Positions 1 to 64,000 of a DNA stretch of 64,000 nucleotides are shown here, one piece after another (position 1 is the stretch's first letter; the number at the start of each line of letters is the position of its first letter). The notes beneath the pieces are model-generated. The model was not told the DNA's origin, did not search any database, and worked only from the letters and a program-made list of their open reading frames with translations. The stretch comes from Escherichia coli (GTDB lineage: Bacteria > Pseudomonadota > Gammaproteobacteria > Enterobacterales > Enterobacteriaceae): NCBI RefSeq assembly GCF_003334785.1, contig NZ_QOWV01000003.1. One strand, given 5' to 3'. A program made the translations under genes and the position numbers.

Positions 1-182
1 CGCACAGCCTGGGGTTAAAAACGATCGCTGAAGGCGTCGAAACTGAGGAGCAGGTTAACTGGCTGCGCAAACGCGGCGTGCGCTATTGCCAGGGATGGTT
101 CTTTGCGAAGGCGATGCCGCCGCAGGTGTTTATGCAATGGATGGAGCAATTACCCGCGCGGGAGTTAACGCGCGGGCAATAA
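1..182 (+). CDS. pdeC: C-terminal end of c-di-GMP phosphodiesterase PdeC (YjcC); 5' part off-window
   Basis: Frame starting at nt 3 reads ...[55 protein letters not shown] with TAA at 180-182; tail typical of EAL domains; sits next to soxS as in K-12. Confidence 0.75.
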
Positions 183-184
183 AA

Positions 185-508
185 TTACAGGCGGTGGCGA
201 TAATCGCTGGGAGTGCGATCAAACTGCCGACGGAAAACGCGGGAGAAGGTCTGCTGCGAGACATAACCCAGGTCCATTGCGATATCAAAAATCGGACGCT
301 CGGTGGTGCGCAACTCAACGGCGGCCAGTAACAGGCGGCGTTGGCGAATGTAATCGCCAAGCGTCTGATGCGTCACCGTGCGGAACATTCGTTGCAAGTA
401 CCACTTTGAATAGCCTGATTTTTTTGCGACTACATCAATGTTAAGCGGCTGGTCAATATGCTCGTCAATCCATGCGATAAGATCCTGAATAATTTTCTGA
501 TGGGACAT
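185..508 (-). CDS. soxS: SoxS, AraC/XylS-family superoxide-response activator (107 aa)
   Basis: ORF MSHQKIIQDLIAWIDEHIDQPLNIDVV... recognised as SoxS; divergent from soxR with SoxR operator in between. Confidence 0.97.
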   Translation of the reverse strand: MSHQKIIQDLIAWIDEHIDQPLNIDVVAKKSGYSKWYLQRMFRTVTHQTLGDYIRQRRLLLAAVELRTTERPIFDIAMDLGYVSQQTFSRVFRRQFDRTPSDYRHRL

Positions 509-564
509 AAATCTGCCTCTTTTCAGTGTTCAGTTCGTTAATTCATCTGTTGGGGAGTATAATT

Positions 565-582
565 CCTCAAGTTAACTTGAGG
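565..582. promoter_or_regulatory. SoxR operator inside the soxS promoter spacer
   Basis: Perfect 18-bp palindrome CCTCAAGTTAACTTGAGG between divergent soxS (start 508) and soxR (start 594). Confidence 0.85.
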
Positions 583-593
583 TAAAGCGATTT

Positions 594-1058
594 ATGGAAA
601 AGAAATTACCCCGCATTAAAGCGCTGCTAACCCCCGGCGAAGTGGCGAAACGCAGCGGTGTGGCGGTATCGGCGCTGCATTTCTATGAAAGTAAAGGGTT
701 GATTACCAGTATCCGTAACAGCGGCAATCAGCGGCGATATAAACGTGATGTGTTGCGATATGTTGCAATTATCAAAATTGCTCAGCGTATTGGCATTCCG
801 CTGGCGACCATTGGTGAAGCGTTTGGCGTGTTGCCCGAAGGGCATACGTTAAGTGCGAAAGAGTGGAAACAGCTTTCGTCCCAATGGCGAGAAGAGTTGG
901 ATCGGCGCATTCATACCTTAGTGGCGCTGCGTGACGAACTGGACGGATGTATTGGTTGTGGCTGCCTTTCGCGCAGTGATTGCCCGTTGCGTAACCCGGG
1001 CGACCGCTTAGGAGAAGAAGGTACCGGCGCACGCTTGCTGGAAGATGAACAAAACTAA
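594..1058 (+). CDS. soxR: SoxR, MerR-family redox-sensing [2Fe-2S] regulator (154 aa)
   Basis: N-terminal MerR HTH, C-terminal [12 protein letters not shown] cluster motif; sequence recognised. Confidence 0.97.
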
Positions 1059-1190
1059 AGCGCCACAAGGGCGCTTTAGTTTGTTTTCCGGTCTTTGTCT
1101 TTCTCTCTATCCCGCTGGTACACAGGAGGGTTTCCCCCGACGTCAACACACCTCATTCGAGCACGTGGTGGAGGTTCCGGTTGGTGTTGA
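1051..1190 (-). ncRNA. ryjA: Probable RyjA small RNA, antisense to the soxR 3' end (boundaries approximate)
   Basis: From memory a ~140-nt sRNA lies here in K-12. In sequence there is a minus-strand TACAAT -10 hexamer (1198-1203) about 7 nt upstream of ~1190, and the terminator hairpin at 1057-1077. Confidence 0.45.
1057..1077. terminator. Bidirectional intrinsic terminator (soxR on +, ryjA on -)
   Basis: AAAGCGCC-ACAAG-GGCGCTTT hairpin overlapping the soxR stop; T-rich run follows on both strands (AGTTTGTTTT on +, AGTTTTGTTC on -). Confidence 0.7.
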
Positions 1191-1331
1191 TGCTTTAATT
1201 GTATGTCACCGACGTTTCTTCGCCAGTGTAAAAGTATACTTTTTAACCGCAATATTTTTGTCATCTCAGACGATTTTTTATCGCAATCCTGAACGGTATA
1301 CGGCTCGATAACGCTGCAATCTTGCGCACCG

Positions 1332-1347
1332 ACGATAACGTTTGCGC
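1332..1347. promoter_or_regulatory. Candidate PurR operator upstream of ghxP
   Basis: ACGATAACGTTTGCGC matches the PurR palindrome ACGCAAACGTTTGCGT at 13/16 positions by my count; related AACGTTTGC cores recur at ~1437, 1474-1489 and ~1533. Confidence 0.4.
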
Positions 1348-1603
1348 ATCAATTGCCTGGTTTTTCATCGTCAAGACAATAAAAGAGAAAAAAGCAGCAA
1401 ACTTCGGTTGAAAAAGCCGCTATGATCGCCGGATAATCGTTTGCTTTTTTTACCACCCGTTTTGTATGCGCGGAGCTAAACGTTTGCTTTTTTGCGACGC
1501 AGCAAATTGTCGCAAACCTGGAGCAGGAAGATAACGTTTCGCTGGCAGGGGATTGTCCGCCACGCATCTTGACGAAAATTAAACTCTCAGGGGATGTTTT
1601 CTT

Positions 1604-2953
1604 ATGTCTACGCCATCAGCGCGTACCGGCGGTTCACTCGACGCCTGGTTTAAAATTTCACAACGTGGAAGCACTGTCCGTCAGGAAGTGGTTGCCGGGT
1701 TAACAACGTTTCTGGCGATGGTCTACTCGGTCATCGTCGTTCCAGGTATGTTGGGTAAAGCAGGCTTCCCGCCTGCGGCAGTTTTCGTTGCAACCTGTCT
1801 GGTTGCCGGACTCGGTTCTATCGTGATGGGTCTGTGGGCTAATCTGCCGTTGGCGATTGGTTGCGCCATCTCCCTGACAGCGTTTACCGCATTCAGCCTG
1901 GTGCTGGGGCAACATATTAGCGTACCTGTCGCGCTGGGTGCCGTGTTCCTGATGGGTGTGCTGTTTACGGTAATTTCTGCCACGGGTATCCGTAGCTGGA
2001 TTTTGCGCAACTTGCCTCACGGTGTGGCGCACGGCACGGGGATTGGTATCGGTCTGTTCCTGCTGCTCATTGCCGCTAACGGTGTCGGTCTGGTGATTAA
2101 AAACCCGCTTGATGGTCTGCCCGTTGCGCTGGGTGATTTCGCGACCTTCCCGGTGATTATGTCACTGGTAGGTCTGGCGGTGATCATCGGCCTGGAAAAA
2201 CTGAAAGTCCCTGGTGGCATTCTGCTGACCATTATCGGTATCTCAATTGTCGGTTTGATCTTCGATCCTAACGTCCATTTCTCCGGCGTTTTCGCCATGC
2301 CTTCATTGAGCGATGAAAACGGCAATTCACTGATTGGCAGCCTGGACATTATGGGCGCGCTGAATCCTGTAGTCCTGCCAAGCGTTCTGGCGCTGGTGAT
2401 GACGGCAGTATTTGATGCCACCGGAACTATCCGTGCCGTCGCCGGCCAGGCGAACCTGCTGGATAAAGATGGGCAGATCATCGACGGTGGGAAAGCACTG
2501 ACCACTGACTCCATGAGCAGCGTTTTCTCTGGCCTGGTGGGTGCGGCTCCGGCAGCGGTATACATCGAGTCTGCGGCGGGTACGGCGGCGGGCGGTAAAA
2601 CCGGTTTGACGGCTATCACCGTTGGCGTGCTGTTCCTCCTGATTCTGTTCCTCTCTCCGCTCTCTTACCTCGTTCCGGGGTATGCAACGGCTCCGGCGCT
2701 GATGTACGTTGGCCTGCTGATGCTGAGCAACGTGGCGAAAATCGACTTTGCTGATTTTGTTGATGCGATGGCGGGTCTGGTTACGGCTGTATTCATCGTG
2801 CTGACCTGTAACATCGTAACAGGCATCATGATCGGCTTCGCGACTCTGGTGATTGGTCGTCTGGTTTCCGGCGAATGGCGCAAGTTGAACATCGGTACGG
2901 TCGTTATCGCCGTGGCGCTGGTGACCTTCTATGCGGGTGGCTGGGCTATCTAA
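1604..2953 (+). CDS. ghxP: Guanine/hypoxanthine permease GhxP (YjcD), NCS2/AzgA-like, 449 aa
   Basis: Polytopic membrane [44 protein letters not shown]... recognised; SD-like GGGGA upstream. Confidence 0.93.
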
Positions 2954-2971
2954 TCTTTCATCGGATTCTGA

Positions 2972-3005
2972 AAACGGGTGGCAATGGCTGCCCGTTTTTA
3001 TTTTC
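2972..3005 (+). terminator. ghxP intrinsic terminator
   Basis: AAACGGG...CCCGTTT stem (2972-2978 / 2991-2997) followed by TTTATTTT. Confidence 0.7.
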
Positions 3006-3103
3006 TCCGCACATTGTGTGAGCTTTTGCGATATTCTGAAAAAATGAGAATTCAGGCATAACGTCTTTCTCAGATCATAAAAAACATCGCAAACAGGGAA
3101 CGC

Positions 3104-4753
3104 ATGGAAATCTTCTTCACCATACTGATAATGACCCTCGTGGTCTCGCTGTCCGGGGTGGTCACTCGTGTCATGCCCTTTCAGATCCCGCTTCCGCTTA
3201 TGCAAATCGCCATCGGTGCGCTACTGGCGTGGCCGACGTTTGGTTTGCATGTGGAGTTTGATCCTGAACTCTTTTTAGTCTTGTTTATCCCGCCGTTGCT
3301 GTTCGCTGATGGCTGGAAAACGCCGACCCGTGAATTTCTCGAACATGGTCGAGAGATTTTCGGCCTCGCGCTGGCGCTGGTGGTGGTCACCGTGGTCGGC
3401 ATTGGCTTCCTTATTTACTGGGTGGTGCCGGGCATTCCGCTGATCCCTGCCTTTGCGCTGGCGGCGGTGCTTTCTCCGACCGATGCTGTGGCGCTCTCCG
3501 GGATTGTTGGCGAAGGGCGCATCCCGAAAAAAATCATGGGCATTTTGCAGGGCGAAGCGTTGATGAATGACGCCTCCGGTCTGGTGTCGTTGAAGTTTGC
3601 CGTAGCAGTGGCGATGGGGACGATGATCTTCACCGTCGGCGGTGCGACGGTCGAATTTATGAAAGTAGCCATTGGCGGTATTCTCGCCGGTTTTGTGGTG
3701 AGCTGGCTGTACGGTCGCTCGCTGCGATTCCTCAGCCGCTGGGGCGGTGATGAACCCGCGACGCAGATCGTCCTGCTGTTCCTGCTGCCATTCGCTTCTT
3801 ATCTGATTGCCGAACATATTGGCGTTTCCGGCATCCTCGCTGCGGTTGCCGCCGGGATGACCATCACCCGCTCCGGTGTGATGCGCCGTGCGCCGCTGGC
3901 AATGCGCCTGCGTGCAAACAGCACCTGGGCGATGCTGGAATTTGTCTTTAACGGCATGGTGTTCCTGCTGTTAGGTCTGCAGCTGCCGGGTATTCTGGAG
4001 ACGTCGCTGATGGCAGCAGAAATCGACCCTAACGTCGAAATCTGGATGCTGTTTACCGATATTATTCTGATATATGCGGCGCTGATGCTGGTCCGTTTCG
4101 GCTGGCTGTGGACGATGAAAAAGTTCAGCAACCGCTTCCTGAAGAAGAAGCCGATGGAGTTTGGTTCGTGGACCACACGAGAAATCCTGATCGCGTCTTT
4201 CGCCGGGGTGCGTGGGGCGATCACTCTGGCCGGTGTGCTCTCTATCCCGCTGCTCTTGCCGGATGGTAACGTCTTCCCGGCGCGCTATGAGCTGGTGTTC
4301 CTGGCGGCTGGCGTCATTCTCTTCTCGCTGTTTGTCGGCGTGGTGATGTTGCCTATTCTGCTACAACACATTGAAGTCGCGGATCATTCGCAACAATTGA
4401 AAGAGGAACGTATTGCGCGAGCGGCAACGGCAGAAGTGGCGATTGTGGCGATCCAGAAAATGGAGGAGCGTCTGGCGGCGGATACCGAAGAGAATATCGA
4501 TAACCAGCTGCTTACGGAGGTCAGTTCTCGCGTCATTGGTAACCTGCGTCGTCGCGCCGATGGACGTAACGACGTTGAAAGTTCCGTGCAGGAAGAGAAC
4601 CTTGAGCGTCGCTTCCGTCTGGCGGCATTGCGTTCTGAACGTGCTGAACTTTACCACCTGCGCGCCACACGGGAGATCAGCAACGAAACGCTGCAAAAAT
4701 TACTGCACGATCTCGATTTGCTTGAAGCGTTGCTAATTGAGGAAAATCAGTAA
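3104..4753 (+). CDS. yjcE: YjcE, CPA1-family Na+/H+ (cation/proton) exchanger, 549 aa
   Basis: About 12 TM segments plus a charged C-terminal coiled region; sequence recognised as YjcE. Confidence 0.93.
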   Translation: MEIFFTILIMTLVVSLSGVVTRVMPFQIPLPLMQIAIGALLAWPTFGLHVEFDPELFLVLFIPPLLFADGWKTPTREFLEHGREIFGLALALVVVTVVGIGFLIYWVVPGIPLIPAFALAAVLSPTDAVALSGIVGEGRIPKKIMGILQGEALMNDASGLVSLKFAVAVAMGTMIFTVGGATVEFMKVAIGGILAGFVVSWLYGRSLRFLSRWGGDEPATQIVLLFLLPFASYLIAEHIGVSGILAAVAAGMTITRSGVMRRAPLAMRLRANSTWAMLEFVFNGMVFLLLGLQLPGILETSLMAAEIDPNVEIWMLFTDIILIYAALMLVRFGWLWTMKKFSNRFLKKKPMEFGSWTTREILIASFAGVRGAITLAGVLSIPLLLPDGNVFPARYELVFLAAGVILFSLFVGVVMLPILLQHIEVADHSQQLKEERIARAATAEVAIVAIQKMEERLAADTEENIDNQLLTEVSSRVIGNLRRRADGRNDVESSVQEENLERRFRLAALRSERAELYHLRATREISNETLQKLLHDLDLLEALLIEENQ

Positions 4754-4790
4754 GCCGAAAGCGACGTAACCAGGCCCGAGGTAATCTGAA

Positions 4791-4814
4791 AAAGGTGCAA
4801 TCTTTTGCACCTTT
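4791..4814. terminator. Hairpin between convergent yjcE and yjcF (better terminator on the minus strand)
   Basis: AAAGGTGCAA-TCTT-TTGCACCTTT; on the minus strand the stem is followed by T5; nested outer inverted repeat GCCCGAG (4774-4780) / CTCGGGC (4825-4831). Confidence 0.65.
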
Positions 4815-4906
4815 AACAGGTTAGCTCGGGCTAACATTCATGATTCTAAAACAAATAAGTTATCTCTCTTTTAAAGTCAATTCATTGGCTGTTCTTCGAC
4901 TTAACC

Positions 4907-6199
4907 TCAATCTGCATCTTGCATAATATCTGCAGTAATCTTCATAGCGACTGCATGAAGATTATCCTCAGTTTGTGACATGCCAGTATGAGTGGCACAA
5001 TCTTCTTCAAAGAATTTCTGTAGTGTTACCAGGATATCACTATTAATGGAGATATTTTCCTCACCACGGAGAATGGTAATACCCATTCCCTGGACGCTAG
5101 CCTCATCGAAATTAACACGATAGAGACGGATATTAAACATCCAGGCTTTTGTTAAAACAGAACAGTTGAAATGGCAATTGCTTAAATTGGCATTATTAAA
5201 ATTAACATTAGCCATATTAGAGCCGGTACATATAACCATTTCGAGGAACGTATTTGTTAACCGCGTAAAAAAGAGTTTGCTATCAATTAAGTTTATATTC
5301 TGGAGGGTTGCTTTATTCAGGTTGACACGAGACAGATCAGCATGTTCAAAGTTAATTAAATCAAGTTTAGAGAAGCTAAGGTCGGCTCTAAATAAATTAA
5401 TATATGGCGCTATTACTTTATAAAGATTTACCTCAGCCATGTATGCCATATAAAAATTTGAATAATCAAGGAAGGTATTTTTAATATTGGCTCTATTCAT
5501 TGTTGCATTGTAGAATTGAACATGCATAGCGGAACATGAATTTAGAGTTCCGTCAGTCATTTTTATCTGAGCGAAATTTGAGTCATCGAGAATACAATTA
5601 TCAAAAAGTATTTTTTCCATTATGGCGAAATTAAAATTCGTTTTATACATATTACAGTCCTGAAAAATAGCGTTTTGTAGTCTGCAACCTGCAAAATTCG
5701 AATTGGATAAATCTTCATCTTTAATCACGATACCTTTCAGGCTAAGGTGTGAAAAATCGTAACCACCATTTACTGTCTGTGGGATTTCGATAGTATTATT
5801 ATGGACGGTGACATTATTTATAAAATATACCACCTTAATTGACACTTCCTTATCTTTATTAAGGTAAACTCTTCTCGTAATTCTATCGTCACATTTATTA
5901 TTTGCATGTGAAGCTATATCTATAAAATATTTATGTATTTTCCTGTCCGTTTCTTTCGTGATTTTTCCTGATGGTAAACTATCATAAATTCTTTTCATTT
6001 TCTGAATCAAGCCTATCACTTTTTCATGATCATCCATTTTGAAAAGAGAGAGGGCTTTATTGTCAATTAACGTGTTTTTATGATGTTTGCTGTAATTATC
6101 TGATTTTGTTTTCTTTGTATGTGATGGACTTGTGACAGAGTGGTTATCGTTAATCAGGCAAAGAGGGAAAAACATATTATTTAAACCATTATAGCGCAT
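4907..6199 (-). CDS. yjcF: YjcF, pentapeptide-repeat protein of unknown function, 430 aa
   Basis: C-terminal ~260 aa is a continuous run of A(D/N)LxX-type pentapeptide repeats (ANLSNCHFNCSVLTKAWMFN, ADLSRVNLNKATLQNINLIDS...); strongly AT-rich gene. Confidence 0.9.
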   Translation of the reverse strand: MRYNGLNNMFFPLCLINDNHSVTSPSHTKKTKSDNYSKHHKNTLIDNKALSLFKMDDHEKVIGLIQKMKRIYDSLPSGKITKETDRKIHKYFIDIASHANNKCDDRITRRVYLNKDKEVSIKVVYFINNVTVHNNTIEIPQTVNGGYDFSHLSLKGIVIKDEDLSNSNFAGCRLQNAIFQDCNMYKTNFNFAIMEKILFDNCILDDSNFAQIKMTDGTLNSCSAMHVQFYNATMNRANIKNTFLDYSNFYMAYMAEVNLYKVIAPYINLFRADLSFSKLDLINFEHADLSRVNLNKATLQNINLIDSKLFFTRLTNTFLEMVICTGSNMANVNFNNANLSNCHFNCSVLTKAWMFNIRLYRVNFDEASVQGMGITILRGEENISINSDILVTLQKFFEEDCATHTGMSQTEDNLHAVAMKITADIMQDAD

Positions 6200-6345
6200 A
6201 AAATATCCTTATAATTAACAAGAAAGAAAAGGCATATTCTCTGCATTATCATTTTCTACGACTGTCAAAAATCGCTCATTTTTTAATGAGTTTATTTGTT
6301 TAATATTATGGGAAAAGGTGATGCATTTGGGAGAGGAAGAGTATT

Positions 6346-6365
6346 CCCCGGTCAGACGACCGGGG
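6346..6365 (-). terminator. Hairpin downstream of actP (weak terminator)
   Basis: CCCCGGTC-AGAC-GACCGGGG, 11 nt after the actP stop; no strong U-run. Confidence 0.4.
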
Positions 6366-6376
6366 AAGGGGAGAGA

Positions 6377-8337
<1,961 letters not shown>

Positions 8338-8424
8338 CACAGATTCTCCAGAGGTAATGTAGGGATTGTTTTAATTCCCGCTCCCTTATGGGAGAAGGTT
8401 AACGCTCGGGTAACCCTTGCCGAA

Positions 8425-8504
<80 letters not shown>

Positions 8505-8536
8505 ACCGTTACCGACTCGCATCGGGCAATTGTGGG

Positions 8537-10495
<1,959 letters not shown>

Positions 10496-10712
10496 GCTTT
10501 TGTTCTCCTTGTAGGATGTTAATAATATGTGGCATAAGCGTTAAATGTAGGGGTATTGGCAGTTTTGTTTAGTATTTGGGCGACAGATCACGCAAAAGTA
10601 GAATTGTGCAAATAAACGGCAGGGTAATTTTTGAAGGTCAGCAACAAAAGTTGATTAATTCTTTGAGGAACATGCAGTTATGCATGCTGTTGAAAAAGAG
10701 GAAGATACTGAC

Positions 10713-10728
10713 TAACTCTAAAGTGGTA
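10713..10728 (+). promoter_or_regulatory. NarL/NarP 7-2-7 site of the nrfA promoter
   Basis: TAACTCT-AA-AGTGGTA inverted heptamers (consensus TACYYMT); centre lies 33 bp upstream of the FNR-site centre, consistent with the known -74.5/-41.5 layout. Confidence 0.6.
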
Positions 10729-10746
10729 TTTTACATGCACTTACAA

Positions 10747-10760
10747 TTGATTAAAGACAA
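10747..10760 (+). promoter_or_regulatory. FNR site of the nrfA promoter
   Basis: TTGAT-TAAA-GACAA against consensus TTGAT-N4-ATCAA, about 130 bp upstream of the nrfA ATG. Confidence 0.6.
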
Positions 10761-10845
10761 CATTCACAGTGTGGTTATTTGTTACACATAGGGGCGAGCA
10801 ATGTCATGACAGTGTAGGTGCGGTTACTGTCGTGAAAAACAATAA

Positions 10846-12324
<1,479 letters not shown>

Positions 12325-12368
12325 CCCCGTTCCGCCTCGCAAGGGGCGGAAAACACAATGGAGTGAAT

Positions 12369-12935
12369 ATGAGCGTATTACGTTCGTTATTAACTGCCGG
12401 GGTGCTGGCGTCGGGCCTGTTGTGGAGCCTGAACGGAATTACCGCTACCCCTGCGGCGCAGGCATCTGATGATCGCTACGAAGTTACCCAGCAGCGTAAC
12501 CCGGATGCCGCCTGTCTGGACTGTCATAAACCAGATACCGAAGGTATGCATGGAAAACATGCTTCCGTTATCAACCCGAATAACAAACTGCCGGTCACCT
12601 GCACCAACTGTCACGGCCAGCCATCACCGCAACACCGCGAAGGGGTGAAAGATGTGATGCGCTTTAACGAGCCGATGTACAAGGTTGGAGAGCAGAACAG
12701 CGTCTGTATGTCCTGTCATCTGCCGGAACAGTTGCAAAAAGCGTTCTGGCCGCACGATGTCCACGTAACCAAAGTGGCGTGCGCCAGCTGCCATTCCCTG
12801 CATCCACAGCAAGATACGATGCAGACGTTAAGTGACAAAGGACGGATTAAGATTTGCGTCGATTGCCACAGCGATCAGCGCACCAATCCGAACTTTAACC
12901 CGGCGTCTGTTCCGTTGCTTAAGGAGCAGCCATGA
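12369..12935 (+). CDS. nrfB: NrfB pentahaem cytochrome c, 188 aa
   Basis: Five CxxCH motifs (CLDCH, CTNCH, CMSCH, CASCH, CVDCH); ATG at 12369 preceded by AATGGAG. Confidence 0.93.
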
Positions 12936-13603
12936 CCTGGTCTCGTCGCCAGTTTCTCACCGGCGTCGGCGTGCTGGCAGCCGTCAGCGGCACCGCAGGG
13001 CGCGTGGTGGCGAAAACGTTGAATATCAATGGGGTGCGTTACGGCATGGTGCATGACGAGTCGTTATGCATCGGCTGTACCGCCTGTATGGATGCTTGTC
13101 GGGAAGTGAACAAGGTGCCGGAAGGCGTCTCGCGCCTGACGATTATTCGTAGCGAGCCGCAGGGCGAATTTCCTGATGTGAAATATCGCTTCTTCCGTAA
13201 GTCTTGCCAGCACTGCGATCATGCGCCGTGCGTTGACGTCTGCCCGACCGGTGCGTCTTTTCGCGATGCTGCCAGTGGGATTGTCGATGTTAATCCGGAT
13301 CTCTGCGTCGGTTGTCAGTACTGCATCGCCGCCTGTCCGTACCGCGTGCGCTTTATCCATCCGGTCACGAAGACGGCGGACAAATGCGATTTCTGCCGTA
13401 AGACCAATTTGCAGGCCGGTAAGTTGCCCGCGTGCGTTGAAGCTTGCCCGACCAAGGCGCTGACGTTTGGCAATCTGGACGATCCCAACAGTGAGATTTC
13501 GCAACTGCTGCGCCAGAAGCCCACTTACCGCTACAAGCTGGCGCTGGGAACCAAACCGAAGCTGTACCGCGTACCGTTTAAATACGGGGAGGTGAGCCAA
13601 TGA
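12932..13603 (+). CDS. nrfC: NrfC, Tat-exported 4x[4Fe-4S] ferredoxin-type subunit, 223 aa
   Basis: SRRQFLTG twin-arginine signal; four Cys clusters ([11 protein letters not shown] and others); ATGA overlap with nrfB. Confidence 0.95.
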
Positions 13604-14556
13604 CGCAGACTTCCGCATTTCATTTTGAATCGCTGGTGTGGGACTGGCCGATTGCCATCTACCTGTTTTTGATTGGTATTTCTGCTGGTCTGGTGACGCT
13701 GGCCGTGCTGTTACGTCGCTTCTACCCGCAGGCGGGCGGTGCAGACAGTACGTTGCTGCGCACCACGCTGATTGTCGGGCCGGGCGCGGTGATCCTCGGT
13801 CTGTTGATCCTCGTCTTCCACCTGACAAGACCGTGGACCTTCTGGAAGCTGATGTTCCACTACAGTTTTACCTCGGTGATGTCGATGGGGGTGATGCTGT
13901 TTCAGCTCTACATGGTGGTGCTGGTGCTGTGGCTGGCGAAAATCTTTGAACATGATTTGCTTGCCCTGCAACAACGCTGGTTGCCGAAGCTGGGGATCGT
14001 GCAAAAGGTTCTGAGCCTGCTGACGCCCGTTCATCGCGGACTGGAAACATTGATGCTGGTGCTGGCGGTGTTGTTGGGGGCTTATACCGGCTTTCTGCTG
14101 TCGGCGCTGAAATCGTATCCGTTCCTCAATAACCCGATCCTGCCGGTGCTGTTCCTCTTCTCCGGCATCTCGTCCGGTGCGGCGGTGGCGCTGATCGCCA
14201 TGGCGATACGCCAACGCAGTAACCCGCATTCCACGGAAGCGCAGTTTGTACACCGTATGGAAATCCCTGTGGTATGGGGTGAAATCTTCCTGCTGGTGGC
14301 GTTTTTTGTCGGTCTGGCGCTGGGCGATGACGGTAAAGTTCGTGCGCTGGTGGCGGCATTAGGTGGCGGTTTCTGGACGTGGTGGTTCTGGCTTGGTGTC
14401 GCCGGGCTGGGGCTGATTGTGCCAATGCTGCTCAAACCGTGGGTCAATCGCAGTTCCGGCATTCCTGCCGTGCTGGCGGCGTGTGGGGCCAGTCTGGTCG
14501 GCGTGTTGATGCTGCGCTTTTTCATTCTCTACGCCGGACAGTTGACGGTGGCGTAA
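13600..14556 (+). CDS. nrfD: NrfD, integral-membrane quinol-oxidising subunit, 318 aa
   Basis: NrfD/PsrC-like polytopic ORF; ATGA overlap with nrfC. Confidence 0.95.
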   Translation: MTQTSAFHFESLVWDWPIAIYLFLIGISAGLVTLAVLLRRFYPQAGGADSTLLRTTLIVGPGAVILGLLILVFHLTRPWTFWKLMFHYSFTSVMSMGVMLFQLYMVVLVLWLAKIFEHDLLALQQRWLPKLGIVQKVLSLLTPVHRGLETLMLVLAVLLGAYTGFLLSALKSYPFLNNPILPVLFLFSGISSGAAVALIAMAIRQRSNPHSTEAQFVHRMEIPVVWGEIFLLVAFFVGLALGDDGKVRALVAALGGGFWTWWFWLGVAGLGLIVPMLLKPWVNRSSGIPAVLAACGASLVGVLMLRFFILYAGQLTVA

Positions 14557-14635
14557 GCCAGAAAAGAGGTGGTTTCTGGACGTATTCCTTCCTGAAGTCG
14601 GTTTTCTGGCGTTGTTGTTAAGTCTCGGGGTCAAC

Positions 14636-16294
14636 GTGTTGACCCCGTTGACGGCCTTCGCGGGAGTGCGGTTGCGCTGGCCTGCCATGATGCGACTCAC
14701 TTGCATCGGCATTCTGGCGCAGTTCGCGCTCCTGCTGCTCGCCTTTGGCGTACTGACGTATTGTTTTCTCATCAGCGATTTCTCGGTCATTTATGTCGCG
14801 CAACATAGCTATAGCCTGCTGTCGTGGGAACTCAAGCTGGCAGCGGTGTGGGGCGGCCATGAAGGTTCGCTGCTGCTTTGGGTGCTGCTGCTTTCCGCCT
14901 GGAGCGCGCTGTTTGCCTGGCATTATCGGCAGCAAACCGATCCGCTATTTCCGCTGACGTTAGCCGTTTTATCTCTCATGCTCGCCGCACTGCTACTGTT
15001 TGTGGTGCTGTGGTCCGATCCCTTCGTGCGGATATTTCCACCAGCAATCGAAGGCCGCGATCTCAATCCGATGCTGCAACATCCCGGTCTTATCTTTCAT
15101 CCACCGCTGCTTTACCTTGGCTATGGCGGTTTGATGGTAGCGGCGAGCGTGGCGCTGGCGAGTCTACTGCGCGGCGAGTTTGATGGTGCCTGCGCCCGAA
15201 TTTGCTGGCGCTGGGCGTTACCTGGCTGGAGTGCATTAATGGCGGGGATCATCCTCGGTTCCTGGTGGGCCTACTGCGAACTCGGCTGGGGCGGCTGGTG
15301 GTTCTGGGATCCGGTGGAAAACGCCTCTTTATTACCCTGGCTTTCTGCCACTGCGCTGCTGCACAGTTTGTCCCTGACACGCCAGCGGGGGATTTTTTGC
15401 CACTGGTCGCTGTTGCTGGCGATAGTTACTCTGATGCTGTCGCTGCTGGGCACCTTAATTGTCCGTTCTGGCATTCTGGTTTCGGTTCATGCGTTCGCGC
15501 TGGATAACGTCCGCGCCGTGCCGTTGTTCAGCCTGTTTGCACTGATTAGCCTTGCGTCTCTGGCTCTGTATGGCTGGCGAGCGCGGGACGGTGGCCCGGC
15601 GGTGCATTTTTCGGGGTTATCGCGGGAAATGTTAATCCTCGCTACGCTGTTGCTGTTTTGCGCAGTGCTACTGATCGTGCTGGTGGGAACGCTTTATCCG
15701 ATGATTTACGGCCTGCTGGGCTGGGGACGCCTCTCCGTTGGCGCGCCGTATTTTAACCGCGCGACGTTACCGTTTGGTCTGTTGATGCTGGTGGTGATTG
15801 TGCTGGCGACGTTTGTCTCTGGCAAACGCGTGCAGCTTCCGGCGCTGGTAGCTCATGCGGGCGTGCTGTTATTTGCCGCTGGGGTCGTGGTCTCCAGCGT
15901 CAGCCGTCAGGAGATCAGCCTGAATTTACAGCCGGGTCAGCAGGTGACGCTGGCAGGATACACCTTCCGTTTTGAGTGCCTCGATCTACAAGCCAAAGGC
16001 AATTACACCAGCGAAAAAGCGATAGTGGCACTGTTTGACCATCAGCAACGCATTGGTGAACTGACGCCGGAGCGGCGTTTTTATGAAGCACGCCGTCAAC
16101 AAATGATGGAACCGTCAATTCGCTGGAACGGCATCCATGACTGGTATGCGGTCATGGGGGAGAAAACTGGGCCGGATCGTTACGCTTTTCGTTTGTATGT
16201 ACAAAGCGGTGTGCGCTGGATCTGGGGGGGAGGATTGTTGATGATTGCGGGCGCATTGTTAAGCGGATGGCAGGGGAAGAAGCGCGATGAATAA
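14636..16294 (+). CDS. nrfE: NrfE, CcmF-like haem lyase (552 aa from GTG 14636; true start probably further upstream, see findings)
   Basis: WGGWWFWDPVENASLLPW tryptophan-rich haem-handling motif; CcmF-like throughout; in-frame open back to 14546. Confidence 0.9.
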   Translation: MLTPLTAFAGVRLRWPAMMRLTCIGILAQFALLLLAFGVLTYCFLISDFSVIYVAQHSYSLLSWELKLAAVWGGHEGSLLLWVLLLSAWSALFAWHYRQQTDPLFPLTLAVLSLMLAALLLFVVLWSDPFVRIFPPAIEGRDLNPMLQHPGLIFHPPLLYLGYGGLMVAASVALASLLRGEFDGACARICWRWALPGWSALMAGIILGSWWAYCELGWGGWWFWDPVENASLLPWLSATALLHSLSLTRQRGIFCHWSLLLAIVTLMLSLLGTLIVRSGILVSVHAFALDNVRAVPLFSLFALISLASLALYGWRARDGGPAVHFSGLSREMLILATLLLFCAVLLIVLVGTLYPMIYGLLGWGRLSVGAPYFNRATLPFGLLMLVVIVLATFVSGKRVQLPALVAHAGVLLFAAGVVVSSVSRQEISLNLQPGQQVTLAGYTFRFECLDLQAKGNYTSEKAIVALFDHQQRIGELTPERRFYEARRQQMMEPSIRWNGIHDWYAVMGEKTGPDRYAFRLYVQSGVRWIWGGGLLMIAGALLSGWQGKKRDE

Positions 16295-16670
16295 AGGGCT
16301 TCTCACGCTACTGCTGTTATTTACCTGTTTTGCGCACGCTCAGGTCGTAGACACCTGGCAATTCGCCAATCCGCAACAACAGCAACAGGCGTTAAATATT
16401 GCCAGCCAGTTACGTTGTCCGCAGTGCCAGAATCAAAACTTACTGGAATCCAACGCGCCGGTGGCTGTCAGTATGCGCCATCAGGTTTACAGCATGGTGG
16501 CGGAGGGGAAGAACGAAGTCGAAATCATTGGCTGGATGACCGAACGCTACGGAGATTTTGTTCGCTATAACCCACCGTTAACGGGTCAGACGCTGGTGTT
16601 ATGGGCGCTGCCAGTGGTGTTGTTACTGCTGATGGCACTGATCCTCTGGCGAGTGAGGGCGAAGCGATGA
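16287..16670 (+). CDS. nrfF: NrfF, CcmH-like haem-lyase thiol-redox subunit, 127 aa
   Basis: Signal peptide plus LRCPQCQNQ motif; overlaps the nrfE end by 8 nt. Confidence 0.93.
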
Positions 16671-17263
16671 AACAGCCCAAAATACCGGTGAAAATGCTGA
16701 CAACACTCACGATATTGATGGTATTTCTCTGTGTCGGCAGTTATCTGTTAAGCCCAAAATGGCAGGCGGTACGTGCGGAGTATCAGCGTCAGCGCGATCC
16801 GCTACATCAGTTTGCCAGCCAGCAAACCCCGGAAGCGCAGCTTCAGGCATTGCAGGATAAAATCCGCGCTAATCCACAAAACAGCGAACAGTGGGCGTTA
16901 CTGGGCGAGTACTATCTGTGGCAAAACGATTACAGCAATTCGTTGCTGGCGTACCGTCAGGCGTTGCAACTACGTGGTGAGAACGCTGAACTGTATGCGG
17001 CGCTGGCGACGGTGCTTTATTACCAGGCCAGCCAGCATATGACCGCCCAGACTCGCGCAATGATCGACAAAGCCCTCGCGCTGGACAGTAATGAAATCAC
17101 CGCCCTGATGCTGCTGGCTTCCGATGCGTTTATGCAGGCGAACTACGCGCAAGCCATCGAACTATGGCAAAAAGTGATGGATCTCAACTCACCGCGAGTT
17201 AACCGAACACAGCTGGTTGAGTCGATTAATATGGCGAAATTGTTGCAGCGGAGATTGGATTAA
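16667..17263 (+). CDS. nrfG: NrfG, TPR-containing haem-lyase accessory protein, 198 aa
   Basis: [24 protein letters not shown]... membrane anchor plus TPR repeats; ATGA overlap with nrfF; track ORF trimmed by 22 codons. Confidence 0.92.
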
Positions 17264-17604
17264 TCATCTGGTGATGAAGATTATGTCATTGAGCTGCATA
17301 AAAAATAATCGAATGAACATATGCCAAAAATAATCACTAATCAGTATTATTGCAGATTAAACAAATAAAAATCTTTCCATAACAAATGGTTATTCATTAA
17401 TCCTGCCATAAACTCGCGTTATTATGCATTAATGCAGCGAAAAGCTCTGTTGTTAAAGGGTTGCGCAACATACCGCGCAAATGATACTGATCATAAGCGT
17501 TAAAAAAATCTACAAACCAACGCAACACAATTCATGCCCTGGCAGTATGTCACGTTCTCGCGTTTCTGAACGGGGAACGGCGCTCCATTGAGGAAGTCAT
17601 TCAT

Positions 17605-18918
17605 ATGAAAAATATAAAATTCAGCCTGGCCTGGCAGATTCTGTTTGCTATGGTGCTGGGCATTCTCCTGGGAAGCTACCTGCACTACCATAGCGACAGC
17701 CGCGACTGGCTGGTCGTCAATTTGCTCTCTCCGGCGGGTGATATCTTCATCCATCTGATTAAAATGATTGTTGTGCCGATTGTGATCTCCACGCTGGTGG
17801 TGGGTATCGCGGGTGTTGGTGATGCCAAACAGCTCGGGCGTATTGGCGCGAAAACCATTATCTACTTCGAGGTGATCACCACCGTCGCCATCATTTTGGG
17901 GATCACTCTGGCGAACGTCTTCCAGCCCGGTGCCGGGGTGGATATGTCGCAGTTGGCGACCGTCGATATCTCGAAATATCAGAGCACTACGGAAGCGGTA
18001 CAAAGCAGTTCCCACGGCATTATGGGCACGATTTTGTCGCTGGTGCCGACGAACATTGTGGCGTCGATGGCGAAAGGCGAAATGCTGCCGATCATCTTTT
18101 TCTCGGTGCTGTTTGGTCTGGGGCTTTCTTCCCTGCCCGCGACGCATCGTGAACCGCTGGTGACCGTGTTCCGCTCCATCTCTGAAACCATGTTTAAAGT
18201 GACTCACATGGTGATGCGTTATGCACCGGTGGGTGTGTTTGCGCTGATTGCGGTGACGGTGGCTAACTTTGGTTTCTCGTCTCTGTGGCCACTGGCGAAA
18301 CTGGTGCTGCTGGTGCATTTCGCCATTCTGTTCTTCGCGCTGGTAGTGCTGGGAATTGTGGCGCGCCTGTGCGGGTTAAGCGTCTGGATCCTGATTCGTA
18401 TTCTGAAAGATGAGCTGATTCTGGCGTACTCCACTGCCAGCTCTGAAAGCGTGCTGCCGCGAATTATTGAGAAGATGGAAGCCTACGGAGCACCGGCGTC
18501 GATCACCAGTTTCGTGGTGCCGACCGGTTACTCTTTTAACCTTGATGGTTCGACGCTGTATCAAAGTATTGCCGCTATCTTCATCGCGCAGTTGTATGGC
18601 ATTGACCTGTCCATCTGGCAGGAAATCATTCTGGTGCTGACGCTGATGGTGACCTCGAAAGGGATTGCTGGCGTGCCTGGCGTGTCGTTTGTGGTGTTGC
18701 TGGCAACGCTGGGTAGCGTAGGTATTCCGCTGGAAGGTCTGGCGTTTATTGCTGGTGTTGACCGTATCCTCGACATGGCGCGTACTGCGCTGAACGTGGT
18801 GGGTAATGCGCTGGCGGTGCTGGTGATTGCCAAGTGGGAACACAAATTTGACCGTAAGAAAGCGCTGGCTTATGAGCGTGAAGTGCTGGGCAAATTTGAT
18901 AAAACTGCGGATCAATAA
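17605..18918 (+). CDS. gltP: GltP glutamate/aspartate:proton symporter (DAACS family), 437 aa
   Basis: Sequence recognised; GAGGAAG SD 7 nt upstream. Confidence 0.96.
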   Translation: MKNIKFSLAWQILFAMVLGILLGSYLHYHSDSRDWLVVNLLSPAGDIFIHLIKMIVVPIVISTLVVGIAGVGDAKQLGRIGAKTIIYFEVITTVAIILGITLANVFQPGAGVDMSQLATVDISKYQSTTEAVQSSSHGIMGTILSLVPTNIVASMAKGEMLPIIFFSVLFGLGLSSLPATHREPLVTVFRSISETMFKVTHMVMRYAPVGVFALIAVTVANFGFSSLWPLAKLVLLVHFAILFFALVVLGIVARLCGLSVWILIRILKDELILAYSTASSESVLPRIIEKMEAYGAPASITSFVVPTGYSFNLDGSTLYQSIAAIFIAQLYGIDLSIWQEIILVLTLMVTSKGIAGVPGVSFVVLLATLGSVGIPLEGLAFIAGVDRILDMARTALNVVGNALAVLVIAKWEHKFDRKKALAYEREVLGKFDKTADQ

Positions 18919-18958
18919 TTGAAGATTGCCGGGGATATCCACCCGGCAATGTGTGAAT

Positions 18959-19221
18959 GCCTGATGCGACGCTTGCCGCGTCTTATCAGGCCTACGCCAG
19001 ACAGCGCAATAGCCTGATTTAGCGTGATTTTGTAGGTCGGATAAGGCGTTTATGCCGCATCCGACATCAACGCCTGATGCGACGCTTAACGCGTCTTATC
19101 AGGCCTACGCCAGACAGCGCAATAGCCTGATTTAGCGTGATTTTGTAGGTCGGATAAGGCGTTTACGCCGCATCCGACATCAATGCCTGATGCGACGCTT
19201 GCCGCGTCTTATCAGGCCTAT
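18959..19221. repeat. Tandem BIME array, 113-bp unit x ~2.3
   Basis: Units start at 18959, 19072 and 19185; by my count units 1 and 2 differ at 4 of 113 positions; each holds two inverted REPs (GCCTGATGCGACGC...TTATCAGGCCTAC and TGTAGGTCGGATAAGGCG...CATCCGACA). Confidence 0.9.
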
Positions 19222-19222
19222 C

Positions 19223-19912
19223 TTAACCGTTGGTTAATTTTTCAAACTCTTCACACCCGGTATCAAACCCTTCCATACAGCTCAGGTTCAACCAGTGCAG
19301 CGCCTTTTGCTTGTTCTTCTCGATAAAACCTTCTTCACCGTTTAAGAACATCATTCCCGCCCAGTACTCGGAATAACCGGTTCGGGAAATTGCAGAGCTG
19401 CGTTTGAAATACCAGGTTGCCTTGTCATCGTCGGCCTTAATGCCCACGCCGTTGGCGTAAATCAAACCAAGCAGCATTTGGGCATCGACGGCAGAGTCGT
19501 TCTCCAGATCTTCCGAGGCGTTTTCTAACAGCGAAATTGCCTTTGGATAATCCGGTTTACCCGCTTGAGTATTTACCAGAATATGCGCCAGCGTTACTTC
19601 ACCTTCTTTACTGCCCGCTTGCGCCGCTTTCTCTGCAAGAACTTTTGCTTGTGGATAGTCCAGACTGACCGGATTGGTGATTTTGATCTGCGCCAGCAGC
19701 GCGCAGGCATCAGCATCACCGCTGTCGGCGGCTTTCTGTGCCCAATATTCGGCTTTGCTCAAATCGCCGGAGCTAAACCAGCTGTCGGCAAGAAAATATT
19801 GTGCGCGTCGGTCCCCGGCCTCTGCTGCCTTTAAATACTGGCTGCCAGGCTCGGAGTCGTTGGCGTGGGCAAAGAATGTCAAAAACAACATCAATGCGAT
19901 AATTTTTTTCAT
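19223..19912 (-). CDS. yjcO: YjcO, secreted Sel1-like (SLR/TPR-type) repeat protein, 229 aa
   Basis: Signal peptide MKKIIALMLFLTFFAHA; repeated A..G...A...LG..Y..G motifs. Confidence 0.9.
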   Translation of the reverse strand: MKKIIALMLFLTFFAHANDSEPGSQYLKAAEAGDRRAQYFLADSWFSSGDLSKAEYWAQKAADSGDADACALLAQIKITNPVSLDYPQAKVLAEKAAQAGSKEGEVTLAHILVNTQAGKPDYPKAISLLENASEDLENDSAVDAQMLLGLIYANGVGIKADDDKATWYFKRSSAISRTGYSEYWAGMMFLNGEEGFIEKNKQKALHWLNLSCMEGFDTGCEEFEKLTNG

Positions 19913-19963
19913 TTTGATAATACGATTGGGTAGGGAGTAACCAGTATAAAGAGTTCGAATGGA

Positions 19964-19991
19964 TAAAAAAACAGCCTCCGAAAGGAGGCTG
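19964..19991 (-). terminator. fdhF intrinsic terminator
   Basis: CAGCCTCC-GAAA-GGAGGCTG stem-loop (19972-19991), followed on the minus strand by T7 (A-run 19965-19971 on +). Confidence 0.85.
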
Positions 19992-20005
19992 TAGAAAGGA
20001 CGGTA

Positions 20006-22153
20006 TTACGCCAGTGCCGCTTCGCGCAGGCGAGTTTTCAACTTGTTGTACTCGTCAATCACGTACTGCTCGGCGGCGCGCTGATCGGCGATCGGCTCGA
20101 CGCGAACGGCGCAGTATTTGTACTCCGGCGTTTTCGTAATCGGGCTTAAGTTTTCAGTAACCAGCTCGTTACAGGCACCAATCCACCACTGGTAGGTCAT
20201 GTAAATCGCCCCTTTGTTCGGACGATCGCTGACCTGCGCACGGGTGATAATTTTGCCTTTACGCGAGTGCACCCAAACCAATGCCTCATCTTCAATACCC
20301 AGACGTTTGGCGTCTTCGGTATTGATTTGTGCGTAGCCAGGTTCATCAGCCAGCGCCGCCAGTGCCGCACAGTTACCGGTCATCGAACGGCAAGAGTAGT
20401 GACCAACTTCACGCACCGTTGACAGTACCATCGGGTACTCGTCGGTGAGTTTGTCGATTGGCGCTACCCAGTCGCAGGTGAAGAACTGCGCCAGACCGTT
20501 CGGGGTATCAAACTTCTCTTTAAACAGATAAGAAGTCCCCTGATCGGCATCTGAAGTATCGCGGCAAGGCCACTGAATGAAGCCCAGTTCGCCCATTTTC
20601 TCGTAAGTCGCACCGTAGAAATCCGGGCACAGATGACGCAACTCATCCCAGATCTCCTGGGTGTTGTTGTAGTGCATCGGATAACCCATACGGGTGGCGA
20701 TTTCACTGATGATTTGCCAGTCCGTTTTCAGATCCCATTTCGGTTCAACCGCCTTGAAGAAACGCTGGAAGCCACGGTCAGCCGCAGTAAACACGCCTTC
20801 ATGCTCGCCCCACGACGTTGACGGTAAAATAACATCCGCCGCCGACGCGGTTTTGGTCATAAAGATGTCCTGAACGATAACCAGTTCCAGATCTTCAAAG
20901 GCTTTACGTACTGCCGACAGCTCCGCGTCAGTTTGTAGCGGATCTTCGCCCATAATGTACGCGGCACGCACTTCGCCATGCGCTGCGCGGTGCGGCAGCT
21001 CGCTGATGCGATAGCCGGTATGCGCTGGCAGGCTTTCCACGCCCCAGGCTTTGGCGAATTTCTCGCGGTTAGCCGGATCTTTCACGTACTGGTATCCCGG
21101 ATACGTATCCGGCAGCGCGCCCATATCGCAGGCACCCTGAACGTTGTTCTGACCACGAACCGGGTTAACACCCGCATGCGGCTTACCGAGGTTACCGGTC
21201 AGCATCGCGAGGCTGGTCAGAGAACGCACGGTTTCCACGCCCTGGTAGAACTGGGTTACACCCATGCCCCACAGGATGGCGGCGCTTTTCGCCTGGGCAT
21301 ACATCCGTGCCGCCTGACGAATCTCACTGGCGCTGACGCCGGTGATATCTTCAACCGACTCCGGCGTGTAGCCTTCAACGATTTTACGATACTCTTCAAA
21401 GCCTTCTGTACGTGAAGCGACGAACGCTTTGTCGTACAGATTTTCTTCAATAATGACATGGCCCATCGCATTCAACAGCGCGATGTTCGAGCCGTTTTTC
21501 AGTGCAATGTGCATGTCAGCAATGCGCGCGGTTTCAATTTTGCGCGGATCGCAGACGATAATTTTCGCCCCGTTACGTTTAGCGTTAATTACGTGATTCG
21601 CCACGATTGGGTGGGAATCCGCCGGGTTGTACCCGAAAACGAACACTAAATCGGTATTATCAATTTCGTTAATAGCATTGCTCATTGCGCCATTACCGAC
21701 CGATTGGTGCAGACCTGCAACCGATGGGCCGTGTCAGACACGAGCGCAGCAGTCAACGTTATTGGTACCAATAACGGCGCGCGCAAATTTTTGCATTACA
21801 TAGTTGGTTTCGTTACCCGTACCACGCGAGGAGCCGGTCGTCTGGATGGCATCCGGACCGTACTTCTCTTTGATGGCGCTCAGGCGCTCGGCAACGTAAT
21901 TCAGTGCCTCATCCCAGGAAACAGGTTCGAGTTTGCCGCCACGCTGGCGACGGATCATGGGGGTTTTCAGGCGCGGGGTCAGGATCTGGGTATCGTTAAT
22001 GAAGTCCCAGCCATAATAACCCTTCAGACACAGGGTACCCTGGTTGGTTTTCCCCTGCGCTGCCTCCGCCCGGACGATTTTGCCGTTATCGACGACCAGG
22101 TTGATTTTGCAACCTGATGCGCAATAGGGGCAAACCGTGACGACTTTTTTCAT
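20006..22153 (-). CDS. fdhF: Formate dehydrogenase H, selenocysteine-containing molybdoenzyme, 715 aa with in-frame UGA (Sec140) at 21734-21736
   Basis: Track ORFs 21734-22153 and 20006-21685 are in one frame, interrupted only by TGA; CPYCASGC [4Fe-4S] motif at the N-terminus; SECIS immediately 3' of the UGA. Confidence 0.96.
21694..21733 (-). other. SECIS stem-loop directing Sec insertion at the fdhF UGA
   Basis: Minus strand reads UGA-CACGGCCCAUCGGUUGCAGGUCUGCACCAAUCGGUCGGUAAUGGC, which matches the fdhF SECIS as I recall it. Confidence 0.9.
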
Positions 22154-22204
22154 CGGTCTCGCTCCAGTTAATCAAATCACGCATACGCGCTCTCGACTAC
22201 AGTA

Positions 22205-22220
22205 TGCATCTTTTATGCCA
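22205..22220 (-). promoter_or_regulatory. sigma54 (-24/-12) promoter of fdhF
   Basis: Minus strand TGGCATAAAAGATGCA, with GG and GC at the canonical spacing of TGGCAC-N5-TTGCA; about 50 nt upstream of the ATG. Confidence 0.8.
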
Positions 22221-22264
22221 CATTTTATGTGGGGTCATTCCCTGATATTACGGGCACTATTTAT

Positions 22265-22315
22265 TCAAAACTCTGACGAAAAACAGGCTGTCGTCAGTTT
22301 TGACGTGACGAAACG
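22265..22315 (-). promoter_or_regulatory. Probable FhlA upstream activating sequence for fdhF (approximate)
   Basis: Repeated (T)CGTCA/TGACGA motifs (TTTCGTCACGTCAAAACTGACGACAG...TTTCGTCAG) about 75-120 bp upstream of the sigma54 element. Confidence 0.35.
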
Positions 22316-22320
22316 AAATA

Positions 22321-22342
22321 CCGCGTGACAGCCATCACGCGG
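22321..22342 (-). terminator. mdtP (mdtNOP operon) terminator
   Basis: CCGCGTGA-CAGCCA-TCACGCGG perfect 8-bp inverted repeat 9 nt after the mdtP stop; followed on the minus strand by TATTTCGTTTC. Confidence 0.6.
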
Positions 22343-22350
22343 CAGACATT

Positions 22351-23817
22351 TTATTTTTTCTCGACGACGGGACCTGCCTGATACCCGCCGCCCAGCGATT
22401 TCATCAACTGAATGCTTTGGATCACCCGGCGGCTGTCCAGCATCAGTAATGACATCTCTTCGGCAAGCACTGGCAACCGGGCTTCGGTGGCCTGTAAGCG
22501 GCTGGTTAAGCCGCGCTGATAGGCGGCCTCGGCAGCGCGCTGGGTAAAGCGCGTGGCTTCCACGCGTTCAGCCTGCATTTCTCGCTCGTCGTTGAGCGTT
22601 TGCAGACGCGTGCCGTTGACGGCAACGTCACGCACCGCGTTCAGTACTGACTGGTTGTAACGTTCAATCATCATGTTGCTGGCGGCGCGCGTGCCTTCGA
22701 GATTGGCATTCAACCGTCCACCGTCAAACAGCGGCAATTTCAGACCCGGGATGAAGTTGAACTGGCGACTGGTTTTTTTGAATAAGGTATGCAGATGGAT
22801 GGAGTCCAGACCGAAAAACGCTTTGATATCAAAGCTCGGATAGAACAACGCCCGCGCGGAATCCACCTGATCTAATGACGCCTGAACATACCAGCGCATG
22901 GCTTGCAGATCCGGGCGTCTGGCGAGCAACTCATAAGAGAGTGTCGCCGGAATGCCGGTCTGGACTTGCGGTAATGCCACCGGTCTGATCTCCGGCATAT
23001 CGCTGGCTCCCGCGCCAATCAATGCACGCAGAGATTCTCGCGTTTCGGTGATTTGCCCTTTGACGGCAACAATTTGTTTATCGACCGCCAGAATCTGTGC
23101 CCGCGCGCCGTGGAAAGGCACTTGCGCTTCCAGACCGTGCGCCACTTTACTCTGGTGCGCTTTCACCGCGTAATCAATCACATCGTGAGTTTGTTCTAAC
23201 AGATCGAGCATCTGATAGCTGGCCTGCATACTGTAATAAAGCTGCGCTACGCCCGTGGCCAGCGATAGCTCTACTGCTGCGGTTTCTGCCAGCGCGGCAT
23301 TATGCGCGCCAATGGCGGCGGCAACCGCTGAGCGATGCACACCCCACAAATCAAGATCCAGTCCGGCAAACAAACCTACTGTGGCTTCCGTATAGTACGG
23401 CCCGTCCATACCCAGTGCTGGCGCATCCATTGAATAAGGGCTTAAAAAGCCGTTCGCCGAGACACGTTGGCGGTTGAGCATCCCTAACGCTGCGACCTGT
23501 AATTGTGAACCGGCATCTAACAAATCGGCCTGGGACTGCGCTTTTTCTTCCCGCAGTTTCGCTTCGGCGAGGGTGTGTGAACCACTTAGCGTCCGTTGGA
23601 TCAGCGCATCCAGCTGCGGGTCATTGAGTTGTTTCCACCACTGCGCCTGCGGCCAGCCGGAGCTGGCAAGATGAATATCGTCGGCCAGTTTGATTTGTTC
23701 CGGTTTGAGCTGTTGATGAGGTGCAGAATCCTTACGTACCAGGGCACAGCCGGAAATCAGCGTCGTGCTGCCGAGAATGCTGCACAACAGCAGACGTGAA
23801 AGTTGACGATTGATCAT
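22351..23817 (-). CDS. mdtP: MdtP (SdsP/YjcP) outer-membrane factor lipoprotein, 488 aa
   Basis: Lipobox LISGC; OMF/TolC-family repeats; 4-nt overlap with mdtO. Confidence 0.93.
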   Translation of the reverse strand: MINRQLSRLLLCSILGSTTLISGCALVRKDSAPHQQLKPEQIKLADDIHLASSGWPQAQWWKQLNDPQLDALIQRTLSGSHTLAEAKLREEKAQSQADLLDAGSQLQVAALGMLNRQRVSANGFLSPYSMDAPALGMDGPYYTEATVGLFAGLDLDLWGVHRSAVAAAIGAHNAALAETAAVELSLATGVAQLYYSMQASYQMLDLLEQTHDVIDYAVKAHQSKVAHGLEAQVPFHGARAQILAVDKQIVAVKGQITETRESLRALIGAGASDMPEIRPVALPQVQTGIPATLSYELLARRPDLQAMRWYVQASLDQVDSARALFYPSFDIKAFFGLDSIHLHTLFKKTSRQFNFIPGLKLPLFDGGRLNANLEGTRAASNMMIERYNQSVLNAVRDVAVNGTRLQTLNDEREMQAERVEATRFTQRAAEAAYQRGLTSRLQATEARLPVLAEEMSLLMLDSRRVIQSIQLMKSLGGGYQAGPVVEKK

Positions 23818-25865
23818 TGCGTGGCTCCTTGTGCCTGTTCCGTGGCGGGCGTTAATGCCGGGGCTGTCCAGTCTGGCAAGCGGGCGAAAAGCTGGCAGAC
23901 GTGTTGCTCCTGTTTTAATAAGGTGGGCAGGATGGCCTGAGAGGCGGGTGTCTCTTCAAGCGTTATTTGAGGAGAACGGCTGAGTGCGGTTGCCAGACCG
24001 GCAGCGTATTTCTCCAGGGCGTCGGCAAACTGACCTGCTCTGTCCGGCTGTAGTGCGTTATCCAGCGCCTGCGCCGAGTTCCAGGTGGCATCCCAGGCGT
24101 GAAGAAGATCGCGGCCCTGACGAATAACCGTTTGCGAACGTTCAATCAGTAATGCGCGTTCTTCGCTGTCCAGTTGACGCTCCAGCGCCACGCGTTGGCA
24201 CATCTCTTCACAGGCATTAAACGCCGCATGCAGACCGATACGAATTTGCAGATAAGTGCGCAGAGCCGTGACTTCCTGCTGGCGTGGGATCCGCATTACT
24301 TTACTTAACATACCCAGCGTGCCAGCCAGTTTTTGCGGCAGTGTGCGCGCTTCACTTTCAGGCCAGACAAAGGTGTAAATCACCGCGGACACCACGGTAC
24401 CAATGATGATACCCAGGGCGCGATCGCGAATTTCCACCAGGTCGTACACTGGGCCAAAAACGTTTTCGAGCGTGGCGAGCGCGAAGGTGACCACCATCTG
24501 TGTGCCGATATAAGAAGAGCGTTCAGAGCTGGTGGCAATCCATGCGCCCAACAGGAAAATCGGTGCCAGCACAAACAGCAATTCGACAATATTGTCCAGC
24601 CAGGGCATGACCAGTAGCGTGAATAACAGCGCCAGAATCGCGCCGCAAAAGGCCCCGCCAAAACGCAGCACCATCTTCTGGTACGACGAACCGACATTTG
24701 GGTTAGCGACGATCACGCATGTCAGCATACAGGTGTGAATGCCTTCCCAGTCCACGCCGCTGTAAAAGGTGTAACAGATCAAACAGGCGAGCAGCGTTTT
24801 TACCGCGTAGCGCATATAGTCTGGATTGGTAAAAGCATCGGCGGCCATTGATGGCGGTTTGGCTGCGGGCGTTGGCGGCGTATTCGGGTCCATCTGACCC
24901 AGTTGTAACAACGTCTGGCAGATATTCTCCAGGTTACATTCCCGTGCCGCCATCGCTTCACTTTCACTGATCCGCCAGTCGCTTTGCCAGCACTGACCTT
25001 CAGCAACGGCATGCTGCAGCTTGTTGATTTCTGAAGCTAATTTTTGTCGGAATTCAATAATTGCCTGAGAATCAGCAAAAGAGGTGGGATCGTAGCGATT
25101 CAGCGTCGAGTAAATGTAGGTTACCGTTGCCACGCAGCTTTGCCACCATGCGTTTTGAGTTCGCCAGTTGGCATCGTCCGCGAGGCAAAAGACATTGAGT
25201 TTTTGTAGCGCCAGCGCCTCTCTTTCAATCCGCGTTTCGGGTAGCGGTGCGAGGCTGTCTGTCAGGTGACTAATGGCATCATCAAGCCGATCATTAAGCG
25301 CCTGATGCATTTGCGAAATGGCACGACTGGGAAACCACAGCACGCCGATTAACGTCATCAGCAAGGTTGGATAGAGGCCAACAACGATACACCACAGCGT
25401 TAAGCGCACGACCACTTCCGGATAGTCGAGCATGGCGGGGAAGGTTTGCCCGTAAATAGCGACAATGGCGACGGCGAAAAAGACCAGCCCCAAGCGATGG
25501 GTGCGCATCAAAAACATGCAGCCCATCAGGATCGGTCCGGCGATGATCAATCGGATCAACGGTTCGCCGTATGACCATTTGTAGATCAAAAACAGGCTGC
25601 CGATCTCCAGCACCGTGGCAACCACAAACAAGATCGCGACAAATTTGGTGTAAAACGCGTTCGACTGAATACCGTAAAACAGCACTGCCAGCGATAACGC
25701 CACAAAAGGGATCTCAAAGGTCATCGAGATCAGAATCACCAGCAGGCAGCCTACCCAGAGTTGCACGGTCTGCGGCACGCGACCTGGTCGCCGCTCGCTT
25801 AACTCTTCATGAAAGAACGCCAGCAGCCTGACCACCGGTAATGGCAGGGAGTTGAGCGCGCTCAT
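23814..25865 (-). CDS. mdtO: MdtO (SdsQ/YjcQ) inner-membrane efflux component, AaeB/FUSC-like, 683 aa
   Basis: Two hydrophobic blocks separated by a soluble domain, as in the AaeB family; TAATG overlap with mdtN. Confidence 0.93.
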   Translation of the reverse strand: MSALNSLPLPVVRLLAFFHEELSERRPGRVPQTVQLWVGCLLVILISMTFEIPFVALSLAVLFYGIQSNAFYTKFVAILFVVATVLEIGSLFLIYKWSYGEPLIRLIIAGPILMGCMFLMRTHRLGLVFFAVAIVAIYGQTFPAMLDYPEVVVRLTLWCIVVGLYPTLLMTLIGVLWFPSRAISQMHQALNDRLDDAISHLTDSLAPLPETRIEREALALQKLNVFCLADDANWRTQNAWWQSCVATVTYIYSTLNRYDPTSFADSQAIIEFRQKLASEINKLQHAVAEGQCWQSDWRISESEAMAARECNLENICQTLLQLGQMDPNTPPTPAAKPPSMAADAFTNPDYMRYAVKTLLACLICYTFYSGVDWEGIHTCMLTCVIVANPNVGSSYQKMVLRFGGAFCGAILALLFTLLVMPWLDNIVELLFVLAPIFLLGAWIATSSERSSYIGTQMVVTFALATLENVFGPVYDLVEIRDRALGIIIGTVVSAVIYTFVWPESEARTLPQKLAGTLGMLSKVMRIPRQQEVTALRTYLQIRIGLHAAFNACEEMCQRVALERQLDSEERALLIERSQTVIRQGRDLLHAWDATWNSAQALDNALQPDRAGQFADALEKYAAGLATALSRSPQITLEETPASQAILPTLLKQEQHVCQLFARLPDWTAPALTPATEQAQGATQ

Positions 25866-26896
25866 TATTGCGGCTCAAGATTAGCGACTGCCGAAGCGCC
25901 GATGCGGAACATTTCCGGGTCAGGTTTATCGACCATGATTTTGACCGGAAAACGCTGGGCAACGCGGACCCAGTTAATAGAACGAGACACTTTCGGCAGG
26001 CCGCCCAGCACCAGGCCGCCGTCATCCGGTAGCACGCCGTAGCCAATCGAATCCACTTTACCCTCGAAGGTTTTGCCGCTGTCACTCATCAGGCGAATCG
26101 TTGCGGGTGTACCTGAGCGAATATTTTTCAGATCGGTTTCGCGGAAGTTGGCGATCACATACCAGTGACGAGTGTCGATTAGGGTAAAAATAGGGCGCAT
26201 GGCAGAAGCAAATTGCCCGACGGAGGTTTTGAGGGAAATGACCCGGCCATCAAACGGCGCGCGAACGGTCGCCATTTCCAGATGCAGTTTGGTCAGGGCA
26301 ATATCCGCTTCGACCGCCGCACGCTGGGCAACTAATGCATCCACGCCGCTGACGGCGCTGGCGGCTGACTGCGCCTGTAACAATACGGCATTAAGATCCG
26401 CTTCTGCGGCGCGCTGCGCCGTTCTTGCACGGTCAACATCTTCCGCTGAGACAAAACCTTCTTTCAGTAATGGCTCGGTGCGGCGTAATGTATCTGTGGC
26501 CTGTTTCGCGGCGGCACGGGCTTTTTCTACCGTGGCATTAACCGAGTCGGCACCAAACTGTTGCGCGTCAACGCTACGCTGGGTGAGCATAATTTGCTTA
26601 TCCAGCGCCGCGAGGGAGGCTTCAGCTTTCGCCAGATTGGCTTCGTACGGGCGCGGGTCGATGCGGAACAGCAAATCGCCCTGTTTGACTGCCTGGTTGT
26701 CGGTGACCGCCAGTTCTACAATGCGGCCGCTGACTTCCGGTACCACATCAATGGTATCTGCTGACGCGTAAGCGTCATTAGTTGATGGCGCACTGTCTAC
26801 GCGCCAGATAACGAAAACAAGGGCAACCAGCGCCAACGCAACCACTAACAGAGCAGGGAATTTACTGCGAGGAGCTTTTTTCGGCGTACTTTCCAT
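25865..26896 (-). CDS. mdtN: MdtN (SdsR/YjcR) membrane-fusion (HlyD-family) protein, 343 aa
   Basis: N-terminal anchor, coiled-coil hairpin and beta-barrel regions typical of MFPs. Confidence 0.93.
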   Translation of the reverse strand: MESTPKKAPRSKFPALLVVALALVALVFVIWRVDSAPSTNDAYASADTIDVVPEVSGRIVELAVTDNQAVKQGDLLFRIDPRPYEANLAKAEASLAALDKQIMLTQRSVDAQQFGADSVNATVEKARAAAKQATDTLRRTEPLLKEGFVSAEDVDRARTAQRAAEADLNAVLLQAQSAASAVSGVDALVAQRAAVEADIALTKLHLEMATVRAPFDGRVISLKTSVGQFASAMRPIFTLIDTRHWYVIANFRETDLKNIRSGTPATIRLMSDSGKTFEGKVDSIGYGVLPDDGGLVLGGLPKVSRSINWVRVAQRFPVKIMVDKPDPEMFRIGASAVANLEPQ

Positions 26897-26914
26897 GAGC
26901 GCGTCTCAAATAGA

Positions 26915-27190
26915 TTAGAAAAATGCCAGCCAGAACAGCATGGCGTAGAGAGCAAAAAGGGCGGTATAAATAATTCCGACAAATGCCAGATTGATATTTG
27001 CCCGCTGAATAACTCGCCTCGTGATGAGCGTCAAAATAAGGCTGGCAATGGCGCAGAAAAACCAGCTGGGATAATAAGCGCCGATCACCGGGATTGCCGG
27101 AGATAATGAGCATCCCGAAACCATGAAGACGGGAATTATCCAGGCTGTTTTTTTGAGTTGCATCGCCATGCGAGAGAGAACTGTTGGCAT
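26915..27190 (-). CDS. ytcA: YtcA small lipoprotein/membrane protein leading the mdtNOP operon, 91 aa
   Basis: MPTVLSRMAMQLKKTAWIIPVFMVSGC lipobox followed by two hydrophobic helices; ends 18 nt before the mdtN start; track ORF trimmed by 16 codons. Confidence 0.75.
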   Translation of the reverse strand: MPTVLSRMAMQLKKTAWIIPVFMVSGCSLSPAIPVIGAYYPSWFFCAIASLILTLITRRVIQRANINLAFVGIIYTALFALYAMLFWLAFF

Positions 27191-27362
27191 ATTAAATACA
27201 TCCTGTCTGCTGCGAACAATATCTGTAGTGAATATCAATATCCATTGAAGGCGTCAGTATGGCTATTTTCTTGATGAATAAAAATAGCTTTATTCAGCCA
27301 CCGCATTCATAACTTATATATTTTATTTATTAATTGGCTGTATATATTTTTAAAATAAATAC

Positions 27363-27388
27363 TTTTGGGGGCTTCAGCGCCCCCAAAA
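27363..27388 (-). terminator. yjcS intrinsic terminator
   Basis: TTTTGGGGGC-TTCAGC-GCCCCCAAAA, 10 nt after the yjcS stop, followed by an AT/T-rich tract. Confidence 0.8.
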
Positions 27389-27398
27389 GCGAGTGACA

Positions 27399-29384
27399 TT
27401 AATTTGGGGTTACGATATTCACCCACAAATCGAAATTATCCAGACAGGCGATAATTTCTTCCAGTTTCGCGCCATTGCCAATAATTTTGGCTTTCTTCGC
27501 TTTTACCAGATCCGCCATTTTGGCTTGTCCGGTCAGCACGGCGTGCAGATCTTCACGGCTGATGTAGAAAGAGGCGTCGGCTTGCGGTTGCAGCGTTTTC
27601 CGGTAGTTAAGCACGCTATCGTTCAGCGTCAGGTTGAGGTTATCGCCGTTGCTCATATTGAAGTTCAGGCTGATATTTTTACCCGCAGCTTTCGCGCTAT
27701 CGAGGCGAACGGCCATAAAGTCGAACAGCATTTCGACCGACATCCCGCGAATGGTGTCCGGGGAACCGGTGGTGCCGTGGCTGAACTTATGCACCCCTTC
27801 GCGCAGCTCTTTCGCGCCGGTCAGGTAGAAACCGCGCCATGTGGCGGACTCGGCCTGATAGCCCAGCTGTTCAAAGTTATTCGCTTGCAGATTCTTCGCG
27901 ACCTGGTCACCCGGGTTGGCGGCAATCACCTGTTTCAGCAGTTCTGCCGACCAGCGGTAATCACCTTGCTTGTTCGCTTCTTGCGCCAGGTTGATGACAC
28001 GGGCAGAACCGCCCAGCGCCTGCACGTAACGTTTACCCATCTCCACCTGACCATACGGATGCAGGTTAGCCGGGTTACCGTCGTAATAGCCAAGATAGAA
28101 GTTATACACCGCGCGGGCGTTGTGGCTGACAGAACCGTAATAGCCGCGGCTGGCCCAGTTATTGGCAAGTGCAGGCGGCAGCTTAATCATGTCGCCGATT
28201 TCATTCATGGTGTAGCCCTGGTTCGCCAGGTGCAGGGTCTGGTCGTGAATGTACTTGATGGTATCGCGGTATTTACCAATATAATCATTGATATGCTTAT
28301 TGCCCCAGACCGGCCAGGTGTGCGGCATAAACAGCACTTCCGCGTCGTTACCCCACATATCCAGCGTTTCGTTCAGATACTCGGTCCACTTGCTGGTGTC
28401 GCGGGTTTTCGCGCCGCGCAGAGTGTAGAAGTTGTGCAGGGTATGCGTGGCGTTCTCGGCGGTACACAGGGCTTTCAGGGCCGGAATATAGAAGTGCATT
28501 TCGGCTGGCGCTTCGCTACCTGGGGTCATCAGGAAGTCAAACTCCAGGCCGTCGATAATCATCTTCTCGCCAGTTCTGACGATAGTTTTCGTCGGTGCAA
28601 TAATGCTCGGGTCGCCCGTTGCCAGCGTCACGCCAAGGCCATTACCCACATTGCCTTGCGCGTTGTGCGGCAGTAACAGACCGTAAGAGTAGAGCGCACG
28701 GCGGCTCATGATGTTACCCGCCAGCACGTTTTCGCTGATGGCTTCGTCCATAAAGCCTGCAGGGGCAATCACCTGAACTTTGCCGGATTTAACATCGGCT
28801 TCAGAGATAATGCCTTTCACGCCACCATAGTGGTCGGTGTGGCTGTGAGTGTAGATAACGGCAACAATCGGTTTTTGCGGACGATGCTGGAAGTAAAGGT
28901 CAAGTGCGGCTTTTGCGGCAGGCGGCGTCACCAGCGGGTCGATAACAATAATGCCTTTCTCGCCCTCAACGAACGTAATGTTAGAGATATCCTGGCCGCG
29001 CACCTGATACATTTTATCGGTGACTTTGAACAGGCCAGAAATACCGTTGATTTGCGACTGACGCCACAGGCTGGGGTTTACGGTTTCCGGCGCTGCGGCA
29101 TTAATATCAAATTTGTAATCGTCCGCGCGGTAGTAAACTTTACCGTTCGCATCACGCAGAATACCTTCATCCAGCAGCGGGGCGATAAATCCACGCTGGG
29201 CATCGTCAAAATCCTGACGATCGCTAAACGGTAATGATTTGGCGTAATTCTGATTAACCTGTTGGGTATATTGAGTGGCGGCTTTCGCTTCCTCTTTCGC
29301 GTTAGCGGTATTTACCATCATGCCGCTGGCGGCAGTTAACGCAATAACAATCCTGCTCAAACGGAATAACCGAGAGTTATTCAT
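27399..29384 (-). CDS. yjcS: YjcS, secreted metallo-beta-lactamase-fold alkyl/aryl sulfatase (SdsA-like), 661 aa
   Basis: Signal peptide [29 protein letters not shown]; [10 protein letters not shown] (HxHxDH) metal motif; long C-terminal dimerisation/SCP2-like region. Confidence 0.9.
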
Positions 29385-29614
29385 ATAAATCTCCATTTAT
29401 CATTTATGTCGTAAATATGTAATCCATGCAAAATACGTCATTTAAAGCTGGCGTTATCATAATTGGGAAATTGCGACTTTAATAAGTGGAAGTGTGAGCG
29501 GAACGCGCCATTTTATTAGGCATTTGTGCTGAAGAGGGAAAATTACAGTAAAACTATCATTGCAGAAAATAATATGAGTCGTTTTATGTGTTTATTATAT
29601 ATATTGTACCTGTC

Positions 29615-29649
29615 GTTGGCACAGCGGGACATTGCGCTACTGTGCCAAC
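29615..29649 (-). terminator. Hairpin just downstream of alsK (possible als operon terminator)
   Basis: GTTGGCACAG...CTGTGCCAAC 10-bp stem 8 nt after the alsK stop; no clear U-run on the minus strand. Confidence 0.35.
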
Positions 29650-29656
29650 GTTTTAC

Positions 29657-31265
<1,609 letters not shown>

Positions 31266-31275
31266 GTTCAATTCC

Positions 31276-32256
31276 TTACTTACTGATAAGACGGTCAAGG
31301 GCGACAGCCGCGATAATTAATCCGCCCATCACCACCAGTTGGTAATAGGTTTGTACCTGCAAAATATTCAGACCGTTGTTGATGGTGCCGATGATCAACC
31401 CGCCAATCACCACAGAGAAAATGCGCCCCTTGCCGCCGAAGAAACTGGTGCCGCCAATGATGGCGCTGGCAATGGCATAGGTTTCAAAACCCATACCGGC
31501 AAGCGGTTCTGCGGCACCGAGTCGTGCAGTTGAGACGACGCCTGCCAGACCTGCACAAACACCGGAGATGATAAACACCACCAGGATGTGGAATTTCACG
31601 TCAATCCCGGAATAGAACGCCGAATTTTTGTTGCCGCCCAGTGCGTAGATGTTGCGCCCGAGCCGCATACGCGTTGTCAGAAACCAAAGGATGAGCGCGA
31701 CAATTAGTGAGAAGATAACGGGGACAGGTATCCCAATTACGCTGGCGGCAAAGAAGTTCACGAAGTCAAATGAGAAGCCGTATACCGAGTTGGCATCGGA
31801 GATCACCAGCGTGATCCCACGGAAAATCGCGTTGGTGCCAAGGGTGATGATGAACGGGTGTAGCCCCGTCCAGTTGACCAGGCAGCCGTTGATCGCCCCC
31901 AGTGCGCCGCCAACCAGTACACCGCCAATCATCGCTGCGAGAAACGGGTCAACACCTGCCAACATCAGTTTGGCGGTCACCATACCGGAAAGCGCCAGAA
32001 TCGCGCCAACCGAGAGGTCGATACCAGCGACCAGGATAGCGAAAAACTCGCCCATGCCGATCAATACCGTCACGGAGCTTTGAACAAAAATCTGGGTAAT
32101 ATTATTGGTGGTCAGAAAATATTCTGGTGACAGCGAACCAAAGATGGCGACGATGATCGCCAGGATAAAAAAGGTGCCGTATTTATCCCAGAACAGCGCA
32201 AAGTTGAACGGTTTCTTCTCGCTCGCTTCGCTTTTTACTCTTGTGGTAAAGCCCAT
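31276..32256 (-). CDS. alsC: AlsC D-allose ABC transporter permease, 326 aa
   Basis: RbsC-like polytopic permease; overlaps the alsA end. Confidence 0.95.
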   Translation of the reverse strand: MGFTTRVKSEASEKKPFNFALFWDKYGTFFILAIIVAIFGSLSPEYFLTTNNITQIFVQSSVTVLIGMGEFFAILVAGIDLSVGAILALSGMVTAKLMLAGVDPFLAAMIGGVLVGGALGAINGCLVNWTGLHPFIITLGTNAIFRGITLVISDANSVYGFSFDFVNFFAASVIGIPVPVIFSLIVALILWFLTTRMRLGRNIYALGGNKNSAFYSGIDVKFHILVVFIISGVCAGLAGVVSTARLGAAEPLAGMGFETYAIASAIIGGTSFFGGKGRIFSVVIGGLIIGTINNGLNILQVQTYYQLVVMGGLIIAAVALDRLISK

Positions 32257-33767
32257 GCCATAATCTCCTCTTCGCTCATGTCATCGCGATTCGTCAGGAT
32301 TTGCGTCAGTCGTCCTTCGCAGAACACGGCGATGCGGTCGCAGACGGTGATAATTTCAGGTAGTTCAGATGACACCATCAGGATGACTTTTCCGTCGTCC
32401 GCCAGTTGGCGCATCACTTTGTAAATTTCGGCTTTCGCGCCAACGTCGATGCCGCGGGTAGGTTCATCGAAAATAATCACTTCCGGGCAACAGCACAGCC
32501 ATTTGGAGATCAGGACTTTCTGCTGATTTCCCCCGGAGAGTTCGGTGATATTCTGGTTTACCGAATGACATTTCAGCGCCAGCAGTTCGCGTTGATTTTC
32601 AGCGGTACGTTGCTCGTCAACTTCATGAAACAAGCCCATCGCGCCTTTATAGCCGCCGTCTTTCAGACTGCGGCTGATCGCCATGTTCTGAGCGATGGAA
32701 AAGTTGGGGAAAAAACCGTTATCCCGGCGGCTTTCAGTGATGTAAGCCATCCCTTTTTTCACGGCATCCAGGGGTGAACGTGGAGAGATATCTTTGCCAT
32801 TAAGACGGATTTCTCCGCCAGCGCGTTTATCCACGCCAAACAGACAATTCATCAGTTCAGTACGTCCGGAACCGACCAGTCCGGCAAAGCCTAATATTTC
32901 TCCCCGGCAGACGCTAAATGAGATATCCCGGACCTTTTTTCTGTCACGACTGGTGACGTTCCGCACCTCAAAAACCGTTTCGTGCGCAAGGTTGCTGACA
33001 TTCTCCTTCATCGCGTTAAAACGGTTTTGCAGTTCGCGGCCTACCATCAGACGGACGATATCGTCATTTGACACATCGCTTACTATGCCGCTGCAAACGC
33101 TGCTGCCGTCTTTCATCACCGTATAGCGGTCGCAAATACGGCGAATTTCCGCCAACTTATGCGAGATATAGACGATGGCCGTACCCTCTTTACGCAACTG
33201 ATTCATGATCAGAAACAGATAGTCCACCTCTTTATTGGTGAGTGAGGAGGTGGGTTCATCCATGATGATGACTTTGGCATCGAGCATCAGCGTTTTGGCA
33301 ATTTCTAGCATCTGCTTGTGGCTGATAGATAAATTCGCCACTTTCTCATCTAGATCAACTTTCAAGCCCACGCGTAATAACATCATGGCGGCGCGGACAC
33401 GCATTTCTCGCCAGTCGATAATATTGACGCCACAGATTTTTTTCGTCAGATGACGACCAATATATAAATTTTCCAGTACGGTTAATTCATCAATAACGCT
33501 GAGTTCCTGATAAATAATCCCGATACCGAGTTGTGCCGCTAATTTATGATCCAGCTTGTTATAGCTAATGTTATTAATGGTAATGGTGCCTTTGGTCGGC
33601 TCATGTATTCCGGATAAAACTTTCATTAGCGTGGATTTACCCGCGCCATTTTCTCCTAGTAATGCATGTATTTCACCAGGATAAACCGTTAAATTAACCG
33701 ACTTTAATGCGTGAACCGGACCAAAGGACTTGCCGATCCCCGCCATCGATATATATGGCGTGGCCAT
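32235..33767 (-). CDS. alsA: AlsA D-allose ABC transporter ATPase (duplicated NBD), 510 aa
   Basis: Two Walker A motifs (GENGAGKST, GLVGSGRT) and LSGG signatures. Confidence 0.95.
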   Translation of the reverse strand: MATPYISMAGIGKSFGPVHALKSVNLTVYPGEIHALLGENGAGKSTLMKVLSGIHEPTKGTITINNISYNKLDHKLAAQLGIGIIYQELSVIDELTVLENLYIGRHLTKKICGVNIIDWREMRVRAAMMLLRVGLKVDLDEKVANLSISHKQMLEIAKTLMLDAKVIIMDEPTSSLTNKEVDYLFLIMNQLRKEGTAIVYISHKLAEIRRICDRYTVMKDGSSVCSGIVSDVSNDDIVRLMVGRELQNRFNAMKENVSNLAHETVFEVRNVTSRDRKKVRDISFSVCRGEILGFAGLVGSGRTELMNCLFGVDKRAGGEIRLNGKDISPRSPLDAVKKGMAYITESRRDNGFFPNFSIAQNMAISRSLKDGGYKGAMGLFHEVDEQRTAENQRELLALKCHSVNQNITELSGGNQQKVLISKWLCCCPEVIIFDEPTRGIDVGAKAEIYKVMRQLADDGKVILMVSSELPEIITVCDRIAVFCEGRLTQILTNRDDMSEEEIMAWALPQE

Positions 33768-33800
33768 AAATAACCTCTCTGCACGAAATATCGTATTATT

Positions 33801-33883
33801 GCCTGATGGCTACATTTATCAGGTCTACGTTCAGGTTATTTTGTTGGCCGGATAAGACACTTCATTAGCATCATCATCCGGCA
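33801..33883. repeat. Degenerate REP pair between alsB and alsA
   Basis: GCCTGATGGCTACATTTATCAGGTCTAC and GGCCGGATAAGACAC...CATCCGGCA. Confidence 0.7.
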
Positions 33884-33893
33884 TCATTCAGTT

Positions 33894-34829
33894 TTATTGA
33901 GTGACCAGGATTGAATCGACCAGTTTAAATTCCGGTGCTTTATCCAGCGGGATAACCTTGCCGGATTTCTCAGCGTCAACCATCAGCTTCAGACCCGTTG
34001 CGCCGATATCCGCCGGGTTCTGGGCAACCGTCGCGGTCATTTGTCCGGCTTCCACCATTTTGCGGGCTTCCGGAATGCCATCTGTACCGACGACCAGCAC
34101 TTTTCCCGTTTTTCCGGCGTTTGCGACTGCCTGAGCAACACCCATTGCCATCGTGTCATTCGCGCAATAGATCGCTTTAATATTCGGATTACGTTGCAAC
34201 ACGTTAGTGGCGACATCCAGTGCTTTAATGCGGTCCCAGTCGGCAGGCTGGCTGGCGACAAGCTTGATCTGGCTTGCTTTTTTGAAGGCTTCGGTGGCAC
34301 CATTACGACGCGCTTCACCGGAGGCGTTACCGGCTTTACCCTCAATGATTGCGACTTCACCACCTTCAGCGCCCAATTTGTCAATAATGAACGACGCGCC
34401 TTTCGCCCCGACAGCAACGTTATCGGTGGTGACAAAAGCTTCCACATTGCCGCCAGCTTTTTTCAGATTATCCATGTCGATTTTTTCATCGAGATTAACC
34501 AGATAAATGCCTTTTTTCCATGCGCGGGCGACAGGCATGACCAGATTCACTGAGGATAATGGAGCGAAGGCGATACCTTTGTAATTTTTATTACTGAGAT
34601 CTTCAAATAACTGCAATTGAGATTGAAAATCGCCTTCTGAAGGAGAGGCAAAAATATCAACGCTGACGCCCAGTGTTTTTGCTTCATCTTCAATGCCTTT
34701 TTTCATATCTACCCAAAATGGGTTGGAGAGGGTTTTCAATACGACAGCATATTCGGCGGCAGCAAAAGCGCTGGTTGACAACATTAAGCCCACGAGTGTG
34801 CCGCTGAAATATTTCAGATATTTATTCAT
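33894..34829 (-). CDS. alsB: AlsB periplasmic D-allose-binding protein, 311 aa
   Basis: Signal peptide plus RbsB-like PBP fold; sequence recognised. Confidence 0.95.
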   Translation of the reverse strand: MNKYLKYFSGTLVGLMLSTSAFAAAEYAVVLKTLSNPFWVDMKKGIEDEAKTLGVSVDIFASPSEGDFQSQLQLFEDLSNKNYKGIAFAPLSSVNLVMPVARAWKKGIYLVNLDEKIDMDNLKKAGGNVEAFVTTDNVAVGAKGASFIIDKLGAEGGEVAIIEGKAGNASGEARRNGATEAFKKASQIKLVASQPADWDRIKALDVATNVLQRNPNIKAIYCANDTMAMGVAQAVANAGKTGKVLVVGTDGIPEARKMVEAGQMTATVAQNPADIGATGLKLMVDAEKSGKVIPLDKAPEFKLVDSILVTQ

Positions 34830-34887
34830 AATAATGTTCTCACGGTAAGGGGACAGGTAACTCCGCGATGGCGGAATTACCTTTTTC

Positions 34888-35778
34888 TTATTTCAGCGCG
34901 CCTGGTGAGAAGAAATCAACAATTGCGCCGGTTTTTTGCATATTAATATTAGCTTGTTCAATGTTGAGCTGGGCGACAGAGACAAAAAAAGCGTCCAGCA
35001 AAGTTAGTTGTAATATTCTTGCCGAGGCATTACGACCTAATAACGGCGTTTCCGGGGCTGGTGAGCAAATAATATAATCGGCCAGTTTCGCTATCGGTGA
35101 ATGGTAGCTATGGGTTATACAAATAATCTTTGCCCCGTTCTTTTTTGCCAGTTCTACGGCCGCTTTTACATCACTGGTTCGCCCGGAATGGGTCACTACC
35201 AGCACAACATCTCCTTCCTGTAACAACGAAGCGGACATCATCATGATGTGAGCATCAGGATAGGCCTGACAGCGTACGCCAATGCGCAAGAACTTGTGCT
35301 GTACATCAGCACAGATAGCATTTGATCCTCCGGCACCGTACAAATCCCGCTGTCTGGCCTGATAGAAAAAGCGGGCGGCACGGTGGATCTCATCAACGTT
35401 GACGATCGACTGACCTTCCATAATGGTGCGTAAAGTGATGTTAAATACCTTATTCACCACATCCTGCGGCGCTTCATCAAAAGCCAACTCGGAAGGCAAT
35501 ACCTGTTCTGACTGAGAAAAATAATCTTCCAGCGCACTGCGTAAGTTACGAAAGCCGCTAAACCCCAGCAGCTTTGATACCTTAACTATCATCGCTTCAG
35601 ATACCGCCAGAGCTTCTGCGACATCTTTAATTGCGGGTGCACAACTCAGGTTACCGGGTTTGAGTAACCACTCCACGATGCGGCTTTCATTTTCTGTCAT
35701 TCCTTCCTGCTTCATTCGCAGGTAAGGCGCTAACCCTATACCGTTCGGAAGCGCTGAATCAAACTCTGACTGGCTCAT
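34888..35778 (-). CDS. rpiR: RpiR/AlsR repressor (HTH plus SIS domain), 296 aa
   Basis: RpiR-type HTH then a sugar-isomerase (SIS) domain; track ORF trimmed by 11 codons. Confidence 0.92.
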   Translation of the reverse strand: MSQSEFDSALPNGIGLAPYLRMKQEGMTENESRIVEWLLKPGNLSCAPAIKDVAEALAVSEAMIVKVSKLLGFSGFRNLRSALEDYFSQSEQVLPSELAFDEAPQDVVNKVFNITLRTIMEGQSIVNVDEIHRAARFFYQARQRDLYGAGGSNAICADVQHKFLRIGVRCQAYPDAHIMMMSASLLQEGDVVLVVTHSGRTSDVKAAVELAKKNGAKIICITHSYHSPIAKLADYIICSPAPETPLLGRNASARILQLTLLDAFFVSVAQLNIEQANINMQKTGAIVDFFSPGALK

Positions 35779-36136
35779 CACGTTCTCTTGTCCTTGAATT
35801 GAAGACGCCACTATATCACCACAGCAAGAACAGAAAAGATGCTGGCGACTTCACAAAAAAATAAAATTTATAAAGTTTATTTTATTGTGAACAATGGCGA
35901 GTGGCTTAAAATTTTATTTCATTTAATTAGTTTAAAAACATGATGTTATTTGTTTTTCTGGTTTTTTAGATGATAGATGTTGCTGGATGGTGAGTGTCTT
36001 TAACGCTATTGCGCTGTCAGATGTAACTCTGTAAAACAGATCAGGAAGGCGTAATTCATCGATTTTGGGTGTTTTTAATTCATTAACATCACAAATGTTT
36101 TTTGATTGTGAAGTTTTGCACGGACGGGGAAGATGA

Positions 36137-36586
36137 ATGAAAAAGATTGCATTTGGCTGTGATCATGTCGGTTTCATTTTAAAACATGAAATAGTGGCAC
36201 ATTTAGTTGAGCGTGGCGTTGAAGTGATTGATAAAGGAACCTGGTCGTCAGAGCGTACTGATTATCCACATTACGCCAGTCAAGTCGCACTGGCTGTTGC
36301 TGGCGGAGAGGTTGATGGCGGGATTTTGATTTGTGGTACTGGCGTCGGTATTTCGATAGCGGCGAACAAGTTTGCCGGAATTCGCGCGGTCGTCTGTAGC
36401 GAACCTTATTCCGCGCAACTTTCGCGGCAGCATAACGACACCAACGTGCTGGCTTTTGGTTCACGAGTGGTTGGCCTCGAACTGGCAAAAATGATTGTGG
36501 ATGCGTGGCTGGGCGCACAGTACGAAGGCGGTCGTCATCAACAACGCGTGGAGGCGATTACGGCAATAGAGCAGCGGAGAAATTGA
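36137..36586 (+). CDS. rpiB: RpiB ribose-5-phosphate / allose-6-phosphate isomerase B, 149 aa
   Basis: LacAB/RpiB family, MKKIAFGCDHVGF...ICGTGVGISIAANK. Confidence 0.96.
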   Translation: MKKIAFGCDHVGFILKHEIVAHLVERGVEVIDKGTWSSERTDYPHYASQVALAVAGGEVDGGILICGTGVGISIAANKFAGIRAVVCSEPYSAQLSRQHNDTNVLAFGSRVVGLELAKMIVDAWLGAQYEGGRHQQRVEAITAIEQRRN

Positions 36587-36654
36587 GATTCATCCACTAC
36601 TTGCATGGATGAGTAATGATTAATGTGGATAGAGTTTCTTTTTGAGGTTGGCTA

Positions 36655-36984
36655 ATGAAACGCTTTCCGCTATTTCTTTTATTCACCCTGCTCACGCTGT
36701 CCACCGTTCCGGCCCAGGCCGATATTATCGACGACACCATTGGCAATATTCAGCAGGCGATTAATGACGCTTATAACCCTGACCGTGGGCGAGACTATGA
36801 AGATTCGCGCGACGACGGCTGGCAGCGTGAAGTGAGCGACGATCGGCGCAGACAATATGACGACCGCCGCCGCCAGTTTGAAGATCGCCGCAGGCAGCTG
36901 GACGATCGCCAGCGCCAGCTTGATCAGGAGCGTCGGCAACTGGAGGATGAAGAGCGGAGAATGGAAGATGAGTATGGGCGATGA
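36655..36984 (+). CDS. yjdP: YjdP, secreted Arg/Asp/Gln-rich heptad-repeat protein of unknown function, 109 aa
   Basis: Signal peptide MKRFPLFLLFTLLTLSTVPAQA; six tandem heptads DDRRRQ(Y/F/L); SD GAGG upstream. Confidence 0.8.
   Translation: MKRFPLFLLFTLLTLSTVPAQADIIDDTIGNIQQAINDAYNPDRGRDYEDSRDDGWQREVSDDRRRQYDDRRRQFEDRRRQLDDRQRQLDQERRQLEDEERRMEDEYGR
36838..36963 (+). repeat. Six tandem 21-bp (heptad-coding) repeats inside yjdP
   Basis: DDRRRQY/DDRRRQF/EDRRRQL/DDRQRQL/DQERRQL/EDEERRM read directly from the translation. Confidence 0.85.
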
Positions 36985-37004
36985 GGTTGGGTATGGAGCA
37001 GGCA

Positions 37005-37110
37005 TCGCCCCTCACCCCAATGGGGAGAGGGAGAAAACGAGCGCAATATTCAATATCGAGCACAATCGGTCCCCTCGCCCCTCTGGGGAGAGGGTTAGGG
37101 TGAGGGGGCC
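37005..37110. repeat. Box C-type GC-rich intergenic repeats (two copies) between yjdP and phnP
   Basis: GCCCCTCACCCCAATGGGGAGAGGGAG and TCCCCTCGCCCCTCTGGGGAGAGGGTTAGGGTGAGGGGG; this motif family recurs in E. coli intergenic regions. The Box C family name is from memory. Confidence 0.6.
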
Positions 37111-37130
37111 AGCGCGCACATTCCCTCTCA

Positions 37131-37889
37131 TCACGCCACCCCAATCTCCATCCCATCAAACCCCACCTCAAACCCTGACGGTAGTGCGTTTTCCATCAGC
37201 CACGCATCAAACTGGTGGCTGATATGGGTCAGAATCACCCGTGGCGAGCGGATAACCTGATTCAGCGCAAGCACGGTATTTAAATCACAGTGATTACGCG
37301 GTGCATCCGCGCGCGGCGGGTGACTGCAATCCATCACCATTACCTGCGGCTGATTATTGCGTAAAAATTTCAGCGTTTTTTCCGGCAAGCCTGCGGTGTC
37401 AGACAGCCACGCCACCCGGCTGTGTGCCGTTTCCAGCAGATAACCGAAGGTCAGTTTTGAGTGGTTGAGCGGCAGGGGCGTGACCTGTAACCCCTGCAAA
37501 TCAAACACCACAAACGGTTCCACCGTGTGGCTGAAATCAAGCAGGCCCGGATGTTTAAACAGATCGTCGCAGCCCTGTTCATCCGGCGGGCCGTAAACCG
37601 GGATCGGATCGCCAACGCCCCAGCGCAGCGGAAACAGCCCCTGGACGTGATCCATATGATAATGCGTCAGCAAAAACTGCTGGAACGATCCGGGCGACCA
37701 GCGATCGGCGAGATCGTGCAGCCCGGCGTCGATCAGGGTGATTGCGTCGTTAAACTTCACTACGCCGCTGCACGGTTGGCGGCGATACTGCGGCGAGCGC
37801 CGCGCTCTGGCGCAGGCCGCACACTCGCAGCCCCATGCCGGAACGCCCTGTGCGCCGCCGGTGCCGGTGAGCGTGAGGGTCAGGCTCAT
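37131..37889 (-). CDS. phnP: PhnP phosphoribosyl 1,2-cyclic phosphate phosphodiesterase (MBL fold), 252 aa
   Basis: HYHMDH metal motif; last gene of the phn operon. Confidence 0.95.
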
Positions 37890-37890
37890 G

Positions 37891-38325
37891 TTACAGCGCC
37901 TTGGTGAAGCGGAAGTGGCTCTGCTCGTAGCCTTCGCGCAGATAGAAACGGTGCGCGTCGTGGCGCTTCACGTTGGTCGAAAGTTCGGTCATTTCGGCCC
38001 CGGCCTGGCGGGCTTCTTCTTCTGCCCACGCCAGTAACTTACTGCCGACGTTCAGACCGCGCGCCTGCGGCATTACCACCAACTCCTGAATTTCGCCGAT
38101 CCAGTTGACATGATGCAGATGAAACTGCAAATGCAGGCCGATCATGCCGACAACTTCGCCATCAAGCAGCGCCAGATGGTAGCGCATGTTTGGGTCGCGC
38201 AGATTGGCGTTAAAACCCACGCGAAACGCGTGGTGGTCAAACTCCGCCTGTTTTAGCTCACAAATCAGCGCGTAAACCGCGTCGGTGTCGTACTGCGTGG
38301 CCGGGCGAAGCTCACAAGCAGGCAT
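37891..38325 (-). CDS. phnO: PhnO aminoalkylphosphonate N-acetyltransferase (GNAT), 144 aa
   Basis: GNAT fold motifs; sequence recognised. Confidence 0.95.
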
Positions 38326-38869
38326 GGTGTTTCTCCTTCTGATGGATCAGCGTCAGCAGCGTGTCGACCGACTGGCGCAGGCTGCCGTCATTGTTGAGCG
38401 TATGGCAATCCTGTGGAGTATAGCGGGCGGCGCGCGCCAGGCGGGCGTTAATTTCACTGGCGTTTTCACGGCCACGGTTTTCCAGGCGCTGGCGGAGGAT
38501 CTCCGGCGAAACCTGTAAACAGACGGGCAGCAGCGCCGATTGATAGCGCGCCCGCGCCTGCGGCAGATGGGCGCGTGAGCCGTTGACCAGCACGTCGAAT
38601 CCGGCGTGCAGCCAGAGATCAATCTCGACGCCGACGCCATAATACAGACCGTTAGCGTGCCAGCTTAAGGCCAACAGATTTTGCCCCGCGCGGGTAAAAA
38701 ACTCCTGCTCGCTCAGGGCGATATGGTTTTCACTTCCGGCGCTGGCATCGCGCGTGATGTAGCGATGCGCCACCAGTAACTGAGTTTGTTCCCGCAGGCG
38801 GAGTTCCGCCAGCAGGCTGTCTTTCCCGGAGCCGGACGGCCCCATTAACCAAATCAGTTTTCCCATCAT
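38312..38869 (-). CDS. phnN: PhnN ribose 1,5-bisphosphate phosphokinase, 185 aa
   Basis: P-loop GPSGSGKDS; 14-nt overlap with phnO. Confidence 0.95.
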
Positions 38870-40005
38870 CAGAACACCCTTTTACCCTGACGCCAGACGT
38901 GGTCGATATGAATATGATTGTCCTTGCGATGCGCCAGCACCAGGTCGGCGCGTTTGCCCTCGCCAATCACCCCGCGATCCTGGAGATTAAGCGCCTGCGC
39001 TGGATTTTTAGTCACCAGCTTCACCGCCTGCGGCAGCGTAAAGCGGTTGCTCTGGTCATCGGCGACGCGAAATGCCGCATCGAGCAGGCTGGCGGGGTAG
39101 TAGTCGGAAGAGAGGATATCCAGCAGGCCAAGCTGCGCCAGTTCACTGGCCGCCACGTTGCCGGAGTGCGAGCCGCCGCGCACAATATTCGGCGCGCCCA
39201 TCAGCACGTTCATGCCATGCTTGCGCGAGGCTTCCGCCGCTTCGAACGTGGTGGGAAATTCGGCGATCACGCTGCCAAGCTGGTGAGATTCAGCAACGTG
39301 GGCGTGGGTGGCGTCATCGTGGCTGGCAAGCGCAATTTTTCGCGCGCGGCACAGGGCGGCGATGGATTCGCGATTCGGCTGCGACCAGCGTGCGGCGAGC
39401 GCCAGTTGCTCTTCTTCGTACTGCTGCATCTGCGCATCAGTGAGGGAGTATTTGCCCTGATAATATTCGCGATACTTCTTGCGGTTGGCGAACTGGCGCT
39501 GGCCCGGCGAGTGGTCCATCAGCGACACCAGCGTCACCGGCTCGCGCTGCACCAGTTTTTCAAACAGCGGCAGCGTGGTGTGATGCGGCAGTTCGCAGCG
39601 CAGATGCAGACGGTGCTCGGCGCGGTTGACGCCGCGTTTCTGCGTCTCTTCGATGGCGTTGATCATCTTCTCCAGATTCTCCAGCCGATCGCCGCCGTCG
39701 CGCACGTCGCCAATTGCCACGGCATCCAGTACGGTGGTGATGCCGCTCGCCACCATCAGCGCGTCGTGGCTGCTCATCGCCGAGTGGGCAGGCCAGTCAA
39801 CTTTCGGGCGCGGGGTGAAGAATTTATCCAGATTATCGGTATGCAGCTCAATCAGCCCCGGCAGCAGCCAGCCGCCTTCGCCGTCCATCGCCTCCGGCAG
39901 GCGGCTCTGGCTTTCGGCAAAGGCGCGGATTTCGCCGTTCTGCACCTCCAGCGAACCGCTTACCACCTCGTTTTCCAGCACCAGCTTAACGTTATTGATA
40001 ATCAT
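38869..40005 (-). CDS. phnM: PhnM RPnTP diphosphatase (amidohydrolase superfamily), 378 aa
   Basis: Amidohydrolase HTDN metal motif; sequence recognised. Confidence 0.95.
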
Positions 40006-40682
40006 GAAGAGGCTCCCATTGGGTGCAGGCGGTCGGCGACGTCATTACGTACAGCTTCGTCATGGAAGATGCCTACGATGGCTGCGCCACGGGTTTTGGC
40101 TTCGCGAATCAGTTCCACCACCGCGGCGCTGTTTTTGGCGTCCAGCGAGGCGGTAGGTTCGTCAAGCAGCAGAATGGGGTAGTCGACGATAAAGCCGCGG
40201 GCGATGTTGACGCGCTGCTGTTCGCCACCGGAAAATGTCGATGGTGCCAGGTGCCACAGGCGTTCCGGCACGTTCAGGCGGGTGAGAAGACGCGCGGCTT
40301 TAGCGGCGCAGGCTTCACGCGGAACGCCGGTATCGAGCAGCGGCTGCATCACCACTTCCAGTGCTGAGATACGCGGGATGACGCGCAGAAACTGGCTCAC
40401 CCAGCCGACGGTGGTTTTGCGGATTTCCACCACTTTGCGCGCTGGCGCGGTGACCAGGTCTACCCACTCGTCACCGTGTTTGATCTGGATTTGACCTTCG
40501 TCGGGCAGATAGTTGGCGTACAGCGAGCGTAGCAGAGTTGATTTGCCGCTGCCGGAATGGCCGTGGAGCACCACGCATTCGCCCGCGTTGACGGTGAGCG
40601 AGGCGCGATTGAGGACGGGCAGGCGCACGCCGTTTTGCTGGTGCAGGATGAAGGTTTTACTGACGTTTTGTACGTTAATCAT
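40002..40682 (-). CDS. phnL: PhnL ABC-type ATPase of the C-P lyase system, 226 aa
   Basis: Walker [10 protein letters not shown]; track ORF trimmed by 38 codons, since the extension reads through a REP element. Confidence 0.94.
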
Positions 40683-40702
40683 TTTTCGCCTCGTGGTTCG
40701 GG

Positions 40703-40787
<85 letters not shown>

Positions 40788-40792
40788 CCGGC

Positions 40793-41551
40793 TCAATTCT
40801 GCAAAACCGATGACACCAGCAGCTGTGTATACGGATGATGCGGGTCGTCGAGCACGCGGTCGGTTAACCCACTCTCCACCACTTGCCCCTGCTTCATCAC
40901 CAGCAAACGGTCCGCCAGCAGGCGGGCGACGCCTAAATCATGGGTGACAATCACCACCGCGAGGTTCAGCTCCACCACCAGGCCGCGCAGCAGGTCGAGC
41001 AGGCGGGCCTGCACCGACACATCCAGCCCGCCGGTCGGTTCATCCATAAACACCAGCTTCGGATGCGTCACCAGGTTGCGGGCAATCTGCAAACGCTGCT
41101 GCATACCGCCGGAAAAGGTGGTCGGCAGGTCGTCGATCCGGTTGGCGGGAATCTCCACCTCTTCCAGCCACTTCTGCGCGGTGGCACGAATATCGCCGTA
41201 ATGACGTGCCCCGGTCGCCATCAGCCGCTCGCCGATATTGCCGCCCGCCGACACCTGGCGGCGCAGGCCGTCGAGTGGATGCTGATGCACCACGCCCCAT
41301 TCGGTACGCAGCAGGCGACGGCGGTCGGCCTCGCTCATTGCATACAGCGAACGGTTCTCGTAGTGAATTTCCCCCTGCTGCGGCGTCAGGCGCGCGGAGA
41401 TCGACTTCAGCAGCGTGGTCTTCCCGGAGCCGGATTCCCCGACAATGCCCAGCACTTCCCCCGGCCATAAATCAAAAGAGACATCGCTAAAGCCTTTGCC
41501 CGGCGCGTAAAGGTGGGTCAGGTTATTGACCGAAAGTAACGGTTGATTCAT
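40793..41551 (-). CDS. phnK: PhnK ABC-type ATPase of the C-P lyase complex, 252 aa
   Basis: Walker [10 protein letters not shown]; track ORF trimmed by 10 codons. Confidence 0.94.
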
Positions 41552-42393
41552 TGGTTTTTTGCCTCGCTCTGTTGGCGGCAATAATCGGTATCGGAGCAGA
41601 CAAACATGCGGTTTCCGGCGTCATCCAGCACCACTTCATCAAGATAGCTGTGGGTCGATCCGCAGATGGCGCATGGCTCATCCCACTGCTGAACGGTGAA
41701 CGGGTGATCGTCGAAATCGAGACTTTCCACGCGGGTAAACGGCGGCACCGCATAGATGCGCTTCTCGCGCCCCGCGCCGAACAGTTGCAGGGCGGGCATC
41801 ATGTCCATTTTTGGGTTATCGAATTTCGGGATCGGCGACGGGTCCATCACGTAGCGCCCATTTACCTTCACCGGATAGGCGTAGGTGGTGGCGATATGAC
41901 CGAAGCGGGCGATATCTTCATACAGTTTCACCTGCATCACGCCGTACTCTTCCAGCGCGTGCATGGTGCGGGTTTCCGTTTCGCGCGGCTCGATAAAGCG
42001 CAGCGGCTCGGGGATTGGCACCTGGAAGATAATTATCTGATCTTCGGTCAGCGGCGTTTCGGGGATGCGGTGACGCGTCTGGATAACCGTCGCATCGTCC
42101 GTACGTTCCGTGGTGTTTACCCCGGTCACGCGCTTGAAGAAGTTGCGAATCGACACGGCGTTGGTGGTGTCATCCGCGCCCTGGTCAATCACCTTCAGCA
42201 CGTCGCTTTCGCCAATCACGCTGGCGGTAAGCTGAATGCCGCCGGTTCCCCAGCCGTACGGCATCGGCATCTCGCGCCCGCCAAACGGCACCTGATAACC
42301 GGGGATCGCCACCGCTTTTAAGATGGCGCGGCGGATCATGCGTTTGGTCTGCTCGTCGAGGTAGGCAAAGTTGTAGCCGCTCAGATTAGCCAT
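41548..42393 (-). CDS. phnJ: PhnJ C-P lyase catalytic subunit (radical SAM-type [4Fe-4S]), 281 aa
   Basis: C-terminal Cys cluster CAICGSTHSYLDEV...FVCSDTDYC; track ORF trimmed by 44 codons. Confidence 0.95.
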   Translation of the reverse strand: MANLSGYNFAYLDEQTKRMIRRAILKAVAIPGYQVPFGGREMPMPYGWGTGGIQLTASVIGESDVLKVIDQGADDTTNAVSIRNFFKRVTGVNTTERTDDATVIQTRHRIPETPLTEDQIIIFQVPIPEPLRFIEPRETETRTMHALEEYGVMQVKLYEDIARFGHIATTYAYPVKVNGRYVMDPSPIPKFDNPKMDMMPALQLFGAGREKRIYAVPPFTRVESLDFDDHPFTVQQWDEPCAICGSTHSYLDEVVLDDAGNRMFVCSDTDYCRQQSEAKNQ

Positions 42394-43450
42394 GGTTCTG
42401 CTCCTGTTGCAGACGTTTGAGTAGCTCCAGTTCGGCCTGGAAATCGACGTAGTGGGGGAGTTTGAGGTGTGAGACAAAGCCTGCGGCTTCGACGTTGTCG
42501 GCATGTGCCAGCACGAACTCTTCATCCTGCGCCGGGCCTGTCGCGTGCTCGCCGTACTCCGGGGCTTGCAGAGCGCGGTCGACCAGCGCCATCGCCATCG
42601 CTTTGCGCTCGCTCATGCCGAACACCAGCCCGTAGCCGCGCGTGAAGTGCGGCGGCTCACCCGGCGGGTCGATAAAACCGTTAACCATTTCACACTCAGT
42701 CATCAGCAGTTCGCCGACGTTCACCGCAAATCCCAGCTCTTCCGGCACAATCGACACGTCGATATAGCCGCTGCGGATCTCGCCTGCGAACGGGTGATTG
42801 CGCCCGTAACCGCGTTGGGTGGAGTAGGCCAGCGCCAGCAAATAGCCTTCGTCGCCGCGCATCAACTGCTGCAAACGGGAGGAGCGTGAGCAGGGGTAAA
42901 CCGGCGGCGTGCGGGTGATGTCATCCGGCTGTGCGCCGCTATCCTCTTCAAACTTCGCCAGCCCCTGACGCGCCAGCAGGCTGAAAACGTGCGGCGACGG
43001 CTGCTGTTCGCTGTCGGCGGTGGTCAGCGTCGGCGCTTCGCCGTTTGCCAGCAGGGTAAAATCGAGCAGGCGATGGGTGTAGTCGTAGGTTGGGCCAAGC
43101 AGCTGGCCGCCGGGAATGTCTTTATAAACGGCGGAGATACGGCGTTCGAGACGCATCCCGGTGGTGTCGAGCGGCTCGCTTACCGCCAGCTTCGCCAACG
43201 TGGTGCGGTAGGCGCGCAGCAGGAAAATCGCTTCAACGTTATCGCCGCTGGCCTGTTTCAGCGCCAGCGCCGCCAGTTCGCGGTCGGCAATGCCGCCTTC
43301 GGTCATCACGCGATCTACCGCGAGGTTAAGCTGCTGTTCAATCTGGGCGACGCTCAGTTCGGGCAAATCGGTATCGCCTCGGCGTCGGCTCTCTTGCAGG
43401 GCGTGGGCGGCGTCGATCGCCTTCTCGCCCCCTTTCACGGCAACGTACAT
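42386..43450 (-). CDS. phnI: PhnI C-P lyase core subunit (nucleosidase/RPnTP synthase component), 354 aa
   Basis: [26 protein letters not shown]... recognised; track ORF trimmed by 40 codons. Confidence 0.95.
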   Translation of the reverse strand: MYVAVKGGEKAIDAAHALQESRRRGDTDLPELSVAQIEQQLNLAVDRVMTEGGIADRELAALALKQASGDNVEAIFLLRAYRTTLAKLAVSEPLDTTGMRLERRISAVYKDIPGGQLLGPTYDYTHRLLDFTLLANGEAPTLTTADSEQQPSPHVFSLLARQGLAKFEEDSGAQPDDITRTPPVYPCSRSSRLQQLMRGDEGYLLALAYSTQRGYGRNHPFAGEIRSGYIDVSIVPEELGFAVNVGELLMTECEMVNGFIDPPGEPPHFTRGYGLVFGMSERKAMAMALVDRALQAPEYGEHATGPAQDEEFVLAHADNVEAAGFVSHLKLPHYVDFQAELELLKRLQQEQNHG

Positions 43451-44034
43451 CAGCACACCTCCACATGAGTGGTTCGCGGAATAGCCAGCAGGCGCTCGCC
43501 ACAGGTCAGGATCAGGTCGATGCCGAGCGGGAACGGATGCGGGCGCTCGGTGAGTTCGTGCAGAATGCACTCCGGCAGCTGCGGAGCGATCATTCGTTCT
43601 TCGGCAATACCCGCACCAGTAAGGCGCAACATGCGTCCGCCGCTCAGGCTGGCGACCTGTAAAATCAGCGTCGCACCCGCTTCCGGCGCAACGGCGGTGC
43701 CGGTGGAAAGGGCGTTGAGCTGTTCGCTGGAAATCGCCTCATCCGTCACCGCGAAGGTCGCCTGTTCCGGCTGGCTGACCAGCGGCGCGTTGGTATGAAA
43801 ACGCAGGCTCTGGTTGACGATATCGTTATTTAATGGGGTAGAAAGCCACACCGGCGTGTCGTTATCGGCCAGCGTCAGCAGCACGCTGGTGGTGGCGATA
43901 TTCAGCGGTTGCCAGCCGCGTTTGAGCTGATGCAGGGCGACAATCACGCCCGGCTCGCTCATGGCCTTTAACAGGCGACGAAAACTGTGCTGGGCATCCT
44001 GCACGGGAAGCATAAAAGCGGTTTCCAGGGTCAT
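43450..44034 (-). CDS. phnH: PhnH C-P lyase core subunit, 194 aa
   Basis: Sequence recognised; 1-nt overlap with phnI. Confidence 0.95.
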
Positions 44035-44483
44035 GCGTTGTCTCCGCGAACCATCGTAAAGAAGTCGACCCGGCTGGCGTTCACTTCGGCCTGGCGTGCG
44101 GCAATGCGTGCCATACGGTCAGCGTCCAGCGGGGCAATAAGGGTTTCTGATAAGTTTTGAAAGTGGCGAGATTGCTGCATCAGCGCGTCAATCAGCGCGC
44201 AGCGTTCGGCGTGCTGTTTATCACGCCCCTGCACCCAGCTGTAGCCGAGCGTGCCGTCAGTCAGGCGCACGGCGGCGCGGGTCAGCGTGGCGTCGCCGGC
44301 AAAAAAACGTTCGCCGGTGCCGCCCATCCGCGCCTGAATCTGTACCAGGCCAGTTTCAGCGGCGCGGATCACCTCATAGTCGGCGGTGATGTTTAGCGCG
44401 TTCAGGCGTGCTGCCAGTTCAGCCGGTTGGCTGTGCGCCAGCACGGACATCCAGTGCTGGCGGGTCGCGGTATCTGCGTGCAT
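44031..44483 (-). CDS. phnG: PhnG C-P lyase core subunit, 150 aa
   Basis: Sequence recognised; 4-nt overlap with phnH. Confidence 0.95.
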
Positions 44484-45209
44484 TCAGTGCTCCATAGTGA
44501 ATTCAATCATGTCGGCGCGCGTCAGGCTGACGGAGTACTCCGCCGGGCTGCTTTCACCGTCACGGTGGTTAAGGGTGCGCACGCACAGCAGCGGCGACAT
44601 ATTCGGGATTTCAAGACGCTGGCACTCTTTGGCCTGGGCGCGGCGGGCGCTGATCCGCGTCTGGCTGCGGCGCAGCGCAATTCCGGTTTGCTCGCGCAGA
44701 AAATCGTGCAGCGAGCCGCTGTCGAAGCGTTGCAGCGTCGGCCAGAGGGTGAGGTCCGCGAAGTAGTGGTCGATTAAACAGAGCGCGACGCCGTTGACAC
44801 GACGCAGGGTGCGCAGGTGGATGACGTTCTCCCCCTCGGTAATCCCCAGTGCGTCAGCGACGTGGCCGGACGCGGGGCGCAATACCGAAAGCAGTTTTTC
44901 GCTGGTGGGATGGCTGCCCTGATCCAGCAGATTCTGGCTAAAACGCGCCTGGGCGTTGAGCGGGTAATCGAACGGGCGCATCAGCACCAGCACGCCGACG
45001 CCCTGACGGCGCTGTACCCAGCCTTTTTCCACCAGTTGGTCGATGGCGCGGCGCAGGGTGTGGCGATTCACCTCAAAGCGCGCTGCCAGTTGCTGCTCGG
45101 CGGGAAGATAGTCGCCGCAGCGGTAGTGTTGACGAAGCTCCTGCTCAAGTTTTGCGGCTATCTCTTGATAGCGTGTTGGGTAGCTGGTCGGATGTGTAGA
45201 CAAGTGCAT
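44484..45209 (-). CDS. phnF: PhnF GntR/HutC-family repressor, 241 aa
   Basis: GntR winged HTH (LPAEQQLAARFEVNRHTLRRAIDQL) plus UTRA domain. Confidence 0.94.
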   Translation of the reverse strand: MHLSTHPTSYPTRYQEIAAKLEQELRQHYRCGDYLPAEQQLAARFEVNRHTLRRAIDQLVEKGWVQRRQGVGVLVLMRPFDYPLNAQARFSQNLLDQGSHPTSEKLLSVLRPASGHVADALGITEGENVIHLRTLRRVNGVALCLIDHYFADLTLWPTLQRFDSGSLHDFLREQTGIALRRSQTRISARRAQAKECQRLEIPNMSPLLCVRTLNHRDGESSPAEYSVSLTRADMIEFTMEH

Positions 45210-45229
45210 AGATATCAATGCCTCGCTTA

Positions 45230-46017
45230 TCAGATAAAGTGCTTACGCAACCGTTGAGAGAGGAAATCCAGCAGGCTGACCGTGACGATGATAAGCACCA
45301 TCAGGGCGCAGGTTTGTTGGAACTGGAAACCGCGAATCGCTTCCCACAGGGTGACGCCGATCCCGCCTGCGCCGACCATGCCGACGACGGTCGCCGAGCG
45401 GACGTTGGATTCGAAGCGATAGAGGGAGTAGGAGATCAGCAGTGGCATCACCTGTGGCAGCACGCCGTAGAGGATCTCTTCGAGCTTGTTGGCACCGGTG
45501 GCGCGAATGCCTTCCACCGGGCCGGGTTCAATCGCTTCCACCGCTTCGGAAAGCAGCTTGGAGAGCACGCCGGTGGTGTGGATAAACAGCGCCAGCACGC
45601 CAGCACGCCAGCGAACGGGCCGAGGCCGACGGCGACCACGAACAGCATGGCGAAGACCATTTCGTTAATGGCGCGGCAGGCGTCCATCAGGCGGCGAACG
45701 GGCTGGTAAACCCACCACGGCACCAGGTTTTCGGCGCTCATCAGGCCAAAGGGGATGGAGAGAACCACCGCCAGCGCGGTGCCCCAGACGGCGATTTGCA
45801 GCGTGACGGCCATTTCGGTGAGGTAATCCTGCCACTGGCTGAAATCGGGCGGGAAGAAGTCGGCGGCGAACGTCGCCATGTTGCCGCCGTCTTTGATCAG
45901 CGTAAGCGGGGCCATTTCCGCGCCCTGCCACGAGACGACCAACACGGCGAGTACAACGGCCCAGCTCAGAAGCGAGAACCAGCTGCGCTTGGGTGGGGCG
46001 ATGGTGATGGTTTGCAT
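45230..46017 (-). pseudogene. phnE: phnE phosphonate ABC permease, disrupted by an extra 8-bp repeat unit (frameshift)
   Basis: The N-terminal frame ([14 protein letters not shown]...GPFAGVLA) and the C-terminal frame ([13 protein letters not shown]...RKHFI) join perfectly if one GTGCTGGC unit is deleted; 788 nt minus 8 gives 260 codons. Confidence 0.92.
45590..45612. repeat. 8-bp direct repeat tract (CGCCAGCA x2 plus CGCCAGC) causing the phnE frameshift
   Basis: Read directly: cgccagca cgccagca cgccagc. Confidence 0.95.
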
Positions 46018-46031
46018 GTTTGGCTCCGGTC

Positions 46032-46120
46032 TGTAGGCCGGATAAGGTGCTTGCACCGCATCCGGCATCAACGCCTGCACATTGTCGGATGCGACGCCGG
46101 GGCGTCTTATCCGACCTACG
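46032..46120. repeat. BIME (two inverted REPs) between phnD and phnE
   Basis: TGTAGGCCGGATAAGGTGCTTGCACCGCATCCGGCA and TGTCGGATGCGACGCCGGGGCGTCTTATCCGACCTACG. Confidence 0.9.
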
Positions 46121-46122
46121 AT

Positions 46123-47139
46123 TTACTGCACCGCTTTACTCACCGAACTCATCGCGCTTAGCGCGTTGTTCAGGCGGTCCAGGTCATCCAGCTGCGCCTG
46201 AATCTCGGTGGTTTTTGCCAGCTTGTCCTGCTCATTCAGTCCTTTATTGCTTTTCACGCCCTGCATCTCTTTAAACAGCGCGAGCTGGCGAATCGGCACC
46301 AGTTGCAGGTCGCTGGAAGCGCGGAATGGCGCCCAGCCCAGGCGTTCCAGCACCGCTTTTTCTTCCGGCGTTTTGCCGTAGTTCATAAAGAAGTCGTAGA
46401 TCTTGTCTTTGGTGGTTTCGGAAAGATTCTTGCGCCAGACGATCGGATCGCCTGGGATCAGCGGCGACTTCCAGATCACCTTCAGTTCTTTCAGCTTCTC
46501 TGGCGCGGAGGTTTTCAGCTTGTCGAGGTTTTCGGTGTTGTTGGTGGCAACATCCACCTGCTTGTTGGCGACGGCCAGCGCGTTGGTTTCATGCCCGGCG
46601 TTGACGGTGCGCTTGAAGTCGCTGGCGGAGATATTGTTTTTGGCGAAGACGTAGTAGCCGGGGACGAGGAAGCCAGAGGTGGAGTTAGGATCGCCATTGC
46701 CAAAGGTGAGATCTTTCCGCTTCGCCAGCAGATCGTTCAGGTTGTTGATCGGACTGTCTTTGTTGACGATCAACACGCTCCAGTAACCCGGCGATCCATC
46801 CGCCGCGACCGTCTGGGCGAAGACCTGGCCATTGGCGCGATCCACCGCTTCCATCGCCGACAGATTGCCGTACCAGGCGATATCCACTTTATTGAAGCGC
46901 ATCCCCTGGATAATGCCCGCGTAGTCCGGGGCAAAGAAGGCGTTGACCTTCACGCCCAGCTTCTTCTCCATATCCTGCAAGAACGGCGTCCATTGCGGTT
47001 TCAGGTTTTGCTGTGATTCCGTTGAAATAATGCCGAAATTCAACGCCTTTTCCTGCTCTTCGGCGTGCGCCGGGCTTAACAGGGTGCTGAGGCTGAACAT
47101 GCTGGTGAAGGCCAGCGAGGCAATTATCTTAGCGTTCAT
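46123..47139 (-). CDS. phnD: PhnD periplasmic phosphonate-binding protein, 338 aa
   Basis: Signal peptide plus PBP fold; sequence recognised. Confidence 0.95.
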   Translation of the reverse strand: MNAKIIASLAFTSMFSLSTLLSPAHAEEQEKALNFGIISTESQQNLKPQWTPFLQDMEKKLGVKVNAFFAPDYAGIIQGMRFNKVDIAWYGNLSAMEAVDRANGQVFAQTVAADGSPGYWSVLIVNKDSPINNLNDLLAKRKDLTFGNGDPNSTSGFLVPGYYVFAKNNISASDFKRTVNAGHETNALAVANKQVDVATNNTENLDKLKTSAPEKLKELKVIWKSPLIPGDPIVWRKNLSETTKDKIYDFFMNYGKTPEEKAVLERLGWAPFRASSDLQLVPIRQLALFKEMQGVKSNKGLNEQDKLAKTTEIQAQLDDLDRLNNALSAMSSVSKAVQ

Positions 47140-47163
47140 TCGTTTTCCTCAATGATGGGGATG

Positions 47164-47952
47164 TCAGGCAGCTTTCGCGTTCTCTTCGACGCGGTTAATG
47201 CTGCGGTAGAGATGGTCAAAACGTTCGTTATCAAACTGTTGGCTGCTGCCGTCGTAGAAGACGTGCCCCTGGCGCAGGGCGACGATGCGTTCGCAGTAGC
47301 GCAGGGCGTAATCCACCTGATGCAGCGTGACGACCACGGTGATGCCGTCGTTCTGGTTGATGTCGCGCAGGGTGTCCATCACGATGCGCGCTGATTCTGG
47401 GTCCAGCGAGGCGATGGGTTCATCGGCCAGAATCACTTTCGCCTGCTGCATCAGCGCACGGGCAATCGCCACACGTTGCTGCTGGCCGCCGGAGAGGGTG
47501 GAAACGCGCTGATGGGCAAAATGCACCATGCCAACGCGGGTCAGCGCCTGTAACGCGCGCTGTTTCTGCTCGCCGGTGAACCAGCTAAAACAGGTGCGCC
47601 AGAACGGCGTGCTGCCGAGCGCGCCAATCAGCACGTTCTCCAGTACGCTCAGGCGGTTCACCAGGTTGAATTGTTGGAATATGTAGCCGGTATGGGCGCG
47701 GCTTTTGCGGATATCGCGGGCCAGGCGGCCTTCGCGCTGGACTGTGCGGCCCAGCAGCTCGATATGGCTACCGACAGATTTATCGCCGGTAATCAAACCG
47801 CTTAAGTGACGTAAAAGGGTGGATTTTCCGGAACCCGACGGCCCAAGCAGAGCCACCATTTCACCGTGATGAATGTTCAGATCAACCGCATGCAGCGCCT
47901 GATGCTGATTGAAGGTTTTGGCGAGCTTCTCGACACGGATAATCGTTTGCAT
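47164..47952 (-). CDS. phnC: PhnC phosphonate ABC transporter ATPase, 262 aa
   Basis: Walker [18 protein letters not shown] signature. Confidence 0.95.
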
Positions 47953-47992
47953 GATGCAGCCTCCCTAAAAAAGTGGCTCCATCGTGGCGGAT

Positions 47993-48029
47993 TATTGTGA
48001 CGATTTGGTTAATTAAAAGTGACTAACAG
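47993..48029 (-). promoter_or_regulatory. Pho box (PhoB site) of the phnC promoter
   Basis: Minus strand CTGT-TAGTCAC-TTTT-AATTAAC-CAAA-TCGTCAC-AATA: three 11-bp-phased 7-mers related to CTGTCAC with A/T-rich 4-nt spacers, about 40-75 bp upstream of the ATG. Confidence 0.65.
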
Positions 48030-48084
48030 ATGAAGAGTTAACGGGAATTCGATGACAGTGCGGGAGGGCGGGCCTCCCGGCGGG

Positions 48085-48528
48085 TTATTGCGTTGGTTGT
48101 TGTTTGACGACATTAATCATCCACGGTACGCCAAATTTATCGGTGACTTTGCCAAAGCCATGCGCCCAGAAAGTTTCCTGCCAGGCCATTTCGATTTTTC
48201 CGTTAGCGGCAAGATTGTCAAACCAGCGTTTTCCTTCTTCGACCTGTTGCGAATCGAGCACCAGCGTAAAGCCGGAGTAGCTGGCTTTTCCTGACGGCAT
48301 GGCATCGCTCATCATGATGTCGCTTCCGGCAATGCGCACATTGGCGTGGGCGATGGCGGTATCGGGAAATTGCATTCCGGAAGGGCAGTTCTCGGCGCTG
48401 TCCTGCGCTGATTTTGGCATTTCGCCGAAGCTGATTTTATAGAGCAGTTCCGCGCCCAACGTACGTTGATAATAGGCAATCGCGTCGGAACAGTTACCGG
48501 CAAAAGAGAGGTAGGGACTTAACGGCAT
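48085..48528 (-). CDS. yjdN: YjdN (PhnB-like, glyoxalase/VOC-fold protein), 147 aa
   Basis: MPLSPYLSFAGNCSDAIAYYQRTLGAELL... PhnB/3-demethylubiquinone-9 methyltransferase-like fold. Confidence 0.9.
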   Translation of the reverse strand: MPLSPYLSFAGNCSDAIAYYQRTLGAELLYKISFGEMPKSAQDSAENCPSGMQFPDTAIAHANVRIAGSDIMMSDAMPSGKASYSGFTLVLDSQQVEEGKRWFDNLAANGKIEMAWQETFWAHGFGKVTDKFGVPWMINVVKQQPTQ

Positions 48529-48592
48529 GATGGTGACCTCAGTTAAGAGAAGCCAGTTAAGTGTAGTTCGAAATTTATACAGATGAGAGGCG

Positions 48593-48972
<380 letters not shown>

Positions 48973-48985
48973 GATCACAATACAA

Positions 48986-49321
48986 TCAGTTCTTTTTCAC
49001 AAACTCAGATTTCAGTTTCATCGGACCAAAACCGTCGATTTTGCAATCGATGTTATGGTCGCCTTCAACCAGGCGGATGTTTTTCACTTTGGTGCCAATT
49101 TTCAGCATCGAAGAGCTACCTTTCACCTTCAGATCTTTAATGATGGTAACGCTGTCGCCGTCAGCCAGCAGATTGCCGTTAGCATCTTTAACGATCAGCT
49201 CGTCGCTTTCCTGTGCAGGTTCTGCGTCGTTCCATTCGTAGGCACATTCCGGGCAGATGTACATGCCGTTATCTTCGTAGGTGTATTCGGAGTTGCATTT
49301 TGGGCAGTGTGGTAATGACAT
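48986..49321 (-). CDS. yjdM: YjdM (PhnA-like zinc-ribbon protein), 111 aa
   Basis: [30 protein letters not shown] zinc ribbon; track ORF trimmed by 49 codons. Confidence 0.9.
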
Positions 49322-49721
49322 GTGGATTTCCTCAAAAGTCAGCAGGGCAAAAGCGCCAAAAAACGGCAGATTGCCGAAAAAGGCCGCAATTATACACAAA
49401 ATCCCTGAGTTTGTCGGGGGTACTGCTGATTTTAGACGACGATCGTTTTCATTTGAAAGGAAACGCAAAAAGAAAATAATCTTTTTGCCTCTATTTATTA
49501 TTTAAGATAATGTTAATGCTCTACTTGTTCTTTTTTTAATTCACATGATATTTTTATCTTTCTGACGTTTTAAACGTATCAGAAGACGTTATTTATTCTG
49601 ATAAAAAACAACACACTAAATATAAAATTATTTCTTGCAGTAATTATAAAAGCCGAAAACAGAACTCAAAAACAATCTGGCTAAATAAAATAACAAAATT
49701 TGCTTTAAGGAAGAATTTTCT

Positions 49722-51950
49722 ATGTACACACAGACCCTGTATGAGTTAAGTCAGGAGGCTGAACGCCTGTTACAGCTTTCTCGCCAACAGTTGCAGTTAC
49801 TGGAAAAAATGCCTCTCTCTGTACCCGGAGACGACGCGCCACAACTGGCTTTACCCTGGAGTCAGCCTAATATCGCCGAACGTCACGCGATGCTGAATAA
49901 TGAGTTGCGTAAAATTTCCCGACTGGAAATGGTGCTTGCAATTGTCGGTACCATGAAAGCAGGGAAATCAACCACCATTAATGCCATTGTTGGTACGGAG
50001 GTTCTGCCTAATCGTAATCGCCCAATGACTGCGCTGCCGACGCTTATTCGCCATACGCCCGGGCAAAAGGAACCGGTACTGCATTTTTCACATGTCGCGC
50101 CAATCGATTGTTTAATTCAACAATTACAACAGCGCCTGCGTGATTGCGATATTAAGCATCTGACCGATGTGCTGGAAATAGATAAAGATATGCGTGCGCT
50201 TATGCAGCGGATCGAAAATGGCGTCGCTTTCGAAAAATATTATCTGGGTGCCCAGCCTATTTTTCATTGTCTGAAAAGTTTGAATGATTTAGTGCGACTG
50301 GCGAAGGCGCTGGACGTCGATTTTCCTTTTTCTGCTTACGCCGCCATTGAGCATATTCCCGTGATTGAAGTGGAGTTTGTCCATCTAGCGGGGCTGGAGA
50401 GTTATCCCGGTCAGTTGACGTTACTGGATACCCCCGGGCCAAATGAAGCCGGGCAACCGCATCTGCAAAAAATGCTTAACCAGCAGCTGGCACGCGCCTC
50501 GGCGGTACTGGCGGTGCTGGATTATACGCAACTGAAATCGATCTCCGATGAAGAGGTCCGTGAGGCGATTTTGGCGGTGGGGCAATCGGTGCCGCTGTAC
50601 GTGCTGGTCAATAAGTTCGATCAACAGGATCGTAACAGTGACGACGCCGACCAGGTGCGGGCACTGATTTCCGGGACGCTGATGAAAGGCTGTATTACGC
50701 CACAGCAGATATTTCCGGTGTCGTCGATGTGGGGCTACCTGGCGAATCGGGCGCGCTATGAGTTAGCCAACAACGGTAAGTTACCACCGCCAGAGCAACA
50801 ACGCTGGGTGGAAGATTTTGCCCATGCCGCGCTTGGCAGGCGCTGGCGTCATGCCGATCTGGCGGACCTCGAACATATTCGTCATGCTGCCGATCAGTTG
50901 TGGGAAGATTCGCTGTTCGCCCAGCCAATTCAGGCGTTGCTTCATGCCGCTTACGCTAACGCCTCGTTGTATGCTCTGCGATCTGCCGCGCATAAACTGT
51001 TGAATTACGCGCAGCAGGCGCGGGAATACCTGGATTTTCGTGCGCACGGGTTAAACGTCGCTTGTGAACAATTGCGGCAAAATATCCACCAGATCGAAGA
51101 AAGTTTGCAGCTATTGCAACTCAATCAGGCGCAGGTGAGCGGCGAGATTAAACATGAAATCGAGCTGGCCCTGACCTCCGCCAACCACTTTCTGCGTCAA
51201 CAGCAAGATGCGCTGAAGGTGCAGTTAGCCGCCTTGTTTCAGGATGATTCGGAGCCGTTAAGCGAGATTCGTACCCGCTGTGAGACACTGTTACAGACGG
51301 CGCAGAACACCATCAGTCGCGACTTTACGCTGCGTTTTGCCGAGCTTGAATCCACCCTTTGCCGGGTGTTAACCGATGTTATTCGCCCCATTGAGCAACA
51401 AGTCAAAATGGAATTGAGCGAGTCAGGGTTTCGTCCTGGGTTTCATTTTCCTGTTTTTCACGGCGTAGTTCCCCACTTCAACACTCGCCAGCTGTTCAGT
51501 GAAGTCATTTCGCGCCAGGAAGCAACGGACGAGCAGAGCACGCGTTTAGGCGTTGTGCGTGAGACTTTTTCGCGCTGGTTGAATCAGCCCGACTGGGGAC
51601 GGGGAAATGAGAAATCACCGACAGAAACGGTTGATTACAGTGTGTTGCAACGAGCATTAAGCGCAGAAGTCGATCTCTATTGCCAACAAATGGCTAAAGT
51701 TCTGGCAGAGCAGGTCGATGAATCTGTTACGGCAGGCATGAATACTTTTTTCGCTGAGTTCGCTTCATGTTTGACGGAATTACAGACGCGTTTACGCGAA
51801 AGTCTGGCTCTGCGTCAACAAAATGAATCGGTGGTCAGGCTGATGCAGCAGCAATTGCAGCAGACTGTGATGACTCACGGCTGGATTTACACCGACGCCC
51901 AGCTGTTACGCGATGATATTCAAACACTTTTCACGGCAGAACGATATTGA
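49722..51950 (+). CDS. crfC: CrfC (YjdA/RdcA) bacterial dynamin-like GTPase, 742 aa
   Basis: G1 GTMKAGKST, G3 DTPGP, G4 NKFD motifs, then a long helical stalk. Confidence 0.92.
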   Translation: MYTQTLYELSQEAERLLQLSRQQLQLLEKMPLSVPGDDAPQLALPWSQPNIAERHAMLNNELRKISRLEMVLAIVGTMKAGKSTTINAIVGTEVLPNRNRPMTALPTLIRHTPGQKEPVLHFSHVAPIDCLIQQLQQRLRDCDIKHLTDVLEIDKDMRALMQRIENGVAFEKYYLGAQPIFHCLKSLNDLVRLAKALDVDFPFSAYAAIEHIPVIEVEFVHLAGLESYPGQLTLLDTPGPNEAGQPHLQKMLNQQLARASAVLAVLDYTQLKSISDEEVREAILAVGQSVPLYVLVNKFDQQDRNSDDADQVRALISGTLMKGCITPQQIFPVSSMWGYLANRARYELANNGKLPPPEQQRWVEDFAHAALGRRWRHADLADLEHIRHAADQLWEDSLFAQPIQALLHAAYANASLYALRSAAHKLLNYAQQAREYLDFRAHGLNVACEQLRQNIHQIEESLQLLQLNQAQVSGEIKHEIELALTSANHFLRQQQDALKVQLAALFQDDSEPLSEIRTRCETLLQTAQNTISRDFTLRFAELESTLCRVLTDVIRPIEQQVKMELSESGFRPGFHFPVFHGVVPHFNTRQLFSEVISRQEATDEQSTRLGVVRETFSRWLNQPDWGRGNEKSPTETVDYSVLQRALSAEVDLYCQQMAKVLAEQVDESVTAGMNTFFAEFASCLTELQTRLRESLALRQQNESVVRLMQQQLQQTVMTHGWIYTDAQLLRDDIQTLFTAERY

Positions 51951-52825
51951 CCAAGACGTTACTTGACGGCCCCGGTCGCGTGCTGGAGTCGGTTTATCCC
52001 CGCTTTTTAGTGGATCTGGCGCAGGGTGATGATGCCCGCCTTCCACAAGCCCATCAGCAGCAGTTTCGTGAACGACTGATGCAGGAACTTCTTTCGCGTG
52101 TGCAGCTTCAGACATGGACGAACGGCGGCATGTTAAATGCGCCGCTTAGCCTGCGTCTGACATTGGTGGAAAAACTGGCGTCGATGCTGGATCCCGGTCA
52201 TCTGGCACTGACGCAGATCGCGCAGCATCTGGCGCTGCTGCAAAAAATGGATCACCGCCAGCACTCTGCTTTCCCGGAGCTCCCCCAGCAAATTGCCGCC
52301 TTGTATGAGTGGTTTTCAGCCCGTTGTCGCTGGAAGGAAAAGGCGTTAACGCAACGAGGCCTACTGGTGCAGGCAGGTGATCAGAGCGAGCAAATTTTTA
52401 CCCGCTGGCGTGCTGGGGCGTATAACGCCTGGTCGTTGCCTGGGCGCTGTTTTATCGTTCTGGAGGAGTTGCGCTGGGGGGCATTTGGCGATGCCTGCCG
52501 TCTGGGAAGCCCGCAAGCGGTGGCGTTGTTGCTGGGTGATTTGCTCGAGAAAGCGACACAACATCTGGCAGAGAGTATCAATGCGGCACCGACCACGCGT
52601 CACTATTACCATCAGTGGTTTGCCTCTTCGACCGTTCCGACGGGCGGGGAGCATGCTGATTTTTTAAGTTGGCTGGGAAAGTGGACCACGGCAGATAAAC
52701 AACCCGTTTGCTGGTCAGTGACCCAACGCTGGCAAACTGTCGCGCTGGGGATGCCACGACTCTGTTCAGCGCAGCGTCTGGCGGGGGCAATGCTCGAGGA
52801 AATCTTCTCTGTAAATTTGGCGTAA
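51947..52825 (+). CDS. yjcZ: YjcZ (RdcB), partner protein of CrfC, 292 aa
   Basis: ATGA overlap with the crfC stop implies translational coupling; no recognisable catalytic motif. Confidence 0.88.
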   Translation: MTKTLLDGPGRVLESVYPRFLVDLAQGDDARLPQAHQQQFRERLMQELLSRVQLQTWTNGGMLNAPLSLRLTLVEKLASMLDPGHLALTQIAQHLALLQKMDHRQHSAFPELPQQIAALYEWFSARCRWKEKALTQRGLLVQAGDQSEQIFTRWRAGAYNAWSLPGRCFIVLEELRWGAFGDACRLGSPQAVALLLGDLLEKATQHLAESINAAPTTRHYYHQWFASSTVPTGGEHADFLSWLGKWTTADKQPVCWSVTQRWQTVALGMPRLCSAQRLAGAMLEEIFSVNLA

Positions 52826-52864
52826 ATAATCAGTTACATCAATGAGTCCTAAACGAAATCCATG

Positions 52865-52880
52865 TGTGAAGTTGATCACA
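52865..52880. promoter_or_regulatory. CRP site in the proP P1 promoter region
   Basis: Perfect TGTGA-AGTTGA-TCACA. Confidence 0.8.
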
Positions 52881-53088
52881 AATTTAAACACTGGTAGGGT
52901 AAAAAGGTCATTAACTGCCCAATTCAGGCGTCAACTGGTTTGATTGTACATTCCTTAACCGGAGGGTGTAAGCAAACCCGCTACGCTTGTTACAGAGATT
53001 GCATCCTGCAATTCCCGCTCCCCTTTTGCGGCCGTCGCGCTGATTTTTCTGGCGTTTGCGGAAATGGGCCAACTCTGCGAGGAAAGCT

Positions 53089-54591
53089 ATGCTGAAAAGG
53101 AAAAAAGTAAAACCGATTACCCTTCGTGATGTCACCATTATTGATGACGGTAAACTGCGTAAAGCCATTACCGCAGCATCACTGGGTAATGCAATGGAAT
53201 GGTTCGATTTTGGTGTTTATGGTTTTGTTGCTTACGCATTAGGTAAAGTTTTTTTCCCGGGGGCTGACCCCAGCGTGCAGATGGTTGCTGCACTTGCCAC
53301 TTTCTCCGTTCCCTTTCTGATTCGACCGCTTGGCGGACTCTTCTTTGGTATGTTGGGCGATAAATATGGTCGCCAGAAGATCCTCGCTATCACTATTGTG
53401 ATTATGTCGATCAGTACGTTCTGTATTGGCTTAATACCGTCCTACGACACGATTGGTATTTGGGCACCGATTCTGCTGTTGATCTGTAAGATGGCACAAG
53501 GTTTCTCGGTCGGCGGTGAATATACCGGGGCGTCGATATTTGTTGCGGAATACTCCCCTGACCGTAAACGTGGCTTTATGGGCAGCTGGCTGGACTTCGG
53601 TTCTATTGCCGGGTTTGTGCTGGGTGCGGGCGTGGTGGTGTTAATTTCGACCATTGTCGGCGAAGCGAACTTCCTCGATTGGGGCTGGCGTATTCCGTTC
53701 TTTATCGCTCTGCCGTTAGGGATTATCGGGCTTTACCTGCGCCATGCGCTGGAAGAGACTCCGGCGTTCCAGCAGCATGTCGATAAACTGGAACAGGGCG
53801 ACCGTGAAGGTTTGCAGGATGGCCCGAAAGTCTCGTTTAAAGAGATTGCCACTAAATACTGGCGCAGCCTGTTGACATGTATTGGTCTGGTAATTGCCAC
53901 CAACGTGACTTACTACATGTTGCTGACCTATATGCCGAGTTATTTGTCGCATAACCTGCATTACTCCGAAGACCACGGGGTGCTGATTATTATCGCCATT
54001 ATGATCGGTATGCTGTTTGTCCAGCCGGTGATGGGCTTGCTGAGTGACCGTTTTGGCCGTCGTCCGTTTGTGCTACTTGGTAGTGTTGCCCTGTTTGTGT
54101 TGGCGATCCCGGCGTTTATTCTGATTAACAGTAACGTCATCGGCCTGATTTTTGCCGGGTTACTGATGCTGGCGGTGATCCTTAACTGCTTTACGGGCGT
54201 TATGGCTTCTACCTTGCCAGCGATGTTCCCGACGCATATCCGTTACAGCGCGCTGGCGGCGGCATTTAATATTTCGGTGCTGGTTGCCGGTCTGACGCCA
54301 ACGCTGGCGGCCTGGCTGGTCGAAAGCTCGCAGAATCTGATGATGCCTGCCTATTACCTGATGGTAGTGGCGGTGGTTGGTTTAATCACCGGCGTAACCA
54401 TGAAAGAGACGGCAAATCGTCCGTTGAAAGGTGCGACACCGGCGGCGTCAGATATACAGGAAGCGAAGGAAATTCTCGTCGAGCATTACGATAATATCGA
54501 GCAGAAAATCGATGATATTGACCACGAGATTGCCGATTTGCAGGCGAAACGTACCCGCCTGGTGCAGCAACATCCGCGAATTGATGAATAA
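53089..54591 (+). CDS. proP: ProP osmosensing proline/glycine betaine:H+ symporter (MFS), 500 aa
   Basis: 12-TM MFS plus a C-terminal coiled coil (IDDIDHEIADLQAKRTRLVQQ); track ORF trimmed by 11 codons. Confidence 0.95.
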   Translation: MLKRKKVKPITLRDVTIIDDGKLRKAITAASLGNAMEWFDFGVYGFVAYALGKVFFPGADPSVQMVAALATFSVPFLIRPLGGLFFGMLGDKYGRQKILAITIVIMSISTFCIGLIPSYDTIGIWAPILLLICKMAQGFSVGGEYTGASIFVAEYSPDRKRGFMGSWLDFGSIAGFVLGAGVVVLISTIVGEANFLDWGWRIPFFIALPLGIIGLYLRHALEETPAFQQHVDKLEQGDREGLQDGPKVSFKEIATKYWRSLLTCIGLVIATNVTYYMLLTYMPSYLSHNLHYSEDHGVLIIIAIMIGMLFVQPVMGLLSDRFGRRPFVLLGSVALFVLAIPAFILINSNVIGLIFAGLLMLAVILNCFTGVMASTLPAMFPTHIRYSALAAAFNISVLVAGLTPTLAAWLVESSQNLMMPAYYLMVVAVVGLITGVTMKETANRPLKGATPAASDIQEAKEILVEHYDNIEQKIDDIDHEIADLQAKRTRLVQQHPRIDE

Positions 54592-54603
54592 GCTGAAACG
54601 GAT

Positions 54604-54632
54604 GGCCTGATGTGACGCTGTCTTATCAGGCC
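54604..54632. repeat. Single REP-like palindrome after proP (probable 3' stabiliser/terminator)
   Basis: GGCCTGATGTGACGCTGTCTTATCAGGCC. Confidence 0.7.
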
Positions 54633-54641
54633 AATTGAACT

Positions 54642-54658
54642 CTTAAGGTTCACTTAAT
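54642..54658 (+). promoter_or_regulatory. PmrA (BasR) box upstream of pmrR
   Basis: CTTAAG-GTTCA-CTTAAT, a direct repeat matching YTTAAK-N5-YTTAAK, 45 nt upstream of the pmrR ATG. Confidence 0.75.
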
Positions 54659-54672
54659 CTCTGACGCGCATA

Positions 54673-54698
54673 CTCTCCTCCAGGTTAACGGAGGAGAG
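54673..54698 (+). other. Stem-loop that pairs the pmrR Shine-Dalgarno sequence
   Basis: CTCTCCTCC-AGGTTAAC-GGAGGAGAG perfect 9-bp stem; the right arm is the SD, 4 nt before the ATG at 54703. Confidence 0.7.
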
Positions 54699-54702
54699 TG
54701 CA

Positions 54703-54792
54703 ATGAAAAACCGTGTTTATGAAAGTTTAACTACCGTGTTCAGCGTGCTGGTGGTCAGCAGCTTTCTTTATATCTGGTTTGCCACGTACTGA
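54703..54792 (+). CDS. pmrR: PmrR, 29-aa membrane peptide (PmrA-regulated LpxT inhibitor)
   Basis: ATG...TGA encodes MKNRVYESLTTVFSVLVVSSFLYIWFATY; strong SD GGAGGAGAG; PmrA box upstream; too short for the ORF track. Confidence 0.7.
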   Translation: MKNRVYESLTTVFSVLVVSSFLYIWFATY

Positions 54793-55859
54793 TCTTTCTT
54801 CAGCCGTACCCAGGCCCGCGTGCCGGAAGTCTCTTGCCGGTTTTGCAGGAAAAACTGCCCGTGATGCAACTGTGTAATGCGGCTGACAATACTTAACCCC
54901 AGACCAATCCCGCCATAACGGCTGTCCATACGTACAAACGCTTTACTCAACTCCCCGCATTTACTCTCATCAATACCTGGTCCTTCATCTTCAACTGCCA
55001 TGACCGCTCCGTCATCTTCTTGCAGCTTAATCATAATGTTGCTGCCTTGCGGGCTGTAACGATGGGCGTTTTCTACCAGGTTTCGCAATAACATCCGCAG
55101 CAGGGTTGCATCACCCTGAACGGTGATGTCGGCGGCGCTCTCTGGCAATAGCAGGGTTTGCTGTCGCTGGTCGAGCATGGTACTGAGTTCGTCATACGAG
55201 GGGAGAATGACATCTTCCAGCAGTTTTACATGTTGATAATTACCGGAAGAAAATGACTGTCCGGCACGCGCCAGTTGCAGCAGCTGGGAGACGCTCTCCA
55301 TCATCTGATCAAGCCGTGCCACTAACGGTGCTACATCAATGTGATGCGTTTTCGCCAGCAGTTCCAGATGCAAACGCACCCCCGCCAGTGGCGTTCGCAG
55401 TTCGTGCGCGACGTCAGCGGTAAACAACCTTTCGTTATCCAGCGTGCTGGTCAGGCGACTGACCAGATCGTTTAACGCCGAAACCACCGCTTCGATTTCG
55501 AGGGTGGCGCTGTGAATGGCAATGGGCGTTAAGTTGTCGGCGGTGCGCGCTTCCAGCTCTTTTTGCAGCTCCGCCAGCGGGCGGGTGATGCGGCGTACCG
55601 CCTGATAGCAGATAAATAGCGTCAGGCTGACCATAAAGACGCCGGGGACAATCAGGCTGGCGACCGCCTCGCGGATCTCACGCATGATGTGGCGATCGTT
55701 GTTGCGATTGTCGCGTAGCGCCTGCTCAAACAGCTGAATCTGCTCGGTACTTTCATGCCATAGCCAGAAGACGCTGATCAGCTCAAACACCAACAAAATG
55801 GCCCCGATGGTCAATATCAGCCGTTGGCGCAGCGATATTGGTCGGCGCAGAAAATGCAT
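54768..55859 (-). CDS. basS: BasS (PmrB) sensor histidine kinase, 363 aa
   Basis: Two TM segments, HAMP domain, H-box VAHELRTPLAG, HATPase N/G boxes; ATG at 55859 (the track starts at an upstream TTG). Confidence 0.94.
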   Translation of the reverse strand: MHFLRRPISLRQRLILTIGAILLVFELISVFWLWHESTEQIQLFEQALRDNRNNDRHIMREIREAVASLIVPGVFMVSLTLFICYQAVRRITRPLAELQKELEARTADNLTPIAIHSATLEIEAVVSALNDLVSRLTSTLDNERLFTADVAHELRTPLAGVRLHLELLAKTHHIDVAPLVARLDQMMESVSQLLQLARAGQSFSSGNYQHVKLLEDVILPSYDELSTMLDQRQQTLLLPESAADITVQGDATLLRMLLRNLVENAHRYSPQGSNIMIKLQEDDGAVMAVEDEGPGIDESKCGELSKAFVRMDSRYGGIGLGLSIVSRITQLHHGQFFLQNRQETSGTRAWVRLKKDQYVANQI

Positions 55860-55868
55860 CAGATTCAA

Positions 55869-56537
55869 TTAGTTTTCCTCATTCGCGACCAGCATATAGC
55901 CAAAGCCGCGCACGGTGCGGATACGGGCTTTGCCCACTTTGTCGCGCAGATTGTGGATATGCACTTCCAGGGTGTTGGTCGAGGGTTCATTGTCCCAGTT
56001 ATAGATGTCGTTGTAGAGAATTTCCCGATGCACCGGACTGCCTGCTTTGAGCATTAACCGTGACAGCAGAGCATATTCTTTGGGCGTCAGAATCAACTCT
56101 TCACCGCCCATCCATACCTGACGGCGACCCATGTTCAGCGTCAGATTGCCAACAATCAGCTCACTTTCGCCCTGATTATTATGGCGTCGTAGCAGGGCGC
56201 GGATACGGGCATGTAACTCTTCCAGCGCAAAAGGCTTCACCAGATAGTCGTCGGCACCGACATCCAGCCCGGCGATTTTGTCGGTCAGCGTATCGCGAGC
56301 GGTGAGGATCAGTACCGGCAGGGTATATTTTTTCTGCCGGATACGGGCGAGAAAATGCAGTCCATCTTCGTCGGGTAACCCTAAATCCAGTACCACCAGG
56401 CTGTAATGACCTGCCTCAAGGCTTTGTTCCGCCATCCGCGCGGTTGTCACGCCATCGCACGCGTAGCCTTCGGTTTGCGCCGCCAGAATCAGTCCCTGCA
56501 ATAACAGCGTATCGTCTTCAACAATCAGAATTTTCAT
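55869..56537 (-). CDS. basR: BasR (PmrA) OmpR-family response regulator, 222 aa
   Basis: REC domain ([12 protein letters not shown]) plus a winged-helix DNA-binding domain. Confidence 0.96.
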
Positions 56538-58177
56538 TCACTCACTCTCCTGCAAGTTTGCAGAATATCATCCGCAGCCTGGTAATACTTCGTCTCAACG
56601 CCAGTTAATCCCAATAGCGTGGAGAATAAATTGTCTTGTGAATAGTGTTGCGTTTGCGCCTGTTTTTGCAGGCAGTTCTGGTCAACCTGATACCGTTTTT
56701 GATAATCCTCCGACAGCCACAGCAGCATCGGCACCTGTTTTTGGCTATCCGGGGCGATGGCATAAGGCAGACCGTGCAGATAGATGCCATTTTCACCTAA
56801 CGATTCACCGTGGTCAGAAAGATAAACCAGGCTGGTGGTAAATTTATCCTGATGTTCTTTCAGCAGATTAATCGCTTTATCAACAATATAGTCGACGTAA
56901 ACCAGCGTGTTGTCGTAAGTGTTCACCAGTTGCTCTTTGGTACAGGTCTGGATCTCATTGGTGTCGCAGGTTGGGGTAAATTTCCTGAACTGAGGCGGAT
57001 AGCGGTTGTAATAGGTCGGACCGTGGCTGCCGATGGTGTGTAAGACAATCACGCCATCACCTTGCAGGTTATTGATGTACTCTTCAAGCCCGTGGAACAG
57101 CACTTCGTCATAGCATTCGCCGTTGATGCACTGATCAGGTAGATTCAGCGCGGTGACGTTCTGGTGAGGCACGCGGTCGCAGGCACCTTTACAGCCGCCA
57201 TCGTTGTCATTCCACAGCACGTTGATGCCCGCTCGCTGAATGATATCCAGCACGCCTTCCTGGTGCTGTGCCAGCTCTTCTTTGTAGTGCTCACGCGGCA
57301 TATCCGAGAACATGCACGGTACTGAAACTGCCGTTGCCGTGCCGCAAGATGCGGTATTAGGGAAATAGACCACGTTATCTTTCGCCAGCCGCGGGTTAGT
57401 TTCACGCGGGTAGCCGTTGAGGGAGAAGTTCTCCGCCCGCGAGGTTTCGCCGACAATCAGGATGGTCAAATTTTTACGTTTTTCGTTCTGCATTAACGGG
57501 TTGCGGTGCGCGTCTTCACCAATTCGCACCAGCGGCAGATTTGCCAGTCGCTGATGGGAGTACCATGACCAGCTGGCAACAATGCTGTTAGAGGGGCTTA
57601 AGGATTTCACCAGCTCTTTGTTATTGCGGAACAACGAGGCGTAGTCTTTATAAAACAGTGCGGCGACCAGCAAAATCAGTAGTACAGAAACCAGAATATT
57701 GGCTCCACGGAAAAGAACACTGCGCAGACGCGAGGTGGCAGGTTTGATTTTTATCCAGCAGGCAATCAGCGCAGCAAGCACGCCGCTGAATCCCAGCGTT
57801 AATAACATTTGCGGTGTCATCAGCGCATAACTTTCTGCCGGAGTGGTATCAATAATATTGGCAATCATCGAGCGGTCGATGACGATGCCGTAAGTCATTA
57901 TGAAATATTGTGCAGCCGCGCCAACCAGAATAAACAGGCAGGCCAGTGGTCGATTAAGCCATAAGAAAGAGCTTAGTGTCAGGACAATATTAATCACGCT
58001 GAAAGCGACGACCGGCATCGACAAGAAAACCAGTACGTTATGCAGCGAATCCAGCGGCAGCGCCTGCAACACCTGTTTAAAAAAGGCAATATTCAGGCAG
58101 ATAGAGATATAAAAAGCGGCCAACAATAGCCAGGCGAGTAAATTCAAAGAGGGTCTTTTTAGTAGGCGCTTCAACAT
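56534..58177 (-). CDS. eptA: EptA (PmrC/YjdB) lipid A phosphoethanolamine transferase, 547 aa
   Basis: Five N-terminal TM segments plus a sulfatase-type periplasmic domain; ATGA overlap with basR; track ORF trimmed by 15 codons. Confidence 0.94.
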
Positions 58178-58223
58178 CACGGTGTTTCCATCGAACAAAG
58201 TGCGCATATGCTCGCAAAGCAAA

Positions 58224-58240
58224 ATTAAGCCAACCTTAAG
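58224..58240 (-). promoter_or_regulatory. PmrA (BasR) box of the eptA-basRS promoter
   Basis: Minus strand CTTAAG-GTTGG-CTTAAT, 47 nt upstream of the eptA ATG. Confidence 0.75.
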
Positions 58241-58256
58241 TTCTTAAGGTTGGCTT
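58227..58256 (-). terminator. adiC terminator palindrome (overlaps the PmrA box)
   Basis: AAGCCAACCTTAAG-TT-CTTAAGGTTGGCTT, a 14-bp perfect palindrome 25 nt after the adiC stop; on the minus strand it is followed by AATTTTGCTTT. Confidence 0.65.
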
Positions 58257-58280
58257 TTATGTTTGCTGGATTAAGGGGAA

Positions 58281-59618
58281 TTAATCTTTGCTTATTGGTG
58301 CATCTAAGGGATACGGGTTTTTATGTAGCCGGTTGTAATTCAGCGCATACATGGCGGTGATGACCATCAGGGTGACAAATGACCACATAACCTCTTTCGC
58401 TCCGGACCCCACCACGGCCCAGATGCAGTAGAGGAAGGCAATGGTAGTAACTGCCAGATATGCCGGGCGTGCTTTACCAAAGTGACCGTGTCCGAGCAGC
58501 AGTAACGCCGCACAGGTGTAAAGATATGGCACCAGTGTAAAGATGACCGAGACGGAAGAAACCAGACCGAACTCTTTGGTCGCGTTTGGTGAAATGCTGC
58601 TGAGCTGGAAGATGGTCATCAAAATACCGACGATAATCAGCCCCGCCACTGGCGTACCCGCTTTATTTACACGGGCAAAAATCGGTGGGAACAGTCCGTC
58701 ATCGGCAGCGGCTTTCGCCGTTTGACCCGCCAGCAACGTCCAGCCGCCCAGTGAACCTAAGCAACCCGCAGCTGCGCAGAAGGAAACAATGGCCCCGGCG
58801 GTGTCACCCAACGCCATCCGTGCGGCATCACCGAATGGCGAAGCAGAAACGCGCAGTGCGGCATTAGGGATCATCCCCATAATCGCGGTGGTAGAAAGTA
58901 CATAGCAAACGGCGGCAATCAATACCCCACCAATGGTGGCGATAGGGACATTGCGTTTCGGGTTTTTCACCACACCTGCGGCAACGGAGGCACTTTCCAC
59001 ACCGATGAACGACCACAGCGTAACGTTAAGGGTACTTTGAATTGCACCGAAGGTGCCCAGGCCGCTGACGTTCCATGCCGCCATATAGGTTTCACCACGG
59101 AACCAGAACCAGCCAAATACGGCAATCCCGACGATGGGGATCAGCGCCAGCACGGTGGCAACTGCCTGCACACGGGTGATCATTTTCGGACCGACAATGT
59201 TCAGCAGGACGAAGATCCACAGCACCACGACGCAGGTGATGGTTAATACCAATGGATCTTTCAGAATCGGGAAGAAGTAACTTAAATATCCTACGCCAAT
59301 GACCACCATGGCGATATTGCCGATCCAGCAGGCCAGCCAGTAGAGGACGTTGGTTTGATAACCGAGAAACGGGCCAAAGCAGCGGCGGGCGTAAGCGTAA
59401 GAACCACCAGGACTTGGGTCGAGGAACGACATTTTGGCGTATACCATCGAGAGCCCCAGTGCACCGATAATCGTCACCAACCATCCATAAATGGCAATCC
59501 CGCCAGTAGAGGCCAGGTTTGCAGGTAACAGAAAAACACCTGACCCCATAATATTCCCCGACACCATCAGGGTGACGGGGATTAAGCCCACTTTGTGAGC
59601 ATCAGCATCCGAAGACAT
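58281..59618 (-). CDS. adiC: AdiC arginine:agmatine antiporter (APC family), 445 aa
   Basis: Sequence recognised ([32 protein letters not shown]...). Confidence 0.96.
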
Positions 59619-59754
59619 AATTAAACTCCTGCGAAGGCGAGCTTCGTGACAATAAATTACGTCATATCATACGCCTGCATTCGATAGTTGAATTATTATC
59701 GACCGGGTTATCGCTGATGCCGTTATTAATATAGCTCTTCGTTAAGGTTAAAAA

Positions 59755-60516
59755 TCAGGCGACAGTGCGTTCTCTGTGCTGACTAACATAATGCAGCGGC
59801 GTCATACCGTAGAAGTCTTTAAAGACAGAAATAAAGTACGACGTACTGTTGTAGCCGCAGGACTGTGATACCTGAGAGATATTTTTACCGTCCATCATTA
59901 ATTCATTTACGGCATAACGCATGCGGCAGGTGGTGATTATTTGGCTATAACTGGTGTTTTCGCTTTTCAACTTTTTCTTTAACAGACTTGGGCTAAGACA
60001 TAAACAACTGGCTACCATACTAAGATTCCAGTCTTTGTGAATATCGCTTTCAATAATTTGATAAACGCTGTCACTTACACAATTACGTAACATATACATC
60101 ATTAATGAAACGAATTTTTTACTGTCGAGAAAACGGGATAGCACCGTGAATAATAATGCGCGTGTTCGTTCCTTTTCTGACTCAGTTTCTGCGGGCATCA
60201 TGCTGTGTTGCGCGGCAACGCGAAAGACGTCTGGCGTCAGGCATGGCAGGGTGAGTATGGGCGTAGCGCTACGTTGCCATACTGGTATTTGCGAGAGATC
60301 TTTATTCAGAAACCGGAGGTAATCTTTGATGATGTCGTGACTAATATGAGCAACCAAAGTGTTGTTAAGAGAGGAGACGTCGATAATATTATTTTCACAA
60401 TTTAATAACGCCATATGGTTAGCTTTAAGGCTAATAGGTTCTTTCCCATTCACCCTTATCCAGACATCTTTTTCAGTCAATAAAACAATACAAGGTTGGT
60501 CGCTGCAAATCCTCAT
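59755..60516 (-). CDS. adiY: AdiY AraC-family activator of adiA, 253 aa
   Basis: C-terminal AraC HTH pair; AT-rich gene. Confidence 0.94.
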   Translation of the reverse strand: MRICSDQPCIVLLTEKDVWIRVNGKEPISLKANHMALLNCENNIIDVSSLNNTLVAHISHDIIKDYLRFLNKDLSQIPVWQRSATPILTLPCLTPDVFRVAAQHSMMPAETESEKERTRALLFTVLSRFLDSKKFVSLMMYMLRNCVSDSVYQIIESDIHKDWNLSMVASCLCLSPSLLKKKLKSENTSYSQIITTCRMRYAVNELMMDGKNISQVSQSCGYNSTSYFISVFKDFYGMTPLHYVSQHRERTVA

Positions 60517-60704
60517 ACATGTACTCCTGAGTGCGAATAAAAGACCAGTTCTCGCTAAAGCAAAGCGATACCGGGAAATGGTTATATAATTGTATGATGA
60601 ATATAAACATGCATAAAAATAACGAGTTTTACTAATAGTACAAATTTTTATAGTAATTTCTCATGTACATATTTTTTTACAGGATAAATAACAGGCAAAA
60701 AAAA

Positions 60705-60723
60705 GCGCGGGGTGGGCCCGCGC
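60705..60723 (-). terminator. adiA intrinsic terminator (bidirectional-looking)
   Basis: GCGCGGG-GTGGG-CCCGCGC flanked by A8 on one side and A5 on the other, so a T-run follows on either strand. Confidence 0.8.
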
Positions 60724-60840
60724 AAAAAGTATGACATTTTTGTTTGCAGCAATTTTTATGAAAACGTTGCCATACTCAAAAGGCCTAAGGCCAGGCGGCG
60801 TAATGTTATTTAAACAATTACGCCTTCAGCGGAATAGTGG

Positions 60841-63108
60841 TTACGCTTTCACGCACATAACGTGGTAAATACCGTCAATAATTTCAGTCCCTTCAGTTTC
60901 GTGTTCAAATCCAGGGAAATGGTGGTCCCAGGATTGCAGCGAGCGTAAATAACTTACTTGCGGACTGTTTTTATCGCCGAAGTTTTCACCAGACAGCAGC
61001 ATCGGGATTCCTGGCGGATACGGGATAACTGAGTTTGCCGCGATGCGTCCTGGCAGATTTTCAATGGATACCAGTTCGACATTGTTGTCGACAATCGCGT
61101 TGTACGCTTCACGCGGGGTGACTTCCGCCACCGGCAGGCCGGAATAGGCTTCGTTCAACCGTGCGCCAGGGTTGTTTTCTTTCAGCCAGGCAAACATGGT
61201 GTCACCCAGATCGTGAATCCCCATGTTCGCGTAAGTGTCAGGATATTGTTCAACAAGTTCCGGCATCACCTGCGCCAGCGGTGTGTTGGCGTCATAGTGG
61301 CGTTTGAAGGAGCAAAGGGTGTTAACCAGAGTTCCCCATTTCCCACGGGTTACGCCCATAGAGAACAGGAACATAATTTGGAAGTCAGTGGTGCGGGTAG
61401 GTACAATGCCGTGGCGACCAAGCCAGGCAGTGACCAGCGCCGCCGGAACACCGGTTTCTTCCAGTTCACCATCTTCACCCATTCCCGGAGCAAGGATGCT
61501 GACTTTAATCGGGTCGAGCATACTCCAGTTATCCGGAATATCTTTGAAGCCGTGCCAGCTTTCGCCCGGATGCATTACCCAGCAGTCCTGAACGGTGGTC
61601 AGCAGTTTGGTTGGTGCGTCAGCAAAGTCATAGGTTTTGCCGGTTTGTGGGTCGGTGACGACTTCTTTGTTCCACGGTTTGAAGAACCAGCTACCGTCAG
61701 CGGTGAACTCTTTATATAGCCGCGCCATCGCCTGACGGAAATCAACCGCTTCGTCAATCACTTCCTGTGTCAGTGACAGGCCGCTGTTGCCGTCCATCAT
61801 CGACACCGCCACGTCGTTGGATGCGCAGATGGCATACAGCGGGGAGGTGGTGGCATGCATCATGTAGGCCTGGTTGAAGCGGGAGAAGTTAATCGCCCCA
61901 CGACCTTCACGTACATGAATATAAGAAGCCTGTGACAGCGCATTCAGCAGTTTGTGGGTGGAGTGGGTGGCGAAAACGGTAGGACCGTTGTGATCGCCAG
62001 GTTCGCCGCGCATGGCATAGTGATCGGCATAGATCGGGTTGAAACGTGCATAGCCGTACCAGGCTTCGTCAAAGTGCAGACGATCGGAGGTTTTTTCCAG
62101 CAGATCCTGCGCTTCTTTAGCGTTATAACACACGCCGTCATAGGTGCAGTTGGTCACCACGCAGTAAGACGGTTTTTGCCCGGCTTTGTCTTTGGTCAGC
62201 GGGCTTTCACTGATTTTCTTCTGCAAGGTTTCAGGTTGCATTTCCTGCGGATAGATTGGCCCGATAATGCCGTAGCGGTTGCGGCTTGGCACCATATAGA
62301 CCGGTTTCGCGCCTGTCAGCATCAAACCTTGTTCGATGGATTTATGGCAGTTACGGTCAACGACCACGACATCGTTATCGGTCATGCAAGCCTGCATGAT
62401 GGTGCGGTTAGAGCCGGAAGTACCGACGACTACCGACCAGGAGCGATCGGCACCAAATACGCGTGCGGCATATTTTTCGCTTTCGCCAAATGCGCCAGTA
62501 TGGTCAAGCAAAGAACCGAGGGAAGTTCGTTCGATGCCCATGTCGGTGCGGAACAGATTTTCACCATAGTAGTCATGGTAGAAACGTCCGGCGGGTGTTT
62601 TGGTAAAACCAACGCCGCCCTGGTGGCCTGGCGCTGCCCAGGAATATTCATGGATGTCACTATATTTCATCAGCGCGCTGAACAGTGGCGGCAACAGCTG
62701 CTGGCGGTAGCGGGTCATCGCGGCAACGGCGCGTCCGGCGATAAAGTCGGCGGTATCTTCCAGAATCCAGGCGAATTCATCGACAAGCTCCAGCAGGTCG
62801 CGATCCATTGCGGCGAGGGCTTTTTCCCGATCGCCCAACAGGAAGACCGGCACGTTTTGTTGGCGCTCATGAAGCTTACCGATCAATTGTCTGACGTTTT
62901 GATGTTCGTCCGGATGTTCCATTTGATAGCTGAACATCAGGCAGTCAATGGCTTCGTTTGAAGAGAGAATGGCAAAACCATCATCAAAGGAGGTGGATTT
63001 AATCACGGTAACATTTTGCTGGCTTAAAGCATCTGCCAGACGCTCAACGGCGTTACCGACCCAGGTGTCTTGATGGAGAAACTCGCTTTCAACAATTAAT
63101 ACTTTCAT
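60841..63108 (-). CDS. adiA: AdiA biodegradative (acid-inducible) arginine decarboxylase, 755 aa
   Basis: Wing domain plus a PLP fold-I Orn/Lys/Arg decarboxylase; sequence recognised; tandem ATG at 63111 also possible. Confidence 0.96.
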   Translation of the reverse strand: MKVLIVESEFLHQDTWVGNAVERLADALSQQNVTVIKSTSFDDGFAILSSNEAIDCLMFSYQMEHPDEHQNVRQLIGKLHERQQNVPVFLLGDREKALAAMDRDLLELVDEFAWILEDTADFIAGRAVAAMTRYRQQLLPPLFSALMKYSDIHEYSWAAPGHQGGVGFTKTPAGRFYHDYYGENLFRTDMGIERTSLGSLLDHTGAFGESEKYAARVFGADRSWSVVVGTSGSNRTIMQACMTDNDVVVVDRNCHKSIEQGLMLTGAKPVYMVPSRNRYGIIGPIYPQEMQPETLQKKISESPLTKDKAGQKPSYCVVTNCTYDGVCYNAKEAQDLLEKTSDRLHFDEAWYGYARFNPIYADHYAMRGEPGDHNGPTVFATHSTHKLLNALSQASYIHVREGRGAINFSRFNQAYMMHATTSPLYAICASNDVAVSMMDGNSGLSLTQEVIDEAVDFRQAMARLYKEFTADGSWFFKPWNKEVVTDPQTGKTYDFADAPTKLLTTVQDCWVMHPGESWHGFKDIPDNWSMLDPIKVSILAPGMGEDGELEETGVPAALVTAWLGRHGIVPTRTTDFQIMFLFSMGVTRGKWGTLVNTLCSFKRHYDANTPLAQVMPELVEQYPDTYANMGIHDLGDTMFAWLKENNPGARLNEAYSGLPVAEVTPREAYNAIVDNNVELVSIENLPGRIAANSVIPYPPGIPMLLSGENFGDKNSPQVSYLRSLQSWDHHFPGFEHETEGTEIIDGIYHVMCVKA

Positions 63109-63306
63109 CATTGCTTACCCGGTTATGAAGGAATCTTCGTTGCGGGCAAGTATCTTCCGGCCTTTTCGGGCTGTAAAGCGCGTGAAAAACAAACATTTTT
63201 GAAATATTTAGTTTTATAAACAATACGTTATGTGATTATTTTAAATTATTTTCACTGCTTATTATCGACGGCTAAACTATTTTTTTGGCTGATACTGATA
63301 TCGTCT

Positions 63307-64000
63307 TTAGCCGGGAAACGTCTGGCGGCGCTGTTGGCTAAGTTTGCGGTATTGTTGCGGCGACATGCCGACATATTTGCCGAACGTGCTGTAAAAACGA
63401 CTACTTGAACGAAAGCCTGCCGTCAGGGCAATATCGAGAATACTTTTATCGGTATCGCTCAGTAACGCGCGAACGTGGTTGATGCGCATCGCGGTAATGT
63501 ACTGTTTCATCGTCAATTGCATGACCCGCTGGAATATCCCCATTGCATAGTTGGCGTTAAGTTTGACGTGCTCAGCCACATCGTTGATGGTCAGCGCCTG
63601 ATCATAGTTTTCGGCAATAAAGCCCAGCATCTGGCTAACATAAAATTGCGCATGGCGCGAGACGCTGTTTTTGTGTGTGCGCGAGGTTTTATTGACCAGA
63701 ATCGGTTCCCAGCCAGAGAGGCTAAATCGCTTGAGCATCAGGCCAATTTCATCAATGGCGAGCTGGCGAATTTGCTCGTTCGGACTGTTTAATTCCTGCT
63801 GCCAGCGGCGCACTTCAAACGGGCTAAGTTGCTGTGTGGCCAGTGATTTGATCACCATGCCGTGAGTGACGTGGTTAATCAGGTCTTTATCCAGCGGCCA
63901 GGAGAGAAACAGATGCATCGGCAGATTAAAAATCGCCATGCTCTGACAGGTTCCGGTATCTGTTAGTTGGTGCGGTGTACAGGCCCAGAACAGCGTGATA
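63307..64000 (-). CDS. melR: MelR AraC-family melibiose regulator, C-terminal ~231 codons (N-terminus off-window)
   Basis: The frame stays open past the track's internal Met (..ITLFWACTPHQLTDTGTCQSMAIFNLPMHLF..) to the window edge; AraC HTH at the C-terminus. Confidence 0.92.
   Translation of the reverse strand, partial: ITLFWACTPHQLTDTGTCQSMAIFNLPMHLFLSWPLDKDLINHVTHGMVIKSLATQQLSPFEVRRWQQELNSPNEQIRQLAIDEIGLMLKRFSLSGWEPILVNKTSRTHKNSVSRHAQFYVSQMLGFIAENYDQALTINDVAEHVKLNANYAMGIFQRVMQLTMKQYITAMRINHVRALLSDTDKSILDIALTAGFRSSSRFYSTFGKYVGMSPQQYRKLSQQRRQTFPG

Follow-up and report, generated by a model that had tools for sequence, protein, structure and literature searches.

Control of ghxP (yjcD), the guanine/hypoxanthine permease gene, by the repressor PurR is textbook-level knowledge. 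Purine riboswitches lie in the leaders of purine transporter genes such as xpt-pbuX and pbuG in Firmicutes, and we know of no purine riboswitches in enterobacteria. The closest described relatives of the ghxP sites are the operators of the purR region and of purB, which use the same repressor and the same 16-bp palindrome. These operators are located inside the transcribed region and block elongation, and in this they would resemble O3, one of the ghxP sites described below. Only purR and purA have been annotated as targets with two PurR sites (PMC3505978, PMC3159470). A further parallel is the gal repressosome, in which a LacI/GalR-family dimer without a tetramerisation domain acts at two operators that flank the promoter and are separated by a fixed, helically phased distance of about 100–114 bp (PMC5110547). 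Reconstructions in RegPrecise, in PMC4576408 and in the iModulon motif search of PMC6892915 already place yjcD/ghxP in the PurR regulon and report the most upstream site, box 1. PMC4576408 also reports box 4 as an extra PurR site, which the present analysis contradicts. The accessible regulon reconstructions do not distinguish DNA roles from RNA roles, do not position the sites with respect to the promoter and do not mention a structured leader, and no description of a ghxP leader was found in the literature searched.

The DNA analyzed here (the window) is a stretch of 64,000 nucleotides covering the E. coli soxS-soxR-sraL-ghxP region. An initial annotation had pointed out four related sequence cores upstream of ghxP, together with an inverted repeat. 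All of the quoted sequences were found, with coordinates that are right to within 1–2 bp. The first, ACGATAACGTTTGCGC at 1332–1347, is identical to the PurR palindrome ACGCAAACGTTTGCGT at 13 of 16 positions. The cores AATCGTTTGCTTTTTTT and AAACGTTTGCTTTTTTG are located at 1435–1451 and 1478–1494, and the fourth is present as ATAACGTTTCGC at 1531–1542, 2 bp away from its earlier placement at ~1529–1540. The direct repeats also exist, with starts 43 bp apart and not 44 bp; neither this spacing nor the T-run after box 2, which is replaced by GCCTTAATTTG or GCCTTTCTGTTT in many genera, is conserved across genera. The purine control proposed for the gene agrees with the repression of ghxP by PurR with adenine that has already been reported (PMC3809563, PMC6892915, PMC8376909).

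For scoring, a PurR PWM was built from 27 published sites (12.2 to 24.9 bits), with the ghxP site left out, and both strands of the 64-kb window were scanned. The best match in the window is box 3 (O3) at 19.0 bits and the second best is box 1 (O1) at 18.4 bits, so the claim that only box 1 looks like a full PurR operator does not stand. Box 2 (O2) reaches 11.1 bits in E. coli, less than any of the training sites; in the many species that carry AGATAAT it reaches 14.1 bits. The 16-mer of box 4 (1528–1543) scores 7.9–8.3 bits in E. coli. A palindrome near ACGCAAACGTTTGCGT with a central CpG and a score in the known range is found at O1 and O3, with O2 borderline. The clustering of the boxes is far above chance, as three of the seven distinct sites of at least 11 bits in the 64 kb are within ~160 bp of each other here. 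The extra cores, which had been described as phased half-sites, are not uniform: box 2 is a weaker operator, box 3 a full operator and box 4 part of an RNA helix. Collectively, the four cores are probably two different things that share one sequence, namely three PurR operators and an RNA partner of O3. The DNA features are as follows.

1322–1328, plus strand: invariant heptamer TTGCGCA (100% conserved in 81 sequences)
1332–1347, no strand assigned: O1 (box 1), distal PurR operator ACGATAACGTTTGCGC (PWM, published ChIP-chip motif, conservation)
1408–1437, plus strand: predicted sigma-70 promoter of ghxP, with –35 TTGAAA at 1408–1413, N18 and –10 GATAAT at 1432–1437 (hexamer conservation)
1431–1446, no strand assigned: O2 (box 2), weaker PurR-type operator GGATAATCGTTTGCTT (PWM, conservation)
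1474–1489, no strand assigned: O3 (box 3), full PurR-type operator AGCTAAACGTTTGCTT (PWM, conservation)

The comparative set consisted of 80 Enterobacteriaceae species taken from ~530 genome matches, and the upstream alignment contained 81 sequences. Conservation among orthologs was found for O1, O2 and O3 and not for box 4. PurR occupancy is on record as well: the ChIP-chip peak "ryjA/yjcD" of Cho et al. 2011, seen only with adenine, spans 957–1587 of the window and contains all of the boxes, individual boxes being beyond its resolution, and the motif listed for it is O1, in line with the reading of box 1 as a PurR operator (PMC3159470). A lack of PurR occupancy and a lack of conservation outside E. 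coli had been named as what would speak against PurR control through these cores; the data run the other way on both counts. Box 1 is already published; O2, O3, the fixed distance of O1 from the promoter and the leader go beyond the known PurR control.

TTGAAA-N18-GATAAT is the sole promoter-like match in 1000–1700, with 10 of 12 positions matching. Both hexamers are 100% conserved and the spacer is 18 nt long in 81 of 81 sequences, though 15 of its 18 columns vary. This promoter would start the ghxP transcript at about 1443–1445; a look for measured starts found ghxP missing from the Adams 2021 supplements and nothing in ROSE. Because the start is predicted, the placement of O2 and O3 relative to +1 is set by the conserved hexamers alone. 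O2 overlaps the conserved –10, with its left half doubling as the hexamer, and O3 is downstream of the –10. In the 80 Enterobacteriaceae species O2 is almost invariant. Its right half, CGTTTGC, which extends beyond the –10, is kept in all 80 species and lost only in Mangrovibacter; O2 is also present in Salmonella and Erwinia. The distance between the centers of O2 and O3 is 43–46, 77–78, 88–91 or ~205 bp, depending on the genus.

O1 is likewise almost invariant in the 80 species, and its center is ~104 bp upstream of the predicted start. All but one of the 81 sequences have exactly 60 nt between O1 and the –35, although 45 of these 60 columns are variable, and the sole exception carries a 10-bp deletion, i.e., it is one helical turn shorter. 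Correspondingly, the center-to-center distance between O1 and O2 is 99 bp in 80 of the 81 sequences and 89 bp in the exception; the 99-bp distance is also found in Salmonella and ESL0689, and O1 is absent from Erwinia. The invariant TTGCGCA is 3 nt upstream of O1 and recurs 20 bp further on, as the right end of O1 itself. The sequence 5′ of the upstream copy does not align at all among the 81 sequences. The alignments were also inspected for another promoter near O1, and neither strand shows a conserved –10 in ~1322–1380.

O3 would occupy about +31 to +46 from the predicted start. Of its 14 columns at 1474–1487, position 3 can be C or T and the others show little or no variation in 77 species. 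O3 is kept in Salmonella and also in Erwinia, where the RNA model described below no longer matches; this retention without a matching leader argues for constraint on O3 as DNA. In two lineages, L069 and ESL0689, O3 and the leader are lost together, and O3 is therefore dispensable.

Downstream of the promoter, the transcript contains a structured leader that involves both O3 and box 4. Its elements, all on the plus strand, are as follows.

1458–1574, plus strand: structured leader of the ghxP mRNA, in which P0, the arm P1-P1b-P2 and P3 meet in a three-way junction (covariation)
1461–1472, plus strand: 5′ strand of P0, pairing with 1561–1572 (covariation)
1491–1516, plus strand: P2 hairpin, stem 1491–1498/1509–1516, loop 1499–1508 (compensatory changes)
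1533–1543, plus strand: box 4, 3′ strand of P1, pairing with 1474–1484, the left half and core of O3 (covariation)
1548–1560, plus strand: P3 hairpin, GGGGA-UUG-UCCGC in E. coli and GUGGA-UUG-UCCAC in most species (pairing)
1561–1572, plus strand: 3′ strand of P0 (covariation)
1590–1606, plus strand: invariant Shine–Dalgarno region CAGGGGA and ghxP start codon ATG (1604) (conservation)

Pairing was counted in MAFFT alignments built without regard to structure and was compared with slid controls and 500 shuffles; compensatory switches were counted on a tree from the ghxP coding sequence. In the leader, 91–92% of the cells are paired, compared to 30–47% in the slid controls (91.6% and 31–43% in one of the two analyses), and none of the 500 shuffles reached the observed pairing values. 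Changes on both sides were seen in 15 pairs and 170 cells (controls, 4–13 pairs and 16–50 cells), with at least 45 independent Watson–Crick compensatory switches compared to 9–22 in controls. Independent MFE folds in 18 genera gave the same architecture in nearly all. As G·U pairs number 226 and C·A mismatches 48, it is the plus strand that is the RNA, and an antisense RNA was rejected on this count. Compensatory changes on the sense strand and conserved unpaired nucleotides, both of which mark a structured leader, were found; the junction and internal-loop nucleotides GGCAG (1544–1548), GCGG (1470–1473) and CA.GGA are at least 90% conserved. The E. coli leader on its own is thermodynamically unremarkable (z = –1.39) and has mismatches in P0, P1b and P3.

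The individual helices behave in the same manner. In P0, 8 of 11 pairs change on both sides, and one pair is AU in 52, CG in 8, UA in 7 and GC in 2 cases. All 79 species compared have a hairpin of 5 bp or more at the P2 site, built from more than 10 different stem sequences; P2 is 97% paired, and five of its six pairs change on both sides. The inverted repeat TTGCGAC/GTCGCAA pointed out earlier is present at 1492–1498/1509–1515, extends to 8 bp when 1491 and 1516 are counted and, on the evidence of these compensatory changes, is the RNA hairpin P2. The loop of P2 contains CCC in most species and is CAGCAAAU in E. coli. P3 is 92% paired, with one G/G mismatch in E. coli. The O3 transcript provides the 5′ strands of P1 and P1b, and it hardly changes; it is the partner, box 4, that adapts to it. 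For example, the pair 1476/1541 is UA in 35, CG in 32 and UG in 9 species and unpaired in none, with at least three independent switches. Judged by these alignments, box 4 is not a conserved PurR operator, and its changes follow those of box 3 as expected of two strands of an RNA helix; it resembles O3 because the palindromic O3 transcript needs an O3-like partner.

A covariance model of the leader found one copy in the window, at 101 bits, and gave 95 bits for Salmonella, although no Salmonella sequence had gone into the model. Even with filters off, Erwinia leaders reached at most ~12 bits (E ~0.2 or worse) and ESL0689 gave no score. Within the range of genomes compared, the leader is confined to Enterobacteriaceae. 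An Rfam cmscan of 900–1800 at E ≤1 gave no match for the leader and returned only sraL, at 1051–1191 on the minus strand.

We infer separate occupancy of O2 and O3, a role for O1 and a function for the leader, which could be combined as follows. With hypoxanthine or guanine in ample supply, O1, O2 and O3 would be occupied by corepressor-bound PurR. O2, which merges with the –10 and the predicted start, would block RNA polymerase binding or open-complex formation, and O3, in the early transcribed region, would work as a roadblock, the mode of action of PurR at purB and purR. O1 would contribute in a manner that depends on helical phase. The transcript of about 1458–1574 would then fold into the three-way junction, with box 4 and the O3 transcript forming P1. 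Our best guess is that the leader tunes ghxP translation or mRNA stability post-transcriptionally. The MFE folds gave no clear case of Shine–Dalgarno sequestration by the leader, and in 65 of 76 species, not including E. coli, the Shine–Dalgarno AGGGG finds its complement in the P2 loop, CCCC(U). A more far-reaching proposal, to which we give a small chance, is that the leader would be a new Enterobacteriaceae-specific cis-regulatory RNA, which senses a purine-related metabolite, or a protein, and controls permease translation, with the O3 palindrome read twice (as PurR DNA and as an RNA fold) and O1 adding a phase-locked layer.

Compared to the purR and purB operators, the ghxP region has three conserved sites and not one or two. 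Furthermore, one of its sites is fused with the –10 and one is ~104 bp upstream at a fixed distance, and its downstream operator takes part in an RNA helix as well. Compared to the purine riboswitches of Firmicutes, the ghxP leader likewise belongs to a gene for purine base uptake and forms a three-way junction in the 5′ UTR with conserved junction nucleotides. However, it has no sequence or model match in Rfam, is larger (~115 nt) with another layout of arms, lacks a recognizable expression platform and is found in Enterobacteriaceae only.

That all four boxes are PurR operators, with PurR coating the DNA from –104 to about +100, appears improbable. A regulon-inference study added box 4 (AAGATAACGTTTCGCT, position –76) to the predicted PurR sites (PMC4576408), and in E. 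coli the box combines its 7.9–8.3 bits with an intact AACGTTT core. Over 77 species, however, its median PWM score is –1.9 bits, none of the 77 reaches 12.2 bits and only three exceed 8; the core is GACGTTT or CGCGTTT in most genera, and box 4 tracks O3 by Watson–Crick and G·U rules, which PurR binding to DNA would not predict. The opposite reading, in which only O1 and perhaps O2 are PurR sites and box 3 is kept purely as leader RNA with an incidental likeness to an operator, is unlikely. It can draw on the position of box 3 in P1 and P1b of a well-supported structure, on the joint loss of O3 and leader in L069 and ESL0689, and on the published motif searches, which gave only box 1. A 19-bit match, however, occurs at about 1 in 100,000 window positions, and this one adjoins a PurR-bound, PurR-repressed promoter. 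Box 3 also varies far less than the rest of the helices, in which pairs change freely together, and both halves of the palindrome are kept even though they belong to two different helices. Moreover, O3 in Erwinia scores 17–19.6 bits at the same distance from O2, next to a leader that is not detectably homologous. An even smaller chance, and a very small one, goes to the view that the T-runs are a terminator, an attenuator or, as known from pyrBI, codBA and upp, a start site with UTP-sensitive reiterative transcription, the repeat then being a duplicated signal. It would make use of GCTTTTTTT, which follows the predicted start in E. coli, and of the O3 palindrome followed by TTTTTT, which superficially resembles a weak hairpin and U-run. 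The terminator scan of the leader, however, found no intrinsic terminator on the plus strand; the U-run after O3 (1488–1493) precedes the P2 hairpin, whereas an intrinsic terminator has it directly behind a G+C-rich hairpin, the box 2 T-run is the unconserved one, and the supplements of Adams et al. list no 3′ ends in the ghxP 5′ UTR.

The role of O1 raises a separate question. O1 alone does not explain repression, as it is 60 bp upstream of the –35; at about –104 it is at neither classic repression position (promoter overlap or downstream roadblock), and we know of no PurR action from there. O1 and O2 do form a pair of operators at a fixed, helically phased distance, as looping requires, and PurR dimers might bridge them into a gal-repressosome-like repression loop around the –35/UP region, although we consider this rather unlikely. 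Such a loop would account for the fixed 99 bp (nine turns at 11 bp per turn). In its favor, the 89-bp exception is one turn shorter and an A/T-rich tract at 1384–1397 is close to the O1–O2 midpoint; moreover, GalR, a close relative without a tetramerisation domain, loops with HU (PMC5110547). At gal, however, GalR acts at OE and OI with HU, whereas PurR dimers are not known to associate, no HU site was found at ghxP, and the second ghxP operator overlaps the –10 and is not downstream. Erwinia, moreover, has no O1. PurR binding to the two purR operators was reportedly found to be non-cooperative by Rolfes and Zalkin in 1990, which counts against a loop. Furthermore, the LacI/PurR hybrid LLhP, which carries the PurR regulatory domain, did not loop, as it showed no spacing-dependent repression, the signature of looping (PMC3505978). 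As PurR is not known to act at about –104 and LLhP lacks spacing dependence, the fixed position of O1 lacks an established mechanism. A phase-dependent effect of the PurR bend on the wrapping of upstream DNA around RNA polymerase would fit equally well. The exact distance of O1 across about 80 species, with one helical turn as the sole change seen, points to a phase-dependent action, a mode not known for PurR.

The three-operator reading with an RNA partner for O3 has several implications. The conserved O2 and O3 supply a plausible repression mechanism that the published O1 alone cannot, and to our knowledge ghxP would be the PurR target with the most operators. It seems that even E. coli, the best-studied bacterium, has a purine transporter mRNA with a structured leader that covariation supports. 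If purine uptake is also controlled at the RNA level, this would offer a useful new handle irrespective of the ligand or partner involved. The overlap of the O3 operator with an RNA helix would be a clear example of dual coding, and the ghxP boxes illustrate how repeated motifs can mislead a reading from sequence only.

Several other candidates in the region were rejected. A leader peptide could begin at the AUG at 1466, which opens a 22-codon ORF in E. coli; this codon is AAG, CUG or UUG elsewhere and co-varies within P0. A minus-strand ORF at 1349–1567 (72 aa) has its frame broken in other species by indels, some in the leader and some in the stretch that separates box 2 from box 3. A pseudoknot in which the P2 loop would pair with the G-rich internal loop was dismissed, as complementarity is 9.36 within species and thus no higher than the 9.53 between species. 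A paralogous leader was sought at ghxQ in the xanQ-guaD-ghxQ operon, and the covariance model found none in this 30-kb purine locus, where PurR sites occur singly. GGA motifs (ACARGGA; CAGGGGAUGU) made the leader a candidate CsrA target, which was set aside for lack of a CLIP peak: in Potts et al. 2017, ghxP has no CLIP-seq peak, and its expression moves with that of other PurR-regulon transporters.

The repeats upstream of ghxP (yjcD), the guanine/hypoxanthine permease gene, are real, appear from comparative evidence to be functional, and make up two overlaid signals. As DNA, three of them are predicted PurR operators, of which one (box 1) has been published. The inverted repeat and the fourth core are parts of a conserved, predicted structured leader of the ghxP mRNA, in which the third operator (O3, box 3) would be used again as a helix strand. 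That PurR regulates ghxP is already known; no description was found in the literature of this leader fold, of O3 serving as both DNA and RNA signal, or of the phase-locked position of the first operator (O1, box 1). The window is from E. coli, and its gene order was named from open reading frames (ORFs) and the K-12 map:

185-508, minus strand, soxS (ORF and K-12 map)
594-1058, plus strand, soxR (ORF and K-12 map)
1051-1191, minus strand, sraL/ryjA small RNA (Rfam RF01408, 153 bits)
1604-2953, plus strand, ghxP/yjcD (ORF and K-12 map)
after ghxP, yjcE (ORF and K-12 map)

The intergenic segment 1059-1603 (545 bp) was found in 5,421 of 5,426 complete E. coli genomes. sraL/ryjA and the 3′ end of soxR share a terminator hairpin, which is therefore bidirectional, and the sequence from sraL up to 1322 is not conserved outside Escherichia. 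In Salmonella, Erwinia, and Mangrovibacter, a glutathione S-transferase–family gene that E. coli lacks lies between soxR and ghxP (loci L081-L085, about 440-1230); in Erwinia, its 3′ end sits where O1 would be.

All sequences quoted in the initial annotation were found in the window, with coordinates right to within 1-2 bp. A PurR weight matrix was derived from Table 1 of Cho et al. 2011 (PMC3159470), using its 27 sites other than the one at ghxP, and the whole 64-kb window was scanned on both strands. The training sites score 12.2-24.9 bits.

1332-1347, box 1 (O1), 18.4 bits, second best match in the window
1431-1446, box 2 (O2), 11.1 bits, 7th best
1474-1489, box 3 (O3), 19.0 bits, best match in the window
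1528-1543, box 4, 8.3 bits, 23rd best

Because of these scores relative to the training range, the clustering of boxes at ghxP is not due to chance. The earlier view that only box 1 resembles a full PurR operator was wrong, as box 3 scores higher. In the ChIP-chip study of Cho et al., the region 'ryjA/yjcD' (window 957-1587) was bound by PurR only with adenine, and the motif listed for it is exactly box 1 (PMC3159470), which was recovered again by an iModulon motif search (PMC6892915). Repression of yjcD/ghxP by PurR with adenine has been reported or cited (PMC3809563, PMC6892915, PMC8376909). O2 and O3 are conserved, and as far as we found they have no experimental characterization in the literature, where two PurR sites are annotated only at purR and purA (PMC3505978). 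A 2015 regulon-inference paper noted that yjcD was already in RegPrecise and placed a further predicted PurR site at box 4 (PMC4576408). As a PurR site, box 4 has a median score of -1.9 bits over 77 species, and in none does it score as high as the weakest known site. Compared to the three clustered at ghxP, the strong PurR sites of the ygf purine-catabolism locus (15.9-20.2 bits) are single:

L087 3747 (NC_000913.3 3015746), upstream of ygfK
L087 18640 (NC_000913.3 3030639), inside ygfT
L087 19321 (NC_000913.3 3031320), upstream of uacT

The sequence GGATAATCGTTTGCAT (47937-47952), which falls in the opening codons of phnC on the minus strand, scores 11.6 bits and agrees with box 2 in 15 of 16 positions, a match that is probably due to chance.

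Conservation was followed in 80 orthologous ghxP loci, one genome per species, covering Citrobacter, Enterobacter, Klebsiella, Raoultella, Kosakonia, Cedecea, Buttiauxella, Siccibacter, and others. Boxes 1, 2, and 3 are nearly without change in all 80 species; the T-run noted after box 2 is not conserved in other species. Upstream, homology is absent 5′ of 1322 and begins with an invariant TTGCGCA (1322-1328), followed by box 1. This heptamer, 3 nt upstream of O1, is a copy of the right end of O1 (1342-1348), 20 bp apart; neither a binding factor nor a promoter element could be matched to it. An A/T-rich tract (1384-1397) lies near the O1-O2 midpoint. The sole promoter-like match in the region is the predicted ghxP promoter:

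1408-1413, plus strand, -35 TTGAAA
1432-1437, plus strand, -10 GATAAT, after an 18-nt spacer

Both hexamers are 100% conserved, and the spacer is 18 nt in 81/81 sequences with 15 of its 18 columns variable. Box 2 overlaps both the -10 and the start, which is inferred at about 1443-1445, and its right half, CGTTTGC, is invariant too, though outside the -10. Box 3 lies at about +31 to +46, and the segment between boxes 2 and 3 varies from 26 to 189 nt across species. In Klebsiella, Raoultella, Scandinavium, and Siccibacter (L062, L068, L080, L020, L033, L050), insertions of 30-160 nt separate the promoter from the leader's closing helix, and the Klebsiella type of insertion is a G+C-rich hairpin (CTCCCCC...GGGGGAG); none of these insertions alters the leader module.

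Box 1 and the -35 are separated by exactly 60 nt (1348-1407) in 80 of 81 sequences, with 45 of the 60 columns variable, and the sole exception (L065) has a 10-bp deletion, or one helical turn. A PurR–PurR loop between O1 and O2 would explain this fixed position, as the 99-bp spacing corresponds to 9 turns at 11 bp per turn. Against such a loop, a hybrid repressor with the PurR regulatory domain gave no spacing-dependent repression (PMC3505978), and O1 is wholly dispensed with in Erwinia. A phase-dependent bend is an alternative account.

Outlying loci differ in which boxes they hold. Salmonella has boxes 1-3 with identical spacing. In Mangrovibacter, box 2 no longer has its right half, and Erwinia (Erwiniaceae) has boxes 2 and 3 without box 1. 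ESL0689, a small-genome bee-gut enterobacterium, keeps boxes 1 and 2 99 bp apart and lacks box 3.

Independent minimum free energy (MFE) folds from 18 genera gave the same leader architecture in nearly all:

1461-1472 with 1561-1572, plus strand, P0, long closing helix
1474-1484 (box 3 left half and core) with 1533-1543 (box 4), plus strand, P1
1485-1488 with 1520-1523, plus strand, P1b
1491-1498 with 1509-1516, plus strand, P2, the inverted repeat
1548-1552 with 1556-1560, plus strand, P3

Pairs were counted in two MAFFT alignments, neither fitted to any structure. In alignment A2, 91.6% of cells are paired, compared to 31-43% in slid controls; 15 pairs (controls, 4-13) and 170 cells (16-50) have changes on both sides, and 0 of 500 shuffles reached the observed pairing values. 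P0 was recovered by RNAalifold alone, with pair types AU, CG, UA, and GC, and P2 is present in 79/79 species as more than 10 different stems. Box 4 and the left half of box 3 vary together, with AGCTAAACGT pairing to ACGTTTAGCT and AGTTAAACGT to ACGTTTAACT. Pair 1476/1541 is UA in 35, CG in 32, UG in 9, and unpaired in 0. Mapped onto a neighbor-joining tree from the ghxP coding sequence, the helices must have switched between Watson–Crick pairs independently at least 45 times (slid controls, 9-22), including at least 3 times at the box 3/box 4 pair. G·U pairs outnumber C·A mismatches (226 vs 48); therefore, the folded molecule is the plus strand, the ghxP mRNA.

When the 64-kb window was searched with a covariance model of the leader, a single copy emerged (101 bits). 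The model also matches Salmonella, which was not in the training set, at 95 bits; two species with indels have partial copies, and Mangrovibacter scores weakly (21.8 bits). Neither Erwinia nor ESL0689 gave a significant match, even with filters off. The model has no match in the xanQ-guaD-ghxQ purine locus. Rfam 15 has no match to the leader at E up to 1. Box 3 is invariant except at one position, and box 4 changes to match it. This asymmetry, taken with the fact that Erwinia retains box 3 but gives no match to the RNA model, argues that box 3 is constrained as DNA, by PurR binding, on top of pairing. O3 and the RNA structure were lost together in both natural losses, namely one Pseudescherichia vulneris strain (L069, about 2395-2470), in which a deletion takes out O3 through P3, and ESL0689 (L086, 1300-1500), in which an unrelated leader without O3 follows the retained O1 and O2.

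In thermodynamic terms, the E. coli leader by itself does not stand out (z = -1.39; an Enterobacter leader, z = -3.49). The distal arm is remodeled in E. coli and E. whittamii, with a weak P1b. Scans of the leader found no terminator, MFE folds showed no Shine–Dalgarno sequestration, comparison across genera gave no leader peptide, and no covariation was seen for a pseudoknot joining the P2 loop to the internal loop. There is no CsrA CLIP peak on ghxP, although two CsrA-like GGA motifs are present. The P2 loop (1499-1508) contains CCC in most species of the hairpin list, and in 65 of 76 species its CCCC(U) is complementary, with at least 4 G–C pairs, to the invariant AGGGG of the Shine–Dalgarno sequence (1590-1596). 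In E. coli alone, CCCC is replaced by CAGC, giving a loop, CAGCAAAU, without this complementarity; the sister species E. whittamii keeps CCCC. As a regulatory clue, this complementarity may serve as a lead only. The unpaired junction nucleotides GGCAG, GCGG, and CA.GGA are conserved, which would fit a ligand- or protein-binding RNA. Complementary A- and U-runs flank the Shine–Dalgarno sequence (1575-1600; AAAAC...GUUUU, or AAAAAUC...GAUUUUU in Cedecea and Buttiauxella) and would place it in a small hairpin whose pairing register differs between clades.
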